Source of the DNA: an uncultured Methanoregulaceae archaeon
GTDB taxonomy: Archaea > Halobacteriota > Methanomicrobia > Methanomicrobiales > Methanospirillaceae
Assembly: GCA_963737635.1 (NCBI GenBank)
Contig: CAVTTL010000001.1
Location: 1,792,001-1,856,000, forward strand
DNA length: 64,000 nt
Reading direction: 5' to 3'
Within the stretch, counting starts at the first letter, position 1; each line of letters opens with the position of its first letter. This document shows positions 1 through 64,000 of this stretch, one piece after another. The notes under the pieces are model-generated. The model did not search any database, was not told where the DNA came from, and saw only the letters and a program-made list of their open reading frames with translations. The position numbers and the translations under genes were made by a program.

Positions 1-1197
1 TTGGTGACAACACCTGGTCATGGGAGTGGGGAACAAGTAACGTCGCTCTCGATGCAGGTACCTACACGATCTATGCAGTCAGCGACCCCGATGACGCAAA
101 TAACTTACCTGATGCATACAGTACAGTCTCAATCACCCTCAAGGCACCGTTCGTCAGTGCGACTGCTTCAGAGTCCACCGTTGCCCAGGGTGACCCGGTC
201 TACATCACCGGTACTGCACAGGGCCAGCCCTCTGCAGGTATCAACATCTGGATTATGGGTAAGAACTACGCTTACGTAGGATCCCAGTCCGTGAACAGCG
301 ACTCGTCGTTCTCGTACAAAGTTGAAGGAGCCACCACGGCGGACCTGGCTACCGGCCAGTACTTCGTTGTCGTCCAGCACCCGATGGAGAACGGTGTGTT
401 CGATGTTGAGGCAGTTCCGCTCCCGCAGAACACAAAATCCGACGGAGCAAACGCAGGCCAGACCTCAGTGGTCTACATCGACAGCCCGAACAGCCCAGGA
501 ACATTCCCGACCTTGAACTCTGACAGTTCTGTAGCCCAACTGTCAACTGGTACCGCTGAATTCTCACTTTCCGGTACGAACGCCCTGCAGGGATCCAACG
601 CTGCAGAAGCACTGGTAGAGGCTATCAACAGCCCGAATGTCGATGATACCTACACCAAGCTCCAGTTCCTGGTAGAGACGCCGGTCATCACCATCAACCC
701 GATTGGCGACCACGCTGTTGGTGACAAGTTCACCATCACCGGTACGACCAACCTCGCCGTAGGTGACAACGTCCTCTTCGACGATCGTATTCATCATCAT
801 TCCGCCGACTGATAAGACCCAGTCCGGTGAGTTCAGCGGCGCATCCGGCACTGTGGCAGTTACCCAAGGTACCAATGGACTGAACGCGATCTCGTTCGAT
901 GTCGATGCATCAACATACAAAGCGGACGAGTATCTCGTGACAGCATCTTCCGTCGGTCTCCCGCTCACAAGCCAGCCAACGGGTACTGCACTGTTCAACG
1001 TTCTTCAGGCAGGCACCACCACGGTAACCCCGACCTCCGTTGCAACAGCCGTAACCACTGCTCAGCAGACCACGATCGCAACCCAGCAGCCGACCCAAAC
1101 TCCGACACCAACACCCACCAAGACCCCAGGGTTTGGTGCACTTGTCGCTGTAATTGGTCTCGGTGCAGTTGCGTTCATTATCGTGCGCAGGAACTGA
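1..1197 (+). CDS. S-layer/major cell-surface glycoprotein (Methanomicrobiales type) with PGF-CTERM sorting signal; 5'-truncated by the window, apparent frameshift at ~780-805
   Basis: Frame 3 is open from nt 3 (GDNTWSWEWGTSNVALDAGTYTIYAVS...) into ORF 255..812. It continues in ORF 763..1197 with a Thr/Pro-rich linker and TPGFGALVAVIGLGAVAFIIVRRN (PGF, TM helix, basic tail; archaeosortase A substrate). Confidence 0.88.
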
Positions 1198-1210
1198 ATT
1201 AAAATCTAAA

Positions 1211-1222
1211 TTTTTCTTTTTT
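1211..1222 (+). terminator. Oligo-T archaeal terminator candidate after the S-layer gene
   Basis: TTTTTCTTTTTT starts 14 nt after the stop codon. Confidence 0.5.
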
Positions 1223-1581
1223 GGCGTTGTTGCGTTTACGGTTGGTGACTACTATTTCACGTCGTTAAAATGTTCAAATGAACCGCCACTGCAACAAAAA
1301 CGAAATTTTCTTTTCAGGACCTTCACGATCAATTCTTATTTGTCCTCCATACGAGAGGGCACCTTCTCCCGACACTCCCCGGCTTTGGCCAAATTGATCA
1401 TTTTTTCTTGTGTTAAAACAAATATATTTTTGTTGTTTGATGGGTGTCCCGGCTGCTTGCCATCAGGAGGAGCAAAAAGATTTCTCACTCCCGTTAACCT
1501 GATTGGAGGAGGTGATCAGGACAGCGCATTCGACACGAGAGTTTGAATGCCAGAAATGTAGTGGCTGCCACAGTTCGTATC

Positions 1582-1947
1582 TCAGGCCAAGTGGTTTATC
1601 AGATCCCTCTCATAAGTTATAGCATAGAGGGCAAATGTATCGGGATCCGCAAAGGGTCCAACCATGAGCGAAGTTTCTTCCACAGGATCGGATCGCATCA
1701 TGGTCATGGTCGTTCCTTTCTTGGGGGAATAAGTATACCTTACTTCCAGCAGGTGATCGTGCCCGAGCAGCCCTGGGTTGCGGGACGGGTTATAAGCTAC
1801 GGCAACCGCCCAGCGATCCTCCTGCATATCGAGGTAGACAGTTGAGATAAGGTACCGGTTATCCTTCCTGATCATCACTTCATCTTCGAATTTTCCCACC
1901 GCTTGTCGCGTTGCCGGCTGCGGGCTGATTCCATAAAATTTTGACAT
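1582..1947 (-). CDS. Hypothetical protein (121 aa), last gene of the cbiMNQO-CDF run
   Basis: ATG preceded by an AGGAGG Shine-Dalgarno-like motif (cctcct at ~1954-1959 on +); co-oriented and 51 bp from the CDF gene. Confidence 0.7.
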   Translation of the reverse strand: MSKFYGISPQPATRQAVGKFEDEVMIRKDNRYLISTVYLDMQEDRWAVAVAYNPSRNPGLLGHDHLLEVRYTYSPKKGTTMTMMRSDPVEETSLMVGPFADPDTFALYAITYERDLINHLA

Positions 1948-1998
1948 TTTTACCTCCTTTTCCTCATAGCATTACTACATTTTTCTATCATGACCGGT

Positions 1999-3045
1999 TC
2001 AATGCGAGTGCGCAGGCAACCCGTCATGGCTGTGCTCTTTGATATGATGGTACTCTAGTCCGGACGCAGTCATAGGATCCACGTGAATTGTTGCATCCGA
2101 CAGATACTTGAGATGATGGAGAAGTTCGTGGTTGACTTCTTTTGCGATCGCGTGCCCCTGCTCAACGCTGAGTGACGAATCTACTGTGACGCAAACCTCT
2201 GCATGGAGCCGGTGGCCCAGCCATCTTACTTTCACATCAGTAACCTTACGGACAGCGCTGACATGGTGTGCGACATGGAAAATTTCTTTTGGGATCTCTG
2301 GATCAACGCCATCGAGAAGCCGGATGAAGACTGTTTTTGCCGACTCCCAGACAATCCAGAATATTGCAATCGTAATGACAAGACCGATGATCGGATCGGC
2401 AAGCGGGAACCCGAAATACACGCCGACTGCACCAAGGAGGACGGCTAGACTCGTAAAACCATCCGCTCGTGCATGCTGGCCGTCAGCAACGAGCGCAGCA
2501 CTTCCAATTTCCTTCCCGACCCGGATGCGGAGTTGGGCCACAGATTCATTCCCGATAAACCCGATAACTGCCGCCATTGCGACAGCCCAGAGAAACGTCA
2601 CGGTCTGAGGGTGAATAAGCCGGTTGATGGATTCATACCCGGCGACAATAGCAGATATGAGGATCATCAGCACAACAGCCACACCGGCAAAATCTTCAAC
2701 GCGTCCGTACCCGTACGTAAACCGCCGGGTTGGTTTTCTCCAGGAAAGCAAAAATGCAAACAAGAGTGGGATAGCCGTGAGTGCATCACCGAAGTTGTGG
2801 ATGGTATCGGCGAGAAGGGCGATACTTCCGGAATAATACACAACAACGACCTGCAGGATTGCGGTAATAAACAGCCCGACAAACGACCATTTGACTGCCC
2901 AGATGCCTCGCTCGGTTGCAAAGATTGAAGGATCGACAACGCCGTGCATATGGCCATGCCCATGATGATAATCATGTCCATGAAAATGGCCATGATCATG
3001 GTCGTTATCTTCATAATGTTCATGGTTTTCAGCAGGAGGGATCAT
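1999..3045 (-). CDS. Cation diffusion facilitator (CDF) metal exporter with His-rich termini
   Basis: SIALLADTIHNFGD (TM2 HxxxD), ALVADGQHARAD (TM5 HxxxD), YGYGRVED and C-terminal IHVDP dimerization domain. Confidence 0.93.
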   Translation of the reverse strand: MIPPAENHEHYEDNDHDHGHFHGHDYHHGHGHMHGVVDPSIFATERGIWAVKWSFVGLFITAILQVVVVYYSGSIALLADTIHNFGDALTAIPLLFAFLLSWRKPTRRFTYGYGRVEDFAGVAVVLMILISAIVAGYESINRLIHPQTVTFLWAVAMAAVIGFIGNESVAQLRIRVGKEIGSAALVADGQHARADGFTSLAVLLGAVGVYFGFPLADPIIGLVITIAIFWIVWESAKTVFIRLLDGVDPEIPKEIFHVAHHVSAVRKVTDVKVRWLGHRLHAEVCVTVDSSLSVEQGHAIAKEVNHELLHHLKYLSDATIHVDPMTASGLEYHHIKEHSHDGLPAHSH

Positions 3046-4253
3046 TCTGTCGGACCTCCTTTCTTCATAACACTCGTCGCGGAAGACTGAGTTTTTGTGT
3101 CCATGGGGACAACGGCAATCGTATTGCCGCTCTCCCGGCAGTAGGTTTCAACCCGCCGGAACACATGCGGCACCATCGACGCAGGTGTCAGGAGCACCGA
3201 GCATTCGCCAACGAGCGCCCGCAAGATACCTTTGTCGATCACGCCATACGTGAAATCGAGCACTATCGATTCGCGCTCTGCTAGATTCTTTGCCCGGGTT
3301 CCCATTGCCCCGCGCTTGTGCCCGGGATTGTTAGCCACCCACACCTTGATTTCATCAGCGCCGGTCGCATCCACATTGCAGACCGTGATGGTCCCAAGAG
3401 CCCTGTCTGCCCGTGGTTTATTGAAATTCTGTTCGAGCGAACTGACAAGCTGCAGGATGGACTTTGGCGACTGTGTCTTTTCCACCATCTGCCGCGAGAC
3501 GAGCTCCGTGTAGACTTCCAGTACCGCAGGCATCCGGAGATTCGAGGATGTGACAAGCACGGGATCCGTAAAGACTTCCTCGGGAGTGCCCGCATGAAGA
3601 ACGGTCCCTTTGTTTATGAGGACGATCTGGTCCGCCCAGAGGTATGCAAGTTCCACATCATGAGTGGAGATAATGATCGTTGCGCCTTTTGCATTGAGCT
3701 CATCAAGCAGTTCCATGAGGTCAGCTGCCCCGGCAGGGTCGAGGGAGCTTGTCGGTTCGTCAAAAACGAGTACCTCCGGGTCCATCGCCAGCGTCCCCGC
3801 GATTGCGGCCCGCTTTTTCTCCCCACCGCTCAGCTGGTGCGGGGGGCGTTTTTCGAACCCTGCCAGCCCCACCTCAAGAAGTGCCCGGTTGACGACCTTC
3901 TCGATCTCGTCTGGTTCCATGCCAAGGTTGAGCGGCCCGAACGCCACGTCCTGGTATACTGTTGGTGCGAAGAGCTGGGTATCCGAGTTCTGGAATACCA
4001 GCCCGACTTTCTTGCGCACCTCACGTAGCGAGCGGCTGTCATACTTGAGGGGTTCACCATCGAGAAGCACCCGCCCCTTCGACGGTTCGAGAACCCCGTT
4101 GCACATCAGGAGCAGGGTGGTTTTCCCGGCACCGTTGGGGCCGACCAGAGCAACCTTGGCTTCTTTTTTTATCGAGAAGTTTACACCGGAAAGCGATTCC
4201 CGGCAGTTCGGGTAGGCGTAGTGAATATTGTCAAATTCGAGCAGGTTTGTCAT
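3042..4253 (-). CDS. cbiO: ECF cobalt transporter ATPase with C-terminal extension
   Basis: Walker A GPNGAGKT, DVAFGPLN, LSGGEKKR, FDEPT; located in the cbiMNQ operon. Confidence 0.92.
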   Translation of the reverse strand: MTNLLEFDNIHYAYPNCRESLSGVNFSIKKEAKVALVGPNGAGKTTLLLMCNGVLEPSKGRVLLDGEPLKYDSRSLREVRKKVGLVFQNSDTQLFAPTVYQDVAFGPLNLGMEPDEIEKVVNRALLEVGLAGFEKRPPHQLSGGEKKRAAIAGTLAMDPEVLVFDEPTSSLDPAGAADLMELLDELNAKGATIIISTHDVELAYLWADQIVLINKGTVLHAGTPEEVFTDPVLVTSSNLRMPAVLEVYTELVSRQMVEKTQSPKSILQLVSSLEQNFNKPRADRALGTITVCNVDATGADEIKVWVANNPGHKRGAMGTRAKNLAERESIVLDFTYGVIDKGILRALVGECSVLLTPASMVPHVFRRVETYCRESGNTIAVVPMDTKTQSSATSVMKKGGPTE

Positions 4254-4256
4254 GAT

Positions 4257-5051
4257 TCACCTGAAAGGCACTATCGTGCTGGTCATAATTGCAACAGCAA
4301 TGCAGAGACTCAGATAGATCGCGACAGAGGCAATTGCCCCCGGTTTCGGAGGATTCTGCTGGCCGGGTAATGCCAGTTTGCCGTCATAGCATCGCGAGTC
4401 CATAGCGATGATGAGATCTTCAGCTTCCTTCCATCCCCGGATGAAGAGCATGGCACCGAGCATCCCCATCGAATTCACGGATCGTTTGAACGAGGTATAT
4501 CCGTGCCGGATGGTCTGTGCGTTATGGATAGCGATTGTCTGTGCAATAAAGACGAAGATAAAATGGTAGATCAGCATAGAGAGATCGACCATAACGGGAG
4601 GGACATGCAGTTTGTGCATGACAGAAAAGATCTCGATCATCGGTGTTGTCAGGGCAATGAAGAAGAGCCCACACATCCCGCCAAATGTCCGAACAAGTAC
4701 GAGGGATGCAAGGTTCGCGGAGCCGGTGGTGATAGTCAGCGGGATGTTCGCGACCGTAAACGTAAGGAGGGTATCTCCACTCCCGCTTAAAAACAGAATA
4801 ACGATCACGGAGGAGAATGCAAATATCACGGGAATATGAAGGAGTTCCACATAAACCTGTACCGGTATTTTTGCAAATATCAGGGTGATTGCAGAAAGAG
4901 TAATGAAAATAAACAGCGGGGTCAGCGGGGCCGGGGAGGCAACACAGATAAATATTGCTCCCAAGCCAAGGGCGAGTTTAAGATAGCAGTTTACGTCCCG
5001 CAAAGCATTTGTCTGTGCATAATAATCCAGATTCTCTTCCATAAATGTCAT
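4257..5051 (-). CDS. cbiQ: ECF cobalt transporter T component
   Basis: Hydrophobic protein with LTTP and AMDSRCYDG motifs; operon context. Confidence 0.9.
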   Translation of the reverse strand: MTFMEENLDYYAQTNALRDVNCYLKLALGLGAIFICVASPAPLTPLFIFITLSAITLIFAKIPVQVYVELLHIPVIFAFSSVIVILFLSGSGDTLLTFTVANIPLTITTGSANLASLVLVRTFGGMCGLFFIALTTPMIEIFSVMHKLHVPPVMVDLSMLIYHFIFVFIAQTIAIHNAQTIRHGYTSFKRSVNSMGMLGAMLFIRGWKEAEDLIIAMDSRCYDGKLALPGQQNPPKPGAIASVAIYLSLCIAVAIMTSTIVPFR

Positions 5052-5103
5052 AAGGAATACCTATTTTCAGACGTCTCATACGTCAGTAAACTAAAGAGGG
5101 GAG

Positions 5104-5430
5104 TTATGCAGATGTTGCACTATCCCTTTTGCCCCGGTAAAACCCGAAGAAGTATCCAATCACAAATGCTCCGAGGCCAGACTGGATGCTGAAAAGCAAG
5201 GACTCAACTTCGGTACTGGGAGGCGTCCAGAGAGGCTGTATCCAAGGGGTATATCCCGTAGCTTCAATCGCAGCACTGCCTAGATCATCTGATCCCTGCC
5301 AAGTCTCCTGCCCGGGCTTTGCTGTTGCTTGAATATTGGCATTATTTATGAGGAAGAGTGCTGCAAAGATGACGATAAAGACCGCAAAGATGATCTCAAG
5401 TTTGTACTTCGTGAAAAATCTGGGGATCAT
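5104..5430 (-). CDS. cbiN: Cobalt transport protein CbiN
   Basis: GSDD...GYTPWIQPLWTPPSTEVESLLFSIQ family motif; two TM helices. Confidence 0.92.
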   Translation of the reverse strand: MIPRFFTKYKLEIIFAVFIVIFAALFLINNANIQATAKPGQETWQGSDDLGSAAIEATGYTPWIQPLWTPPSTEVESLLFSIQSGLGAFVIGYFFGFYRGKRDSATSA

Positions 5431-6125
5431 TTGAAACTCTCCATGATTTTTGTAACCTGCTCCGGTGTGAGTACCTTAAGTTTGACGAGAATATCGCCCC
5501 GGCTCTGGACAATATATTTGAACACGAGCGCGATAAGGAGTCCTTCAACGATAGCAAGAGGAACCTGCGTAACCGCATAGATTGCAAAGAAGGTCTCAAA
5601 GGAGATCAGGAACCCACCGTGCGTTGCCGGGAATGCCGCTGCGAGCTCGATTGCCGTGATAACATAGGTAAAGAGATCCGCGACGAATGCGACGAGAAAA
5701 ATATTTACGAATATGTTCAGATTCACTTTCTTTGCCACCCGGTACACTACATACCCGAGAAGCGGCCCAGCAATTCCCATCGAGAAATCATTGGCGCCAA
5801 GAGTGGTAATCCCGCCATGGGCCATGAACAGCGCCTGGAATATAAGCACGATAACGCTGAGAACGGCTGTAATGAACGGGCCGAACAGCACGGTTGATAA
5901 CCCGGTGCCCGTGGGATGGGAGCAGCTGCCCACAACAGGAGACGGCATCTTCAACGAAGAAAGCAGGAAAATGAAAGCACCGGATACTGCGAGAAGCGAG
6001 AGGGTTTCGCGCTGTTCTTTTACTTGGCGGTTCAGGAGGTAAACTCCATAGATGATGAATGGTGCTGATACAAGGTACCAGAAAACACACCACTGCCAGG
6101 GTAGAAATCCTTCCATAATATGCAT
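5427..6125 (-). CDS. cbiM: ECF cobalt transporter S component
   Basis: N-terminal MHIMEGFLP metal-binding motif, GSCSHPTG and AHGGITTLGAN. Confidence 0.95.
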   Translation of the reverse strand: MHIMEGFLPWQWCVFWYLVSAPFIIYGVYLLNRQVKEQRETLSLLAVSGAFIFLLSSLKMPSPVVGSCSHPTGTGLSTVLFGPFITAVLSVIVLIFQALFMAHGGITTLGANDFSMGIAGPLLGYVVYRVAKKVNLNIFVNIFLVAFVADLFTYVITAIELAAAFPATHGGFLISFETFFAIYAVTQVPLAIVEGLLIALVFKYIVQSRGDILVKLKVLTPEQVTKIMESFK

Positions 6126-6279
6126 AATAATACGAGATCATATTTACTTGCATTAACTAAATAAAACTTGCTAAATAGTGTGAATGAATGTACCGGGATT
6201 TTTTGTAGGATTCTTAAAGATTATTTTCAACAGGACAGGCAAAGTTCATAACGATCGATCCATACCAATAAGCCCAAAT

Positions 6280-6302
6280 AAATGTGGGTACTCCCCAAAC
6301 TT
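6280..6302. promoter_or_regulatory. Palindromic operator candidate, copy 1 (between cbiM and the regulator)
   Basis: AAATGTGGGTACTCCCCAAACTT; 21/23 identical to the copy at 6807-6829. Confidence 0.7.
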
Positions 6303-6331
6303 TATCTCCCTGCATTACCCAACTGGCAGTT

Positions 6332-6754
6332 ATGGAAATTGGGGACGGACGCGGACTATCTCCGCGTAAAGTGGAGTACCTGAAATTCGTACACGAACGG
6401 AGCGGCAGGGTGCGAACCACGGATATTGCGCGCGAATTTTCTGTCGACCCCTCAACAATTACAAAGACAATTGCGGAACTTTGTGCCGCGGGTCTTGTCA
6501 CCCATGAGCCGTACCGCGGGATCTGCCTTTCTGATGAGGGGAGACAGCATGCGGAATTCCTTGTCAAGCGCCACCGTATTCTGAGCTTGATGCTCACTCA
6601 TTACGGGTTCTCGCACGATCAGGCGTGCTCAGAAGCCTCGCGTTTTGAATCGCTTGTCACAAAAGATGCCATCGACCGGATCTGCACCGCTATGGGCCAT
6701 CCGCGGCTAGGAGTCTGCGGTGCGATTACGCATGATGACGGTTGTCTTAAGTAA
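6332..6754 (+). CDS. DtxR/MntR-family metal-dependent transcriptional regulator
   Basis: EYLK..., wHTH TTDIAREFSVDPSTIT, HEPYRGICLS, KRHRIL; start moved to ATG at 6332. Confidence 0.9.
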   Translation: MEIGDGRGLSPRKVEYLKFVHERSGRVRTTDIAREFSVDPSTITKTIAELCAAGLVTHEPYRGICLSDEGRQHAEFLVKRHRILSLMLTHYGFSHDQACSEASRFESLVTKDAIDRICTAMGHPRLGVCGAITHDDGCLK

Positions 6755-6806
6755 TGAGATCTTTAACGAAAAAAATTCTTGAATTCTTTCGCATAGAATT
6801 TGAATT

Positions 6807-6829
6807 AAATTTGGGTAATCCCCAAACTT
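6807..6829. promoter_or_regulatory. Palindromic operator candidate, copy 2 (upstream of znuA)
   Basis: AAATTTGGG-TAATC-CCCAAACTT, an 8/9 inverted repeat ~70 bp before the znuA ATG. Confidence 0.75.
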
Positions 6830-6897
6830 CTCATAACTATTATATGGATAACCGACGAAGCAGTTGCGCAGCACACATACGGAGAGGGCAGAACATT

Positions 6898-7851
6898 ATG
6901 AATTCTAAAACTTATATCGTCATTGGAGGACTCATCGTTGTCCTCGTTGCAATAATTGCAATTGTTGCAATAGGTGGTTCACACTCAAATGCTGTAGTAA
7001 CTTCACCCAATTCTATTGCCAACAACTCATCACAAAAGATACAAATTGTTGCCGCTGAAAATTTTTGGGGCAGTCTGGTATCACAAATTGGCGGAACGCA
7101 TGTCCAGGTACTGAGCATAGTTTCAGATCCCAATGCCGATCCTCATGAATACGAGAGTAATACTGAGGATGCACGTGCATTTGCAACGGCAGACTATATT
7201 ATTGAAAATGGGGCCGGATACGATGAATGGGCTGACAAACTTATTAGTGCTGGCATCAAACCGAACGCCAAAGTTTTAAATGTAGCAGAACTTATTGGAC
7301 AACAAAACGGCGATAATCCTCATTTCTGGTACAGCCCTGATTATGTGAATCAGACCACAAAACAGATGGAATTAGACCTTATTGCCATTGATCCATCCAA
7401 TGCTCAAGACTATGAGCAGAATTATGCCAATTTGCAAGTGTCGCTTTCCCAATATCAAGGTCGGATCGGTGAGATAAAACAGCAATTTGGAGGTACAAAA
7501 GTTGCTGCCACCGAATCCATCTTTGAATTCCTGGCAAATGCAACCGGCCTTGATCTTGTCTCTCCGTCAGCGTTTACCCACGCTGTTGCCGAAGGGAACG
7601 ATCCACCGGCAGACAGTGTTGTGGAATTTGAGGACCAGCTTAAGAACGATAATGTGAGTGTGCTGGTTTATAACCAACAAACGGTTACCCCGCTCACGGA
7701 TAACATGAAGAAACTGGCCTCGGCACAAGGCATTCCTGTTATTGGTATAACGGAAACGATACAGCCACCCGACGTTTCGTTCCAGGACTGGATGAATGCA
7801 GAACTAATCAGTCTTCAGAATGCACTCAATGCAAATGCTCTTGGAAGTTAA
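6898..7851 (+). CDS. znuA: Zn/Mn ABC transporter substrate-binding protein
   Basis: N-terminal membrane anchor; DPHEYE and DNPHFW metal-binding motifs; start moved to ATG at 6898. Confidence 0.88.
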   Translation: MNSKTYIVIGGLIVVLVAIIAIVAIGGSHSNAVVTSPNSIANNSSQKIQIVAAENFWGSLVSQIGGTHVQVLSIVSDPNADPHEYESNTEDARAFATADYIIENGAGYDEWADKLISAGIKPNAKVLNVAELIGQQNGDNPHFWYSPDYVNQTTKQMELDLIAIDPSNAQDYEQNYANLQVSLSQYQGRIGEIKQQFGGTKVAATESIFEFLANATGLDLVSPSAFTHAVAEGNDPPADSVVEFEDQLKNDNVSVLVYNQQTVTPLTDNMKKLASAQGIPVIGITETIQPPDVSFQDWMNAELISLQNALNANALGS

Positions 7852-7854
7852 TCA

Positions 7855-8652
7855 ATGGCAAAAACCATTCCCCCCATTATTACCGCAGAAAACCTAACGG
7901 TTGGATATCAGGACAATATTGTCTGGCAGGACGCCAATTTTACTATTGACCATGGCGAGTTTGTGGCAATCATAGGTCCCAACGGCTCGGGTAAAACAAC
8001 GCTGTTTCGTTTGCTTCTGGGATTGCAGCAACCCATACAGGGCGCTATCAAAGTATTTGACGCCCGACCGAAACGCGGCAACGAACATATCGGATACATA
8101 CCGCAACGGCATGTAATTGATGAAGAAACAACACTTGAATCCCTTGAATTAGTAAGGCTTGGATTTTCCGGCACTAAATGGGGTCTGAACCCGTTTTCCC
8201 GGAACGATCGAAACGCCGCATTTAACGCACTGAAATCTGTCGGGGCTGAAGATCTGGTACACCGTTCTCTTGGAGGTTTATCGGGAGGAGAATTACAGCG
8301 GGTATTTCTCGCTGAAGCATTAGTAAGCGAACCCCACCTGTTATTGCTCGATGAACCGTTGTCAAATCTGGATATCCGGCGTGAGCAGGAATTGGTACAG
8401 GTTATCCATAATGTGGTTCAGGAACGCGATGTCACGGCTTTGCTTATTGCCCACAATATTAATCCTCTTCTGCCGGTGCTCGATAAAGTGATCTATATCG
8501 CCAACGGCAAGGTTGCAATCGGGAAGCCCGATGAAGTCCTGACCTCAGAGGCCTTATCGGCATTATACGGGATTCAGGTCGAGGTTTTGCGGGGATCCCA
8601 GGGCCAGATCGCTGTTATAGGCACTGAAGAAAACCAGCATCATTACGATTGA
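7855..8652 (+). CDS. znuC: Zn/Mn ABC transporter ATPase
   Basis: GPNGSGKTT, IGYIPQ, LSGGELQR, LLLDEP. Confidence 0.88.
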   Translation: MAKTIPPIITAENLTVGYQDNIVWQDANFTIDHGEFVAIIGPNGSGKTTLFRLLLGLQQPIQGAIKVFDARPKRGNEHIGYIPQRHVIDEETTLESLELVRLGFSGTKWGLNPFSRNDRNAAFNALKSVGAEDLVHRSLGGLSGGELQRVFLAEALVSEPHLLLLDEPLSNLDIRREQELVQVIHNVVQERDVTALLIAHNINPLLPVLDKVIYIANGKVAIGKPDEVLTSEALSALYGIQVEVLRGSQGQIAVIGTEENQHHYD

Positions 8653-8663
8653 ACAGGTGCTGT

Positions 8664-9545
8664 ATGGTTGACATTTCCTTTAGCCTCAATTTGATAACTG
8701 ATCTCCAGGTGATGTGGCAGTACGACTTCATGCAGCACGCCTTTGAAGCCGGAACAATAATCGCCATCATCGCTGGGATCGTCGGCTATTTTGTCGTGCT
8801 CCGTCGTTCATCATTTGCAGCACACGCTCTTTCCCATGTAGGGTTTGCAGGAGCCGCCGGCGCCGTGCTTTTTGGGGTCGATCCCATCATAGGCCTTCTG
8901 CTGTTTACCAGCGGGGGCGGCATTACGATTGCATTGCTCGGCCGCCGTGCCGCTGCCCGGGACGTTCAGATTGGAACCGTCCTTGCATTCATGCTTGGTT
9001 TAGGCGTCCTCTTCATCAGCCTCTACAGCGGGTATGCTACGGAAGCGTACTCTATCTTATTCGGAGAAATACTGGGTATAAGTTCCAGCGACGTACTAGT
9101 GACGCTTGTTGCCAGCCTGGTAATTCTATTGTTAACCGCGGTCGTATTTCGGCCGCTTCTATTTGCATCGCTTGATGAAGACGTGGCAGAAGCAAAAGGA
9201 TTGCCCACCCTTTTGCTCGGCGTCATTTTTATGCTTCTGGTCGCAGTGGCTACCTCGATCTCTGTCCAGGTTGTCGGGGTACTGCTTATATTCGCATTAA
9301 TGGTGACGCCGGCAGCAATCGCCCAACGGTTAGCGAAACGACCTGTACACGGTATAATGATATCTATCGTTATTGCTTTGTTTGCGACGTGGATTGGCCT
9401 TTTTATCTCGTTTTATGAGCCGTACCCGGTGAGCTTTTTCATAACGAGCATAGTCTTTATTTTGTATGTATTGACCCTGATTTTCCAGAAGGTCAATACG
9501 TCTCTCTCTACCAAGAGGATGCACTTCCATAAAAATGAGGGATGA
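8664..9545 (+). CDS. znuB: Zn/Mn ABC transporter permease
   Basis: ABC-3 motifs AHALSHVGFAG, ILFGEIL, DEDVAEAKG, VVGVLLIFALMVTPAA. Confidence 0.88.
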   Translation: MVDISFSLNLITDLQVMWQYDFMQHAFEAGTIIAIIAGIVGYFVVLRRSSFAAHALSHVGFAGAAGAVLFGVDPIIGLLLFTSGGGITIALLGRRAAARDVQIGTVLAFMLGLGVLFISLYSGYATEAYSILFGEILGISSSDVLVTLVASLVILLLTAVVFRPLLFASLDEDVAEAKGLPTLLLGVIFMLLVAVATSISVQVVGVLLIFALMVTPAAIAQRLAKRPVHGIMISIVIALFATWIGLFISFYEPYPVSFFITSIVFILYVLTLIFQKVNTSLSTKRMHFHKNEG

Positions 9546-9696
9546 TCAAAACTCTGTCTAATTAGTTTGGTGCGTTTACGGTTTTGCTGGGGATTCATTT
9601 CGTTAAAATTCTTTCAATAGAAAAGTGGAATTATCGGCATGAGTTACAAATTTAAAAATCAGAAAGACGAATTTCTCCGGACTGTAGTGAAGTCTA

Positions 9697-10851
9697 TTAT
9701 AAAAACGACCGGATCCCGGAGAAGAGAAGAGGCGAGAAGAACCGGATGAGCGAAGGGTTCTTTGCGAGAATGCCGGCAATTTTTGCCGGCCGGTCCATAT
9801 CCCCATAACGGAGAATTTCATCAACGATGGCAGGATTATTCATAGCAAGGATCATCTGATCGATTGTTGAAACCGATAGATGCCTGCGCATCAAAAACAG
9901 ACGGTACCCCAGAGCAAGTTCCCGCCCTAGGTCTTCCTGCCAGAGCCGCTCGTACTCTGCGAGTGCAGCATCGGAGAAGGTGTCATTCTCGCAGCACACC
10001 GCTGCCACCGTCGCTGCATGTAGGGCCGAACGGACACCGGTATAAACCCCCCCGCCTGATGTGGGTTTGGCAAAACCGGCTGCATCGCCGACAAAAAGAG
10101 TCCGGCGGCCATAGGTCCGGGGCATCACGCCAAGCGGAATGGTGCCAGTGACTAGATGTATATCGGAGCGCAGGCCGATTCTCTTTACCAATGCCAAAAA
10201 ACGTTCCCGTACCTGCATTGTCCCGCAAAGCCCCACTCTCGCCCGGCCATTTCCGGAAGGGATGGCCCAACCAAAGAAATCCGGGGATGCGTCCGGGTAG
10301 AGTTCGACTAATCCCGGGTCGTTTTCCCATTTTCCCTCGGCCTGGATACCGGCAAGATAGACCGGTGACCGTTCCATCCCGTACAAGCGGGCAATCGTGC
10401 TCCTGGGACCGTCTGCTGCAATCAGGATCTTAAAAGGGATCTCCTCATGCCCGTTGATCCCACGGGTGATAACCCGGCAATCCCGGACCCCACAGACGGC
10501 TGTTTTGAGCAGGAACTCAGTTCCTGCATCCGCTGCCGTTTGTGCCATCTCCCGGTCGAGCATGGCCCGGTCCACAACATGTGCTTTCGGCGTCTTTGCA
10601 TCGAGAACAAGAGCAGATCCTGCAGAGGGTACTATGCGGGCCCCGGTCACCGTGTTCAGGATAGGACTCCGGGAAACGGCGCATTCGTCAAAAGCGGCAA
10701 GGGAGAGGAGGCCGGCGCACTGCACCGGGTAGCCGATGGTTCCCTGCTCCTCGATGCAGATGACCGAAAGCCCGCGATCTGCGCATGCCCGGGCAGCTGC
10801 ACAGCCCGCCGGGCCGGCACCGGCAATGACGACATCGTAGGCCGGCAGCAT
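9697..10851 (-). CDS. Geranylgeranyl reductase family (digeranylgeranylglycerophospholipid reductase-like)
   Basis: GAGPAG Rossmann motif, PVQCAG, FGWAIP, VGDAAGFAKPTSGGG. Confidence 0.9.
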   Translation of the reverse strand: MLPAYDVVIAGAGPAGCAAARACADRGLSVICIEEQGTIGYPVQCAGLLSLAAFDECAVSRSPILNTVTGARIVPSAGSALVLDAKTPKAHVVDRAMLDREMAQTAADAGTEFLLKTAVCGVRDCRVITRGINGHEEIPFKILIAADGPRSTIARLYGMERSPVYLAGIQAEGKWENDPGLVELYPDASPDFFGWAIPSGNGRARVGLCGTMQVRERFLALVKRIGLRSDIHLVTGTIPLGVMPRTYGRRTLFVGDAAGFAKPTSGGGVYTGVRSALHAATVAAVCCENDTFSDAALAEYERLWQEDLGRELALGYRLFLMRRHLSVSTIDQMILAMNNPAIVDEILRYGDMDRPAKIAGILAKNPSLIRFFSPLLFSGIRSFL

Positions 10852-10869
10852 GGCAGGACCTCCGAAAAG

Positions 10870-11472
10870 TTACTGAGGGGGGTTTTGGTCTTCCGGCGGG
10901 TCCTTTTGTTTTGTTGGGAGCCGACAATTGTTGATGAGGAACACACGTGGGGAAATGGGTAATTCATCACCCTCTTTTAGGGAAATACCCATAAAGATCG
11001 CAAAGAGTCCCAGAACAAAAGAAATTGTCCCAACGACGGTCATGATAATAAAAGACCTCATGGCAGGAACATACGTGAGGAAGACATAGAGCAGGATCAC
11101 GCTGCTCGCGATCACCCCGGTCACGAGATAGTATTTCGATCGCGTCCGGGTAAGCGCACAGGATATCCCGGTATAGCCTGCATAGAATGCCAGGATTGCA
11201 ACTGCAAGGACGAAAATAAGGGAGAGGGATTGAGGAAAGAGCGTTTCGATGATTCCAATGAGCAGCAGCCCTGCGGAAAAGAGAAACCAGAAAAGGGATT
11301 CTTCCGCCGGGGAAGTAATAGCGATGAGAATGCAGATGAGAATTCCCGTAATAAGCAGGATCCAGAAAATCCCGGTAAAGAAAGCAAGGACTTGCTGGGG
11401 TACCATCAGCGCGAGACCTCCGAAGATTACCCCTGCCAGCCCTTTGAGGAGGCAGGACAATTTTGCATCCAT
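10870..11472 (-). CDS. Membrane protein, HdeD/DUF308-like
   Basis: About six hydrophobic segments in paired repeats. Confidence 0.6.
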   Translation of the reverse strand: MDAKLSCLLKGLAGVIFGGLALMVPQQVLAFFTGIFWILLITGILICILIAITSPAEESLFWFLFSAGLLLIGIIETLFPQSLSLIFVLAVAILAFYAGYTGISCALTRTRSKYYLVTGVIASSVILLYVFLTYVPAMRSFIIMTVVGTISFVLGLFAIFMGISLKEGDELPISPRVFLINNCRLPTKQKDPPEDQNPPQ

Positions 11473-11637
11473 AGAATTACGTCACTGTGATCGCGTTAAT
11501 AGTTTCGTATGCGGGAGCGGGCTCTCCAAGGGGTCTGACTCGCAAAACTACGAAAAGGTTATCAGTGCCGTTATGGTGTAGAGCCATCTGCGATTTGAAC
11601 AGCAGCATACCTCTAAAAAAAAGAAACAGAGGGGAAT

Positions 11638-11868
11638 TTAAGCACGCCCGAACCCGAAAAATTCTATACCCACTAGTTTTTCCAGCACATAGAGAATGGC
11701 AAAGAAGAACACGGCATAAAGGACAAAACTGATGACAAAATTCACCCAGCCCGTCAGGCCTGAATAATTGGTAATCAGATTTGAGAGATTATCTGAAATG
11801 ATAATTGCACAAAGTATCCCCAGGAAAAAGAACACCCATTTCTTGACTTCAGCAAATTCCATACACAT
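11638..11868 (-). CDS. Small two-TM hypothetical membrane protein
   Basis: 76-aa ORF, purine-rich RBS upstream, two hydrophobic helices. Confidence 0.6.
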   Translation of the reverse strand: MCMEFAEVKKWVFFFLGILCAIIISDNLSNLITNYSGLTGWVNFVISFVLYAVFFFAILYVLEKLVGIEFFGFGRA

Positions 11869-12192
11869 TATTTGACCCTCTCCCTATTAAAAACCTGAAA
11901 CCGGCACAGGAAAAATGCACCATTGCCGGGTCTCGGCTCCGGTGCTCATTCGCGGACACCGAGACAAAGACATGAAAGGATCCAAAGATGGACGCGCCAG
12001 CTAGACACTCTTGTAAAATAGTGCCCGGGCATGGCCTCTGCCACCTAAGAAAGTATTTGTGCACCACCTCCCAACTTCACGCAGGAATCCAGAATCGTTT
12101 TCTCGCAGAGCCGGGCAGCAACAAAAACCGGATCTGCGGGAGGGAAAAGAAATGATTCATGAAGGAAAGGAGAGAAATCCCGGGAAACACCT

Positions 12193-12541
12193 ATGGCAGG
12201 ACGAGATACCCGCAATCTGCTGAATGGCATTGTTGCTGAGATTATAAAAGTAGGCCGGCTGATTGAGGGATACCAGTATGAGGATTTTTATCAGGACGAA
12301 AAAGTCTATGCGAGCGTTCTAGGATGCATGAGAGCCATCAGTGAAATGGAGCAGGCAGTCCCGACTATGGTCCGGGTAAAATACGCGCTTGTGCCTTGGA
12401 AGGAGCTGAGCTGCATTGGACGCGGCAATCACCAACGCAGATCCGGTGAACCGGCCCCGGCTTCTCTGGAAGATCAGCACCGAGACGCTGCCCCAAATCC
12501 GGCCGATGATACAAAATCTGATCGAAGAAATGGAAAAATAG
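12193..12541 (+). CDS. HEPN/DUF86 (HepT-like) domain protein, apparent frameshift at ~12411, catalytic motif degenerate
   Basis: YEDFYQDEKVYASV...KYALVPWKEL matches the DUF86 N-terminus. The shifted frame gives LDAAITNADPVNRPRLLWKISTETLPQIRPMIQNLIEEMEK* (stop at 12539-12541), resembling the DUF86 C-terminal helix. Confidence 0.7.
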
Positions 12542-12663
12542 GCCTTTATTGAGCGTTTTTCTGTAAAGTCCGAAAAATTACTAAAAGCAGCTATTGGTCT
12601 TTGCGTCGGATGCGGGTCTCTTAACCGTGAATGCTTATTGCATAAAGGCCCTATTATACCAGT

Positions 12664-13203
12664 ATGGATGAGGAAAGTTCTAGCACCGGGCCCAGTGCAG
12701 AAAATCCACCCTCCATGGATCTCGCCCCCGCTCCACCGGCACCTATGGGCTGGGGATTCTGGGCGATCATGGCCCTTATCGGCGTGCTGATCCTCCTTAT
12801 CATCTACGCACAGGTTCAGGGCATAACCCACCCGGTTACTGTCAACCTGACCGAGACCAACTGGACGCTGACCTCTTATGTATCTACCGGAGGAACAATG
12901 GTCCCGGCAACGACTGGACCGAAGATGAACCTTTCATTTGGTCCCTCGAACGAGAGTACCCTGCGTGGATACACCGGCTGCAGTTGGTACTCGTATGTTT
13001 ATTCCCTTAACAAAACCGCGTTTAGTCTCTCCAACGAGACTCTTACCCCCAGCTCCTTTGACGACCCGGGCATGATACAGGCTGAATCCTCTTATATGGA
13101 CGATCTCAAAAATACAACCTCCGTTCGATTCCGGGGCGGGCGGCTTACCTTTTATGACGTTGGGGGTAAGCCGGTTCTTGTCTTTGAACAGTCTGTTAGC
13201 TGA
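12664..13203 (+). CDS. Membrane-anchored META domain (HslJ-like) protein
   Basis: TM helix followed by LTETNWTLTSY...LRGYTGCSWY...AESSYMDDL...LTFYD..LVF. Confidence 0.75.
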   Translation: MDEESSSTGPSAENPPSMDLAPAPPAPMGWGFWAIMALIGVLILLIIYAQVQGITHPVTVNLTETNWTLTSYVSTGGTMVPATTGPKMNLSFGPSNESTLRGYTGCSWYSYVYSLNKTAFSLSNETLTPSSFDDPGMIQAESSYMDDLKNTTSVRFRGGRLTFYDVGGKPVLVFEQSVS

Positions 13204-13352
13204 TCTTTCATCTATTCCCGGAAAATTCCCGGAAATTTTCCACCAAGACCTGATGAAACCGGATCGGACACCTGTGAACTTCCCGCACAGGTATACGAAC
13301 ATTAAAAAAAGGAAGGGGCAAGAAGTTATAACCGGGAGTTGGATAAGGAACT

Positions 13353-14661
13353 ATGGAAGCCAAGAGCGAACGAAAAGACGGCATACTCATCTTTTTTATT
13401 AACGGAAGACTGGATGCATTTGGTGCCCAGCAGCTTGACGAATGGGTACAAGGAACCCTGCATGACGATGACAAAGAACTGGTGCTTGACCTCTCCGGAT
13501 CCACCTACCTCTCAAGCGGCGGTCTGCGCACATTCAGTATGTTAAAAAAGGAGATGAAACGCAGGAACGGGCGCTTTGCCCTTGCGGGTGTCGGTGAGTA
13601 CCCGAAAAAAGTGCTCGATACGGCCGGATTCTCGTCCATTCTTGAGATTTTCCCTACGACTGACGATGCTGTTGAAGACATGAGGAAAAAACGGAAGAAC
13701 CCGACACTCTTCAACGAGATCTTTTACAAGAAGATCGAAGAGGATGGCGTCACCCTGACGATCGAGCCGGGCTGGATGACCTCTCCTCCTGTACTTCGGA
13801 TCGCCGGCGATCTGACAAAAGTCCTGCACGCCCGGCTGACAGAATCCGACATCAGCACAAAGAAGTTCTCCGAGATCACCTATTCGCTTGGCCTTGGCGC
13901 GCTTGGGGCAGACAAAAAAGAGGCGATGCCGCTCTTGGGCGAGATGATTACCCTGTACGGCTCTATGGTCTGGCTGCCGACTGACGGAAACAACACCCCG
14001 GACTTTTTGACACCGCTTGATACGAAAGGCGATGTCCCGGTGTATACAGGCTATAACGTAACGCTGGACGGCCCGTTCAATGAGTACCTGACGCTTGAAA
14101 CCGAGGATCCAAAGGGAATAGCTATTGCCGATATCTACCGGATGATCTTCTCGGGCGCAGGAAACCGGATAAAAAGCTACAAAGGTGTGGCCGCAGTCAC
14201 TATCTGGGGTGTGATTGCAGGCTTGGCCAGTTCCGGCATCAAAAAAGCGCCAATCGCCGGTAGTACGCTTCCCCGGTAACACCACGATCATGGATCCTGC
14301 CCTATCAGCAGAGTGGATGGCTTCCGATACCGGCATGGCCTATAAGGGGGATACCTTGGTAAGCTTTGGTTTTGGGATCGACAGTGCGCATGATCTTGCC
14401 TGTTTCCGCCGGGAAGATCTCGATGCCCTGTATTATGCAAACCCGGCAAACCGGGGGACCTCAAAAACGATGTACCTCCACAACCACGGTGTAATCTTCC
14501 GGGGTGTACCCTACGATGCCTCGCTTGACTTAAACTCGCAGGTTAAAAAGATTGTCACTGATGGTACGTTTGTGGATATGCGGCACCTGCTGGACAGCAC
14601 CCGGCTCCGCAGGGCAAAAATCGGCGTTGCGTATATTCAGGAGATTGTAAGGGAATCATAG
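13353..14661 (+). CDS. STAS (anti-anti-sigma type) domain fused to a ~320-aa uncharacterized domain; apparent frameshift at ~14272
   Basis: INGRLDA...LVLDLSGSTYLSSGGLR (phosphorylatable Ser motif). ORFs 13353..14279 and 14215..14661 join if one C is removed from CCCCGG. Confidence 0.8.
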
Positions 14662-14671
14662 TACGATAGAT

Positions 14672-15121
14672 TCAGGCACTTTTTTGCTTTTTTTTGGTTA
14701 ACGTCAGGATATTTTTCCCCTGCTCATACCGGTACGCTGCCGTATCGGTTACCCGGCGGATAAGGTAGATACCAAGACCCCCGGGCATGCGCTCCGCAAG
14801 AGACGAAGTGACCTCTGGATCGGGCATAACCAGTGGATCAAACGCGGGTGCAGAGTCAGTGATCTCCACGGTCATGGAATCGGTGTCAGCTTCGCAATGA
14901 ATGGTGATCGGTTCAGGGCTCCCACAATACCCATGACGGATGGTGTTAGCGATGGTCTCTTCTACTGCGAGCTGGACGTCGAAGACCTGCTGGTCGCAGA
15001 AACCAGCCTTTTGCATAACTTTTTCGATCTCAAGCGCAACACCGGGCACCGCATCGATCCGTGCGGGAATAACGATGTCAGCAGTAATAGTCAGAATTCC
15101 ACCTTCTGGATGACCTTCCAT
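14672..15121 (-). CDS. RsbW/SpoIIAB-like Ser/Thr kinase (HATPase)
   Basis: LAVEETIANTIRHGY (N box), ITDSAPAFDP, PGGLGIYLI (G2 box); start moved to ATG at 15121. Confidence 0.88.
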   Translation of the reverse strand: MEGHPEGGILTITADIVIPARIDAVPGVALEIEKVMQKAGFCDQQVFDVQLAVEETIANTIRHGYCGSPEPITIHCEADTDSMTVEITDSAPAFDPLVMPDPEVTSSLAERMPGGLGIYLIRRVTDTAAYRYEQGKNILTLTKKKQKSA

Positions 15122-15271
15122 TTGCGAATGCCAAGTGTGGGGGCCGTTTGTACCGCAACACCACCGCAGCTGGCATAAGATTTCCCTGTTTATGATATTC
15201 AAACGTCAACCATAAAAAGACGGCTCACGAGAAGAGACTAAGATCAGGCTGATATCGGACGAATAGTTTAA

Positions 15272-15343
15272 CGCCCCGGCCGGGACTTGAACCCGGGTCA
15301 AAAGCTCCGCAGGCTTCTAGGATGTCCACTACCCCACCGGGAC
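15272..15343 (-). tRNA. tRNA-Arg (anticodon GCG), no intron, CCA not encoded
   Basis: GTCCCGG/CCGGGGC acceptor stem, GAAGC-CTGCGGA-GCTTT anticodon arm, CCGGG-TTCAAGT-CCCGG T arm. Confidence 0.95.
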
Positions 15344-15384
15344 GTGAGTTTATGACTGCCTGCCTTATTTACATCGTTCTCATC

Positions 15385-15394
15385 GTTTAAATAT
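15385..15394 (-). promoter_or_regulatory. TATA-box candidate for the tRNA gene
   Basis: ATATTTAAAC on the minus strand, ~45 nt upstream of the mature 5' end. Confidence 0.45.
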
Positions 15395-15468
15395 CTCACC
15401 TTTCGAATGAGAAGCGGCGGATTGGGATTGATTGCAGCGCATCCACTTCCAAAAAAAAAGTATCGTAT

Positions 15469-16254
15469 TCAATCATTAGGCGTTTGTACATTCACTGGTG
15501 TCCATGTGGGTGTGGGAGTGGTAGTTGGATATACCAGGTAATTCTGCGGATGAGTTCCCCAGTATTTACATTCAGGGAATGTCTGGTTCTGCGGGTTATC
15601 AAAATTACCCACGGGTTTTACCCAGATACCAGTTGTAGCCGTGATGTTATTCGCGGTCATCTCAACGAGGAGATCATTAGTCTGAAGGATGGGGCCAAGG
15701 GTCGCACTCTGATAAACGCTCAATCCCTTGGCTTCTCCAAAGCCGTCTTGGAGATATACATCACCAGTCGTTTTATTTCTTACCGTGATCTCAAACCACG
15801 AAGTCGGTGAAAAATCAGAGTACTGGAGCGTTACCCAGCCGTTGGATCCCTGATGCGTTTGAACGTACTTAGTAACTGTGATATTGAACGGAATAACCGT
15901 ATAATTTATGTACATCGGCGGATTTTTAAGGTCAAATGAGATCGCAGTTGTATTGTAGCCGGTCTGTGTGTTAAGATAGATGAGACAGGACAAGTCAGCC
16001 GGAACCAGGGTGGGAGTCGTAAAAGAATTCATTCCCGAACCATTTGCCTGGACCCCGGCGTTGCTGGTCACATAGGGTGTAGCTGCTTCTACGTAGGAAG
16101 GGGTTGTAGGCGTTTCCTCAGCGGTCGTTTCGGTAGTATAAGAATTACTGGAGGACGATGAGGTCGTTCCCTTCGGAGGCTCGACGCATCCGGCCACGAG
16201 GAGCATCAGGATGATACTCAATATAAGTACCGCACAACAGATTTGCTTCGTCAT
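15469..16254 (-). CDS. Secreted lipoprotein-like hypothetical protein
   Basis: Signal peptide ending LVAGC, Ser/Thr-rich linker, several N-x-T sequons. Confidence 0.75.
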   Translation of the reverse strand: MTKQICCAVLILSIILMLLVAGCVEPPKGTTSSSSSNSYTTETTAEETPTTPSYVEAATPYVTSNAGVQANGSGMNSFTTPTLVPADLSCLIYLNTQTGYNTTAISFDLKNPPMYINYTVIPFNITVTKYVQTHQGSNGWVTLQYSDFSPTSWFEITVRNKTTGDVYLQDGFGEAKGLSVYQSATLGPILQTNDLLVEMTANNITATTGIWVKPVGNFDNPQNQTFPECKYWGTHPQNYLVYPTTTPTPTWTPVNVQTPND

Positions 16255-16554
16255 TAATCATCTGTACGTTTTTCAGTATTATTTATGTATGCTGGGTATA
16301 GTCCTGGTAGTGCACCACGAACATCGGAAACTTTTCTCGGGAAACTGAATCCGGAGGCCGGGTTTCAAACGTGCCTTGAAAGATTGGATTTTCTTCAGCT
16401 CTACAAAAACTGTTGAAAAACTGGCATATCATCTTTTATAAATCGTTTCACTCAACGTGTTCCCGATGGTTTCATGAGGAACCCAAAGAAAATACATAAT
16501 CAGATAACACATTATAAAGAAGCATATTTTTACTCGAGTACGGGAGACTCTCCG

Positions 16555-17847
16555 ATGGCATCAATACAGGCACCTGCAATTATTCTGATCATACTCGCCT
16601 CCTGCTTTGTCGCCCCGGCGATTGCCGGGACCAAATACCTTGACGGGAGCCCGAACCTGACGGCGTATATAACGGGTACGAACCAGTATACGGCCGGGAG
16701 CGAGATTGCGATCCCGGTCGTGATCCAGAACACCGGTATCAGCACGAACTATGAGGTATCGTCCAACATCGTGAACCGTACCGATATCCCCACGACGGCG
16801 AAGTTCGTCACGGTCGCGATGGGGTCCGGAGATGCGCCGGTGGTGATCAAAAGCGATCCCCAGATGGTCGGTGATATTGCGAGCGAAGATCAGGCGACGG
16901 TGACGTTTTCCGCGAAGGTCAATGCCGATGCACAAGGCGGCACCTACCAGATTCCGCTCAATATCAGTTATACCCAGTATACGAATATCGATCAGTACGG
17001 TCTCGACACGGTCCGGTATTATTACGAGCCGTATACTGTAACGGTCACCGTCCCGGTGTCGATCAAGTCTGAAGTAATCCCGGCAGTAGTCACGGCAACG
17101 TCCGATTCGCTGGTCGCCGGTGCCCAGGGTTACGTCAACCTGACCATCAAGAATATCGGGTCGCTGGACGGGTCCAAGGCGACCGTCCAGATTCTCCAGG
17201 ATACTGCAAGCCCGGTCAGCCCGGTGGACACCAGCGTCTATATCGGCGACTTCCCGGCCGGCAGTACCGTGGCCTGCCAGTACAAGGTCGCCGTGGCATC
17301 GGATGCCATCAACAAGACTTATCCGGTCGACGTTGTCGTGGTCTACCAGGACAATGAAGGCGATTTTGTTACCTCCCAGACCCAGACGGTCGGTGTTGAC
17401 GTCGGGAGCAAAGTCGCATTCTCGGTCCTGTCCTCCCCGGTGGAGATGAGCCCGGGCAGTAAACGGACGATCCAGGTCGAATACCTGAATACCGGGGATT
17501 CTACCGTCCACAGCGCGGAAGCTCGTATCAGCGTGGTCGATCCCTTTACCAGTTCGTCCGATATCGCTTATCTCGGTGATCTCGCCCCGGGTCAGTCCGC
17601 AGTGGCTTCCTACCAGATGAGTGTCGCCAGCGACGCGACAATTAAGGAATACGGCCTGGATACGGAGATCCGGTACAATGACGCACTCGACGATACCTAC
17701 GTCTCCGACCCGATGAAAGTTTCTATCGATGTCAAAAACCTGGCCGGAATCCAGGGAATCGTGTCCAATCCCGTCGATATCACCGTCCTCGTCGGCCTGA
17801 TCATCGGTATCGTCTATGCCGTGCTTCATGTAAGGAAGAAGCGCTAA
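16555..17847 (+). CDS. COG1361-type S-layer domain protein
   Basis: Signal peptide, repeated Ig-like units (YIGDFPAG, YLGDLAPGQS), C-terminal TM plus RKKR; start moved to ATG at 16555. Confidence 0.85.
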   Translation: MASIQAPAIILIILASCFVAPAIAGTKYLDGSPNLTAYITGTNQYTAGSEIAIPVVIQNTGISTNYEVSSNIVNRTDIPTTAKFVTVAMGSGDAPVVIKSDPQMVGDIASEDQATVTFSAKVNADAQGGTYQIPLNISYTQYTNIDQYGLDTVRYYYEPYTVTVTVPVSIKSEVIPAVVTATSDSLVAGAQGYVNLTIKNIGSLDGSKATVQILQDTASPVSPVDTSVYIGDFPAGSTVACQYKVAVASDAINKTYPVDVVVVYQDNEGDFVTSQTQTVGVDVGSKVAFSVLSSPVEMSPGSKRTIQVEYLNTGDSTVHSAEARISVVDPFTSSSDIAYLGDLAPGQSAVASYQMSVASDATIKEYGLDTEIRYNDALDDTYVSDPMKVSIDVKNLAGIQGIVSNPVDITVLVGLIIGIVYAVLHVRKKR

Positions 17848-17957
17848 CTATTTTTTTGAAAAGGTACATTGTTGGCAGTTTGTTATTTTTGACTATGAAA
17901 ATTTGACACTTTTTATGTTTCTGTTTCTCTCATTTCGCTATAATCCTCTAAGGAGTT

Positions 17958-20900
17958 TTACTTTGCATTGAAACTCCGGTACGCCTCTTTCGGTACGGTC
18001 AACTCAAATCGTGCTCCTTTATCTGGCTCTCCGGTTTCCCGGATGGTGATGCCGGTGATATTAAGAATTTCACGGGCAAGAAAGAGACCCATACCGGTGT
18101 TCCTGCCGAATCCTTGGCCAAAGATCATTTCTTTCTCATTTACCGGGATACCTACACCGTCATCTTCGCAGACGATGATCTGACTCCCATCACGATTTTC
18201 GACAGAGAACCGGATCGTAGTGATCTCCATCCCGTGCCGAACTGCATTGTCTATCAGATTGTAAAAGACCTCGAAAACCAGTGGATCCGCGAAGACTTCC
18301 GCTCCGGCAGGAAGATCGTTTTTCACCACGGGATCTCCAAACAGGATCTGCTTTGTTGCAGCATCAACAAGTGTATGGCAATTTTGCCAGAGCGGATCTT
18401 TGACTCCGATATTTTCGTATTCTTTGGAGAATTGGATCATGGTAGTAATGCGCTGAATGGAAAGGGTAGCCCTTTTGAAATATTCATTCGATGAGAGATC
18501 CGGCTGTTGTTCATTTATGAGTGTAATATATGCTTCCAATAGGGTAAGCTGGTTAGTGATATCGTGCCAGGTTATGCCTGAGAGGAGGTTGAATTTCTTG
18601 TTAGATTGGCGAAGCGCATCCTCGCTCTTTTTCAGCTCGTCAAACTGGTGCCGAAGTTCTTCTTCAGAAGCAGTGATCTGCTCATAGGAAATTCGCAGTT
18701 CTTCATCAGCTCTTGTTCGTTCAGTGATATCTTCGAGTGTTTCAACTGCACCGATGATATCCCCTTTAGAATCCCTGATGAGGGCGGCAGTGAAATGAAG
18801 CCAGATCCCGTGCCCTCCCATCCGCGGAAAAAAATCGGTCGCTTCATACGCGCCATCGACATATTTTGACTTGTTAAATTTCCCGGCATACAATTCCTGA
18901 ATTTTTTCCGGGGTATCCTTCATCAGAAGGTTCGACAGCACCGGTCGTTCCCGGTCATAGAATGCTTTCCAGGCATGCGTTGTACCGAGCACTTCTTTTG
19001 CCTTCACACCACTATATTCCTCAAGTGCCCGGTTCCAGCTGATGACCCGTTGGTTTTCATCGAGGACAAACTGCGGGATGGGGGATCCCTGAACAATTCC
19101 CTGAAGTTTTTGTTCGCTCTCACGAATTACCTGTTCGCGATCTTTGAGTTCATCATACTGGGCACGAAGTTCTTCCTCTGCAGCGGTAATCTGCTCATAG
19201 GCAGCCCGGAGTTCATTTTCGGCATTTTTCTTGTCGGTAGTGTCCCTGCCTACAGATTGGTATTCCCGGATGTGTCCGTTCTTATCGAAAATTGCCCGGT
19301 CGCTCCATCGCTGCCATCGAATGCTTCCATCCGGCATGATAATGCGATGTTCTACGCTATCGACTGGGCGATCCGGAGTTAAGGACTTGAAGAACCGTTT
19401 TACAAGATCCTGATCTTCCACGGGGATTTTTGGGCGGAACCGGTGCCCCATGATCTCTTCCCGTCTCATATCAAAATACCGGCAATATGCCTCATTGATA
19501 AAGACATGGGTGCCGTCCGGTCCGAACCGGCAGATGAATTCAGTCTGATCTTCCACTACGTTACGGTACCGTTCCTCGCTCTTGACAAGCGCCTGCTGGT
19601 TCCGGTTCAGCTCATCGTAGTTCTGGCGTAGTTCCTCCTCGGTTGCCGTCAGCTGCTCGTAAGTCTGCGTTCAGCTCGTCGTGCGTAGATCTCAGTTTCT
19701 CTTCGGCATTCTTTTGCTCGGTAATATCCGCCCCGACAGACTGGTACTCGGCAATACGGCCGTTCTTATCGAAAATTATCCGGTCGCTCCATCGCTGCCA
19801 GCAAATGCTTCCATCCGACATGATAATGCGATGTTCTATGCTATCGACCGGGTGATCCGGAGTTAAATATTCGAAGAACCGCTTTACAATCTCCTGATCT
19901 TCGACGGGGATTTTTGGCCTGAACCGATGTCCGACTATCTCCTCACGTTTCAGCCCGAAATACCGGCAGTATGCCTCGTTCACAAAGACATGGGTGCCGT
20001 CTGGTTTGAACCGTGAGATGAATTCAGTCTGGTCTTCCACTACGTTACGGTACCGTTCCTCGCTCTCCCGAATTACCTGTTCGTGGTACTTGAGTTCATC
20101 GTATTGGGCACGAAGTTCTTCCTCTGTCGCGGTAATCTGTTCATAGGCAGCCCGGAGTTCATTTTCGGCATTTTTCTTGTCGGTAGTGTCCCTGCCTACA
20201 GATTGGTATTCCCGGATGTGTCCGTTCTTATCGAAAATTGCCCGGTCGCTCCATCGCTGCCAGCAAATGCTTCCATCCGACATGATAATGCGATGTTCTA
20301 TGCTATCGACCGGGTGATCTGGAGTTAAGGATTCGAAGAACCGCTTTACACTCCCCCGATCTTCGACGGGAATTTTTGGCCTGAACCGGTGCCCGACTAT
20401 CTCCTCGCGTTTCAGCCCGAAATACCGGCAGTATGCCTCGTTGGCAAAGACATGGGTGCCGTCCGGTTTGAACCGTGAGATGAATTCAGTCTGGTCTTCC
20501 ACTACGTTACGGTACCGTTCCTCGCTCTCCCGAATTACCTGTCCCTGATGTGCCAGATCATCTAAATTGGAACGAAGTTCCTCTTCTATCGCAGTGATCT
20601 GTTCATACGAGGCATTGAGTTCCTCATTTTTCTTAAGAAGTTCTCCCCGCTCCAACTTCAGCGCGTCCTCAGCACGCCTGCGCGTTACGGATACCGGATC
20701 TTGTTTGAAAGCTCGGCAAACTGGCTCTTGGGTTCACCACCTTTCTGGAGATAGAAATCGGCCCCCTCGTTTAAGGCCTGGATAACAACCTCTTCACGCC
20801 CTCGTCCGGTGAAAAGGATAAACGGGATAGCATTGCCCGAAGATCTGATTTTCTTTAAAAATTCGATACCATCCATGTCCGGCATCTGATAATCAGAGAT

Positions 20901-21050
20901 GATGGCATCGTAGGCTTTTTCATTCAGAAGAGTAAGTGCAACCGGAGCAGAAGTAATGATATCAACACGGAACTCTCCGCTCCGCTCAAGAAAATGTTTG
21001 CCGACATCGAGCAAAACAGGTTCATCATCGACGTAGAGAATGGTATACAT
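17958..21050 (-). CDS. Hybrid sensor kinase REC-(PAS)x4-HisKA-HATPase, ~1030 aa, apparent frameshifts at ~20690 and ~19664
   Basis: ORF 20685..21050 is the REC domain (ILYVDDE, SDYQMPDMDG). ORFs 19612..20655 and 17958..19556 hold the PAS modules, H box ITWHDITNQL, NLIDNAVRHG, DDGVG and GMGLF. Confidence 0.88.
19120..20545 (-). repeat. Three tandem intragenic PAS-module repeats of ~460-485 bp
   Basis: The anchor ACTACGTTACGGTACCGTTCCTCGCTCT recurs at 19555, 20039 and 20501 (spacings 484 and 462). Confidence 0.9.
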
Positions 21051-21374
21051 GATGCAACACGGTAGTAGGCAATGGAATATTTGCTATACAGTTGTAAAAG
21101 GGTATTTATTTTAAGCCATTCCGATACGTTGACTGTCGGAAAGGGAATTTTTTGATGATATGAAAAACCGGTCACCGATGACCTACTTATCCCATAATAA
21201 GGCAATTTAAGGAAAACGTACTGACTATTTTTCTACCGATCTCAGAAAAACCATTGCAATATCAACCGCAAATCCCGAGTTTCTTGTGTATAGTGTGTGC
21301 GAATAAAAACAATCTGCGAAAGCAAAAAACTCTTTTACGGGCAGGAATAATATTCTAGAATTGAGGAAATTTTA

Positions 21375-21569
21375 ATGAGTTCACAAAAGTCGTCATCTGC
21401 GATCTCTAAATCCCAAATCAGCTTCATTTTCTTTATCATTGGCCTTGTCATGTTGATCATCCCGGAACTCAACGGTCTGGAGTTCCTGCCAATTAACATC
21501 CGCCAATTTTTTGCTATTCTTTTTTATCCGGGGATTGTGTGTTTTATCATCGGATACCTGCTGAAATAA
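21375..21569 (+). CDS. Small two-TM hypothetical protein
   Basis: GAGG RBS, 64 aa, two hydrophobic helices, fills an intergenic gap. Confidence 0.55.
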   Translation: MSSQKSSSAISKSQISFIFFIIGLVMLIIPELNGLEFLPINIRQFFAILFYPGIVCFIIGYLLK

Positions 21570-21572
21570 GAA

Positions 21573-24035
21573 TTATATCAGTGGAAATCGGAATGTTCCT
21601 TTTGGCACAAGGATTTCGAATCGCGCGCCTTTCCCCGGTATACTGTTCTCCCGGATGTCAATCTGCGTGATCAGGAGAATTTCACGCGTCATAAACAATC
21701 CAAGACCGGTATTCTTCCCAACTCCCCGCTCGAAGATATGTTCTTTTTCACTTGCGGGGATGCCGACGCCATCATCTTCAAATACAAGAGTAATCCCGTC
21801 GGCAGATTGCTTAAAATATATTGAGATTGTGGTCAGCGTCAACCCGTACCTGATGGAGTTGTCTATAAGATTGTAAAACACTTTTTCAAGTAACGGATCG
21901 GCATAGATCTCAACATTTTTCAGGTCAATAACAAAGTTAATGCCGGATTTGTTAAAATTCGGAAGGACACGATTGATAACATCGAGAACGTTCTGCCATT
22001 GCGGGATGTGGATCCCGACTTCCTGGTATTGTTTGGTAAAGTCAATCTGGCGCTGAATAAGTCTGACGAGATCTTTCACATCATTGAGGAGGTGTGTCCT
22101 CTCTTCAGTTGAAGTAGTGACTTTTGCCATATCAATAAGCCCGTACACACCCGTGATCGTATTGAGGATGTCATGCCGGGTGATGTTATTCATCAGGTTG
22201 AGCTTTTTGTTCGCAAGTGCGATCGCATCTTCAATCTTTTTGCGTTCCGTGATATCCGTAATGGTCCCTGCCCACCCGCTCAGGTTTCCTGCGGAATCAA
22301 AGAGGGGAGCACCTTGACCGTATAACCAGTATATGGATCTATCCGGCGAGATAAAACGGGTTTCAGACCCGACTATCTTTCTCTCCTTGATTGCGGCACT
22401 AATGTCTCCGAGCAGGCGCTGTTTGTCCGTGGGTTCGAGAATATCTGCCCAGTATTTTCCCAGTATAACTGATGATGCGATTCCGGTAATCTTTGAAAAG
22501 GTCTCATTTACAAAAATGACATGTCCCTGTCGATCTAACCTGAATACTCCTACCGGTGATGCCTGGAGGATACCGCTAAGCAGTTTTGTGTTCTCCTCGA
22601 GCTGCTCTTTGAGCAGGGTCCGATCGGTGATATCGACGACGACTCCACGGAACCCGGCAATGGTTCCCTGCCTTTTTATGGGAGAGGTCGATACCAGGGC
22701 CTTCATGATACTGCCATCGCCTTTTTTCAGGCCATACGTCTCTCCGGGGGATTTTCCTCCGGCCATAACGTTTGCAAGACCCTGCGTCATCTGCCCGATG
22801 TACTCAGGCAGGACATAGTCGCGGATATTTGTACCATCAGCAATTTTTTGTTTGGTCACACCAAATACATCAGCACCGGCGGTATTGATATAGAGAATTT
22901 TTCCTTCAAGGTCGATTTCAAAGATAGTCTGGGGCATAAGTTCAGCGAGTTCCCGGAACCGCGTTTCGCTAGCCTGGAGTCCCTGCTGGGTTTTTTCAAT
23001 TGTATCAAGCATCCGGTTGATCTCTCCGGCAAGTCCGGAAAATTCATCATCCCCGCCGATATTGATACGTTTTTTTATAGCATGATTATGACCTATTGAT
23101 TGAACCTGCTGGTTCAGGGCGCCAAGACGGGAAATGAGGATCCTGTTGAAAATTACCACAAAAACGAGGCCGAACACTAATCCAGTTGCAAGAATAATAT
23201 AAATAAAATTGCGGGTGGTAATGAGCCCTGTCTGGTAGATATTCCGGGGCTCGGAGAAACTGACGACCAGAGCATCGTTCCCATAAATATCCTTGATGAG
23301 AGCATAACCCTCTACTTGGCTTATACTATCCGGCAGGACAAGAAAATGATTCTCGCCCGGCTGTGCGTCCAGGCTCATACGCAGGTCTTCTGAAAAAGCG
23401 GGATCGGTCACAGGTGTAAGAGCCAGGGTTGGCCGGGTAAGTCCCGCCAGGTACCGCACTTCGTTGGCATCTAAGTACCTTCCCATGATTACAACTCCTG
23501 CGGGGGTTCCGGAAAAATTCGAATAAACGATCGGACGGGATGCGACTATCAGGGGATACGGTCGGGCAAGTATAATGCCGGTAGTCGCCTTCTGCGGATC
23601 TGACATATTCAGGAGCGGACTCCCCGGAGTTATCTGGTTGAGGATGGAATCGGGTACAGGAAACATGGTATTGTTTTTGAGGTCGTAGGCTCCCTGATAA
23701 ATAATTCCGCCCTGATTATTGACGATTATTATCAGGTTAAGACGCAGTTTCTCAAAAGTACCGGGAATCAGGTTGTCTGTTAGGTAGTCTGAATTATCGT
23801 CTTTTACAAAATTGTACGTGTCATCCCGTGATCCCCAGTCTGAAACGATAACAGACAGCGTGTTTTCGTCGTCATTGATCATTTGTATGGTCTGATCGAG
23901 GTCCTTGAAAACATACTGTTTTTCAAGCGAGGAGTAACTTGAAAGCACGACAAAAGAGGAGAATACACTGACCGCTATAAGCATCCCGATCAGGAGGATC
24001 AAGAAGCTGTACAGTGTCTTTTTCTCGAGTTGCAT
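21573..24035 (-). CDS. Membrane sensor histidine kinase CHASE4-HAMP-PAS-PAS-HisKA-HATPase
   Basis: TM, DWGSRDDTYNF (CHASE4-like), GDDEFSGLAGEINRML (HAMP), two PAS domains, ITRHDILN, NLIDNSIRYG, DDGVG, GLGLF. Confidence 0.9.
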   Translation of the reverse strand: MQLEKKTLYSFLILLIGMLIAVSVFSSFVVLSSYSSLEKQYVFKDLDQTIQMINDDENTLSVIVSDWGSRDDTYNFVKDDNSDYLTDNLIPGTFEKLRLNLIIIVNNQGGIIYQGAYDLKNNTMFPVPDSILNQITPGSPLLNMSDPQKATTGIILARPYPLIVASRPIVYSNFSGTPAGVVIMGRYLDANEVRYLAGLTRPTLALTPVTDPAFSEDLRMSLDAQPGENHFLVLPDSISQVEGYALIKDIYGNDALVVSFSEPRNIYQTGLITTRNFIYIILATGLVFGLVFVVIFNRILISRLGALNQQVQSIGHNHAIKKRINIGGDDEFSGLAGEINRMLDTIEKTQQGLQASETRFRELAELMPQTIFEIDLEGKILYINTAGADVFGVTKQKIADGTNIRDYVLPEYIGQMTQGLANVMAGGKSPGETYGLKKGDGSIMKALVSTSPIKRQGTIAGFRGVVVDITDRTLLKEQLEENTKLLSGILQASPVGVFRLDRQGHVIFVNETFSKITGIASSVILGKYWADILEPTDKQRLLGDISAAIKERKIVGSETRFISPDRSIYWLYGQGAPLFDSAGNLSGWAGTITDITERKKIEDAIALANKKLNLMNNITRHDILNTITGVYGLIDMAKVTTSTEERTHLLNDVKDLVRLIQRQIDFTKQYQEVGIHIPQWQNVLDVINRVLPNFNKSGINFVIDLKNVEIYADPLLEKVFYNLIDNSIRYGLTLTTISIYFKQSADGITLVFEDDGVGIPASEKEHIFERGVGKNTGLGLFMTREILLITQIDIRENSIPGKGARFEILVPKGTFRFPLI

Positions 24036-24306
24036 GCTGATCGAAATGTCCTTCTTTTTCGATTAAGGTTAATCCATCATATAATATTCGGAATATGGGT
24101 TTGAAGAAAGAGTACCGGATACATTAGTTAATTCGATCGATGAAAAGGAATTACCTCTCTGCCACTCTTCCCAGATCGGTTGAAATAAGGGGATAATGCC
24201 GGAAAAGGATGTTTTCCGGATCAACCTAAAAGAAGATTTCAGAACTGGGACGAATACCCGAGACGTATCAGTATACACCGGAGAAATATGACGTATTCGT
24301 TTCTTT

Positions 24307-24840
24307 TTACTTCTTCCTGGTAGATTTATCCTCCTTTTTCTCCGGCGTGGTTTTTCTTTCGATCTTTATTTCGCACTGTCGATCACCGGTACACATCGTG
24401 CGTACGAACCGGGTCGTGTAATTCCCGTTGAGAAGGGGTACTGCGGTAAGCGTGAGAGCCATGCACCGGGAAAATACATGCTCGTGATCAGCGGCAAGCA
24501 TGTGACTGTGGATCAGAAACGGGCAGTGTTTAACGAGCACTACTGCACCATCATCGGCAAGCTCAATGGTCTCCCCTCCGTACTCCGGGCCAAAGAGGAT
24601 GATCGTTGCATTCTGGATGCTCCGGGCGATCTCCGCCGCATTCTTTGTCGGGAAGGAGCAGTCGTGAACAATATCCCGGATCATACGGGCAAGTTCTATC
24701 CAGATTTCCCGCTCCAGTGCATCATACTCGTTTCCAAGCGCCTTACGGAATGCAATCTCATAAAACGCCGGGAGTTTGGAGGCGCACTCCGCAGCAAACC
24801 GCCATCGCACCGCGTCAGGAATGTCCTTTAAATCAGGCAT
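24307..24840 (-). CDS. Cys-containing V4R/ATC-hydrolase/methanogen output-like domain protein
   Basis: KHCPF, SRCM and MCTGDRQCEI pattern; family assignment tentative. Confidence 0.55.
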   Translation of the reverse strand: MPDLKDIPDAVRWRFAAECASKLPAFYEIAFRKALGNEYDALEREIWIELARMIRDIVHDCSFPTKNAAEIARSIQNATIILFGPEYGGETIELADDGAVVLVKHCPFLIHSHMLAADHEHVFSRCMALTLTAVPLLNGNYTTRFVRTMCTGDRQCEIKIERKTTPEKKEDKSTRKK

Positions 24841-24970
24841 AGTGTTTTCCTACGATGGTGTTGGGAAAAGGGTCATATCAATATGGCGGTAGGAACATGA
24901 TGGGGTATCGTATCTCCGGGAAAAACTGTTCGGAATTCGGAATTTAGCGTTCTTCCACACAAAAGCGGTC

Positions 24971-25849
24971 TTACTCTGCGAGCCGGTATACGTCTTTTTC
25001 TTTCCGGATAAAACCTTCGCGTTCCAGTGCTTTCAGGAGCGGGCGTACCCGCCCGGGTTTTTCCTCAACATGCCGGGCGATCGCTTCCTCCCTTGCGGGG
25101 GAATTCGAGAGAAGATAGGTCAGGATAAGGCCCCGGATACGCCGGCCGGATCCTGCAAAAGGCGCCTGTTTTACATATGCCGTGCTCCTGCGGTTAGGGT
25201 TTGGCACACGCTTTTTGAGATCTGTGCCAACATCCATCAACGCCCAATACCAGACCCGGGGATTATCCCGGTCAAGAGTCCTTTCAACGAGCGGCAGGAT
25301 ATCCGCATCAGTCACGTTGTCTCTGCCGGGAAAGAAGAAGTGGATGAAGACCCGGCGGATGTTTGTCTCGATAAAGACAACCGGAAGATTAAACGCAAAG
25401 GCGCAAATTGAGGATGCAGTTGCCGGACCGATCCCGGGAAAAGTAGCCAGCACATCCGGATCGTACGGGACTCTCCCGCCGTACTCGTTTACCACGCGTT
25501 CGGCACATTTTTTCAGGGCAACGGCCCGCCGGTTGTAGCCCATGCCCTGCCATACTGCAAGCACATCGGAAAGCGAAGCCCGGGCAAGTGCTGCACAATC
25601 CGGGAACGCTTCGATAAATACTGGGTACTTTACCCCTATCCGTTCCACTTGGGTCTGCTGGAGCATGATCTCGGAGACAAGGATCCGGTACGGGTCTGTC
25701 GTGTGGCGCCAGATCATGTCGTGCCGGCCGTGGCGCCGGTAGAATGAGAGAACCTGCTCGCGGAAATCCGCGACATTCTCATCCGACAGCTGATCGGCTG
25801 AAGAGACCGGGCCGGAATTGTCAAAACGGGACTGGGTGGTTTTTTTCAT
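24971..25849 (-). CDS. mutY: A/G-specific adenine glycosylase, short form without the Fe-S Cys motif
   Basis: WRHTTDPYRILVSEIMLQQTQV, WQGMGYNRRA, HhH FPGIGPATA, ETNIRRV. Confidence 0.88.
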   Translation of the reverse strand: MKKTTQSRFDNSGPVSSADQLSDENVADFREQVLSFYRRHGRHDMIWRHTTDPYRILVSEIMLQQTQVERIGVKYPVFIEAFPDCAALARASLSDVLAVWQGMGYNRRAVALKKCAERVVNEYGGRVPYDPDVLATFPGIGPATASSICAFAFNLPVVFIETNIRRVFIHFFFPGRDNVTDADILPLVERTLDRDNPRVWYWALMDVGTDLKKRVPNPNRRSTAYVKQAPFAGSGRRIRGLILTYLLSNSPAREEAIARHVEEKPGRVRPLLKALEREGFIRKEKDVYRLAE

Positions 25850-26012
25850 GGTATCCTAAGGAAGAACAGGTCGTTGTGATAGGGTTCTTTTCCGGGACAC
25901 TACATAACCGTTGGGATTCCTGCACAACACGCTCTTTTCCGGCACCCGACCGGTAAATGCCATCGCAATGCTCTTTATCCATGTTCCTCATATCATTGCA
26001 CCAGAGGCATAC

Positions 26013-27554
26013 ATGGACCAGGATCCTATCGGTAATTCCCAGTATTCTGGCGACGAGGGAAAGCGCGGGGACGAAGAACGGTTCATGCGCTGGAGAGACT
26101 GGCAGGATCAGGAGCAGGATACGCGGCTTGCAAAGATCCGTAGCAGTGTAGAGGCCGTCTTCTCCGAAGGCCTGATGATCGCGCTTTCGCTTATCCTCAT
26201 CCCGGTACTCATTATACCGGCGATCGTGGCTGTCCCTGATACGACGCGGCTTATCTTCAACACCATCGATGAAACAATCCTTGGCGTCTTCATTCTCGAA
26301 TACAGCTTCAGACTCGCATGTGCCACGGACCGCCGGCAGTTTATCTTAAATCCATGGCACCTGCTGGACCTCTTTATCATCGCTGTACCGGTGGGTGCCA
26401 TCGTTGTGGGATCATACCAGAAACTCACCGGATCGTTGAGGCTGCTCCGGCTGTTGCGCCTCACCCGGAGTGCGGCGCTTGGCACCCGGGTATACTCGCG
26501 CCAGGAATCGGGTTTGGAAAACGGTGGCGCTGCCACAGTTGCGCCGTCTCGTGAATGCACAGTCAGTACCCTTTACCCTGCCATTCCGGAGAATGGAGGG
26601 GGGGTGAATGCACGGCACCTCCGTGATATCCCGGATTCGGAGAGCGTTAACTTTGAAGGCCCCGAAACCAGCACGATATGGTATGATTTTACGTCAGTGC
26701 ACGAGACCGATCTCCTCAAGATCAATCGTCTGACCGGCGTATCGGCAAGCCTTCTTGAAGAGGCGATCAAGGAACGGGCGTTTCCCTGGGTACGGATACA
26801 CAAGAACCACGCCGCTGTCTATCTCAAGATTATGGAGAGCCGTAAGAACCCGGCCAATCCCAAGCAGATATTCATCGCATGGAAATGGATCCTCATTGTC
26901 AGCAGGGACCATATCCTGCTAACGTTCTCTTCGTCTCCGCTTTCAGCTCCGGAGACCCTTTCTCGCGAGGCACTCGCAGCCCGCGAAACCCTGACACCCG
27001 CTGAGATTACCTACCGGTTTTTCCAGAAGGCACTTTCCGGGATCGAAGAGACCCTCCGGGCCATAGAAGACGAACTTGAATACACGGGATCCTTGCCTAT
27101 CAGCAAACAGCCATCGAGTTTCCTTCCGGCAACCTTCAAGCTCAAAAAAGAGTCGGTCAAGATGCATTCCTGGCTCCTGCATACCAAAGATGTGCTCAAC
27201 GGCATCGTGACCGGAAAAGTGATCCTTCAAGGTATAGAAGACGGATCGCAATTTTCCGCCCTTCTTGACCGGGCGTCGTACCTGTACGATATCTCTGATG
27301 ATACTACGGAGAACGTATCGTCGCTGACCGATTACTACTTCAACTCGACCTCTTTCCAGATGGGAAGGGTGATGAAACTGATCGCCGTGCTCTCGGCACT
27401 CACTATCATCCCCACTGTCGTTGGCAGCCTTCTGGGTTCGAATCTCGCGGGCAACCCGTGGCCCATCTCTCTGGGGCAGCTGATCGTTCTTGTGGGCATT
27501 GCGATGTTCGCGACCGGGTGGGTGTATTACCAGCTTGGCTGGCTGAAGACCTGA
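26013..27554 (+). CDS. Fusion of a voltage-sensor-like domain (S1-S4) and a CorA-family cation transporter
   Basis: FILEYSFRL, NPWHLLDLFII and LRLLRLLRLTR, then a CorA-like cytoplasmic domain and MGRVMKLIAVLSALTIIPTVVGSLLGSN plus a second TM; start moved to ATG at 26013. Confidence 0.82.
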   Translation: MDQDPIGNSQYSGDEGKRGDEERFMRWRDWQDQEQDTRLAKIRSSVEAVFSEGLMIALSLILIPVLIIPAIVAVPDTTRLIFNTIDETILGVFILEYSFRLACATDRRQFILNPWHLLDLFIIAVPVGAIVVGSYQKLTGSLRLLRLLRLTRSAALGTRVYSRQESGLENGGAATVAPSRECTVSTLYPAIPENGGGVNARHLRDIPDSESVNFEGPETSTIWYDFTSVHETDLLKINRLTGVSASLLEEAIKERAFPWVRIHKNHAAVYLKIMESRKNPANPKQIFIAWKWILIVSRDHILLTFSSSPLSAPETLSREALAARETLTPAEITYRFFQKALSGIEETLRAIEDELEYTGSLPISKQPSSFLPATFKLKKESVKMHSWLLHTKDVLNGIVTGKVILQGIEDGSQFSALLDRASYLYDISDDTTENVSSLTDYYFNSTSFQMGRVMKLIAVLSALTIIPTVVGSLLGSNLAGNPWPISLGQLIVLVGIAMFATGWVYYQLGWLKT

Positions 27555-27567
27555 CCCGGTAACTGGA

Positions 27568-29418
27568 TCAGGTCCGCCCGAATATCTCGTCCAGTTTTGC
27601 CCGGGTGAACCGGATCATGGTCGGCCGGCCGTGCGGACAGGTAAATGGTATGTGAGTCGCCCGAAGCTGGTTTACTATGCGCTGACATTGCTCATGTGTG
27701 CAGACCGTACCGGCCTTTATCGCACTCCGACAAGCAATAATCCGGGTAATCCGTTCCCGGTCGCCCATGGGCCGTTCCCGGTCATTACTCAGGAGATCGC
27801 TTACGAGATCGTCAATCTGCTCCGGCCCATCACACTTTCCCATGACGGCCGGGATGGCCCGGATCAAAAAAGAGTCACTCCCGAACTCTTCGATAACGAC
27901 ACCTTCCCGCCCGAGCGCAGGGATCAGCCCGCGAAGGATTGTCGCGTCTTTGGGAGGCCGGTGAATAACTGCAGGGATAAGCAATTCCTGTGCATGCCGG
28001 GCTGCTGTTGATCGGCTCACCTGCTCGTAGACGATTCGTTCGTGTGCGGCGTGCTGGTCGATGATGATTAACTCGCCATCGGGAGCAGCGGCGAGGATGT
28101 AGATGCCCCCGACCTGGCCAATCACCTCCATCGGCGGCACAACTGCAGTAACCTGCGGAATCCCTCGTGCAATTTCGGTTTGCCGGAGCCGGTGGTCGGT
28201 CGATACAGTACCTGCGTGGGTCGGTTCGGTAAACTGGGAGTATAGAGTCTCCGGTGAATCGTGTTTTCCGGACCCTGCGCTTCCGGCATCATAACATCCC
28301 GCCGGTTCTGCGATGCCTGGTGCTGCGGGGGGGGGTGCCGGTTGTGCACGTCCCTGCCCCGGGAAACCTGTGCGGGGAACCGCGATATCCGGGATGAGAT
28401 CGCTGTGGCGAAGGGTTTCGCGGACCGCATCCCGTACTGCGTCACCGATCTCCTTTTCCTTGGAGAGACGAACCTCTTTTTTTGTGGGATGGACATTGAT
28501 ATCCACGAAGCTGGTATCGATGGTAAGCGTGAGGAATGCCACCGGGAACCGGCCCCGGGGAAGGAGGGTGTCGTAACCATCCCGTATGGCGGCAGTCACC
28601 AGCGGTGCAGATACATACCGACCATTGATGGAGACAAAAATGCGGTCATGATCTTTGCGGGAAAGGGCCGGACGGGAAATATAGCCTGAGACACGCATAA
28701 AGGGCAGGTCAGCACAGACCGGGATCAGCTCACGCCCATAGTCACTTCCGAAGATCCGGATGATCGTATCAAGCCATTGTGTGGTTCTTTCAGTGACAAG
28801 TTGCTCACGGTTGTTATGGAAGAACCGGAACGATACCTGGGGGCAGGCAAGGCAGAGTCCTTCAAGGATCCCATGGATACGGGCGAGCTCAGTGTTAAGA
28901 CTTTTCTGGAATTTTTTTCGGGCTGGTGTGTTGAAAAAGAGCTCTTCTACAAGGACATTTGTCCCCTCAGGAGCCCCGGTATCCGTTTTCGTTTGTTTAA
29001 CGCCACCGATCATAACGATCCGGGTGCCAGAAGCCTTAGCGCTGCCCCGGTGCTTTGTCACGAGTGTTACTTTCGCGACAGCCGCAATGCTTGCAAGCGC
29101 TTCGCCACGGAAGCCCAAGGTGTGGATCGAAAACAGGTCATCGATATTCATGATCTTGCTTGTCGCATGTGGGACAAAGGCAAGTTCTGCATCCGACGCA
29201 GACATCCCGTACCCGTCATCAGCGACACGAATAGTCGCAATTCCCCCCTGCACCGATGTGATATCGATCCGGATCGTGCGGGCCCCGGCATCTATGGCGT
29301 TCTCTACAAGCTCCTTGACGACCGAGGCCGGGCGCTCGATAACCTCACCAGCTGCGATCTGGTTGACCGTAGCCGGATCAAGGATCCTGATAGTCGAGTC
29401 GCTTTCACTCAGCGTCAA
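27568..29418 (-). CDS. mutL: DNA mismatch repair endonuclease MutL
   Basis: NQIAAGEVIERPASVVKELVENAIDAG, GFRGEAL, DQHAAHERIVYE, ACR, CPHGRP. Confidence 0.96.
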   Translation of the reverse strand: MTLSESDSTIRILDPATVNQIAAGEVIERPASVVKELVENAIDAGARTIRIDITSVQGGIATIRVADDGYGMSASDAELAFVPHATSKIMNIDDLFSIHTLGFRGEALASIAAVAKVTLVTKHRGSAKASGTRIVMIGGVKQTKTDTGAPEGTNVLVEELFFNTPARKKFQKSLNTELARIHGILEGLCLACPQVSFRFFHNNREQLVTERTTQWLDTIIRIFGSDYGRELIPVCADLPFMRVSGYISRPALSRKDHDRIFVSINGRYVSAPLVTAAIRDGYDTLLPRGRFPVAFLTLTIDTSFVDINVHPTKKEVRLSKEKEIGDAVRDAVRETLRHSDLIPDIAVPRTGFPGQGRAQPAPPPAAPGIAEPAGCYDAGSAGSGKHDSPETLYSQFTEPTHAGTVSTDHRLRQTEIARGIPQVTAVVPPMEVIGQVGGIYILAAAPDGELIIIDQHAAHERIVYEQVSRSTAARHAQELLIPAVIHRPPKDATILRGLIPALGREGVVIEEFGSDSFLIRAIPAVMGKCDGPEQIDDLVSDLLSNDRERPMGDRERITRIIACRSAIKAGTVCTHEQCQRIVNQLRATHIPFTCPHGRPTMIRFTRAKLDEIFGRT

Positions 29419-32135
29419 CGACCAGCCTCCTTAAAATCCGTCCCGTCTGGTTTTCTGGTGAGATCCTTGAGTTCAGCCAGTTTTGCAAGTGCCTGCAAAG
29501 GAGTCATCGTATCAGGATCGAGTCGGGACAGTTCAACGATCGCCGGATCCGGCACCAGCAGCCTATCTTGTGCAGGCACGCTGTCATCGGCAAGAAGGAG
29601 CTGGGTGTAGCGCCGGGCCTTCGCCCCTCCGGAAGTATCGCGGCTGAGGGATTCAGCGAGAATAATATCAGCGCGGTCGGTCACTTTTTTAGGAATGCCG
29701 GCAAGACGGGCCACATGGATCCCGTAACTCTTGTCAGTAGCGCCCGGAATGAGTTTCCTTAAGAAAACGACTTCCTTTTTTGTTTCCTGCACTGCAAAGT
29801 GATAGTTTTTTACCCGCTTTAGTTCTCCATCCATACCGATTAGATCGTGGAAGTGTGTGGCAAAGAGGGTCTTAGGACCTGCGGACGATTTTCCGTGCAG
29901 ATATTCAAGAACTGCTTGTGCAATAGAGCACCCGTCCGCGGTACTGGTGCCCCGGCCGATTTCGTCGAGGACAATAAGACTTTTTTCCGTCATGTTGTTG
30001 AGGATGTTTGCCAGTTCGAGCATCTCGACAAAGAACGTGCTCTGGCCGCTTGCGAGGTCATCAAATGCGCCGACCCGGTGAAAATCCGGTCGATGATCCC
30101 GACGCGTGCAAAACGGGCCGGGACAAAACATCCTGCCTGTGCCATGATACAGCAGAGTGCGATCGAGCGCATATACGTTGACTTCCCTGCCATATTCGCG
30201 CCCGTGATAATCATGATCTGGGTTTTTGATCCGGAAAGATCCGTGTCGTTGGGGACAAAAGATCCGGGAAGACTTCTCTCAACAACCGGGTGTCGTACGT
30301 CCCTGCATACAACAGCGTCACCGCTATCCAGCTGGGGACGGACATAATCGAGATCCTGTGCAGCATCTGCCAGAGCCGTAGCAACATCGAGAGTGGCGAT
30401 CCCGGACGCGACCTGCTGGAGATCTGGAATCTTTTTACGGATCTCATCGATCAGCCCGGCGTACAGTGCGCGTTCGAGGGCGAGTACCCGCTCATCGGCG
30501 TCAGTGATCACTGCCTCTTTTTCCCTCAATTCAGGAATAGTGTACCGTTCCCCGGTTGCCGTCGTCTGCCTGCGCTCGTACCGGGCCGGGACAAGAGGGA
30601 CGTTAGTTTTGCTCACATCAATATAATAGCCGAAGACCCGGTTGTACCCGATCTTGAGCGATCGGATCCCGGTCTTCTCACGTTCCTGCTGCTGGAGGTC
30701 TGCGATCCAATTCTTCCCGGAGTGCAGGACACCGGTCATCCCGTCAAGTTCGGCAGAATAGCCGGGCCGTATAACCCCGCCGTTTTTGGGAGTGGCCGGT
30801 GGATCATCGATGATAGCTCTCTCGATAATATCGATGACCGTTGGAAATTCAATGAGCCGATCCCGTGCCACGGCTACCCGCTCCGGGACCGGATTGGACC
30901 CATCCGGTGCCGGGGACGGCGCTTGAAGCACATTCCTTATCGCCGGGATAGTTTCAAGGGATTCAACGAGCGCGATAAGGTCACGGGGGCCGGGCATTCC
31001 CGTAGGCGATTCTCGCCGTGATCCGTTCAATGTCGGCATGGCAGGAAAGGAGATCCCGGAGGGATATTCGCAGGGAGACCGATTTTGTGAAGTATTCGAT
31101 TGCATCAAGCCGTGCGCCGATACGGGCGATATCGGTGAGCGGCTGGGTTAGCCGCCTGCGCAAGAGTCTGCTTCCCATCGGCGTCTTTGTCCTATCGAGG
31201 GTGGAAAAAAGCGTCGCACCTTTATTACCGCCCCGAATACTTTCATATACTTCGAGGTTGCGCAGCGTGATCGCGTCAAGCATCATGCCTTGTGCAGATG
31301 TGCGCGTGGAAAGCCCGCTCACGTGCGGAAGGTTGGATCTCTGGGTCTCCTCTGCATAGGCTAACGCTGCCCCTGCTGCGCCGACTGCCGCCGGCATTGC
31401 ATCGCAGCCATATCCGGTGAGCGTTGCAGCCCCAAAGTGATCGCAGAGGGTACGTGCAGCCCGGTCCGGGAAGAAACGATCATCTGCATAGGGTGTCACC
31501 ACGACTTCTTCCCGCTGCAGGAGTTCCCGCAGATCATCGTCAACCGTTGAAGGGACGATGCACTCCGCGGGCCGGTACCGGGCGATCTCGGATCGTATAC
31601 TCCCCGCAATTCCTTCGGGGGGAAGTGCAGAGACAAAAAATTCGCCGGTCGAAATATCGAGAAGCGCCATGCCCCAATCGGCTCCTTTCGCCCCGGGGGA
31701 AAGTGCCATCAGGTAGGTAGCAGCTGAAGAAGGAAGCATCGCCGGATCGATCACGGTACCGGGGGTGATTACGCGGACGACCTCTCGTTTCACGAGCCCT
31801 TTTGCAGTTTTTGGATCCTCCGTCTGCTCACAGATTGCTACTTTGTAGCCTTTGGCAACGAGACGCGCGATATATCCCTCCCCCGCATGATGGGGAACAC
31901 CCGCAAGGGGGATGCGCTGGTCGCCGTTTTTGGACCGGGAAGTCAGCACGAGATCGAGTTCTTTTGAGACGATCTCAGCGTCACCTTCGAGTGTCTCGAA
32001 AAAGTCCCCGATATGGAAAAAGAGGATCGCGTCAGGATGCTGTGCCTTGATCTCACGGTACTGCCGCATGCCGGGGGTAAGATTTTTGTCGTCATTGGCC
32101 GCCGCGCCGGTACCGGAACCAGGCTCCGTTTTCAT
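29415..32135 (-). CDS. mutS: DNA mismatch repair protein MutS, apparent frameshifts at ~30992 and ~30077
   Basis: Three consecutive ORFs: TPGMRQY...GDFFE; ITGANMAGKSTYMR; DDLASGQSTFFVEM, DEIGRGTS, ATHFH, SYGIHVA. Confidence 0.95.
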
Positions 32136-32232
32136 CTATAGTACTGTTTTCCCGGCAGGAGATTAAACCGTGTGGATCAGGGAATAATGATACTGATTAG
32201 CTGTCCCTTTTCACGTTCGGCCGGTACTGGTT

Positions 32233-32973
32233 TCATAGAGTACGCCGGTACACAAGAAGGGCTGGCAGTGATACGAAAAGGGCAATCAATTCAAACGTAA
32301 GTCCTAAACCAAGTCCCGTGCCAAACAGGCCGAGGATCGTAAGAAAAACGCTGGTCATCGTGGAAAAATTAACGGTAATAATGCAAACGCTGGCACAGAT
32401 AAGGAGGATAATACCGATGATTGCATTTTTAAGGTCCTGGGAACTTGGGGAAAAAGAAAGGGCAAGGCTGGTGACAAGGTATAGGTAAAGAACGAACCAG
32501 CCATTAAACGAAGTGATGAGATTTTGGTACAATGTATGACTGACAATGGCTACCAGTGAGTACATTGACGCAGACGTATCAGGAACCGGGATAACTGATG
32601 GAAACGAACAGCCGGCATACATGCCAAAGAACCACGTAAGCGCGGCGAGCGTGAGCGGGAGAATAAAGAGCGGGGCGGTACTAATGATTACGTTCCCGAG
32701 GATAGGGATAGCGGGAGCAGTGTATGATACCATCCCGCCGTCCCTTGAAAGCAGTACGACTTTTTTGATTTTCGCGCCAGTCAAGAGACAACCGAAAATA
32801 TGAGCGCACTCATGGATGATTACTCCCGGCCCGCTCACGACAAGATAAAGCAAAGGATACCGGACCGCGTGTGCCCAGATATGATTGAGCAGAAGCGAAA
32901 GTCCCATAACCACAAGACCGGTAATGATGACGATGATAAACGATTCCATTGCCAGCGGCACAGATACGCTCAT
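32233..32973 (-). CDS. Membrane zinc metalloprotease-like protein (M50-like)
   Basis: PGVIIHECAH (HExxH), ISTAP and PSSQD motifs in a multi-TM protein. Confidence 0.72.
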   Translation of the reverse strand: MSVSVPLAMESFIIVIITGLVVMGLSLLLNHIWAHAVRYPLLYLVVSGPGVIIHECAHIFGCLLTGAKIKKVVLLSRDGGMVSYTAPAIPILGNVIISTAPLFILPLTLAALTWFFGMYAGCSFPSVIPVPDTSASMYSLVAIVSHTLYQNLITSFNGWFVLYLYLVTSLALSFSPSSQDLKNAIIGIILLICASVCIITVNFSTMTSVFLTILGLFGTGLGLGLTFELIALFVSLPALLVYRRTL

Positions 32974-33091
32974 TCAGGAGTATGTCCGGCGTTATCGTTA
33001 AAAAAGAGCACGCCGATCTCTCAGAAACCGTTACCCTTTTCTCATCCTCCTCTTCTGATAGGATAATATGAACCAAGAACGATGAACAGGT

Positions 33092-35266
33092 ATGCACCCC
33101 GGGGATGTACCGAACCATCATACGCCGTTCTTTGGCTCGGCAGAACGGTCACCCAACCGGCTGATCCATGAGAAGAGCCCCTACCTGCTCCAGCATGCGT
33201 ATAACCCTGTCAATTGGTACCCATGGGGAGACGAGGCGTTCGCCCGGGCGGCAGCGGAGAATAAGCCGGTCTTTCTCTCAATAGGTTATTCTACCTGCCA
33301 TTGGTGTCATGTGATGGCCCGGGAATCCTTTGAGAATGAGAATGTGGCTGCCATCCTTAACCGGGAGTTTGTCAGCATCAAGGTCGACCGGGAGGAGCGC
33401 CCAGATATCGATAGCGTGTACATGGGAGTTTGCCAGCAGATGACCGGCCGGGGCGGCTGGCCGCTCACTATAGTTATGACCGCGGAGAAAAAACCCTTCT
33501 TTGCAGGCACATACTTTCCACGCGAGAACACGGAGGGGATGGTGGGGCTTACAGAGATTCTGCTGCGTATTGCTGCACTCTGGTGTGGTCAGCGAGATGA
33601 GCTGATACCGGGCAGCAGAAGAAATCTCACGACAAACCCAACCAGTGTATGAGAGTCCTTCAAATAATCCGGGCCGCAGGATGCTTGATGCAGGGTTCCA
33701 GGAACTGTGTGATCACTTCGATAATGAGAATGGCGGCTTTGGCAGTGCCCCGAAATTTCCGGCCCCTCATGTAATGGTATTTTTATTCAGGTACTGGTAC
33801 CTGACCGGTGAAACCCGCGCGCGTACCATGGCCGAACAGACACTCGGTGCGATGTGCGGCGGTGGTATCTGGGATCAATTGGGCGCCGGCCTGCACCGGT
33901 ATGCAACTGACGCACAGTGGCGTGTCCCGCACTTCGAAAAGATGCTCACTGACCAGGCGCTGCTGGTGATTGCCTGTGCCGAAGCATACGAAGCAACCAG
34001 AGATGCCAGATACCGGATCACCGCGGAAGAGTGCATTACCTACGTGCTTCGGGATCTCCGTGATCCCGGAGGTGCGTTTTATGCTGCAGAGGATGCGGAC
34101 AGTCCGGGCGGAGAGGGGGCATATTACTCGTGGACAAAGGAAGAGATTATCCAGGTTCTCGGCCCGGAAGAGGCAGCACATGCCCTTAACCTGTTTAACC
34201 TTATGCCTATCCCCGATACCAGTGCAGTGTCCAGACACATGAACGGCGACACAACCCATCCACGCTGCGTTCTTTCTGCGGCCTGTCGGACCCGGTCCTT
34301 GCGCATACCCTTCATATAACGGAAAGGGAAGTGGCCGCTCTCCGTGATAATATACGGTGCCGGCTTTTATCTGCACGACAAGGGCGTCGCCGGCCAGCAC
34401 GCGATACCAAGATCCTTACCGATACAAACGCGCTCTTTTGTATCGCTCTTGCACGAGCCGGTCGGGTATTTGACAATCCCGAGTATATAAATGCCGCGTC
34501 CAGTACACTGCAGTTTATATCCCTGCATCTGCGTGATGACAAAGGGGGCCTTCTGCACCGTTATTATGGCGGAGAAAGCGGGATCCGAGCTTTCGCCGAC
34601 GATTACGTATACCTGGTTTCTGCGTGTATCGAGCTCTACCGGGCAACCTTCGAGATCGCGTACCTGAGAGAGGCTATCGAGTTCAATACCACATTTCTTC
34701 GGCATTTCCGGGATGCAAAAAACGGCGGGTTCTTTACAATTCCTGATACAGCCGTGGATCTTCCCGTCCGGAAAAAAGAACGGTACGATGGTTCCATCCC
34801 GTCTGCAAATGCCGTCGCATTCGAAAACCTCATGCAGCTGTATCGCCTCTCTGGTGATGCCGCACTCGAAGAAGAGGCACGGGCATGCGCACGGTTTATA
34901 GCTGGGACCGCTGCCCGATCTCCCTCAGCGGTGGCGGGGTTTCTTGCCGCGCTTGCATGTTCTTTTCAGGCCCAAACCGCCCAGGATCTTGTTATTGCCG
35001 GAGACCTTAGTGAGGCAGGAACCCGTGCATTCCTGGACGCGATCAGGTCCCGGTATTTCCCGGGCCTCATGGTCGTACTCCGTCCACCCGGCACAGCAGG
35101 CACTGAGGTGGATATAGTCGCTCCTGTTGCACGCTGCCATAATCCACCTGATAGAGAGCCCATGGCATATCTTTGCTCGTCATCAGCCTGCCTACCTCCG
35201 GTAAGTGATGCCCAGGAACTGCTCAGACTTCTCGATGGGGAAAGAGAGAAAGGCTCACGATCTTAA
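33092..35266 (+). CDS. Thioredoxin-domain/six-hairpin glycosidase-like protein (YyaL/DUF255/SPATA20 family), apparent frameshifts at ~33607 and ~34279
   Basis: [63 protein letters not shown] across three ORFs. Confidence 0.9.
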
Positions 35267-35378
35267 TCTGGCAAGAATACCTTTCGCAAAAGTCATTGTT
35301 TTTTGTTCTCTTTTGCGTTTTTGTTGTTTATTGCGTATAAAATTCAGGAATTCCAAAAAGAGAAGACACTAAAAACCG

Positions 35379-35855
35379 TTACAAATTTTTCAGGGCAACC
35401 AGGTCTCGCACGCCAACCAGTTTCCAGACGAGTGACCGCTCTTCTTCGGCAATCTTGGCAGGGGGATCCGCGGGAGAGTGCCCAAGAGCAGCGAGGATGT
35501 TACACGAGAGTTTGCGTTCCACGATCAAGTCGACAAATTTTTCCCGGATAATCTTTTTCTCAATAGAGTCACTAACTTCTTCGAGGTACCCCTGAAGTGT
35601 AACAAACGTATAGGACGAGAGATCCTTTGTGTACTTTTCAATCTCGACTGATACATGGGGGCTTTTCCTGAAATATTCCTGTTTCTTGCCGTACTTGGTG
35701 GAAAGGAAATACATGAACGATCCATCGAACACGTACAGGAACGGTGCTATATAGGGATATTTTTCACCCTGGAATGCGATCCGGCAGACATATCCTTTCT
35801 CAATCAACCGGTCATATTCTTGTTTCTCCATCCGGGGAATCCTAACGACATCCAT
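35379..35855 (-). CDS. Pyridoxamine 5'-phosphate oxidase-like flavin-binding protein (NimA-like)
   Basis: CRIAF...PYIAPFLY...YF..GKK...PHVSVEI split-barrel pattern. Confidence 0.82.
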   Translation of the reverse strand: MDVVRIPRMEKQEYDRLIEKGYVCRIAFQGEKYPYIAPFLYVFDGSFMYFLSTKYGKKQEYFRKSPHVSVEIEKYTKDLSSYTFVTLQGYLEEVSDSIEKKIIREKFVDLIVERKLSCNILAALGHSPADPPAKIAEEERSLVWKLVGVRDLVALKNL

Positions 35856-35926
35856 TCAATCGCACCAATCTGGATTCAGAGAGGAAGCTTAATAAATCTT
35901 CGTAAATCGGTCTGGTGCTCAGGCTC

Positions 35927-37255
35927 CTACAAAGGTATGTACGGGTACCTCAGAGGCAATGGTTCACCAGTCGGTATCACCTTTTCACGGATAGTCCGGC
36001 AAATTTCCTGCAGGCTTACCGGGTAATACCCGATAACTTCGGCACTCACGTTGATCCTTTTTCTGACTGGATCAATATACGGAAACGCGCGAAGATTGTT
36101 GTTATGATGATGGCCGTGGATGATCCAGCCGGAAAACCTGCCGGAAGCGTCAGCGGGGTCGTGGACCAGAAGAAATTCCTGTCCCTCAAAAGTCAGGTGA
36201 ACAGAAGGAATGGTTCCCGCAGAAATCGTATCATGGTTCCCAGCCACAAAGGTAATAGCTCCGTTCAAAAGCGCCCGGTACTCCGTTTCCGGGCGTGCAT
36301 TATTGCCGTACTTTAGGTCCCCCAGATAAAATACACGATCGCCCTGCGAAATGCAATAATTCCAATTTGCGACCAGCACCCGATCCATTTCGTCAGGATC
36401 GGAGGGGACAAACGGGCGCGAACAGTACTTGATTATATTGGCGTGGCCCAGATGGAGATCCGAGATAAGGAAGGTTTCCCCGGTATTATGGATAACCGGC
36501 CCGGAACATTCAAATCCTGCGTACCGCCGGTATTGTGCCATTGTTTTTTGCCAAGAAAAGGGATCTTTGATCTCCTCCGGAGTGAGCCATCGTTGGAAAA
36601 GCAGGTCATACTCGCCAAGAATATCGTCGTTACGCATTACGGTGATCCGGAGTCCCGCATCATCGAGCAGGACCGGTCGCACCAGAGGATCCCGATGTGG
36701 ACTGAAAATCGCCGACCCACCAGTCAATGCAGCAAGATAGGCGTGGAGCAATGAGAGAACCGATCCGGAGAGAGCGACAGAGGGAATATCGGTTTGTGTG
36801 GCGGCAAGACCTTCCATGATCTTGCTGGATTTATCCGTCAGGAGGCGATTTACGATAGTGGCGTGGAACCATTTCTTATCAGGCTGCAGATCCCATGCAT
36901 TCAGGCTGATGGTAAATCTGGAAAGAGCCTGGGCAAGCGTAGCGGTCAGCGTGGCGAGTTCCGGTGACGCGCGAACCGAGAATGCCACGACACCGCCGTG
37001 CGTCCCGTCGCGTCGTTCCCACCCTCCAAGAGTAAACAGAACTGGACCGGTACGCGCAGCACATGCGCGAATGGTATCCAGAAGATCCTGCTCTCGTGAA
37101 GGATCATCAAAAGTAAAAGGCCCATACAGGGTTATGTGAGGGTGTTCCTCCCGGTTATGTTCAACACCGAATTGTTGTGAAATGGCGCATATGGTCTCTT
37201 TGATCCGCCACCGGGTCCGGGCAAGGCGGATCTCGACGAGATAGGTATCTTCCAT
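35927..37255 (-). CDS. 2H phosphoesterase (2'-5' RNA ligase-like) fused to a calcineurin-like metallophosphoesterase
   Basis: PHITL and FHATI (two HxT motifs); then SDLHLGH, YLGD, GNHD and HGHHH. Confidence 0.85.
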   Translation of the reverse strand: MEDTYLVEIRLARTRWRIKETICAISQQFGVEHNREEHPHITLYGPFTFDDPSREQDLLDTIRACAARTGPVLFTLGGWERRDGTHGGVVAFSVRASPELATLTATLAQALSRFTISLNAWDLQPDKKWFHATIVNRLLTDKSSKIMEGLAATQTDIPSVALSGSVLSLLHAYLAALTGGSAIFSPHRDPLVRPVLLDDAGLRITVMRNDDILGEYDLLFQRWLTPEEIKDPFSWQKTMAQYRRYAGFECSGPVIHNTGETFLISDLHLGHANIIKYCSRPFVPSDPDEMDRVLVANWNYCISQGDRVFYLGDLKYGNNARPETEYRALLNGAITFVAGNHDTISAGTIPSVHLTFEGQEFLLVHDPADASGRFSGWIIHGHHHNNNLRAFPYIDPVRKRINVSAEVIGYYPVSLQEICRTIREKVIPTGEPLPLRYPYIPL

Positions 37256-37455
37256 GCAATGTTCGCCCGCAGGTATAGGTTTATTGGCGGCAGTGGGTTA
37301 AAATGCTGCCCCGGATTCGTGTGATTTCTTATCTCATGAGCTTCGAAGAGCTAAGGAAAATCCGCCACACGTTCATCAGGGACGTGCTTTTCCGCTACCG
37401 GCTAAACAGCGAAATGAAAGCCCGTTTAAAAAAGGGAAAATATCCGACAGAATCT

Positions 37456-38166
37456 TCAATATTTCTTCCTGACAGCGATAAACCAGACCGCGGCTACGAT
37501 GCCTGCAATTGCAGCCATCACGATTTCGATGTCATATGTTATGTAAAACGGTGTTTCCGCCGCGGCTTGCTTTTCGGCCTGCGCGATGTTTAATTCAAGA
37601 TAGGGGTAACCGGGATCCAGCTGCTCAACTTTCTGGAACGCGACAATTCCTTCAGTACATTTCCCTATGCCACAGAGCGCGTACCCCTTGTTAAACCACG
37701 CCTCAGCATTGTCCGGTTCGATACTGATAGCGTGGTCAAAGGCATCCAGTTGTTCGTTATAATAACCATCAGCCGTGGCTTTGTCGTTGAGCTGCTGGTA
37801 ATAAGAGCCGAAATTGTAGAGTATCTGCCCGCGGTTAATCCATGCGGCTGCAGAGGAGGCATTGAGTGCCAGTGACTGGTTGGATGCCTCAAGCGCCATA
37901 TTCAGCGTGGCAAGCGGGTCCTGGGTATATGGATGTGCACGGTTAAGGACATCGGCCAGACCGTTCCATGCTTCGGAAGAGTTTGGATCGAGCGCAATTG
38001 CCTGCTTGTAAGCATATAGGCCCGCGGAGTAATTTCCCGCGTTGGTCAAGTTCTGTCCTGCCGCGTACCACCCTGCCGCATCAGTCGGATCAGACAGCAC
38101 CGGCGAAACCGCAAAAATACCTAAAACTAACAGGATTAAGACAAAATATAGGGTTCCGGATCTCAT
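37456..38166 (-). CDS. Surface-anchored tetratricopeptide repeat protein
   Basis: Signal peptide, TPRs (AIALDPNSSEAWNG, AISIEPDNAEAWFNKG), C-terminal TM plus RKKY; start moved to ATG at 38166. Confidence 0.82.
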   Translation of the reverse strand: MRSGTLYFVLILLVLGIFAVSPVLSDPTDAAGWYAAGQNLTNAGNYSAGLYAYKQAIALDPNSSEAWNGLADVLNRAHPYTQDPLATLNMALEASNQSLALNASSAAAWINRGQILYNFGSYYQQLNDKATADGYYNEQLDAFDHAISIEPDNAEAWFNKGYALCGIGKCTEGIVAFQKVEQLDPGYPYLELNIAQAEKQAAAETPFYITYDIEIVMAAIAGIVAAVWFIAVRKKY

Positions 38167-38227
38167 ATCACGGAATATATGAGGTATGATTCCCTCATAA
38201 GAATTCCCCCCTAATCTGCAGACAACC

Positions 38228-39197
38228 TCACTTTTTAAGCACAAGGATATGACGTGTCAGACTCTTGTGCACTCTCTGGGTATGGTGCTGGAGGAGTGTC
38301 ATGTGTTGTTTGGCGATACCGGATATGTCCCGATGAGTAACGACGATTGCACGGCGATCTGACTTAAGGACGCGGTTGATTTCGCCAAGGGCGTCATGGT
38401 ACAGGCCTTCCATAGTGTCTGCTTTTTTGATGCAGACGGATTGGCCGTAAGGGAAATCTGTCACAACCGCATCTACCATACGATCCTTTACCGGAAGACA
38501 AGCGGTATCGGCGAGAAATAAGGAACTCTGTTGCACATTCTCTTTGCTTCCACGGATCATGAGGGAATCGAAATCGCTTCCGAGTGCGTTTATCCCGAGC
38601 GTTTCCGCTTCGATAAGAGTTCCGCCGGTCCCGCAGAACGGATCGAGCAGGGTTGAGCCAGCCCCACAGAGCGAGAGGTTGACCAGTGTCCGGGCCATAC
38701 GGGGCATCATGACCCCGGGATGGAAAAACTCACGCCGGCCCGGATTTCGGCTGTCGTATGCGCCGCGATCGATCCGGAACAGGACTTTCCCGAAATAACA
38801 CCGGTCTGTGGAAAGGATAGCCCGGTATTCTTCGGCCGGGTTGATAAGCCGGAACAGGACCGGTGATCATGGTGCCAATCAATCGTTCAAATTCTCGTTG
38901 AGAACAGGTATTTTTCTCCTGGCAGCTTTCGTGTATCAGCTTGGCCCGGCCGGCAAAAGGCTGGGAAGTCGTGATAGAAAGATCAGAAAGGAGATCCCGG
39001 AACGACCTGCTGTCCGGAGCACACTCACCTAGATACTCAAGCACGACATGGGTCATGGCAAGGCGCCGGGCCTCCTGGGGTTGTGGGCATTCGGCAACAG
39101 CGACCTGAGGGCGAGAGTCAATGACTGATGCGACACATTCAATTTCGGCGCAGGGAAGCGTCGGATTTTCACCCGAGAGCTCAAAAAGGAGCATCAT
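38228..39197 (-). CDS. trm11: tRNA (guanine-10 N2)-methyltransferase Trm11/TrmG10, apparent frameshift at ~38853
   Basis: LLFELSGENPTL N-terminus; FFHPGVMMPRMAR, LLDPFCGTGGTLIE, VTDFPYG. Confidence 0.85.
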
Positions 39198-39359
39198 CTT
39201 GGGAAATATGAGTCGGCTACCCACAAATACCTGTGCGAATTTCTTAAAAAAAAGCCGATTTTGACGCTGATATCGATAAAATCCGACGGAAAAACCGGTC
39301 ATGTCATCCCATCGCTGCATTTCCGGGGAGCGACAACAAAAAGACAACGAAAAAAGGAT

Positions 39360-41969
39360 TTAGTTGATAGTAAGACCCTGTTCAACTGCGGTGTCTGATA
39401 CATCAAAGGTGGTAGTAGTTCCTTCAATCCGGTATGGGCCGGTTGCCTTCACATCGGTTTTGTTTCCGGTTGTTGCATAGGGCACAACGAATTCCCCATT
39501 TACACTCTGTTGCCGGTAAGTGAAGTTCCTTCCCGTGTTGGTGACCAGCGGGACATCAATGATACCGGATCCTTTGATATGGGCACCTTTGACGTACTCG
39601 AAAATCTTGACATACTGTATCTCCGTAGTATTGGAGCTGAACGCCGTTGTGGGTGATTCGTGAATAAGACGGTAGTGCTGCAGTGCCGGAATATCGGTAA
39701 GCGGTAACCAACATTGAATATTCACCGCAACGGCATGATAACCAGGCTGCGCACCCTGATTGTATTGTGCAGCAGCGCTTATAGCGTCAGATGCGTTCAT
39801 TTCCCTGTCATTGACAAGCTCAGGAAGCGACGTCTGGGTAATCGACGGATCCGAATACTCAACATAATATGCAGAACCCGCTGAAACCATCGAACCGTCG
39901 AAGTTATGGAGTCGGGAGATCATGGTGGGGTAGTACGATGGCTCGTTGAGTACTACGGAATCGTATACATTGGGATCTGAAGGACTTGGGGTAAGCAGCG
40001 TCAACTGGTAGGTTCCGGGAGTTGCGGTGGCATTCATAAGGTTGTACCAGGTTGACATCGCGTAAAATTTTCCGGTATCCATCTCGACATCGGTGATAAC
40101 ATACCGGGTCCCATCATGGTCCAGAATTGCATTTGCAATATCTTCCGAAGGCGCCATGAAATATGCGGCGGACCCATTGGGTCCGGTGACCCCAGCCTGG
40201 AAGGGATTGGCATTGGGAATCCTGTGGGCAATGTAAGTTATCATGTGGCCGTAATCCCACCATGACATCACCCCGTAGGAGGTATTAGGGTAAGCAAACG
40301 TGCTTTTGTCATAGATCGCATAATAATTCACGCCAGTGTCAGGAGTGTTATTCGCCATCCATGAAAGCGACTCCTTCCAGTCCGGATTGATACCACCGGT
40401 ATCACTGGCCGAGAGTTCATAGTTTGTCATGACTGAAGTGAGGATGAAAAGTACAGCAAGGATGACCGCAACGAGGAAAATAATCGTGGCCGGCCACCCA
40501 TCATAGCTGGGGGCAGATTTCCTTGCTTTTGCAGATTTACGTCCTTTCTTTTCCCGTTTTACCGGTTCGCGGGTCGCTTCTTCTGGAGAACTACCGTCAA
40601 ACAAGGCACGGAGCCTGTTAAACACCGGCCCTGAGCCATAGTACCAGGCAGTCCCAAGGCAGATAGCCGAGAGGAGAGCGATATTGACGGCAAAATAATA
40701 CTCGTACTTGATCCGCTGGATAGTACAGATTAACATGGCAACGGACCAGATGAGAACGAATACCTCTCCCTGCTCCTCCTTTTTAATGGTCTGCCATATA
40801 AGCACTAGGATACCACCGGCGGCAAGGATCAGGCCGAAATTGAAGGTTGACCATGCCCGGGCCAGGCTCCAGGGAATATCTTCTTCAACGGTCGAGATGA
40901 TGGGCGCCTGGCCGAAGAATCCCGCAATGCCATTGGTGAACTCAGAGAACAATGCCGGGAACAAGAGAGCAAGCACCACTGAGAACAGGATGGCGATCCC
41001 GGCAAGCGATGCGATGTAATAATATTTTTTCTTGTCTTTGAGGTAATCTGACCAGAGATAAAGGAAGATGGCGGCTGCAATGAGAAGACCGTATGCAAGA
41101 ATTGGCCCCAATGTATAACGGGAGAGATCCAGCCCGGTATCCTTGAAGCCGAACAGTAAAAGGCAGATTATGACAACCCCGAACACTACGGTATTGACGA
41201 GGGCGAGATACAGGTTTGAAATGGACCGGTGATGATTGACTACTGCCTGGACAAAGATAAAAACAGCAGTAATAAGGGCAAAGACAATCATGGTCTCGAT
41301 GTTAAGCAATCCTACAAAGAATGCAATGCCGGAAAGGAAAGAGAACAAGAGAATTTCCTTGTAGGTTGAGAGATCGGCAAGCACGATTTTTGTCTTTTTT
41401 GCCTTGAGTAAGGTATAGAGATAGATAAGACAGAAAAGCGAACTGAACAGGGTTTCACCGATATGATGGTACAGGGATCCGTACATCGAACGGAAGAAAA
41501 ACTGTCCAGATACTGCGGATATCATAAATGCAGCAAACAGACCGGTCTTCCAGTCAGCAACCGTTTTTCCCAGCCAGTACATGACAAATACCATTGCCAC
41601 CGCTTCCAGAACAGGAATAAAGAGCGCGACGGTAATGATCTCGGACGGGGTTGTTGCATGGACTATAATTGCTGCGATGGAACAAAGATATGTCAAAAGT
41701 GGTCCCCAATATACCGTTGACCCAACGGGATACTGGGTCATCGGGTCGAACCACGCGTAGTTTGGGAAATTTGCAAGCGTCAGATCGATCTGGCGAAGGG
41801 CATACATAGGGTCATCGGGCTGGACAAGATTGAACACATCGCCATTACCGAGATTAAGCAACGGAATAATCCGAAGCCAGAACATAAATACGGATGAGAT
41901 GACGAGGAGTGCAAGGATAATATAAGTCCGGTGTTTTGGGTTGTCAAACAGTTCCACCGATTTCACCAC
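39360..41969 (-). CDS. aglB: Oligosaccharyltransferase (STT3 family)
   Basis: Multi-TM N-terminal half with DD, TVEE and SWWDYGH motifs; ANPFQ; DVEMDTGK. Confidence 0.95.
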   Translation of the reverse strand: MVKSVELFDNPKHRTYIILALLVISSVFMFWLRIIPLLNLGNGDVFNLVQPDDPMYALRQIDLTLANFPNYAWFDPMTQYPVGSTVYWGPLLTYLCSIAAIIVHATTPSEIITVALFIPVLEAVAMVFVMYWLGKTVADWKTGLFAAFMISAVSGQFFFRSMYGSLYHHIGETLFSSLFCLIYLYTLLKAKKTKIVLADLSTYKEILLFSFLSGIAFFVGLLNIETMIVFALITAVFIFVQAVVNHHRSISNLYLALVNTVVFGVVIICLLLFGFKDTGLDLSRYTLGPILAYGLLIAAAIFLYLWSDYLKDKKKYYYIASLAGIAILFSVVLALLFPALFSEFTNGIAGFFGQAPIISTVEEDIPWSLARAWSTFNFGLILAAGGILVLIWQTIKKEEQGEVFVLIWSVAMLICTIQRIKYEYYFAVNIALLSAICLGTAWYYGSGPVFNRLRALFDGSSPEEATREPVKREKKGRKSAKARKSAPSYDGWPATIIFLVAVILAVLFILTSVMTNYELSASDTGGINPDWKESLSWMANNTPDTGVNYYAIYDKSTFAYPNTSYGVMSWWDYGHMITYIAHRIPNANPFQAGVTGPNGSAAYFMAPSEDIANAILDHDGTRYVITDVEMDTGKFYAMSTWYNLMNATATPGTYQLTLLTPSPSDPNVYDSVVLNEPSYYPTMISRLHNFDGSMVSAGSAYYVEYSDPSITQTSLPELVNDREMNASDAISAAAQYNQGAQPGYHAVAVNIQCWLPLTDIPALQHYRLIHESPTTAFSSNTTEIQYVKIFEYVKGAHIKGSGIIDVPLVTNTGRNFTYRQQSVNGEFVVPYATTGNKTDVKATGPYRIEGTTTTFDVSDTAVEQGLTIN

Positions 41970-42130
41970 ACATCTGAAAATGGTCTTATTTTACTCATGG
42001 ATAAGGCTACTTATGGGTGAAGTCCTGCGTAAGGGTACCTTTCCGGTTAACCAAAAGGTAAAAAGTATTGAGCGATATGGTTTTTTGAAACATCTGATAA
42101 AAAACTCGGAAAGAAACTACAATAAAATGA

Positions 42131-43258
42131 TTATTTCTTCCCTTTTTTCTTTCCCATAATACCGGAGAAGATACCGCCTGCTTTGATGTCGTGGCCCTCA
42201 AGTTCGGCAATTTTCTGGTAGAGATCCTTTATCTCGCCGGACACTCCTTTGGGGGTAACGATCTTTACCCGGATAAGGAGATCGCCATGTTTCCCGCGCC
42301 TCTTGACCCCTTCACCGGCAATCCGGAGCGCCGTGTTATACTGGATGCCGGCCGGAACTTTCAGATCGATGTGACGTTTGTCAATTGTTTCGATCTCAAT
42401 AGTGGTTCCAAGAACGCCAAGCGCCGGGGTAATCTCGATCACGGTCTCGAGGTTGTCACCGATGCGTTCAAACCGTGGGTGAGGAAGCACATACATTTCG
42501 ATGAAGAGATCCCCTTTTGGCGCACCATAATCTCCTGCTTCACCGTAGCCTTCCATTCTCAGGCGCATCCCGCTGTCAACCCCGGCAGGGATATGAACCG
42601 TGACCCTGCGTTTGATCCGGGTGTGTCCCGAGCCGTGGCACTCACGGCATTGCCGCTCCGGGATCTTGCCCCTGCCGCCGCACATAGTACAGGAAGTCAT
42701 GCGAACGAACTGGCCAAACACGGACTGCTGGGTCTGGCGCATCTGCCCGCTTCCGCCACAACGGGGGCAGACGTTGGTCTTTTTTGTTTCACTTCCCGAT
42801 CCACCGCACGTAGCGCAGGCTTCGCTATGCAGAACCTCGATCTCTTTATCAGTACCGGCAACCGCTTCCTCAAGCGTTATCTGCATACGCATCAGGAGAT
42901 CGGCGCCGGGCTGAGGGCCGGACCTGCGCTGGCTCCCGCCAAAGAAGTCGAAAATATCCCCAAAACCTGAAAAGTCAGATGAGAAGCCTCCACTACCGGC
43001 ACCGCCCGCGCCGGTATAGGATCCTTTCGAGGCATTGGTAAACGTCTCGTGGCCCATATTATCGTACTGTGCCCGCTTCTGGGCATCAGAGAGAACGCTG
43101 TACGCCTCGTTTATAGACTTAAACTTCTCTTCTGCTCCCGGGTCCTTACAAACATCCGGGTGGTATTTCCGGGCGAGGTTGCGATAGGCCTTCTGGATCT
43201 CTTTCTCGTCGGCAGTTCTCGGTACTCCGAGGGTGTCATAGTAATCGCCCGATACCAT
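42131..43258 (-). CDS. dnaJ: Chaperone DnaJ
   Basis: J domain with HPD, G/F-rich region, four CxxCxGxG repeats. Confidence 0.97.
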
Positions 43259-43264
43259 TTATGT

Positions 43265-45131
43265 TCACTCGTCTTTGACTTTGTAGTCTGCGTTGACAAC
43301 GTTGTCGTCGGAAGTCTTTTCCGGTTCGGACGCTGACGGGCCGGAACCGCCTTCCGGCTGGCTCCCTGGCTGCTGTGCCGTTTGTTCAGCCTGCATCTTC
43401 TGGTAGATCTTTGTGGTCGCTGCGTAGACTGCCTCAGTCAGTGTCTCCATGGATTTCTTGATCTCGTCCGGGTTATCCCCGGAAAGGGCGGTCTTTGCCG
43501 CAGTGACGCCTTCTTCGATTTTCTGCTTATCTGCTGCATCGAGTTTGTCGCCGCTCTCCTTGATCATCTTTTCTGCCGTAAAGACTGCCGTGTCTGCCTG
43601 GTTACGAATCTCAATCTCGTCCCTCTTTTTCTTGTCTTCGGCTTCGAACTGTTTTGCGGCGTTCATCATCTTTTTGATATCTTCATCGGAGAGTTTCTTG
43701 TCTCCTTTGATGGAGATTGCCTGCTCATTACCCGTCCCGAGATCCTTTGCTGATACATGGATGATACCGTTCGAATCGATGTCAAAGGTGACTTCGATCT
43801 GCGGGATACCACGGGGGGCCGGTGGGATTCCGGTAAGCTGGAACTTACCCAGCGTGAAGTTATCCTTTGCAAGGGCGCGTTCACCCTGAACGACGTGGAT
43901 CTCGACACTGGTCTGACCATCGGCCGCGGTCGAGAAGATCTGGCTTTTGCGGGTAGGGATAGTGGTATTACGTTCGATGAGTTTGGTCGCAATTCCCCCC
44001 AGAGTCTCAATACCGAGTGTGAGCGGGGTCACATCGAGAAGCACGATATCTTTTGTCTCACCGGTCAGGTACAGCACCCTGAATACCGGCGCCCAGCGCC
44101 ACGCATTCATCAGGGTTGATACCCTTATCAGGTTCTTTTCCCAGCAGTTTCTTTACGGTTTCCTGCACAAGTGGGACCCGGGTGGATCCACCGACAAGAA
44201 GAACGTGGTCAATATCCTTTGGCTCAAGCTTTGCATCGCTGAGAGCCTGCTTGACCGGGCCCTCGGTCGAAGCGACGAGATCACCGATCAACTGTTCAAG
44301 TTTTGAACGGGAGAGATCGATATTGAGGAATTTCGGTCCGGTAGCATCCGTCGTGATGTACGGCAGGTTGATATTCGTCGTCTGACGCTGGGAGAGTTCG
44401 ATCTTTGCATTCTCAGACGCATCGCGCAGGCGCTGCATGGCATAGATATCGTTTTTGAGGTCAATGCCCTCCTTCTTTTTGAATTCATCGACGAGATAAT
44501 CAGTCACCAGTTTGTCGAAATCGTCTCCGCCGAGATGGTTGTTGCCCGCAGTAGACTTAACCTCGAACACGCCATCTCCCATCGTAAGAATGGAGACATC
44601 AAATGTCCCGCCGCCAAGATCGTAGACGAGAACCGTTACATCATGCTCCTTGTCAATACCATACGCGAGAGCGCTTGCCGTCGGTTCATTGATAATACGT
44701 AAGACCTCAAGGCCGGCAATCTTTCCTGCATCTTTCGTGGCCTGTCTCTGTGCATCGTTGAAGTAAGCGGGTACGGTAATGACTGCCTTGGTGATCTTTT
44801 CCCCGAGGTACGCCTCAGCATCAACTTTTAGTTTCTGGAGGATCATCGCGGAGATTTCCTGAGGCGTGTAATCCTTATCGCCAATTTTTACTTTCTCGGA
44901 TGTTCCCATCTTCCGCTTGATGGACTGGATGGTACGCTGGGGGTTAGTCACAGCCTGGCGTTTTGCAAGGCTTCCGACCAGGCGCTCCCCATCTTTGGTA
45001 AAAGCAACAACAGACGGGGTTGTTCGGGCTCCTTCACTGTTAGGTATAACGATGGGTTTACCCGCCTCCATGATCGACATGCAGGAGAAGGTGGTCCCAA
45101 GGTCGATACCCAGAATTTTCTCGTTTGCCAT
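43265..45131 (-). CDS. dnaK: Chaperone DnaK (Hsp70), apparent frameshift at ~44068
   Basis: [33 protein letters not shown]; downstream ORF has [13 protein letters not shown] and [18 protein letters not shown]. Confidence 0.97.
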
Positions 45132-45170
45132 ATGAATCAATCCTCTTTTTATCGGCTCATTTTTTATTAT

Positions 45171-45710
45171 TCAAATATCCATTTCATCGTGCGATGTGTT
45201 TCCTTTGGATACTGCGACTTTTGCGAACCGGATCACTTTGTCGTGCATCCGGTACCCGGGAGACAAGACATCAACCACTGTTCCTTCTGTTTCATCAGAG
45301 GGAATATGCGCGACTGCCTCGTGTACACCGGGATCAAACGACTTCTTTAGTGCATCTATGGGCGAAATACCCTGTCGTGCAAGAATCCCGCCAAGCAGCT
45401 GGTGGATCTGTTCCACACCGGTACGGAGATGATCATCGTCAGCTTTGAGTGCCCGGTCCAGATTATCCACGACTTCAAGGATGTCAACGGCCAATCGCTC
45501 GTTTGCACGTTGCACCAGAGCTTCGTGGTCCCGGGTGGTCCGCTTACGGTAATTGTCGAAATCTGCTGCAAGCCTGAGGTACCGGTCGTTTAAATCCTCA
45601 CACCGCTTTTTCTGCTCCGCGAGTTCGTCACGCGACTGAGGCGGCGATACCGGAATCTCCGGCGATGCTTCATTATCGTCGTGCACTGGAGTAGAATCGT
45701 GATCTTCCAT
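45171..45710 (-). CDS. grpE: Nucleotide exchange factor GrpE
   Basis: YLRLAADFDNYRKR, FDPGVHEAV, GYRMHDKVIRFAKVAV. Confidence 0.95.
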   Translation of the reverse strand: MEDHDSTPVHDDNEASPEIPVSPPQSRDELAEQKKRCEDLNDRYLRLAADFDNYRKRTTRDHEALVQRANERLAVDILEVVDNLDRALKADDDHLRTGVEQIHQLLGGILARQGISPIDALKKSFDPGVHEAVAHIPSDETEGTVVDVLSPGYRMHDKVIRFAKVAVSKGNTSHDEMDI

Positions 45711-45999
45711 AGTCCATCCCATTCGATGTTCCACTATCTATTGAATTGTGGTTCTATATAATATTTGCGTAAGTACTGCCGACTGTATCTGTGAAATTAA
45801 TGGTTTTTATCGGAAGGATTGGGTCTTGACCGGGAAATCTCTCAAACCGGCCCGGCAAGTGGTTTTACCGGGAAGTCATAGGGCTCGGCAACTATTAGGT
45901 ACAGGATACCTGTTGATCTTATACAATCGCCTTTGGTTATCCGGGATTTCCGGTCATTTTGCATACCTTTTTTTGGCTTTGCTCCGCATACACTACACC

Positions 46000-47484
46000 A
46001 TGAAATGGGCGCTTCTTTCAGTATGGGATAAATCCGGTGTCGTTGAGCTGGCACAGGAGCTGGTCAAAAACAAATTCAGTATCCTGAGCTCCGGAGGGAC
46101 CGGCACAACACTTGCCGGGGCGGGAGTCCCTTTTACCGAAGTGTCGAGTTATACTGGTTTTCCGGAAATGATGGACGGAAGAGTCAAAACGCTTCACCCT
46201 AAAGTCCACGGAGGTCTCCTGGGACGCCGCCACATCGACGATGCGGTCATGACAAAATACGGGATCAACCGTATCGATCTGCTGGTTGTGAACCTGTACC
46301 CCTTTGAGCGCATGGCGAGCGGATCGATGGTGCTCGACAAGATTATCGAATATATCGATGTAGGAGGGCCGGCCATGATCCGGGCTGCGGCAAAGAATTT
46401 CAAGGATGTGGCGGTGGTTGTCGACCCTGCAGATTACCCTTCAGTGATCAAAACCATCAGCGATGCCGGCTTTTCCCAGGAACAGCGGCTGATGCTGGCC
46501 AAAAAGGCATTCGCCCGGACCGCTGCTTACGATGCTGCTATCAGTAATTACCTTTCGAATCTTGATATGACGTTTCCTCCCACCCTTTCCCTCCAGTATA
46601 CCAACGGGCGGATGCTTAGGTACGGTGAGAACCCGCACCAGCAGGCTGCGGTTTATGGTACTGCCGGTGTCGCGGCTGCGGAACCTCTCCAGGGCAAACA
46701 GATGTCCTATAACAACTATCTCGACGTTAATGCAGGCACATCCCTGTTAGCAGAATTTGAAGAACCTGCAGCCGTGATTGTCAAGCACAACAATCCCTGT
46801 GGGGTCTCTATCGGTACCGATGTTCTTGACGCATACCTGACTGCGCGCGAAGTCGACCCGTCATCAGCGTACGGCTCGGTAGTTTCCCTGAACCGTGAAG
46901 TAGACAAAGAATGCGCAGAAGAGATCAATTCAACCTTTGTTGAGGTTGTGGTAGCACCATCATTCACCAAGAATGCGCTTAACACTATGAAAGCAAAAGA
47001 GAATATGCGGGTGCTCCTCCTCCCGGAACGGGTAAATGCCGATGAAGTACGCACTATCGATGGCGGTATTCTTATTCAGAGGACCGCTCCTTACCAGGAA
47101 AATTGGAAAGTAATCACCGATCGCGATCCTACTACAGATGAGATGCAGGCTCTGCGAATCGCCTGGAAAGTCTGTAAGCACACCAAGAGTAACTCGATTA
47201 TCTTTGCTGACCAGAAGCGCACCCTCGGTATCGGAGCCGGGCAGATGAGCAGGGTGGACTCAGCAAGGATTGCAATCGAGAAAGCCTGTGCATCGCTTTC
47301 AGGCTCCGCCGTTGCTTCAGATGCATTCCTTCCCTTCCCGGATACTCTGGAGGTTGCGGCAGAAGCCGGTGCCACTGCGCTTGTGCAGCCCGGAGGATCC
47401 ATCCGGGACAAAGAGGTCACCGAAGTTGCAAACAAGCTGAATGTAGCGATGGTGTTTACCGGGGTGAGGTATTTCAGACACTGA
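46000..47484 (+). CDS. purH: Bifunctional AICAR transformylase/IMP cyclohydrolase
   Basis: MKWALLSVWDK, GRVKTLHP, IDVGGP, LRYGENPHQ, KHNNPCG, SDAFLPF, QPGGS, TGVRYFRH; start at ATG 46000. Confidence 0.95.
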   Translation: MKWALLSVWDKSGVVELAQELVKNKFSILSSGGTGTTLAGAGVPFTEVSSYTGFPEMMDGRVKTLHPKVHGGLLGRRHIDDAVMTKYGINRIDLLVVNLYPFERMASGSMVLDKIIEYIDVGGPAMIRAAAKNFKDVAVVVDPADYPSVIKTISDAGFSQEQRLMLAKKAFARTAAYDAAISNYLSNLDMTFPPTLSLQYTNGRMLRYGENPHQQAAVYGTAGVAAAEPLQGKQMSYNNYLDVNAGTSLLAEFEEPAAVIVKHNNPCGVSIGTDVLDAYLTAREVDPSSAYGSVVSLNREVDKECAEEINSTFVEVVVAPSFTKNALNTMKAKENMRVLLLPERVNADEVRTIDGGILIQRTAPYQENWKVITDRDPTTDEMQALRIAWKVCKHTKSNSIIFADQKRTLGIGAGQMSRVDSARIAIEKACASLSGSAVASDAFLPFPDTLEVAAEAGATALVQPGGSIRDKEVTEVANKLNVAMVFTGVRYFRH

Positions 47485-47599
47485 TAATTTTTTGATCTTT
47501 TTTGTTTTTAAGCCGAATTTTGAAATATCTATTTATTCTGCGAAGTTATTATAACCCATATATATCGTTTGTGGCTTGTATGGTCACGAGGTGAATGAA

Positions 47600-48286
47600 A
47601 TGGATTATGGAACTCTGATCGGGAACTCCTATACCTACGTAAAAGAGGGTGTTATCGACAAGGTGAACAACTGGCTGCTGTTGATGGTTGCCACGCTTAT
47701 CCTGACCATCCCCCTGATGGGATATATCCTCAATGTGTACCGTGGAACAAATCCTGCCCCTGAAGTTGAAAACTGGATTAAGATTTTCGTTGACGGCATT
47801 CTTCTTCTGATTATCGGGGTAATCTACGCCATTCCGGTCATTATCCTTGAACTACTCATTGTAGGCACAGCCCTTGTATCAACGATGGGAAGAAACCCGG
47901 CAGCTATGATGACCGGTATAGCAGGTGCTGGCATTCTTGCAGTTCTCCTGATAGTTGTTGCCATCATCATCGCCATCATCTCACCTATCGGCTTCATCCG
48001 GTTTGCACGAACGGGAAACGTTGGCGAAGCCTTCAATTTCGGCCAGATTATTGCCACTATAAAAAAGATTGGCTGGCTCAACTACATCCTTGCACTTATC
48101 GTTGTTGCTATTGTAGTCGGCATACCCTCCCTCATTCTCTGGGTCATCATTGCAGGACTCGTGCTTGCATTGTCAATTGTGGGGTTGGTTATCGCCGCTA
48201 TCCTCCTGCTTGTCGTCCTCCCGGTTCTCGCAGTATTCGAAGCACGGTACCTCACCCAGGTTTACGACAGTGTCGGGACCGCATAA
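47600..48286 (+). CDS. DUF4013-like membrane protein, paralog 1
   Basis: SYTYVKEG...PLMGYILNVYRG..PAPE...W...FVDG, RFARTG.VGEAFNF. Confidence 0.78.
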   Translation: MDYGTLIGNSYTYVKEGVIDKVNNWLLLMVATLILTIPLMGYILNVYRGTNPAPEVENWIKIFVDGILLLIIGVIYAIPVIILELLIVGTALVSTMGRNPAAMMTGIAGAGILAVLLIVVAIIIAIISPIGFIRFARTGNVGEAFNFGQIIATIKKIGWLNYILALIVVAIVVGIPSLILWVIIAGLVLALSIVGLVIAAILLLVVLPVLAVFEARYLTQVYDSVGTA

Positions 48287-48381
48287 TATTTTTCATAGTG
48301 ATGTAGGAATCGTTCCTGTCGTTTTTTGACAAGATATTCTTTTAACGTTCGCATCCTAACGCTACAGAATACGTGATAGGT

Positions 48382-49146
48382 ATGGAATTCGGTACGATGC
48401 TTGAAGATTCATTCTCCTATGCAAAGGAGGGTGTGTGGGGACAATGGAAACGCTGGCTGCTCCTGATAGTCAGCCTGATTATTTTCCCGTTGATTCTCGG
48501 GTACGTGGTACGGATTTACCGTGGGGAGAAACCGGCCCCCGAATTGACCGAATGGGGCAGGATGTTTATCGACGGGCTTAAACTTCTCGTCGTAAGCGTG
48601 GTCTATGCCCTCCCCATCATCCTGCTCGTGGTGGCGGCGTTTCTTCCGCTGGTCTCTGCATTCGTATCCTCGGGAGGATATGCGATGGACTTTGCGACCA
48701 TGACCCAGGCCCAGACTCAACAATGGCTGACGTCCCATCCGCAGCTGATGTCTGCAGCTGTTTCGATGGCCGCCATTCTGATCGTGGCAGGACTTGTCGC
48801 TATTGTGATAACCATCTTCTCGTTTATCGGGACCGTCAGATTTGCAAGGACCGGGAAGATTGGCGAAGGATTCAACTTTTCGGCGATCCTTGCCACGATC
48901 GGTAGGATCGGCTGGTTAAGTTATATCGCTGCGTTAATCATCATCGGCATTATCGGCATCATCTTGTGGATGATTGTCCACATCCTCAGTTTCATCCCGG
49001 TCTGTGGCGGGGTCCTCTTCCTGATCGCTGCCCTCATCCTGTATCCGCCCTTTATCCTCTTTGTAAGCAGGTATGCGGCGCTTGTGTACGAACACGGGGA
49101 ACCTGCGGCACCGGCCAGACAGCCGGTAACCCCGGAAACTCCCTGA
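48382..49146 (+). CDS. DUF4013-like membrane protein, paralog 2
   Basis: Same motifs as the upstream gene (SFSYAKEG, GYVVRIYRG, RFARTGKIGEGFNF). Confidence 0.78.
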   Translation: MEFGTMLEDSFSYAKEGVWGQWKRWLLLIVSLIIFPLILGYVVRIYRGEKPAPELTEWGRMFIDGLKLLVVSVVYALPIILLVVAAFLPLVSAFVSSGGYAMDFATMTQAQTQQWLTSHPQLMSAAVSMAAILIVAGLVAIVITIFSFIGTVRFARTGKIGEGFNFSAILATIGRIGWLSYIAALIIIGIIGIILWMIVHILSFIPVCGGVLFLIAALILYPPFILFVSRYAALVYEHGEPAAPARQPVTPETP

Positions 49147-49222
49147 ACTTTCTTGAGTCAAAAGGGTTGTCAGGAAACCATTTGCCCGACGCCGGAAAAA
49201 TACGTGTTTCCTGATCAGCCGG

Positions 49223-50877
49223 CTATCGCTGCACTGCGCCAAGATTTGCCTGTTCCACGGTCTTTGCGTACCGGGCAAGGACACCTGTGAGCGATTTTAC
49301 CGGAGGCTTCCATGTTGCTTTCCGGAATTCAAGCGTTTGGGGATCAACCAGCAGATCGATCGTTCTTGCAAAAAGATCGATTGCTATGCGATCACCATCA
49401 CGTACAAAAGCGATCGGCCCTCCCACTGCCGCCTCCGGGGCGACATGTCCGATACAGGGGCCCCGGTCCCTCCGGAAAAGCGGCCATCAGTAATAAGAAC
49501 AACGTTCTTGTAGCCAACACCCATCAGGGCTGACGTCGCTGAGAGCATCTCCGGCATGCCCGGGCCGCCACGCGGCCCCTCATTTCTGATGATGAGAACG
49601 TCCCCTTCATGGATCTGCCGGGAGAGTATAGCAGCCATCGCAGGCTCCTCTGCATCGAAGACCCGGGCAGGACCCGTGTGTTTCCAAATCTCTTTGGGGA
49701 CAGCGGCAGATTTGACGACCGATCCATCCGGTGCAAGGGATCCAAAGAGAATACGCAGACCGCCTGCGGCGTTTACCGGTGCATGCAGACTCCTGATAAC
49801 TTCCTCATTGTGTATCTCCGCCTCGTCTGCGATCCGGTGAATGGTCACCCCGGAGACCGTGGGACAGTTATCAAGATGCTTTTGAAGTCGTTTGAGAACC
49901 GCAGGAATACCACCGGCACGGTACAGCGCCTGCATTGAATGGGGACCCGCGGGAAGCATGTAACAGATATGCGGGATCTCATCGGCAATACGATTGAAAT
50001 CTTCAAGCGAGAGGGGTACCTCCGCCTCGGTGGCAATCGCCATGAGATGGAGCACGGTGTTAGTGGAACCGCCAAGCGCCATGTCTACCCGGATCGCATT
50101 TTCCAGGCTCTGTTTTGTGACAATGTCACGCGGTGTGACATTCTTTTTTACCAGCGAGATGATAGCCTCGCCACTCTCCCGGGCTATCCGCAGTTTCGCT
50201 GCGTCCACCGCTGGGATTGCTGCGCAGCCGGAGAGAGACAATCCCATGGTCTCGGTCATGCAGGCCATCGTATTTGCGGTATAAAGACCCTGGCAGCTCC
50301 CGCACCCTGGCATGGCGCAGCATTCCATGTCTTTAAGCGATGTCTCATCCATGACTCCTGCAGCGACTTTTCCGACAGCTTCGAACACATCGATAAGCGA
50401 GAGATCTTTTCCGTCCATGCTGCCCGGGAGCATCGCTCCCCCGGTGACCACGACTGTCGGGATATTCGTTCTGACTGCGGCCATGAGCATGCCGGGGACA
50501 ATCTTATCACAAGTGCCGACGCACACAAGGCCGTCGAAACGATGCGCCTGTGCCATAAGTTCGATCGAGTCGGCAATATTCTCCCGCGAGGGAAGCGAAT
50601 ATCTCATTCCCTCATGTCCCATGGCAATCCCGTCACAGATACCAATAACCCCGAATTCAAACGGAACGCCCCCGGCCGCGGCAATGCCTTCACGTACCTT
50701 GTCTGAGAGCTGGCGCAGATGAGTGTGGCCGGGCACAATGGTATTATACGCATTGGCAATTCCGATAAAAGGGAGTTCCATCTCCCGTTCCGTGACACCG
50801 AGCGATCGCAGAAGCGAACGGTTTGGAGCCCGTTCGTACCCCTTCCTGACCTTGTCGCTTCGCATATCCGTCATCAC
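49223..50877 (-). CDS. ilvD: Dihydroxy-acid dehydratase, apparent frameshift at ~49465
   Basis: [42 protein letters not shown](RGPCIGHV). Confidence 0.95.
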
Positions 50878-50989
50878 CTGATGATTGCCCCGCTTGAATC
50901 ATGAATCTGTTGTCGCATTGCGTGTGGTATCCGGTGCAAAGACTGTCCTATCCGAAAAAAAGTGATTATGGTGAGTTCGTGAGTGCCAG

Positions 50990-51286
50990 TTACCTTTCAG
51001 GACACGTAAAATCATTTAACGGGAAAAAATGAGATCTTACGACGGCCCGGGTTAAAAAAATGCATTTTTTGTATAATGATACATCGCGTTGCCGTTTCAA
51101 CCGGTCTTTACCGGATGCTTTCCCTTTTTTGCTATCATTCAGGATAACGTAGGCCATCAGGCCGAAAATAATGCCAACGGCGAGAGCGAAAGCCAGTGGA
51201 TTACCTATCACGGTTACGATAAACGTGACGATGATCCCAAGAAGTATTCCTTTAATCTTCGGGCTTTTAAGTTCCTGAACATGCAT
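50990..51286 (-). CDS. Small AT-rich hypothetical membrane protein
   Basis: Two hydrophobic helices; co-oriented between cbiE and ilvD; 3' end uncertain. Confidence 0.4.
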   Translation of the reverse strand: MHVQELKSPKIKGILLGIIVTFIVTVIGNPLAFALAVGIIFGLMAYVILNDSKKGKASGKDRLKRQRDVSLYKKCIFLTRAVVRSHFFPLNDFTCPER

Positions 51287-51448
51287 ACCAGTTCATATTG
51301 GTACTTCAGATAAATAGGCATCACTGTGGGAAGGGACATGGAGCATATCCCGGGAAGTTTTTTGAATTATATTGTCTTCCATTTTGGGTTATTACCATCG
51401 ATATTACGTGCTTTTCAAGGAACGAGCTATCCTCGATTTCCACCCTGT

Positions 51449-52042
51449 TCATTGCCCAAACTGACCGATAACAAGCGAATAGAGATCTGCATTTGGCAAA
51501 GGGGGAGCAGTAAGGTCGCCCGTCAAGATCAGCTCGTCAGGATAACCGAGGTTTTCACAGATCGCAATCCTGATCGAGGCATACAGTCCCATCGTCCCGA
51601 GGCGACGGTACAATTCTATTACGTCAAATTTGGGGTCCGCGATAAGAAAAACAATTTTTTCCCGGCGCAGTTCTTCAATGGTTTCCTGCATTGCCCGGTC
51701 ATGACCCCGCCCGTGAGCAACGATCACAGCGACCCGGGAGAGCGGGATGTGCAACCGGGCGGCAGCAACCTGGAGCGACGAGATGCCGGGGATCACTTCA
51801 CCGGGCAGATAGCCAAGGCCGGCAAGCATGGGATCGCCGGTCGAGAGAATTACGGCATTTTCAGGCAGCTGCGAGAGGTTCCGGTAATCGCTGATAGACC
51901 TTACGGTGCAGTTCTTCGGGATCAGTTTTCGCACCATTTCGATGGCCCGGCCAGACCCATAGATAAAACGGGCCGACCTGATAGCCTGTGAAGCCTGTTC
52001 CGTGACCATCCCCGGCCCACATCCCACCCCGACGATCTTCAT
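51449..52042 (-). CDS. cbiE: Cobalt-precorrin-7 C5-methyltransferase
   Basis: MKIVGVGCGPG, LSTGDPMLAGLG, PGISSLQVA, ENLGYPDE. Confidence 0.9.
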   Translation of the reverse strand: MKIVGVGCGPGMVTEQASQAIRSARFIYGSGRAIEMVRKLIPKNCTVRSISDYRNLSQLPENAVILSTGDPMLAGLGYLPGEVIPGISSLQVAAARLHIPLSRVAVIVAHGRGHDRAMQETIEELRREKIVFLIADPKFDVIELYRRLGTMGLYASIRIAICENLGYPDELILTGDLTAPPLPNADLYSLVIGQFGQ

Positions 52043-53044
52043 GGACTCTCCGCGATAATCTCTCCATCCCTATTCACAAGCACAACCCGGATATCAGGAT
52101 GTTCTTTTCTGTACGCTGCAAGGATTGGCGTGGCAACCTGCACAAAAACCAGCGATGCAGCCAGTTCCTCAACAGTCTTGTAGCCTGTCTGCTCCAAGAT
52201 ATGTGGCTCGATATATTTTAAAATCAGCGCAGGGAGCCCACAGAGTGTTACCTCACCTTTCGCAGCAGACAATGCTTCGCCGATCTTTCCCCCGACGAGC
52301 ACAACTTCGCGAATCCGGGAAGAGAAGACGCGAGTACCGGAGCCCGACCCTCCCGGTAGTAATGACGATGTGAGATGCACCGGCAACCCGGGTGAGGACG
52401 GACGCTTCCAGATGGTCGTCCCATGGTTCGACAAGCCCGGTCGATCCCAGAACGGAGATCCCGCCTTCGATCCCGACCCGGGGGTTGAGAGTCTTTTCTG
52501 CGATACGTTCGCCATCAGGGATCGAGAGCCTGACCGTAGCACCCGGAAGACAACTTTCATCGAGGGCTTCCTGCATGGAAAAAAGAATGCAGGCAAGCGG
52601 TGTTTCGCTAATCACAGGCGCCCCTTTCGGGTACCGGGGCGTATCGCGGACAAACCGGCCGATGCCCTGTCCCGGTACAAGGGAAAGACCCTTCTCTGCG
52701 ACAGCGGCCTCTGCTACAAATTCAATACCTGCCGTTACATCCGAAGGATAGTCCCCGGCATATTTCCTGCATGATGCCTCTCCGGCCCGGGCTGTAACAG
52801 GAAGGTCTGCCACCAGACCGCAGGGAAGTTTTACGGTGACCTGCGAAACAGCACCGGAAAGGGAAAGGATAGCAGCCTTACATGCGGCAGCAGCCGTAGT
52901 CCCCGTCGTGAACCCACGCCGGAGGATCGTGCCCGATGCCGTCAGGACCGCAAAACCCTGTGAAACACGATCGAGTTCCTGGATATCGGAGACCTTCTCC
53001 TGCCAGCCTTCGGGATAGATGAAACCGGTGACCGGGTCTCTCAT
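52039..53044 (-). CDS. cbiD: Cobalt-precorrin-5B C1-methyltransferase, apparent frameshift at ~52312
   Basis: LRRGFTTGTTAAAA, KTLNPRVGIEGGISVLGSTGLVEPW. Confidence 0.93.
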
Positions 53045-53705
53045 GACCCCGCTCCCTCGATCAGCAGGGTAATGCATTCATTGATAGCTGCGACCGCTAC
53101 GGGAGTTCCTCCCCGGGTGCCTTCGGTCGAAACGGAGGGGATTTCAAGGGTCCGGAGGAGAGCCTTTGATTCCGCTGCGTTGACAAAACCGACCGGTGCA
53201 CCAATAATGACCGCCGGGCGGATACCTTCCTTTATCATTTCGCAGATGGTAAGGAGGGCAGACGGGGCATTTCCTATAACTACAATGGCACCCGGCATCC
53301 GGTCCCGGAGAGCAACAAAACCGGCAGAACTCCTCGTAATCCCCCTCTCACGGGCAATCTCGTCGCCATAATCCAGTGCACACAGGATCTCCGATTGGTG
53401 CCCGTTCTTCTGGATCCCCACCTGTACCATCCGGATGTCGGTGATGATGGGAGCCCGGTCTTCAGCGCCCTGACCGTTGCCGTCACCGGCTCGGCATTGA
53501 ATCGCAGGAGATCGGCCATGGCAAAATCCCCTACGGCGACGGAGCATCGCTGGCGCACCCGGTCTTCGGGAGTCCGGTCTCCTACCATTTTCCGGGCAAG
53601 CATGCGCGAGGTCTTGGAGATCTCGTAAGCCTCCGGGGTGGTTGCACCTAAATCAATATACGTATTTGCGGTGGTACCCGCGTGGCGTGATGATTCCTTT
53701 GACAT
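53041..53705 (-). CDS. cbiC: Cobalt-precorrin-8 methylmutase, apparent frameshift at ~53455
   Basis: APIITDIRMV, GITRS, VIGNAPSAL, GAPVGFVNAAESK, RGGTPVAVA. Confidence 0.92.
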
Positions 53706-54441
53706 CGTTACCCATCCTCCATATTCTGCTTTCGCTCCCGCCAATAATAACTGTCGTGTGCATGTCGACCTCATCAATCATATGCTCGATCTCACCGAGC
53801 GTTGTGATAACAGGTTTTGTCCCTCCCTTGCGAAGGGCATTTTTTACGATCGCAACCGGCACTGTAGCCGGATAGTATTTCCTTGCATGCTCAAGGGCGA
53901 GAGCAAAATTATGCGGCCGACCACGACTCCGGGGATTGTAGATCACCACTGGCATCCCGACCGAGAAGACCGCATCGAGCCGCTGCTCGATCACCTCGAG
54001 TGGCGTAAGAAGATCCGAGAGACTTATAACTGCGAAATCCCCGGATAAAGGGGACCCGGTAAGAGACGCGGCAGCGTTTGCCGCCGTGACGCCGGGTACG
54101 ATCTCTACCGGGATGGTTGCGCCCGAATGCTCAAGCACTTCAAGCACGATTCCGGCCATCCCATACACGCCGGCATCCCCGCCGGAGACAATAGCAACCG
54201 GGTGTGATTGTGCAAGCTCGATGGCTTTTCTGGCCCGTTCGACCTCTTTTCCCATCGAGCTCCGGATCACCTGCTTGCCGTCAAGGAGCGGCTGGATCGC
54301 GTCAAGATAACTGTCGTTTCCGATCACGTATTCTGCATGGGAGAGCACATCAGCAGCACGGCCGGTCATATACTCCGGGAACCCGGGACCGATCCCCACG
54401 ATCCAGAGACCGTTTGACTGATGTTCAGCGGGCAATGGCAA
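53653..54441 (-). CDS. cbiH: Cobalt-precorrin-3B C17-methyltransferase
   Basis: IVGIGPG, VSGGDAGVYGMAG, DFAVISLSDLLTP, YNPRS, ITPRGY. Confidence 0.93.
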   Translation of the reverse strand: MPLPAEHQSNGLWIVGIGPGFPEYMTGRAADVLSHAEYVIGNDSYLDAIQPLLDGKQVIRSSMGKEVERARKAIELAQSHPVAIVSGGDAGVYGMAGIVLEVLEHSGATIPVEIVPGVTAANAAASLTGSPLSGDFAVISLSDLLTPLEVIEQRLDAVFSVGMPVVIYNPRSRGRPHNFALALEHARKYYPATVPVAIVKNALRKGGTKPVITTLGEIEHMIDEVDMHTTVIIGGSESRIWRMGNDVKGIITPRGYHRKYVY

Positions 54442-55297
54442 TCGTCACCTTCGTAAAAACCGTCTTTTTCATAATAAGATCCCGGTGTTTTGAGACCGCA
54501 AGCGCACACGGTTCTGCGACCCCGACAAGGCCAATCTTTTTTGCTTTTGATGGTGTTTCGGGCACCTGCGCATTAATAGTGTCGTCGTCAAGGAATATTA
54601 AATTGGCAGGGATTGCGGCAATTGCATCGCGGAGGCCGGTCTCGTCGCATTTTTTTGCGGTGGTTGCAAACATCATGATATCCTGCGGGGCGATGCCAGC
54701 CTGCGCCAGTGCTTCGTTTATCGCCCGTGTTACCTCTTCCGCCTTCACTCCTTTACGGCACCCAATACCGATCATGTATTCACCCTTGTGCACGAGCAGC
54801 GACACATCCGGGCCTGCAATGACGATCCCGGGGCCGGGAACGGAATAGATCTTTGCTCTGCCGTCCAGTATTCCTGCATTAACTATGCGGGTCGAATCGC
54901 GGTTGACGATATCGCAGCCGGAGCGGTCTGCAATTGCTTCGACAGAATCCCGGCCCGTCGCTTCTGTTGCCGTTGAGATGACCGGGACAAGCCCGAGCCC
55001 GGCAAGTTCCTTGGCAAGGTCGTTCGCCCCGTGATGCCCTCCGAGGAGCGGGATTGCGTACGAAAAGTCAGGAGTGACCACGACCACGGCCGGATCCGTC
55101 CACTTGTCTTTGAGTAGCGGGGCGATACTGCGCACCACGATACCCATGGACATCAGGGCGACGATGCGACGGGCTGCCGGAAAGGCCTCGGCAAAAACAC
55201 CTGCCCGGTATTCTATGATGTCCGCGTTGAGGAAATCCGCGATCCGCCGGGCGTCCGGCAGGAACCGGGGAAGTGCGATCACTACAGTATCGGTCAT
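54425..55297 (-). CDS. cbiG: Cobalt-precorrin-5A hydrolase
   Basis: GIVVRSIAP..KDKWTDPAVVV, LLGGHHGAN, ISTATE, GIGCRKG, GVAEPCAL. Confidence 0.93.
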   Translation of the reverse strand: MTDTVVIALPRFLPDARRIADFLNADIIEYRAGVFAEAFPAARRIVALMSMGIVVRSIAPLLKDKWTDPAVVVVTPDFSYAIPLLGGHHGANDLAKELAGLGLVPVISTATEATGRDSVEAIADRSGCDIVNRDSTRIVNAGILDGRAKIYSVPGPGIVIAGPDVSLLVHKGEYMIGIGCRKGVKAEEVTRAINEALAQAGIAPQDIMMFATTAKKCDETGLRDAIAAIPANLIFLDDDTINAQVPETPSKAKKIGLVGVAEPCALAVSKHRDLIMKKTVFTKVTIAIAR

Positions 55298-56032
55298 GAG
55301 TAAAGATACGATGTGATATGCCCCTCTTTTTTGTGCCAACTACGCCACCGATGAGGAGAAGTGCCGTATGCTCTATACCGGCCTCGTGTGCTCTGGCCGC
55401 AATATCGGCCACCGTTCCCCGGACAACCTTCTGGTCAGGCCACGACGCATGATAGACAACAGCTGCAGGTGTATCAGGGGGACAGGCCAGTTTCGCGGTG
55501 ATCTCCCCGAGTTTTTCTGTGCCAAGGAAGATCACCATAGTCGAACCAAGACGCGAGAATGCTTCTATCTGGTCTTTTTCCAGGGTCTTTCCCGCCGGCC
55601 GGGTAACGATAACCGATTCCGAAACACCCCGGAGCGTCAACTGGGTCCTGAGCGCCGCTGCAGCCGCAAACAGGGATGAGACCCCGGGAACCACCTCTAC
55701 ATCCACACCCTTCTCTTCGAGTCTTTCCATCTGTTCGACGATAGCACCGTACAGGGAGGGATCGCCGGAGTGAAGCCTTACCACTTTTTCCCCGGCGCAT
55801 GCGTACTGCACCATCGCATCGACTATTTCTTCGAGGTGCATACCCCAGCTGTCACATTTCACCCGGGCCCCCGACTCTTCAACAAGTACGGGGTTCACAA
55901 GCGATCCGGCATAGATCAGGATATCGGCACTTTTGATCAGTTCCTTTCCTTTTACGGTAATAAGCCCGGGTCACCGGGACCGGCACCGACAAACCAGACT
56001 TTAGGCGAGGAGACCTCTTTTTTTGCTGCCAT
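55294..56032 (-). CDS. cbiF: Cobalt-precorrin-4 C11-methyltransferase, apparent frameshifts at ~55966 and ~55328
   Basis: Reconstructed VWFVGAGPGDP.LITVKG...IYAGSLVN, RLHSGDPSLYGA, ASWPDQ and C-terminal SYLYS*. Confidence 0.9.
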
Positions 56033-56034
56033 AG

Positions 56035-56640
56035 TCATTGCCTCGCGTACAGCACACTCATGTAATCGCTTTTTTCCGGGATCTCATCGTTTTGGTAGAC
56101 TTTCATATCGGGGAAGAACATACGTTCGACGAGAATAAACTCCTCGTACCCTTCAGCCTTAAGGCCGGCGACAATCTTTTTCGGATGACGGGCTTTAAGC
56201 CGGATGAGAGCAGAAGGTTTGGCACCGTCAGTTACCAGAAATCCACCGGTAAGGGAGATCCCGGCTGCGGCAGCAAAAGCCGTGATCGAACTTATCCCGG
56301 GTTCAGTGCGAAACTCAATGCCGGGGTGACGCTCTGTGATGATGCCGCAGAGCCGCGAGAACGTGGAAAAAAAGTTCGGGTCGCCGAGGATGCCAAAGAC
56401 TGCGAGCCTATCCTGTGCGACCAGGGCAATCTTTTCCGCATTTGATTCAAGACATTCCCGGATCCGGTTCTCGTCATCAGTCATAGGGAAGTCGAGCATG
56501 ACCGGGTCGCGGTACGGTGCGACGAGATCGGCCGCGATCCGTCCCGGCACAAAGACGGTATCTGCCTCCCTGAGCAGCCGGACTGCCCGGAGCGTCAGGA
56601 GTTCCGGGTTTCCCGGACCAAGCCCGAGGCCTACGAGCAT
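56035..56640 (-). CDS. cbiL: Cobalt-factor II C20-methyltransferase
   Basis: GLGLGPGNPELLTLRA, FPMT, ILGDPNFFSTF, PGISS, YMS. Confidence 0.9.
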   Translation of the reverse strand: MLVGLGLGPGNPELLTLRAVRLLREADTVFVPGRIAADLVAPYRDPVMLDFPMTDDENRIRECLESNAEKIALVAQDRLAVFGILGDPNFFSTFSRLCGIITERHPGIEFRTEPGISSITAFAAAAGISLTGGFLVTDGAKPSALIRLKARHPKKIVAGLKAEGYEEFILVERMFFPDMKVYQNDEIPEKSDYMSVLYARQ

Positions 56641-57173
56641 GCAGCACCAGCCCCAACAACGATATACACTGGATCGATCGGTTTGAACATTACGCTCTTC
56701 CCGAGAGCATGCGAACGGGAGACCTGCACGTGTACGGCCTCACGGAAGATCCCGAGTGCCTGCATCGTAGTAATGACCGTCGTAAGAGTGTTGACGAGTA
56801 CGGCGTTCACTACAATTACTCTCCGGACTTTCTTTGCAAGGAGCGGGAGAATAGTTTCGATCTGCTGTGAGCCGCCGACAAATGCACAATCGAATACCGA
56901 GGCGGTTTTTAAGAATTCAAGCCCTTCGCCACAGAAAAATTCTATGTTTGTTACCCCGGCCTTTCCGGCCGCCTTTTTCGCGTACGCGACAGCCTCCGGG
57001 CGCCGGTCGATCGCGAAGACTTTTTTTGCACAATCTGCAGCGGCAATCGAGACTTTACCGGTCCCGCACCCGAGATCGAGGACGATATCGTCACGCGTGA
57101 TGCCCATTTTGAAGAGAGAAACGGCCATAATCTCGTCGTGTGTCGGACCGCCGGCAGGCACTGCGTCTTCCAT
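56631..57173 (-). CDS. cbiT: Cobalt-precorrin-6B C15-methyltransferase (decarboxylating)
   Basis: GGPTHDEI, DLGCGTGKVSI, AFVGGS, VVNAV; first gene of the cbi operon. Confidence 0.9.
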   Translation of the reverse strand: MEDAVPAGGPTHDEIMAVSLFKMGITRDDIVLDLGCGTGKVSIAAADCAKKVFAIDRRPEAVAYAKKAAGKAGVTNIEFFCGEGLEFLKTASVFDCAFVGGSQQIETILPLLAKKVRRVIVVNAVLVNTLTTVITTMQALGIFREAVHVQVSRSHALGKSVMFKPIDPVYIVVGAGAACS

Positions 57174-57329
57174 CTTCCCAAATTTAGTTGTGTTAATGTA
57201 TTAATGCTTGTAAAACCCCGGCTGAAGGGCACGATATGAAATAATAATGATATGGCCGTATTTTGCCCGCGAGGTATATATGGCACATCTGTTACATAGT
57301 CTGTAGGATTTACCGCTGGAGAGGATGTA

Positions 57330-58418
57330 TTGAACACCGGCAATTCAACAGGTTCTTTCTATGACGCCCCGGAAAATCTGAAAGCATCTGTATTTGTTAT
57401 TCTCATTCTCATAGGCATTTTTCTTGAAGGCTTAATCCATTTTGCGGATGGGATCGCGATCGTTTATTCCCAGTTTTATTACCTGATCGTCGTCGTTGCC
57501 GGCCTCTGGTACGGACGATTGGCGGTGGTAACTGCACTCTTCTTTGGCGGACTTGAGATTATCATAAGTCTGTTCCTTGTACCGGGAGCAATCCCCTTTG
57601 CCGCGATCCTCCGTGCCCTTATGCTGGTTATCGTGGCGGTCGTCATCTGGAAAGTCGTTGAGAATATGAAGAGGTACCAGAACCGGGTGCTCATCCAGAA
57701 CCGCGAATTAAAGGAAGTAAACGTGCAGCTGGCCAATTCCCAGAAGGCCTTTGTCATGGCAAACAAGAAGCTGAACTTGCTCTCCGGCATCACCCGGCAC
57801 GATATCAGGAATCAGCTGACGGCGCTTCTGGCGTATATCGAGCTCTCCAGAAAGATGGAGCCACCTGCGGAGCTGAAGAGAAACCTTGAGAATCAAGAGA
57901 TTGTAGCCAATAACATCCTGCGCCAGATCGAATTTACCAAGACCTATGAAGATATCGGCGTAAAGGCTCCGATCTGGAACAATGTCGCCCAGCTGATGGT
58001 CCTTAATTCACCGGCGCTTGCGAGTGCCGGCATCGATCTCACGATTTCCACTGACACGCTCGAGATCTACACCGATCCGCTCCTGGAAAAAGTATTCGAG
58101 AACCTGGTGGATAACTCGATTAGGCACGGCGAGCACGTGAAGCACATTACTGTCACGTACAAGAGACAAGAGACCGGCCTTCTTCTCATGTACTGTGACG
58201 ACGGGGTCGGCGTTATCGACACCGATAAAGAGAAGATATTTGAAAAGGGGTTTGGGAAACATACCGGCCTTGGTCTCTTTATCAGCCGGGAGATCCTCTC
58301 GATCACCGGGGTATCGATCCGGGAAACCGGTCGCTACGGAAGCGGCGTGCGCTTCGAGATCGAAGTCCCGGACGACTGTTACCGGTTCGGTGGGAAACTG
58401 GTACCAGCCGGAACCTGA
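57330..58418 (+). CDS. Membrane-bound sensor histidine kinase
   Basis: About four TM helices, ITRHDIRNQL H box, NLVDNSIRHG, DDGVG, GLGLF. Confidence 0.88.
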   Translation: MNTGNSTGSFYDAPENLKASVFVILILIGIFLEGLIHFADGIAIVYSQFYYLIVVVAGLWYGRLAVVTALFFGGLEIIISLFLVPGAIPFAAILRALMLVIVAVVIWKVVENMKRYQNRVLIQNRELKEVNVQLANSQKAFVMANKKLNLLSGITRHDIRNQLTALLAYIELSRKMEPPAELKRNLENQEIVANNILRQIEFTKTYEDIGVKAPIWNNVAQLMVLNSPALASAGIDLTISTDTLEIYTDPLLEKVFENLVDNSIRHGEHVKHITVTYKRQETGLLLMYCDDGVGVIDTDKEKIFEKGFGKHTGLGLFISREILSITGVSIRETGRYGSGVRFEIEVPDDCYRFGGKLVPAGT

Positions 58419-58429
58419 TCACTGGATTG

Positions 58430-58885
58430 TTATTCCTTGGCCGGCATCGTTTCCTTTGGCCTTTTATCTGCCCCGGATCCGATCTGGACGCCGGCCTTTT
58501 TGATCAGGTAATAAGCGGCAGCAAGGCCGACAATGATGATCCCGATTCCGATAAGCTCACCTACGTCAGCTGATGCAGGGTCAAGCAGGATCACTTTCCG
58601 TGCGATTGCGATGATCGCGAGGAGGACGACCACCTCGACGTGAACTACGTTGTCGGCAATATAGGCCTTCATCGTATCCAGCAGCTCAACGGTAATGAGC
58701 ACGAGTAAAAATGACCCAAGTACGGCGACAATTTCACTAGTGGTCAGTAATCCCGGCGGCGATGTTATCAGGTCTGTGACAAGCAGGACAACCAGCTGTG
58801 CCAGAGCAAAGATGAGCACTGCACCAAGCAGGATTATAAGGACGATGTAGATCAAGCGTTCGAACTTGTTAATCTGTTCAATCAT
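58430..58885 (-). CDS. PsiE-family (phosphate-starvation-inducible E) membrane protein
   Basis: Four TM; LLVLITVELLDTMKAY...HVEVV..AIIAIARKVI. Confidence 0.8.
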   Translation of the reverse strand: MIEQINKFERLIYIVLIILLGAVLIFALAQLVVLLVTDLITSPPGLLTTSEIVAVLGSFLLVLITVELLDTMKAYIADNVVHVEVVVLLAIIAIARKVILLDPASADVGELIGIGIIIVGLAAAYYLIKKAGVQIGSGADKRPKETMPAKE

Positions 58886-59646
58886 CAGATATCACCCGGA
58901 GGAATGAGATCCGGTTGTCGGGGATCATATAACCGGACGACATCGCCGATCACAATAATCGCCGGAGGTTTTACTTCAGCCTGTACTGCCATATCTCCGA
59001 TGGCCGAAAGCGGGCCGGTCGTCACCCGACGGTCTTTTCGCAGACCGCGTTCGATGATCGCGACCGGTGTGCCTGCATCTTTCCCGTTTTCGAGAAGGGC
59101 ACGGGCGATATTGCCGAGGTTTGCCACTCCCATCAGGATCACGATCGTGCCCCGGCTCCGGGCGAGCAGTTTCCAGTCGAGTGCAGGGGCAGGTTTTGTC
59201 GGGTCTTCGTGACCGGTAAGGATGGTCACCTGAGAGGCATATTTCCGGTGCGTAACCGGGATTCCCACCGATGCCGGAACAGCAAGCGCACTGGAGATGC
59301 CCGGCACCATCTCGACCTCGATCCCGGCTGCCCGGACCATCTCCAGCTCCTCGCCACCCCGGCCAAAGAGGAAGGGATCCCCACCCTTTAGCCGGACGAT
59401 CGTGAGGCCTTTTTTGGCCCGCTCGACCATTCTGGACTCGATCTCACGCTGCTCCAGCGTGTGTTTCCCACCGAATTTCCCACAGTCGATCTTATCAGCC
59501 TTCTCCGGCAGGGAAGAAAGGATCTCTTCACCGGGCAGCTGGTCGTAGAAAATGACATCTGCCGTTTCAATAATATCGGCTGCCCGCTGGGTGAGGAGGC
59601 CGGTCCCGCCCGGGCCGGAGCCGACCAGATAGACTTTACCCATCAT
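58885..59646 (-). CDS. cobA: Uroporphyrinogen-III C-methyltransferase
   Basis: VYLVGSGPG, RLKGGDPFLFGRGGEE, GIPVTHR, TGHEDP. Confidence 0.95.
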   Translation of the reverse strand: MMGKVYLVGSGPGGTGLLTQRAADIIETADVIFYDQLPGEEILSSLPEKADKIDCGKFGGKHTLEQREIESRMVERAKKGLTIVRLKGGDPFLFGRGGEELEMVRAAGIEVEMVPGISSALAVPASVGIPVTHRKYASQVTILTGHEDPTKPAPALDWKLLARSRGTIVILMGVANLGNIARALLENGKDAGTPVAIIERGLRKDRRVTTGPLSAIGDMAVQAEVKPPAIIVIGDVVRLYDPRQPDLIPPGDI

Positions 59647-60525
59647 ACGAGATCCCCAGAGTGTGGTATGCATCCGCGATCAGGTCATGGGCCTGTTTCC
59701 GCAGTTCCTGGCCCTGTGCCCGTGCTTCATCTAGTGTTCTGATGTCCTTTTCGATGCGTTCCGTCCGTTTCCCGTCGAGCGAGAGGACTTCAGCGATTAA
59801 GTGCCCACCCTGGCAATAAATACCCATGGGGGTATAGCACCCGGCACCAACCTGTTCCATTACTGCCCGCTCGATTGCGACATCCTTTCGGGTGCCCGGG
59901 TGATCGAGGGCGGAAAGCACCTCTATAAGCGAGGGATCTGCCCGGCTCACGACAGCAATCGTTCCCTGGTTTGGTGAAGGAACGAACGTTTCCGGGGGGA
60001 GCCTTTCACCCGGAATCCGGATACCGAGCCGTGTCAGGCCGGCTTCAGCAAGGACAATGGCATTAAACTGGCCTTCGCTGAGTTTCCTGATCCGTGTGTC
60101 GATATTGCCCCGGAGATCTTTGATTTCCAGGGTAGGATCATGGCGCAGGAGCTCGGCCCGGCGCCGGGTACTCGACGTGCCAATCACCCTGACCGCTGAA
60201 CCGGGCCGGTATACGCAAGGAAATCCGCCGGAGAGTCGCGGGGAAGTATTGCCGACGTGATCAGACCTGAGGGACGGATTGCGGGAATATCCTTCATGCT
60301 GTGCACGGCACAATCGATTTCGTTATTGAGGATTGCATCATCAAGTGCACGGACAAAAACGCCCTGCTTTCCGATCGCGTGAAGGGGGACACTGGTGACC
60401 TCGTCCCCCACGGTCGTGATGATCTTCTGTTCGACTTCAATACCAAGGGCTTGGATCTTTTTTATGACCGTTGCCGTCTGGGCAAGCGCGAGCCTGCTGC
60501 CCCGGGTCCCGATCCTTACCGACAC
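59636..60525 (-). CDS. hemC: Hydroxymethylbilane synthase, apparent frameshift at ~60199
   Basis: [42 protein letters not shown]. Confidence 0.94.
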
Positions 60526-61754
60526 GCAGTGTACCCCCCGGTGACAGCCTCAAGATCTTTTCCGGTATGCGCAACAGAAAGGAAATTTGTCTCGAACTGT
60601 GATGGCGGAAGGAAGATCCCGCGGGAAAGCATCTTCTGCCAGAACCCGGTAAAGGCTCCTATATCGCATTCTTTAACCTCAGTATAGTTCCGCGGGGCGT
60701 TATCCCTGAAGAAGTACTTGAACATCGATCCAATCCGCACAAACGACCCTCCGTCTTTATCAATTGATTCAGCGAGCGCCCGGGTCTTCCCGTCAAGATC
60801 AGTATAGATACCGGGATGATCGTGCAGCCAGCGGACGGTTGCAATCCCGGCGGCAAGAGAAAGAGGATTCCCCGAGAACGTCCCTGCCTGGTAGACCGGA
60901 CCCTGCGGCGCGACCAGGGCCATAATTTCCCGCCGCCCGCAGAATGCGCCGATGGGAAGACCGCCGCCGACAATCTTCCCCAGTGTCGTGAGATCGGGTT
61001 TCACGCCAAACAGTACCTGCGCCCCGCCGATGCCCAGCCGGTAACCAGTGATCACCTCATCAAAGATCAAAAGGACGCCGTACGCCTTGGTGATCTCCCG
61101 GATATCCCTGAGGTAACGGTCTTCCGGGAGTACCGGCCCGATATTCCCGAGTACCGGTTCGATGATGAGAGCGGCGATGTCGTGATCCCGTGCGAGCATC
61201 GCTTCGAGCGCTTCTGCATCATTGTAAGGCAGCTGCCGGGTGTGGGCAACAACAGACCGGGGCACTCCTGCTGAATCGGGAACGCCCATCGTCGTTGCTC
61301 CCGAGCCGGCTTTTACGAGCACCCCGTCATGAGCGCCGTGGAAGCCTCCTTCAATCTTGATGATATCGGACTTCCCGGTAAATCCCCGGGCGAGCCGGAT
61401 TGCAGCCATGGTTGCTTCCGATCCACTTGATACGAACCGCACCATGTCCATACCCGGGTGGTCACCGGTGATAAGCCGGGCAAACTCCGGTTCGTGAGGT
61501 GTTGGCGTGCCATACAACCAGCCCTTCTCAAGCTGTCCGGTAATCGCTCTTTTGATCTCCGGGTGAGCATGACCCAGGAGGAGGGGGCCGTAGGCCATGC
61601 AACAGTCGATGAGTTTTCCACCATCCGCTGTTGTAATGTGGGCACCTTCCGCATGCACGGTGTAAAACGGATACGGCTTGATTGCCCGGACCGGGCTTGA
61701 GACGCCGCCGGGCATCAGGGCCTGGGCCTCAGAAAACAGTTCAGAGCTCTTCAT
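60516..61754 (-). CDS. hemL: Glutamate-1-semialdehyde 2,1-aminomutase
   Basis: [47 protein letters not shown]. Confidence 0.96.
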
Positions 61755-62728
61755 TTCAGCCACCCGCTCACATCGTACGCAAAATAGGTGATGATGAGAT
61801 CCGCTCCCGCCCGTTTGATACAAGTCAGGGTCTCAATGACTGTCTCTTTCTCTTTTATCCATCCTTTTTCCGCGGCCGCTTTTATCATAGCGTATTCGCC
61901 GCTCACCTGGTAGCCGGCCACCGGGAGACCGAGCGTGGCAATGTCTGCCATGACATCGAGATAGGGCCCTGCAGGCTTGACCATCAGGATATCGGCTCCT
62001 TCCTCCATATCGAGCCGGGATTCGAGAAACGCCTCGCGCCCGTTTGCCGGGTTCATCTGGTAGGTCGTGCGGTCACCAAATGAGAACCCGGACTCAGCAG
62101 CCTCCCGGAATGGGCCGTACAGGGCAGATGAGAATTTGGTCGAATACGACATGATGAGTACATCTTCATACCCTCCTTCATCCAGTGCAGTCCGGATCGA
62201 TCGGACCATGCCGTCAAGCATACAGGAGGGAGCGATAATGTCGGCGCCTGCCTCTGCATGGCTTGTCGCAATACGGTTCATAAGGAGCAGGGACTCGTCG
62301 TTTAAGAGATCCTTTTCCCCGCAACGGGTGCTGCCGACTATCCCGCAGTGGCCGTGGCTGGTGTATTCACAGGCACAGACATCAGTGATGACCGCCATTT
62401 CAGGGTATGCCGCCTTGATCCGCCGGACCGCTTGCTGCACAATTCCCTCGGGATCATAGGCGCTTGTGGCGGCCTCGTCCTTGTGCGCCGGGATGCCAAA
62501 GAGGAGAACCGCCCGGATGCCCCGTTCCCAGAGTTTTCCAGCGACCGCTGCAATGCCGTCGACCGGGTACCGGGACTGCCCGGGCATAGAGACAATAGGC
62601 ACCGGGGTTTTTGCCGTTTCATCAACAAAGAGGGGGGCGACGAGATCGTTTTTTGTCAGGGTCGTCTCACACAAAAGAGGTTGAACCGTGCGGGATCGTA
62701 CCCGCCGCATTCGTCGCTGTAGGAACAT
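61751..62728 (-). CDS. hemB: Porphobilinogen synthase (Zn-dependent)
   Basis: [33 protein letters not shown]; start moved to ATG at 62728. Confidence 0.96.
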
Positions 62729-62868
62729 GGGCACCATACCTTGGACGTTGATAGATACAGATTGCAGATGCATCGTATTTATGGTTATATTATCCATGTA
62801 CCGCCGGCCTTTCGCACGTACCTGCTCAAGCGGGAACCTATATCCCATTTTCCGGGTTTATCATTCTT

Positions 62869-63507
62869 ATGCAGAGACTGGTATTTTCCGTTTCCGCCGT
62901 TCTTGTCTGTGCTGCTCTCCTGGTGGCCGGCTGTGTTGCTCCATCCAGCACTTCGGGAAGTGTGACGCCGGTTGCCACCTCTACGGCCACCATATCGCTT
63001 GCACCGCTCGCGCTTGCCCCTGCCGATCTCCCAGCCAATGTCACGCAGGAATCCGGCCGGCAGAAATCGAACAGTGAAGTCGGCTCGGTTGCAAAAGATC
63101 TCGGGTGGCAAGAAGGCTACGTTGCCACGTATTCCTCACCGGGAAACGGGACAACGATCATCCAGACCATCACCGTCTACCCGGCGGCAAATATGCCTGA
63201 TGTCATCAACCTGGTAAATGCCGGTGACCAGCGGGAAACCGGGTTAGCCTATGCCGATCTGCCACTGCCCGCAACCGGGCCGGAAACCTATGCCTTCTCG
63301 GCCACGGTGAATGTAACCCCAACCACTACAGAGAATAGCGGACTACCGATCTCTTCCGGGAGTAGCGTATCTGCGCAATCGGTGGGATATACCGAAGTGA
63401 TCTTCGCAAAAGGTGACATCCTCGAAGTAATCCGGATGAGTGGGCCTGGCACACAGTATGATACCCTCAAAACCCTCGCAGAGACCGCATACAACAAGAT
63501 CGGGTAA
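62869..63507 (+). CDS. Lipoprotein-like secreted hypothetical protein
   Basis: Signal peptide ending LVAGC, Ser/Thr-rich linker. Confidence 0.75.
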   Translation: MQRLVFSVSAVLVCAALLVAGCVAPSSTSGSVTPVATSTATISLAPLALAPADLPANVTQESGRQKSNSEVGSVAKDLGWQEGYVATYSSPGNGTTIIQTITVYPAANMPDVINLVNAGDQRETGLAYADLPLPATGPETYAFSATVNVTPTTTENSGLPISSGSSVSAQSVGYTEVIFAKGDILEVIRMSGPGTQYDTLKTLAETAYNKIG

Positions 63508-63593
63508 CGTGAAAAAAGAGTAAACCCGGTTTTTGCCGGGATAGTAGCCTCTCTTTTTAGATCCCGTCTCTTCTCATGGTGGCGGGATAACTC

Positions 63594-64000
63594 TCATTCG
63601 GGTGTTTCCCCGTTTTTAGGCAATTCGGCTCCAGTCATGCCCCGGGTAAGTGCATGGACGAGCGCTTCTGCAGAACCGCGATCGCCTTCCTCTGCACATT
63701 CCCGAATGGATGCAGTTGCATCCGTAAGGATCTTTTTTGTGAGCACCCGGGAGAGATCGTCAATCACTTCCATGGTCCGCTCATCGGTATTTCCCAGCCG
63801 GGCAAGGGCCTTGTCCCGTTCACGTAGCCTGACGGCTTCGGCCCACGTATGCAGGGCGGCGATGCAGTCATCGGCGGACTTCCGGTGCAGCTGGCGGATA
63901 AAGTGTTCCAGTTCATCGCTGACGTGGGCAGCAGCCCGTTCTGCCTCAGCTTTACGGGTGCTCATCGTCCGTTCGTTGACCTGCCGGAGATCATCGATCG
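63594..64000 (-). CDS. hemA: Glutamyl-tRNA reductase, C-terminal part (truncated by the window end)
   Basis: IDDLRQV...RKAEAERA...AEAVRLRERDKAL...LTKKIL dimerization-domain pattern; located upstream of hemB. Confidence 0.85.
   Translation of the reverse strand, partial: IDDLRQVNERTMSTRKAEAERAAAHVSDELEHFIRQLHRKSADDCIAALHTWAEAVRLRERDKALARLGNTDERTMEVIDDLSRVLTKKILTDATASIRECAEEGDRGSAEALVHALTRGMTGAELPKNGETPE

What the first reader, a model, noticed from the sequence alone, without database searches (positions are those of the whole stretch)
26013..27554. Pore-less voltage-sensor domain fused to a CorA-type channel with GSN replacing GMN
Seen: the N-terminal ~160 aa carry the S1-S4 signature of voltage-gated channels (S2 FILEYSFRL, S3 NPWHLLD, S4 LRLLRLLRLTR with Arg at every third residue). 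There is no S5-P-S6 pore. In the same unbroken frame follow a CorA-like cytoplasmic funnel and two TM helices whose selectivity motif reads GSN. Known: CorA/ZntB proteins are pentamers with a GMN/GxN filter, gated by divalent ions, and voltage sensors can drive non-canonical effectors (voltage-sensing phosphatase, SLC9C1, Hv1). Inference: this may be a membrane-potential- or pH-gated divalent-cation channel, an architecture I do not know to be characterized. It lies on the opposite strand between mutY and mutL, like a single-gene insertion.
Basis: partly seen in the sequence, partly recalled or inferred. Interest (0 to 1): 0.82.

Follow-up and report, generated by a model that had tools for sequence, protein, structure and literature searches.

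The report
Voltage sensor fused to CorA channel
One gene of a methanogen joins a voltage-sensor domain, of the kind found in nerve-type ion channels, to a complete CorA-type magnesium/metal channel; the fusion is conserved in many anaerobic microbes, was not found described in the papers searched, and may be a new kind of voltage-controlled channel.

Summary
Window 26013-27554 (+) is one unbroken 513-aa ORF. Pfam finds Ion_trans on residues 58-153, covering S1-S4 only with no pore, and CorA on residues 220-504. The motif at the end of TM1 reads GSN.

It is not an assembly chimera. 38 of 46 loci from named genomes encode both domains in one frame. These are mostly methanogens, plus two Nitrososphaerota and five bacteria. 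In the host's order, 41 of 301 genomes carry this sensor.

Across 51 full-length members only eight positions are invariant. Four of them are voltage-sensor hallmarks: S2 F93 and E96, S3 D119 and S4 R146. R149 is kept in 48 of 51 and R152 in 39 of 51. G-x-N is kept, but x varies (M, S, E, A, T, Q).

The CorA and sensor domains give congruent trees, and the fused CorA domains form one clade. This points to one old fusion.

Best reading (about 0.55): a pentameric CorA-type divalent-cation channel whose gating is modulated by membrane potential. Function and coupling path are untested.

The gene does sit as an insertion between mutL and a mutY-like gene, but the insertion is shared by at least three species. 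Nine literature searches found no description. ESM Atlas clusters already carry this domain pair.

The parts
26013..27554 (+). Whole gene: voltage-sensor domain fused to a CorA-type channel, 513 aa plus stop. Alternative in-frame starts are ATG 25968 and TTG 25911.
   Evidence: Homologues align from the MDQDP start. P0002, the 528-aa database form, appears.
26013..26165 (+). Cytoplasmic N-terminal segment, residues 1-51, including a predicted pre-S1 helix at 27-49. The FMRWRDW motif is conserved only in part of the family.
   Evidence: AF2 model. Column counts: W27 in 21 of 51.
26166..26225 (+). S1, residues 52-71. D/E52 lies at its cytoplasmic end, and the span contains no other acidic residue in the window protein.
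   Evidence: D/E52 in 49 of 51; M55 in 50 of 51.
26238..26318 (+). S2, residues 76-102. It carries the outer acid D86, the charge-transfer-centre residues F93 (codon 26289-26291) and E96 (26298-26300), and R100 (Lys in most members).
   Evidence: F93 51/51; E96 51/51; D86 is D 30, N 15, E 2; position 100 is K 44, R 3.
26352..26408 (+). S3, residues 114-132, with motif NPWHLLD. D119 (codon 26367-26369) is invariant, and H116 is a family-specific His.
   Evidence: D119 51/51; W115 49/51; H116 45/51.
26415..26513 (+). S4 and its helical extension, residues 135-167. Gating-charge arginines are R143, R146, R149 and R152 (codons 26439-26468), followed by conserved G157, R159 and R163.
   Evidence: R146 51/51, R149 48/51, R152 39/51, R143 18/51, R159 47/51 (+3 K), R163 41/51.
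26514..26558 (+). Short linker of poorly conserved sequence between the S4 extension and the first strand of the CorA cytoplasmic domain, residues 168-182. AF2 confidence is under 50 for residues 158-178.
   Evidence: block conservation 0.19-0.33. The R159-to-W223 spacing is 46-65 aa in 51 members.
26559..27245 (+). CorA-type cytoplasmic (funnel) domain, residues 183-411.
   Evidence: Pfam CorA. Foldseek to T. maritima CorA, E 4e-14, target TM-score up to 0.80. Profile alignment to TmCorA residues 35-351.
27246..27446 (+). Stalk helix running into pore-lining TM1, residues 412-478, ending in the G-S-N motif (residues 475-477, codons 27435-27443).
   Evidence: G475 50/51, N477 49/51; the middle residue is M 18, S 12, E 7, A 4, T 4, Q 3.
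27471..27533 (+). TM2, residues 487-507, followed by the conserved C-terminal GW motif (G509 and W510 invariant).
24971..25849 (-). Divergent upstream neighbour: an HhH-GPD base-excision glycosylase, mutY-like. It is context, not part of the system.
   Evidence: It lies directly next to mutL in congeners that lack the fusion.
27568..29418 (-). Convergent downstream neighbour: mutL, with 13 nt between the two stop codons. It is context, not part of the system.

Best explanation
The gene encodes one polypeptide with six membrane helices. An N-terminal S1-S4 voltage-sensor domain has both ends in the cytoplasm. It is followed by a complete CorA-type unit: a cytoplasmic funnel domain, a long stalk helix running into pore-lining TM1 with G-S-N at its outer end, and TM2. 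By analogy with solved CorA proteins it should assemble as a pentamer with one central divalent-cation pore (Mg2+, possibly Co2+/Ni2+/Zn2+), ringed by five voltage sensors. I propose that movement of the S4 arginines with membrane potential is passed through the S4 extension and the conserved G157-x-R159-x3-R163 segment into the N-terminal strands of the funnel domain. That would bias the closed/open equilibrium, which in ordinary CorA is set by cytoplasmic Mg2+ bound between funnel domains. Flux through an electrophoretic metal channel would then be tuned to the cell's energisation. Shown: the architecture, its conservation, and the sensor hallmarks. Inferred: the pentamer, the ion, voltage dependence, its polarity, and the coupling path.
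For: Architecture: Pfam Ion_trans (S1-S4 only) plus CorA in one ORF. The AF2 model has mean pLDDT 75.8 with four N-terminal helices, the funnel, the stalk/TM1 and TM2. Foldseek gives T. maritima CorA at E 4e-14. The topology of the two modules is compatible, since S4 ends in the cytoplasm where the CorA funnel begins.

The fusion is real and old:
- 24 of 28 database hits carry both Pfam domains.
- 38 of 46 genome loci match across both domains.
- 31 of the best 150 representatives in the exhaustive sensor-profile search are full-length fusions.
- 41 of 301 genomes of the order carry this sensor, 35 of them in frames of 494 aa or more.
- ESM Atlas counts four hit clusters with this domain pair; the three listed show CorA on 100% and Ion_trans on 90-99% of members.
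- The CorA domains of 45 fusions form one side of a branch (SH-aLRT 100) against 16 unfused CorAs.
- A tree of the sensor alone recovers the same major groups.

The sensor is under selection as a sensor. Of 8 invariant positions in 51 members (22-73% identity to the window protein), 4 are F93, E96, D119 and R146. R149 is kept in 48/51, R152 in 39/51 and R159 in 47/51. The S3 and S4 blocks are as conserved (0.72, 0.69) as the pore blocks (0.71-0.73), and more than the funnel (0.3-0.5).

Physiological sense. CorA transport is stimulated by membrane potential (abstract of PMC6972854). CorA gating is normally a Mg2+ feedback loop acting on the cytoplasmic domains (abstract start of PMC6927688, listing). 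The profile alignment to TmCorA places D89 and D253 on non-conserved, mostly non-acidic columns. D89 and D253 are the pair mutated in PDB 5jtg (title seen); their role as the Mg2+ sensor is my recall. Column 250 reads S 16, E 10, G 6 and others. Column 416 reads A 18, S 6, L 6, I 6, V 4 and others, with none of the listed residues acidic. The usual sensor may therefore be altered.
Against: - No functional or expression data exist.
- The path from S4 to the funnel is unclear. The residues after R163 are poorly conserved, and AF2 confidence is below 50 for residues 158-178.
- Nothing here resembles the S4-S5 linker used by tetrameric channels, and a five-fold sensor ring has no precedent.
- The outermost arginine R143 is present in only 18/51. 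Three members have Gln at 149, and two of those (P0037, P0055) also have Gln at 152, leaving at most two S4 arginines.
- Fold-level support for the sensor is weak. The sensor-only AF2 model joined S3 and S4 into one helix. Foldseek E was 0.019 or worse. The best VIA Z of 9.3 (Kv2.1) sits among unrelated helical bundles of similar Z.
- The CorA part is divergent. NCBIfam corA scores 78.8 bits against a cut-off of 200.75. The protein has GSN instead of GMN, and the stretch after G-x-N reads LAGNPW where the T. maritima chain has EYMPEL in the profile alignment. Mg2+ selectivity is therefore not assured.
- The D89/D253 argument rests on an alignment at about 15% identity.
Confidence: 0.55

Rival explanations
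1. The S1-S4 domain is kept for a role other than sensing voltage, such as membrane anchoring, assembly, lipid or ligand binding (as in TRP-type S1-S4 domains). The CorA channel would then be gated by something else.
For: The linker after R163 is poorly conserved and of low model confidence. The number of S4 arginines varies from 2 to 4 across the family. No known mechanism couples a sensor to a CorA funnel.
Against: An anchor would not need an invariant Phe-x-x-Glu in S2, an invariant Asp in S3 and an invariant or near-invariant Arg triplet in S4. Those are 4 of only 8 invariant positions in 51 diverged members. The sensor is as conserved as the pore.
Confidence: 0.25
2. The sensor domain is itself a conduction path for protons or ions, like Hv1 or an omega pore. 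The protein would then be a proton-coupled metal transporter in the manner proposed for ZntB.
For: ZntB, a CorA relative with a variant G-x-N, is stimulated by a proton gradient (abstract of PMC6972854). A conserved His116 sits one turn from D119 in S3.
Against: The window protein's S1 (residues 52-71) has no acidic residue apart from D/E52 at its cytoplasmic end. Hv1 has its selectivity Asp within S1 (recalled). The hydrophobic plug F93 is invariant. The sensor profile's listed sequence matches are Nav/Cav/Kv and bacterial sodium-channel sensors, with no Hv1 among the 60 shown.
Confidence: 0.07
3. The channel is voltage-modulated but is not a Mg2+ channel. The variable G-x-N (GSN here, GEN/GQN in one clade) would mark a transporter for trace metals that methanogens need in quantity (Ni2+, Co2+) or for another cation.
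For: The middle residue of G-x-N varies: M 18, S 12, E 7, A 4, T 4, Q 3 of 51. The genome also has an MgtA-type Mg2+ ATPase (948 bits, cut-off 610.75), so Mg2+ uptake need not depend on this gene. The family is concentrated in methanogens. CorA and ZntB proteins all carry Mg2+, Co2+, Ni2+ and Zn2+ in liposomes.
Against: This gene is the only CorA-family match, and no MgtE match was found, in a genome that is 90% complete. The pore helix and the Asn of G-x-N are conserved as in Mg2+ channels. This is a variant of the best explanation rather than a true rival.
Confidence: 0.12
4. The fusion is an artefact: a chimeric assembly, or two adjacent genes merged by a sequencing error.
For: The assembly does carry frameshifts nearby: mutS is split into three frames.
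Against: The same single-frame architecture occurs in 38 independent loci, including megabase contigs and a cultured strain (Methanoculleus formosensis Afa-1, L047). It also occurs in 35 open frames of 494 aa or more across the order. The two domains co-diverge.
Confidence: 0.01

Closest known systems
CorA Mg2+/Co2+ channels (Thermotoga maritima CorA, Methanocaldococcus jannaschii CorA; Pfam PF01544, 2-TM-GxN family)
   Same: Residues about 183-513 have the CorA layout: cytoplasmic funnel domain, long stalk helix continuous with TM1, G-x-N at the outer end of TM1, TM2, and a C-terminal GW motif. Sequence profile E is about 1e-36 to 1e-35. Foldseek E is 4e-14.
   Different: A 4-helix voltage sensor precedes the funnel. 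The motif is GSN rather than GMN. The stretch after G-x-N reads LAGNPW where TmCorA has EYMPEL. The TmCorA D89/D253 positions are not conserved as acids. The NCBIfam corA equivalog cut-off is not reached. The CorA domains form a clade apart from the unfused GMN CorAs of related genomes.
ZntB and CmaX (CorA relatives, ZntB with a variant G-x-N motif)
   Same: Same fold family. The family profile hits CmaX 7nh9 at E 6.8e-9.
   Different: The match is much weaker than to CorA proper. Those proteins have no voltage sensor. ZntB is driven by a proton gradient (abstract); the driving force here is unknown.
Voltage-gated cation channels (bacterial NavAb/NavMs/NaChBac, Kv, eukaryotic Nav/Cav)
   Same: The S1-S4 domain is homologous. 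It has the Phe-x-x-Glu of S2, the Asp of S3 and Arg at every third position of S4. The closest sequence matches are Cav3/Nav repeats and bacterial sodium channels.
   Different: There is no S4-S5 linker and no S5-P-S6 pore: the Pfam match stops at profile position 105 of 241. The pore is supplied by an unrelated module that is pentameric in solved CorA structures. His replaces the usual Asn in the S3 W-N-x-x-D motif.
Voltage-sensing phosphatase (Ci-VSP) and the sperm Na+/H+ exchanger SLC9C1
   Same: In both, a voltage sensor drives a non-pore effector. In VSP the sensor acts through the segment that follows S4 (recalled), which is the arrangement proposed here. Both appear among the weak fold matches of the sensor model.
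   Different: The effector here is an ion channel of another superfamily. The abstract of PMC10620092, seen only as its opening lines in the listing, calls SLC9C1 the only known transporter regulated by voltage-sensing domains. Those proteins are eukaryotic; this family is archaeal and bacterial.
Hv1 voltage-gated proton channel
   Same: It is also a pore-less S1-S4 protein.
   Different: Hv1 conducts through the sensor itself and has an Asp within S1 (recalled). Here the window protein's S1 has no acid apart from D/E52 at its end, and a separate pore module is attached. [quoted passage not shown]

Membership tests
Voltage-sensor domain (S1-S4 part of Pfam PF00520 Ion_trans) | Significant match to the S1-S4 part of the family profile | tested here: met
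   30.2 bits against a cut-off of 25, E 3.2e-7, profile positions 9-105. The family profile hits solved sensors, with 4bgn at E 6.7e-11.
Voltage-sensor domain (S1-S4 part of Pfam PF00520 Ion_trans) | S4 with basic residues at every third position | tested here: met
   R143, R146, R149 and R152 in the window protein. In 51 members: R146 51, R149 48, R152 39, R143 18.
Voltage-sensor domain (S1-S4 part of Pfam PF00520 Ion_trans) | Charge-transfer centre: aromatic plus acidic residue in S2 (Phe-x-x-Glu) and Asp in S3. The definition is recalled from Shaker F290/E293/D316. | tested here: met
   F93, E96 and D119 are invariant in 51 of 51.
Voltage-sensor domain (S1-S4 part of Pfam PF00520 Ion_trans) | Four-helix transmembrane bundle fold | tested here: inconclusive
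   The full-length AF2 model has four helices with pLDDT 54-83. The sensor-only model is poor. All 50 Foldseek rows are sensor-containing proteins, but E is 0.019 or worse. VIA gives Z 9.3 to Kv2.1 among unrelated bundles of similar Z.
Voltage-sensor domain (S1-S4 part of Pfam PF00520 Ion_trans) | Charge movement in response to membrane potential | not testable with these tools
   This needs gating-current or fluorometry measurements.
Voltage-gated ion channel (6TM, sensor plus S5-P-S6 pore) | S5-P-S6 pore domain after S4 | tested here: not met
   The Ion_trans match ends at profile position 105 of 241, and there is no Ion_trans_2 match. CorA follows S4 instead.
CorA / 2-TM-GxN (MIT) family, Pfam PF01544 | Family profile match over the gathering score | tested here: met
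   162.4 bits against a cut-off of 27, profile positions 3-287 of 292.
CorA / 2-TM-GxN (MIT) family, Pfam PF01544 | Cytoplasmic funnel domain, stalk helix, and two C-terminal TM helices | tested here: met
   AF2 elements. Foldseek to T. maritima CorA gives E 4e-14 and target TM-score 0.63-0.80.
CorA / 2-TM-GxN (MIT) family, Pfam PF01544 | G-x-N motif at the outer end of TM1 | tested here: met
   GSN at residues 475-477. G in 50/51 and N in 49/51.
CorA / 2-TM-GxN (MIT) family, Pfam PF01544 | Homopentamer | not tested
   A pentamer of 513-aa chains exceeds the size limit of the complex tool. The pentamer is assumed from solved CorA structures.
CorA sensu stricto (Mg2+/Co2+ transporter, NCBIfam TIGR00383 equivalog) | Score over the equivalog cut-off | tested here: not met
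   78.8 bits against a cut-off of 200.75.
CorA sensu stricto (Mg2+/Co2+ transporter, NCBIfam TIGR00383 equivalog) | Strict GMN motif followed by the MPEL loop | tested here: not met
   The window protein has GSN followed by LAGNPW. The unfused CorAs of related genomes have YGMNF...MPE(L/I).
CorA sensu stricto (Mg2+/Co2+ transporter, NCBIfam TIGR00383 equivalog) | Inter-subunit Mg2+ sensor acids (TmCorA D89 and D253; their role is recalled, and the mutant title was seen) | tested here: inconclusive
   By profile alignment they fall on E250 (column: S 16, E 10, G 6, N 5, A 5, Q 4) and A416 (A 18, S 6, L 6, I 6, V 4, T 3). The alignment is at about 15% identity.
Hv1-type proton channel | Acidic selectivity residue within S1; conduction through the sensor (recalled) | tested here: not met
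   In the window protein, S1 residues 53-71 contain no acidic residue, and none appears among the five commonest residues of those columns. Conduction was not tested.

The most novel reading that the evidence does not exclude
This family is a natural voltage-gated pentameric channel. Five S1-S4 sensors would control a CorA pore by pulling, through the post-S4 segment, on the cytoplasmic funnel that normally senses Mg2+, rather than by acting on an S4-S5 linker and S6 gate. That would be a new electromechanical coupling solution, evolved once in anaerobic archaea and passed to bacteria. It would add a further effector class for voltage sensors beside tetrameric pores, Hv1, phosphatases and SLC9C1.
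Probability: 0.4. Interest if true: 0.9.

Novelty: new variant of a known kind. Interest (0 to 1): 0.78.

Why it matters
Voltage sensors are known to drive very few effectors other than tetrameric pore domains: phosphatases, the proton path of Hv1, and the SLC9C1 exchanger. Each new case has taught something about how S4 movement is converted into work.

A sensor wired to a pentameric channel of an unrelated superfamily would be a new coupling geometry and stoichiometry. It comes from prokaryotic proteins that may be amenable to expression and cryo-EM.

It would also show that some methanogens and anaerobic bacteria tie divalent-metal entry directly to membrane energisation. Canonical CorA relies instead on cytoplasmic Mg2+ feedback.

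The family is large enough to support mutational and structural work. The Atlas clusters listed hold 89, 51 and 78 members, and at least one cultured strain carries a homologue.

Tried and rejected
- Complex prediction. I sent two copies of the CorA part (residues 181-513) with the sensor part (20-172) as partner. Score 0.15, mark 0.32: no verdict, and not used as evidence either way.
- The look-up of sequencing runs, kind rna. No RNA holder was listed. Read laying was therefore not used, and nothing can be said on expression.
- The search for homologous proteins with the family alignment and with the CorA part alone. Neither added an unfused close relative. They returned only the fusions plus two CorA-only proteins on contigs of 1433 and 1499 nt, which I take to be truncated.
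- Sensor-only AF2 model. Poor: S3 and S4 were joined into one helix. Its Foldseek and VIA matches are only weakly informative.
- Conserved gene neighbourhood. No neighbour is shared across clades. Only clade-specific neighbours appear, for example an unannotated membrane protein of roughly 185-207 aa (stop-to-stop frames) downstream in 9 loci, mostly Methanoregula, with no Pfam match. Context therefore gives no functional clue.
- Stand-alone sensors of this family. The short sensor-only hits that I read look like frameshifted or truncated fragments. L056 is a truncated remnant.
- Long stop-to-stop frames (858-941 aa) in Methanoculleus loci. These are high-GC open frames upstream of the real start, not extra domains.
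- Literature. Nine searches and passages of PMC13095418 and PMC7997004 gave no description of a sensor-CorA fusion. Subscription journals and supplements are outside what could be searched.
Full report
**1. The observation**

Window 26013-27554 on the + strand is one uninterrupted reading frame of 513 codons plus TGA. The frame stays open upstream to a TTG at 25911 (547 aa) and holds another ATG at 25968. That ATG would give 528 aa, the length of database protein P0002. Homologues align from the MDQDP start, and the residues before it are not conserved, so the start remains slightly uncertain.

GSN is residues 475-477.

Pfam gives two matches:
- Ion_trans: E 3.2e-7, 30.2 bits against a cut-off of 25, residues 58-153. 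It covers only profile positions 9-105 of 241, so S1-S4 without the pore half.
- CorA: E 1.9e-47, residues 220-504.

The NCBIfam corA equivalog model scores 78.8 bits, far below its cut-off of 200.75. The CorA part is therefore a divergent member of the family.

**2. Anatomy**

AlphaFold2 on a 23-sequence alignment gave mean pLDDT 75.8 and pTM 0.62. Its elements are:

| Residues | Element |
|---|---|
| 27-49 | pre-S1 helix |
| 52-71 | S1 |
| 76-102 | S2 |
| 114-132 | S3 |
| 135-167 | S4 with a helical extension |
| 158-178 | low-confidence stretch |
| 183-188, 197-202 | first strands of the CorA cytoplasmic domain |
| 412-478 | 67-residue helix: stalk plus TM1, ending at GSN |
| 487-507 | TM2 |

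Foldseek places the model on T. maritima CorA (E 4e-14, target TM-score up to 0.80) and M. jannaschii CorA.

A profile of the sensor part alone hits the voltage sensors of solved Cav3 and Nav channels. It also hits single-sensor bacterial sodium channels (4bgn E 6.7e-11, NaChBac 4.8e-9).

Fold-level support for the sensor is weak. The sensor-only model is poor. All 50 Foldseek rows are voltage-sensor proteins, but E is 0.019 or worse. The exhaustive VIA search puts Kv2.1 first (Z 9.3, 108 residues, rmsd 3.6), but unrelated helical bundles have similar Z. The case for the sensor therefore rests on sequence.

The two modules are topologically compatible. S4 ends in the cytoplasm, where the CorA funnel begins.

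**3. The fusion is real, widespread and old**

- In the 5.8-billion-protein collection, 24 of 28 hits carry both Pfam domains, down to 29% identity. Two CorA-only hits and one sensor-only hit lie on contigs of 1.4-2.0 kb and are probably truncated. The last hit is a potassium channel.
- A scan of one genome per species returned 46 loci. 38 match across both domains, 6 are cut by contig ends, one is a truncated sensor remnant (L056) and one is an ordinary CorA (L058).
- The 38 loci come from Methanoregula/Methanoregulaceae, other Methanomicrobiales, Methanoculleus (including the cultured M. formosensis Afa-1), Methanothrix (two paralogues in one genome), Methanocellales, Methanomassiliicoccus and two Nitrososphaerota/Thaumarchaeota.
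- Five of the 38 have bacterial record titles: Dehalococcoidaceae, Chloroflexia, Ca. Moduliflexus, Bacterium UASB14 and one uncultured bacterium. Two of these lie on contigs over 1 Mb.
- That scan used two peptide patterns, so these counts are lower bounds.
- An exhaustive HMMER search of 1.84 billion representatives with the sensor profile found 669 proteins at E 1e-10 or better. Of the best 150, 31 are full-length sensor-plus-CorA proteins by my CorA-domain HMM. About 13 more carry a partial CorA domain. 72 are long proteins of 1237-2827 aa with 3-5 sensor matches; I take these to be four-repeat Nav/Cav-like channels from their length, unverified. The remainder are short sensor-only proteins and a few 6TM or tandem channels.
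- In the host's order, 41 of 301 genomes at least 80% complete carry this sensor at E 1e-15 or better. Among high-quality genomes the figure is 31 of 210. By genus it is 14 of 66 congeners, 18 of 44 in a second genus and 4 of 10 in a third. 35 of the 41 lie in open frames of 494 aa or more.
- ESM Atlas counts four hit clusters of 50 or more members with this domain pair. The three listed have 89, 51 and 78 members, CorA on 100% and Ion_trans on 90-99%. Their automatic names are of the 'CorA-like / Ion transport protein domain-containing' kind.

The architecture is thus already visible to automatic annotation, although the papers I could search do not describe it.

**4. One origin, co-inherited domains**

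I built a maximum-likelihood tree of CorA domains from 45 fusions and 16 unfused CorAs. Rows left out:
- six near-duplicates of the 51 fusions;
- three loci of a GxN-less subfamily;
- three loci that gave no hit to my CorA HMM.

The unfused CorAs come from related genomes plus one Deltaproteobacterium. The tree puts all fusions on one side of a branch with SH-aLRT 100. The outgroup is narrow, so a single origin is supported but not proven.

A tree of the sensor part alone recovers the same major groups that the CorA tree defines. Group A has support 100 and group B 94, and the tree needs only the minimum of two label changes. The two halves have therefore diverged together without domain swapping.

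The unfused CorAs of the same order are canonical, with YGMNF...MPE(L/I).

**5. Is the sensor still a sensor?**

In 51 full-length members (22-73% identical to the window protein), only eight columns are invariant: F93, E96, D119, R146, W223, P467, G509 and W510. Four of the eight are the hallmark residues of voltage sensors:
- the Phe-x-x-Glu of S2 (F93, E96);
- the Asp of S3 (D119);
- an S4 arginine (R146).

These correspond to Shaker F290, E293 and D316; that numbering is recalled, not tested.

Other counts:

| Position | Count in 51 members |
|---|---|
| R149 | 48 |
| R152 | 39 |
| R143 | 18 (Pro in 22) |
| R159 | 47, plus 3 Lys |
| R163 | 41 |
| D86 (outer S2 acid, seven residues before F93) | D 30, N 15, E 2 |

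Block conservation is 0.72 for S3 and 0.69 for S4. The pore blocks score 0.71-0.73 and the funnel 0.3-0.5. This is hard to reconcile with a mere membrane anchor.

Three points count against a simple picture. Three members have Gln at 149, and two of them (P0037, P0055) also have Gln at 152. The post-S4 linker beyond R163 is poorly conserved in sequence, although the R159-to-W223 spacing stays within 46-65 residues. His116 replaces the Asn seen at that S3 position in the Nav/Cav alignments; its meaning is unknown.

**6. The pore module**

G475 (50/51) and N477 (49/51) are kept. The middle residue is M 18, S 12, E 7, A 4, T 4, Q 3 and others. GSN is the form of the Methanoregula clade that holds the window protein. 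One deep clade has GEN or GQN in 9 of 10 members.

The profile alignment to T. maritima CorA (E 4.8e-36) places Tm D89 on window E250 and Tm D253 on window A416. Column 250 reads S 16, E 10, G 6, N 5, A 5, Q 4. Column 416 reads A 18, S 6, L 6, I 6, V 4, T 3, with none of the listed residues acidic.

D89 and D253 are the pair mutated in PDB entries 5jtg and 5jrw (titles). I recall them as the inter-subunit Mg2+ sensor. The alignment is at about 15% identity, so this is only a hint that the usual Mg2+ feedback site is altered.

**7. Genome context**

The gene lies between an HhH-GPD glycosylase (mutY-like, divergent) and mutL (convergent, 13 nt between stops). mutS follows mutL.

By tblastn, two other species keep the same arrangement: G020/L005 (fusion about 66% identical) and L015 (64-80% identical).

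I examined five congeners without the fusion:
- in three, mutL and the mutY-like gene are adjacent on one strand, with gaps of about 160, 156 and 350 nt;
- in one the gap is 890 nt;
- in one the mutY-like gene is not within 1.5 kb.

It is an inherited insertion, and GC content does not differ from the flanks. A third orthologue (G028/L004) sits elsewhere. No neighbour is conserved across clades.

In the host genome (2.46 Mb, 4 contigs, 90% complete) this is the only CorA-family match and the only Ion_trans match, and no MgtE was found. An MgtA-type Mg2+ ATPase (948 bits, cut-off 610.75) and a CNNM/CorC protein are present. Most relatives have one to four CorA-family matches (58 of 61 genomes have at least one).

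**8. Mechanism proposed**

Shown: one polypeptide with a conserved voltage-sensor signature and a complete CorA-type channel.

Inferred:
- It forms a pentamer, by analogy with solved CorA.
- Divalent cations pass the central pore.
- S4 movement is transmitted through the S4 extension and the conserved G157-x-R159-x3-R163 segment into the first strands of the funnel domain.
- That movement shifts the closed/open equilibrium, which in canonical CorA is controlled by cytoplasmic Mg2+. The abstract start of PMC6927688 describes closed symmetric and open asymmetric states and a feedback loop (listing).

CorA flux is stimulated by membrane potential (abstract of PMC6972854). A sensor of that same potential is a sensible regulator: it could be a brake against overload at high potential, or a gate that opens only in energised cells. 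The polarity cannot be told from sequence. I put this reading at about 0.55.

**9. Comparison and novelty**

The CorA half is a member of the CorA/2-TM-GxN family, but not of the strict CorA equivalog. The N-terminal half is a member of the voltage-sensor family, but the protein is not a 6TM voltage-gated channel.

Functionally the nearest precedents are sensors that drive non-pore effectors: the voltage-sensing phosphatase and SLC9C1. The abstract of PMC10620092 calls SLC9C1 the only known transporter regulated by voltage-sensing domains (opening lines seen in the listing).

Nine full-text searches found no paper on a sensor-CorA fusion. I also read passages of a 2024 review of voltage sensors and of an archaeal transporter survey, with the same result. 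Subscription-only papers, databases such as TCDB, and supplements could not be checked.

I rate it a new variant of known kinds: real, conserved, uncharacterised and mechanistically intriguing. Its function is unproven.

Noticed in passing
window 29415-32135 (-): mutS is split over three overlapping frames: domains I-III, III-V and V. The two frameshifts lie near window positions 30990 (a C5 run) and 30080 (a T4 run). The orthologue in L015 is an intact 915-aa frame. This is either a pseudogene or homopolymer indel errors in the assembly.
   Followed up: partly
L015 5944-7546 (+): The closest named orthologue of the fusion (64-80% identity by tblastn, Methanoregulaceae MAG) is itself broken into two frames of 255 and 292 aa by a frameshift inside the funnel domain.
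   Followed up: partly
L056 5356-6444 (+): Methanoculleus sp. UBA208 keeps only S1 to mid-S4 of the sensor. The frame then runs into unrelated sequence. It is a truncated remnant, not a stand-alone sensor gene.
   Followed up: partly
L006-L008 and L019-L026, L037 (Methanoregula paralogue clade); proteins P0037, P0055: A paralogous clade about 30% identical to the window protein has an S4 of the form R/K-x-x-R-x-x-Q-x-x-Q, so only two basic residues. In 9 loci (L020-L023, L025, L026, L037, L049, L051) it is followed on the same strand by a conserved membrane protein whose stop-to-stop frame is about 185-207 aa and which has no Pfam match.
   Followed up: partly
proteins P0067, P0069, P0070, P0074, P0084, P0090, P0092, P0119, P0172 (clade B): One deep clade of the fusion family has GEN or GQN in place of GMN in 9 of 10 members. 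This suggests a different ion preference.
   Followed up: no
window 26358-26360 (His116): The S3 motif reads W-H-x-L-D. His is present in 45 of 51 members, where the aligned Nav/Cav sensors have Asn. It is a possible pH or metal site next to the charge-transfer Asp.
   Followed up: no
protein P0144 (649 aa, metagenome): Here a sensor is joined directly to the last roughly 90 residues of CorA (TM1-GMN-TM2) with almost no funnel. It is followed by about 370 aa of Arg/Glu/Pro-rich sequence. It may be an assembly or gene-call artefact.
   Followed up: partly
window 21573-24035 (-): A large sensor histidine kinase with CHASE4, HAMP, two PAS domains and HATPase_c lies upstream of the mismatch-repair cluster.
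   Followed up: no
G000:C1:1919203-1921698 and G000:C1:339619-340146 (outside the window): The host genome has an MgtA-type Mg2+ P-type ATPase that scores over its NCBIfam cut-off, and a CNNM/CorC-type protein. The fusion is therefore not the only candidate Mg2+ system.
   Followed up: partly
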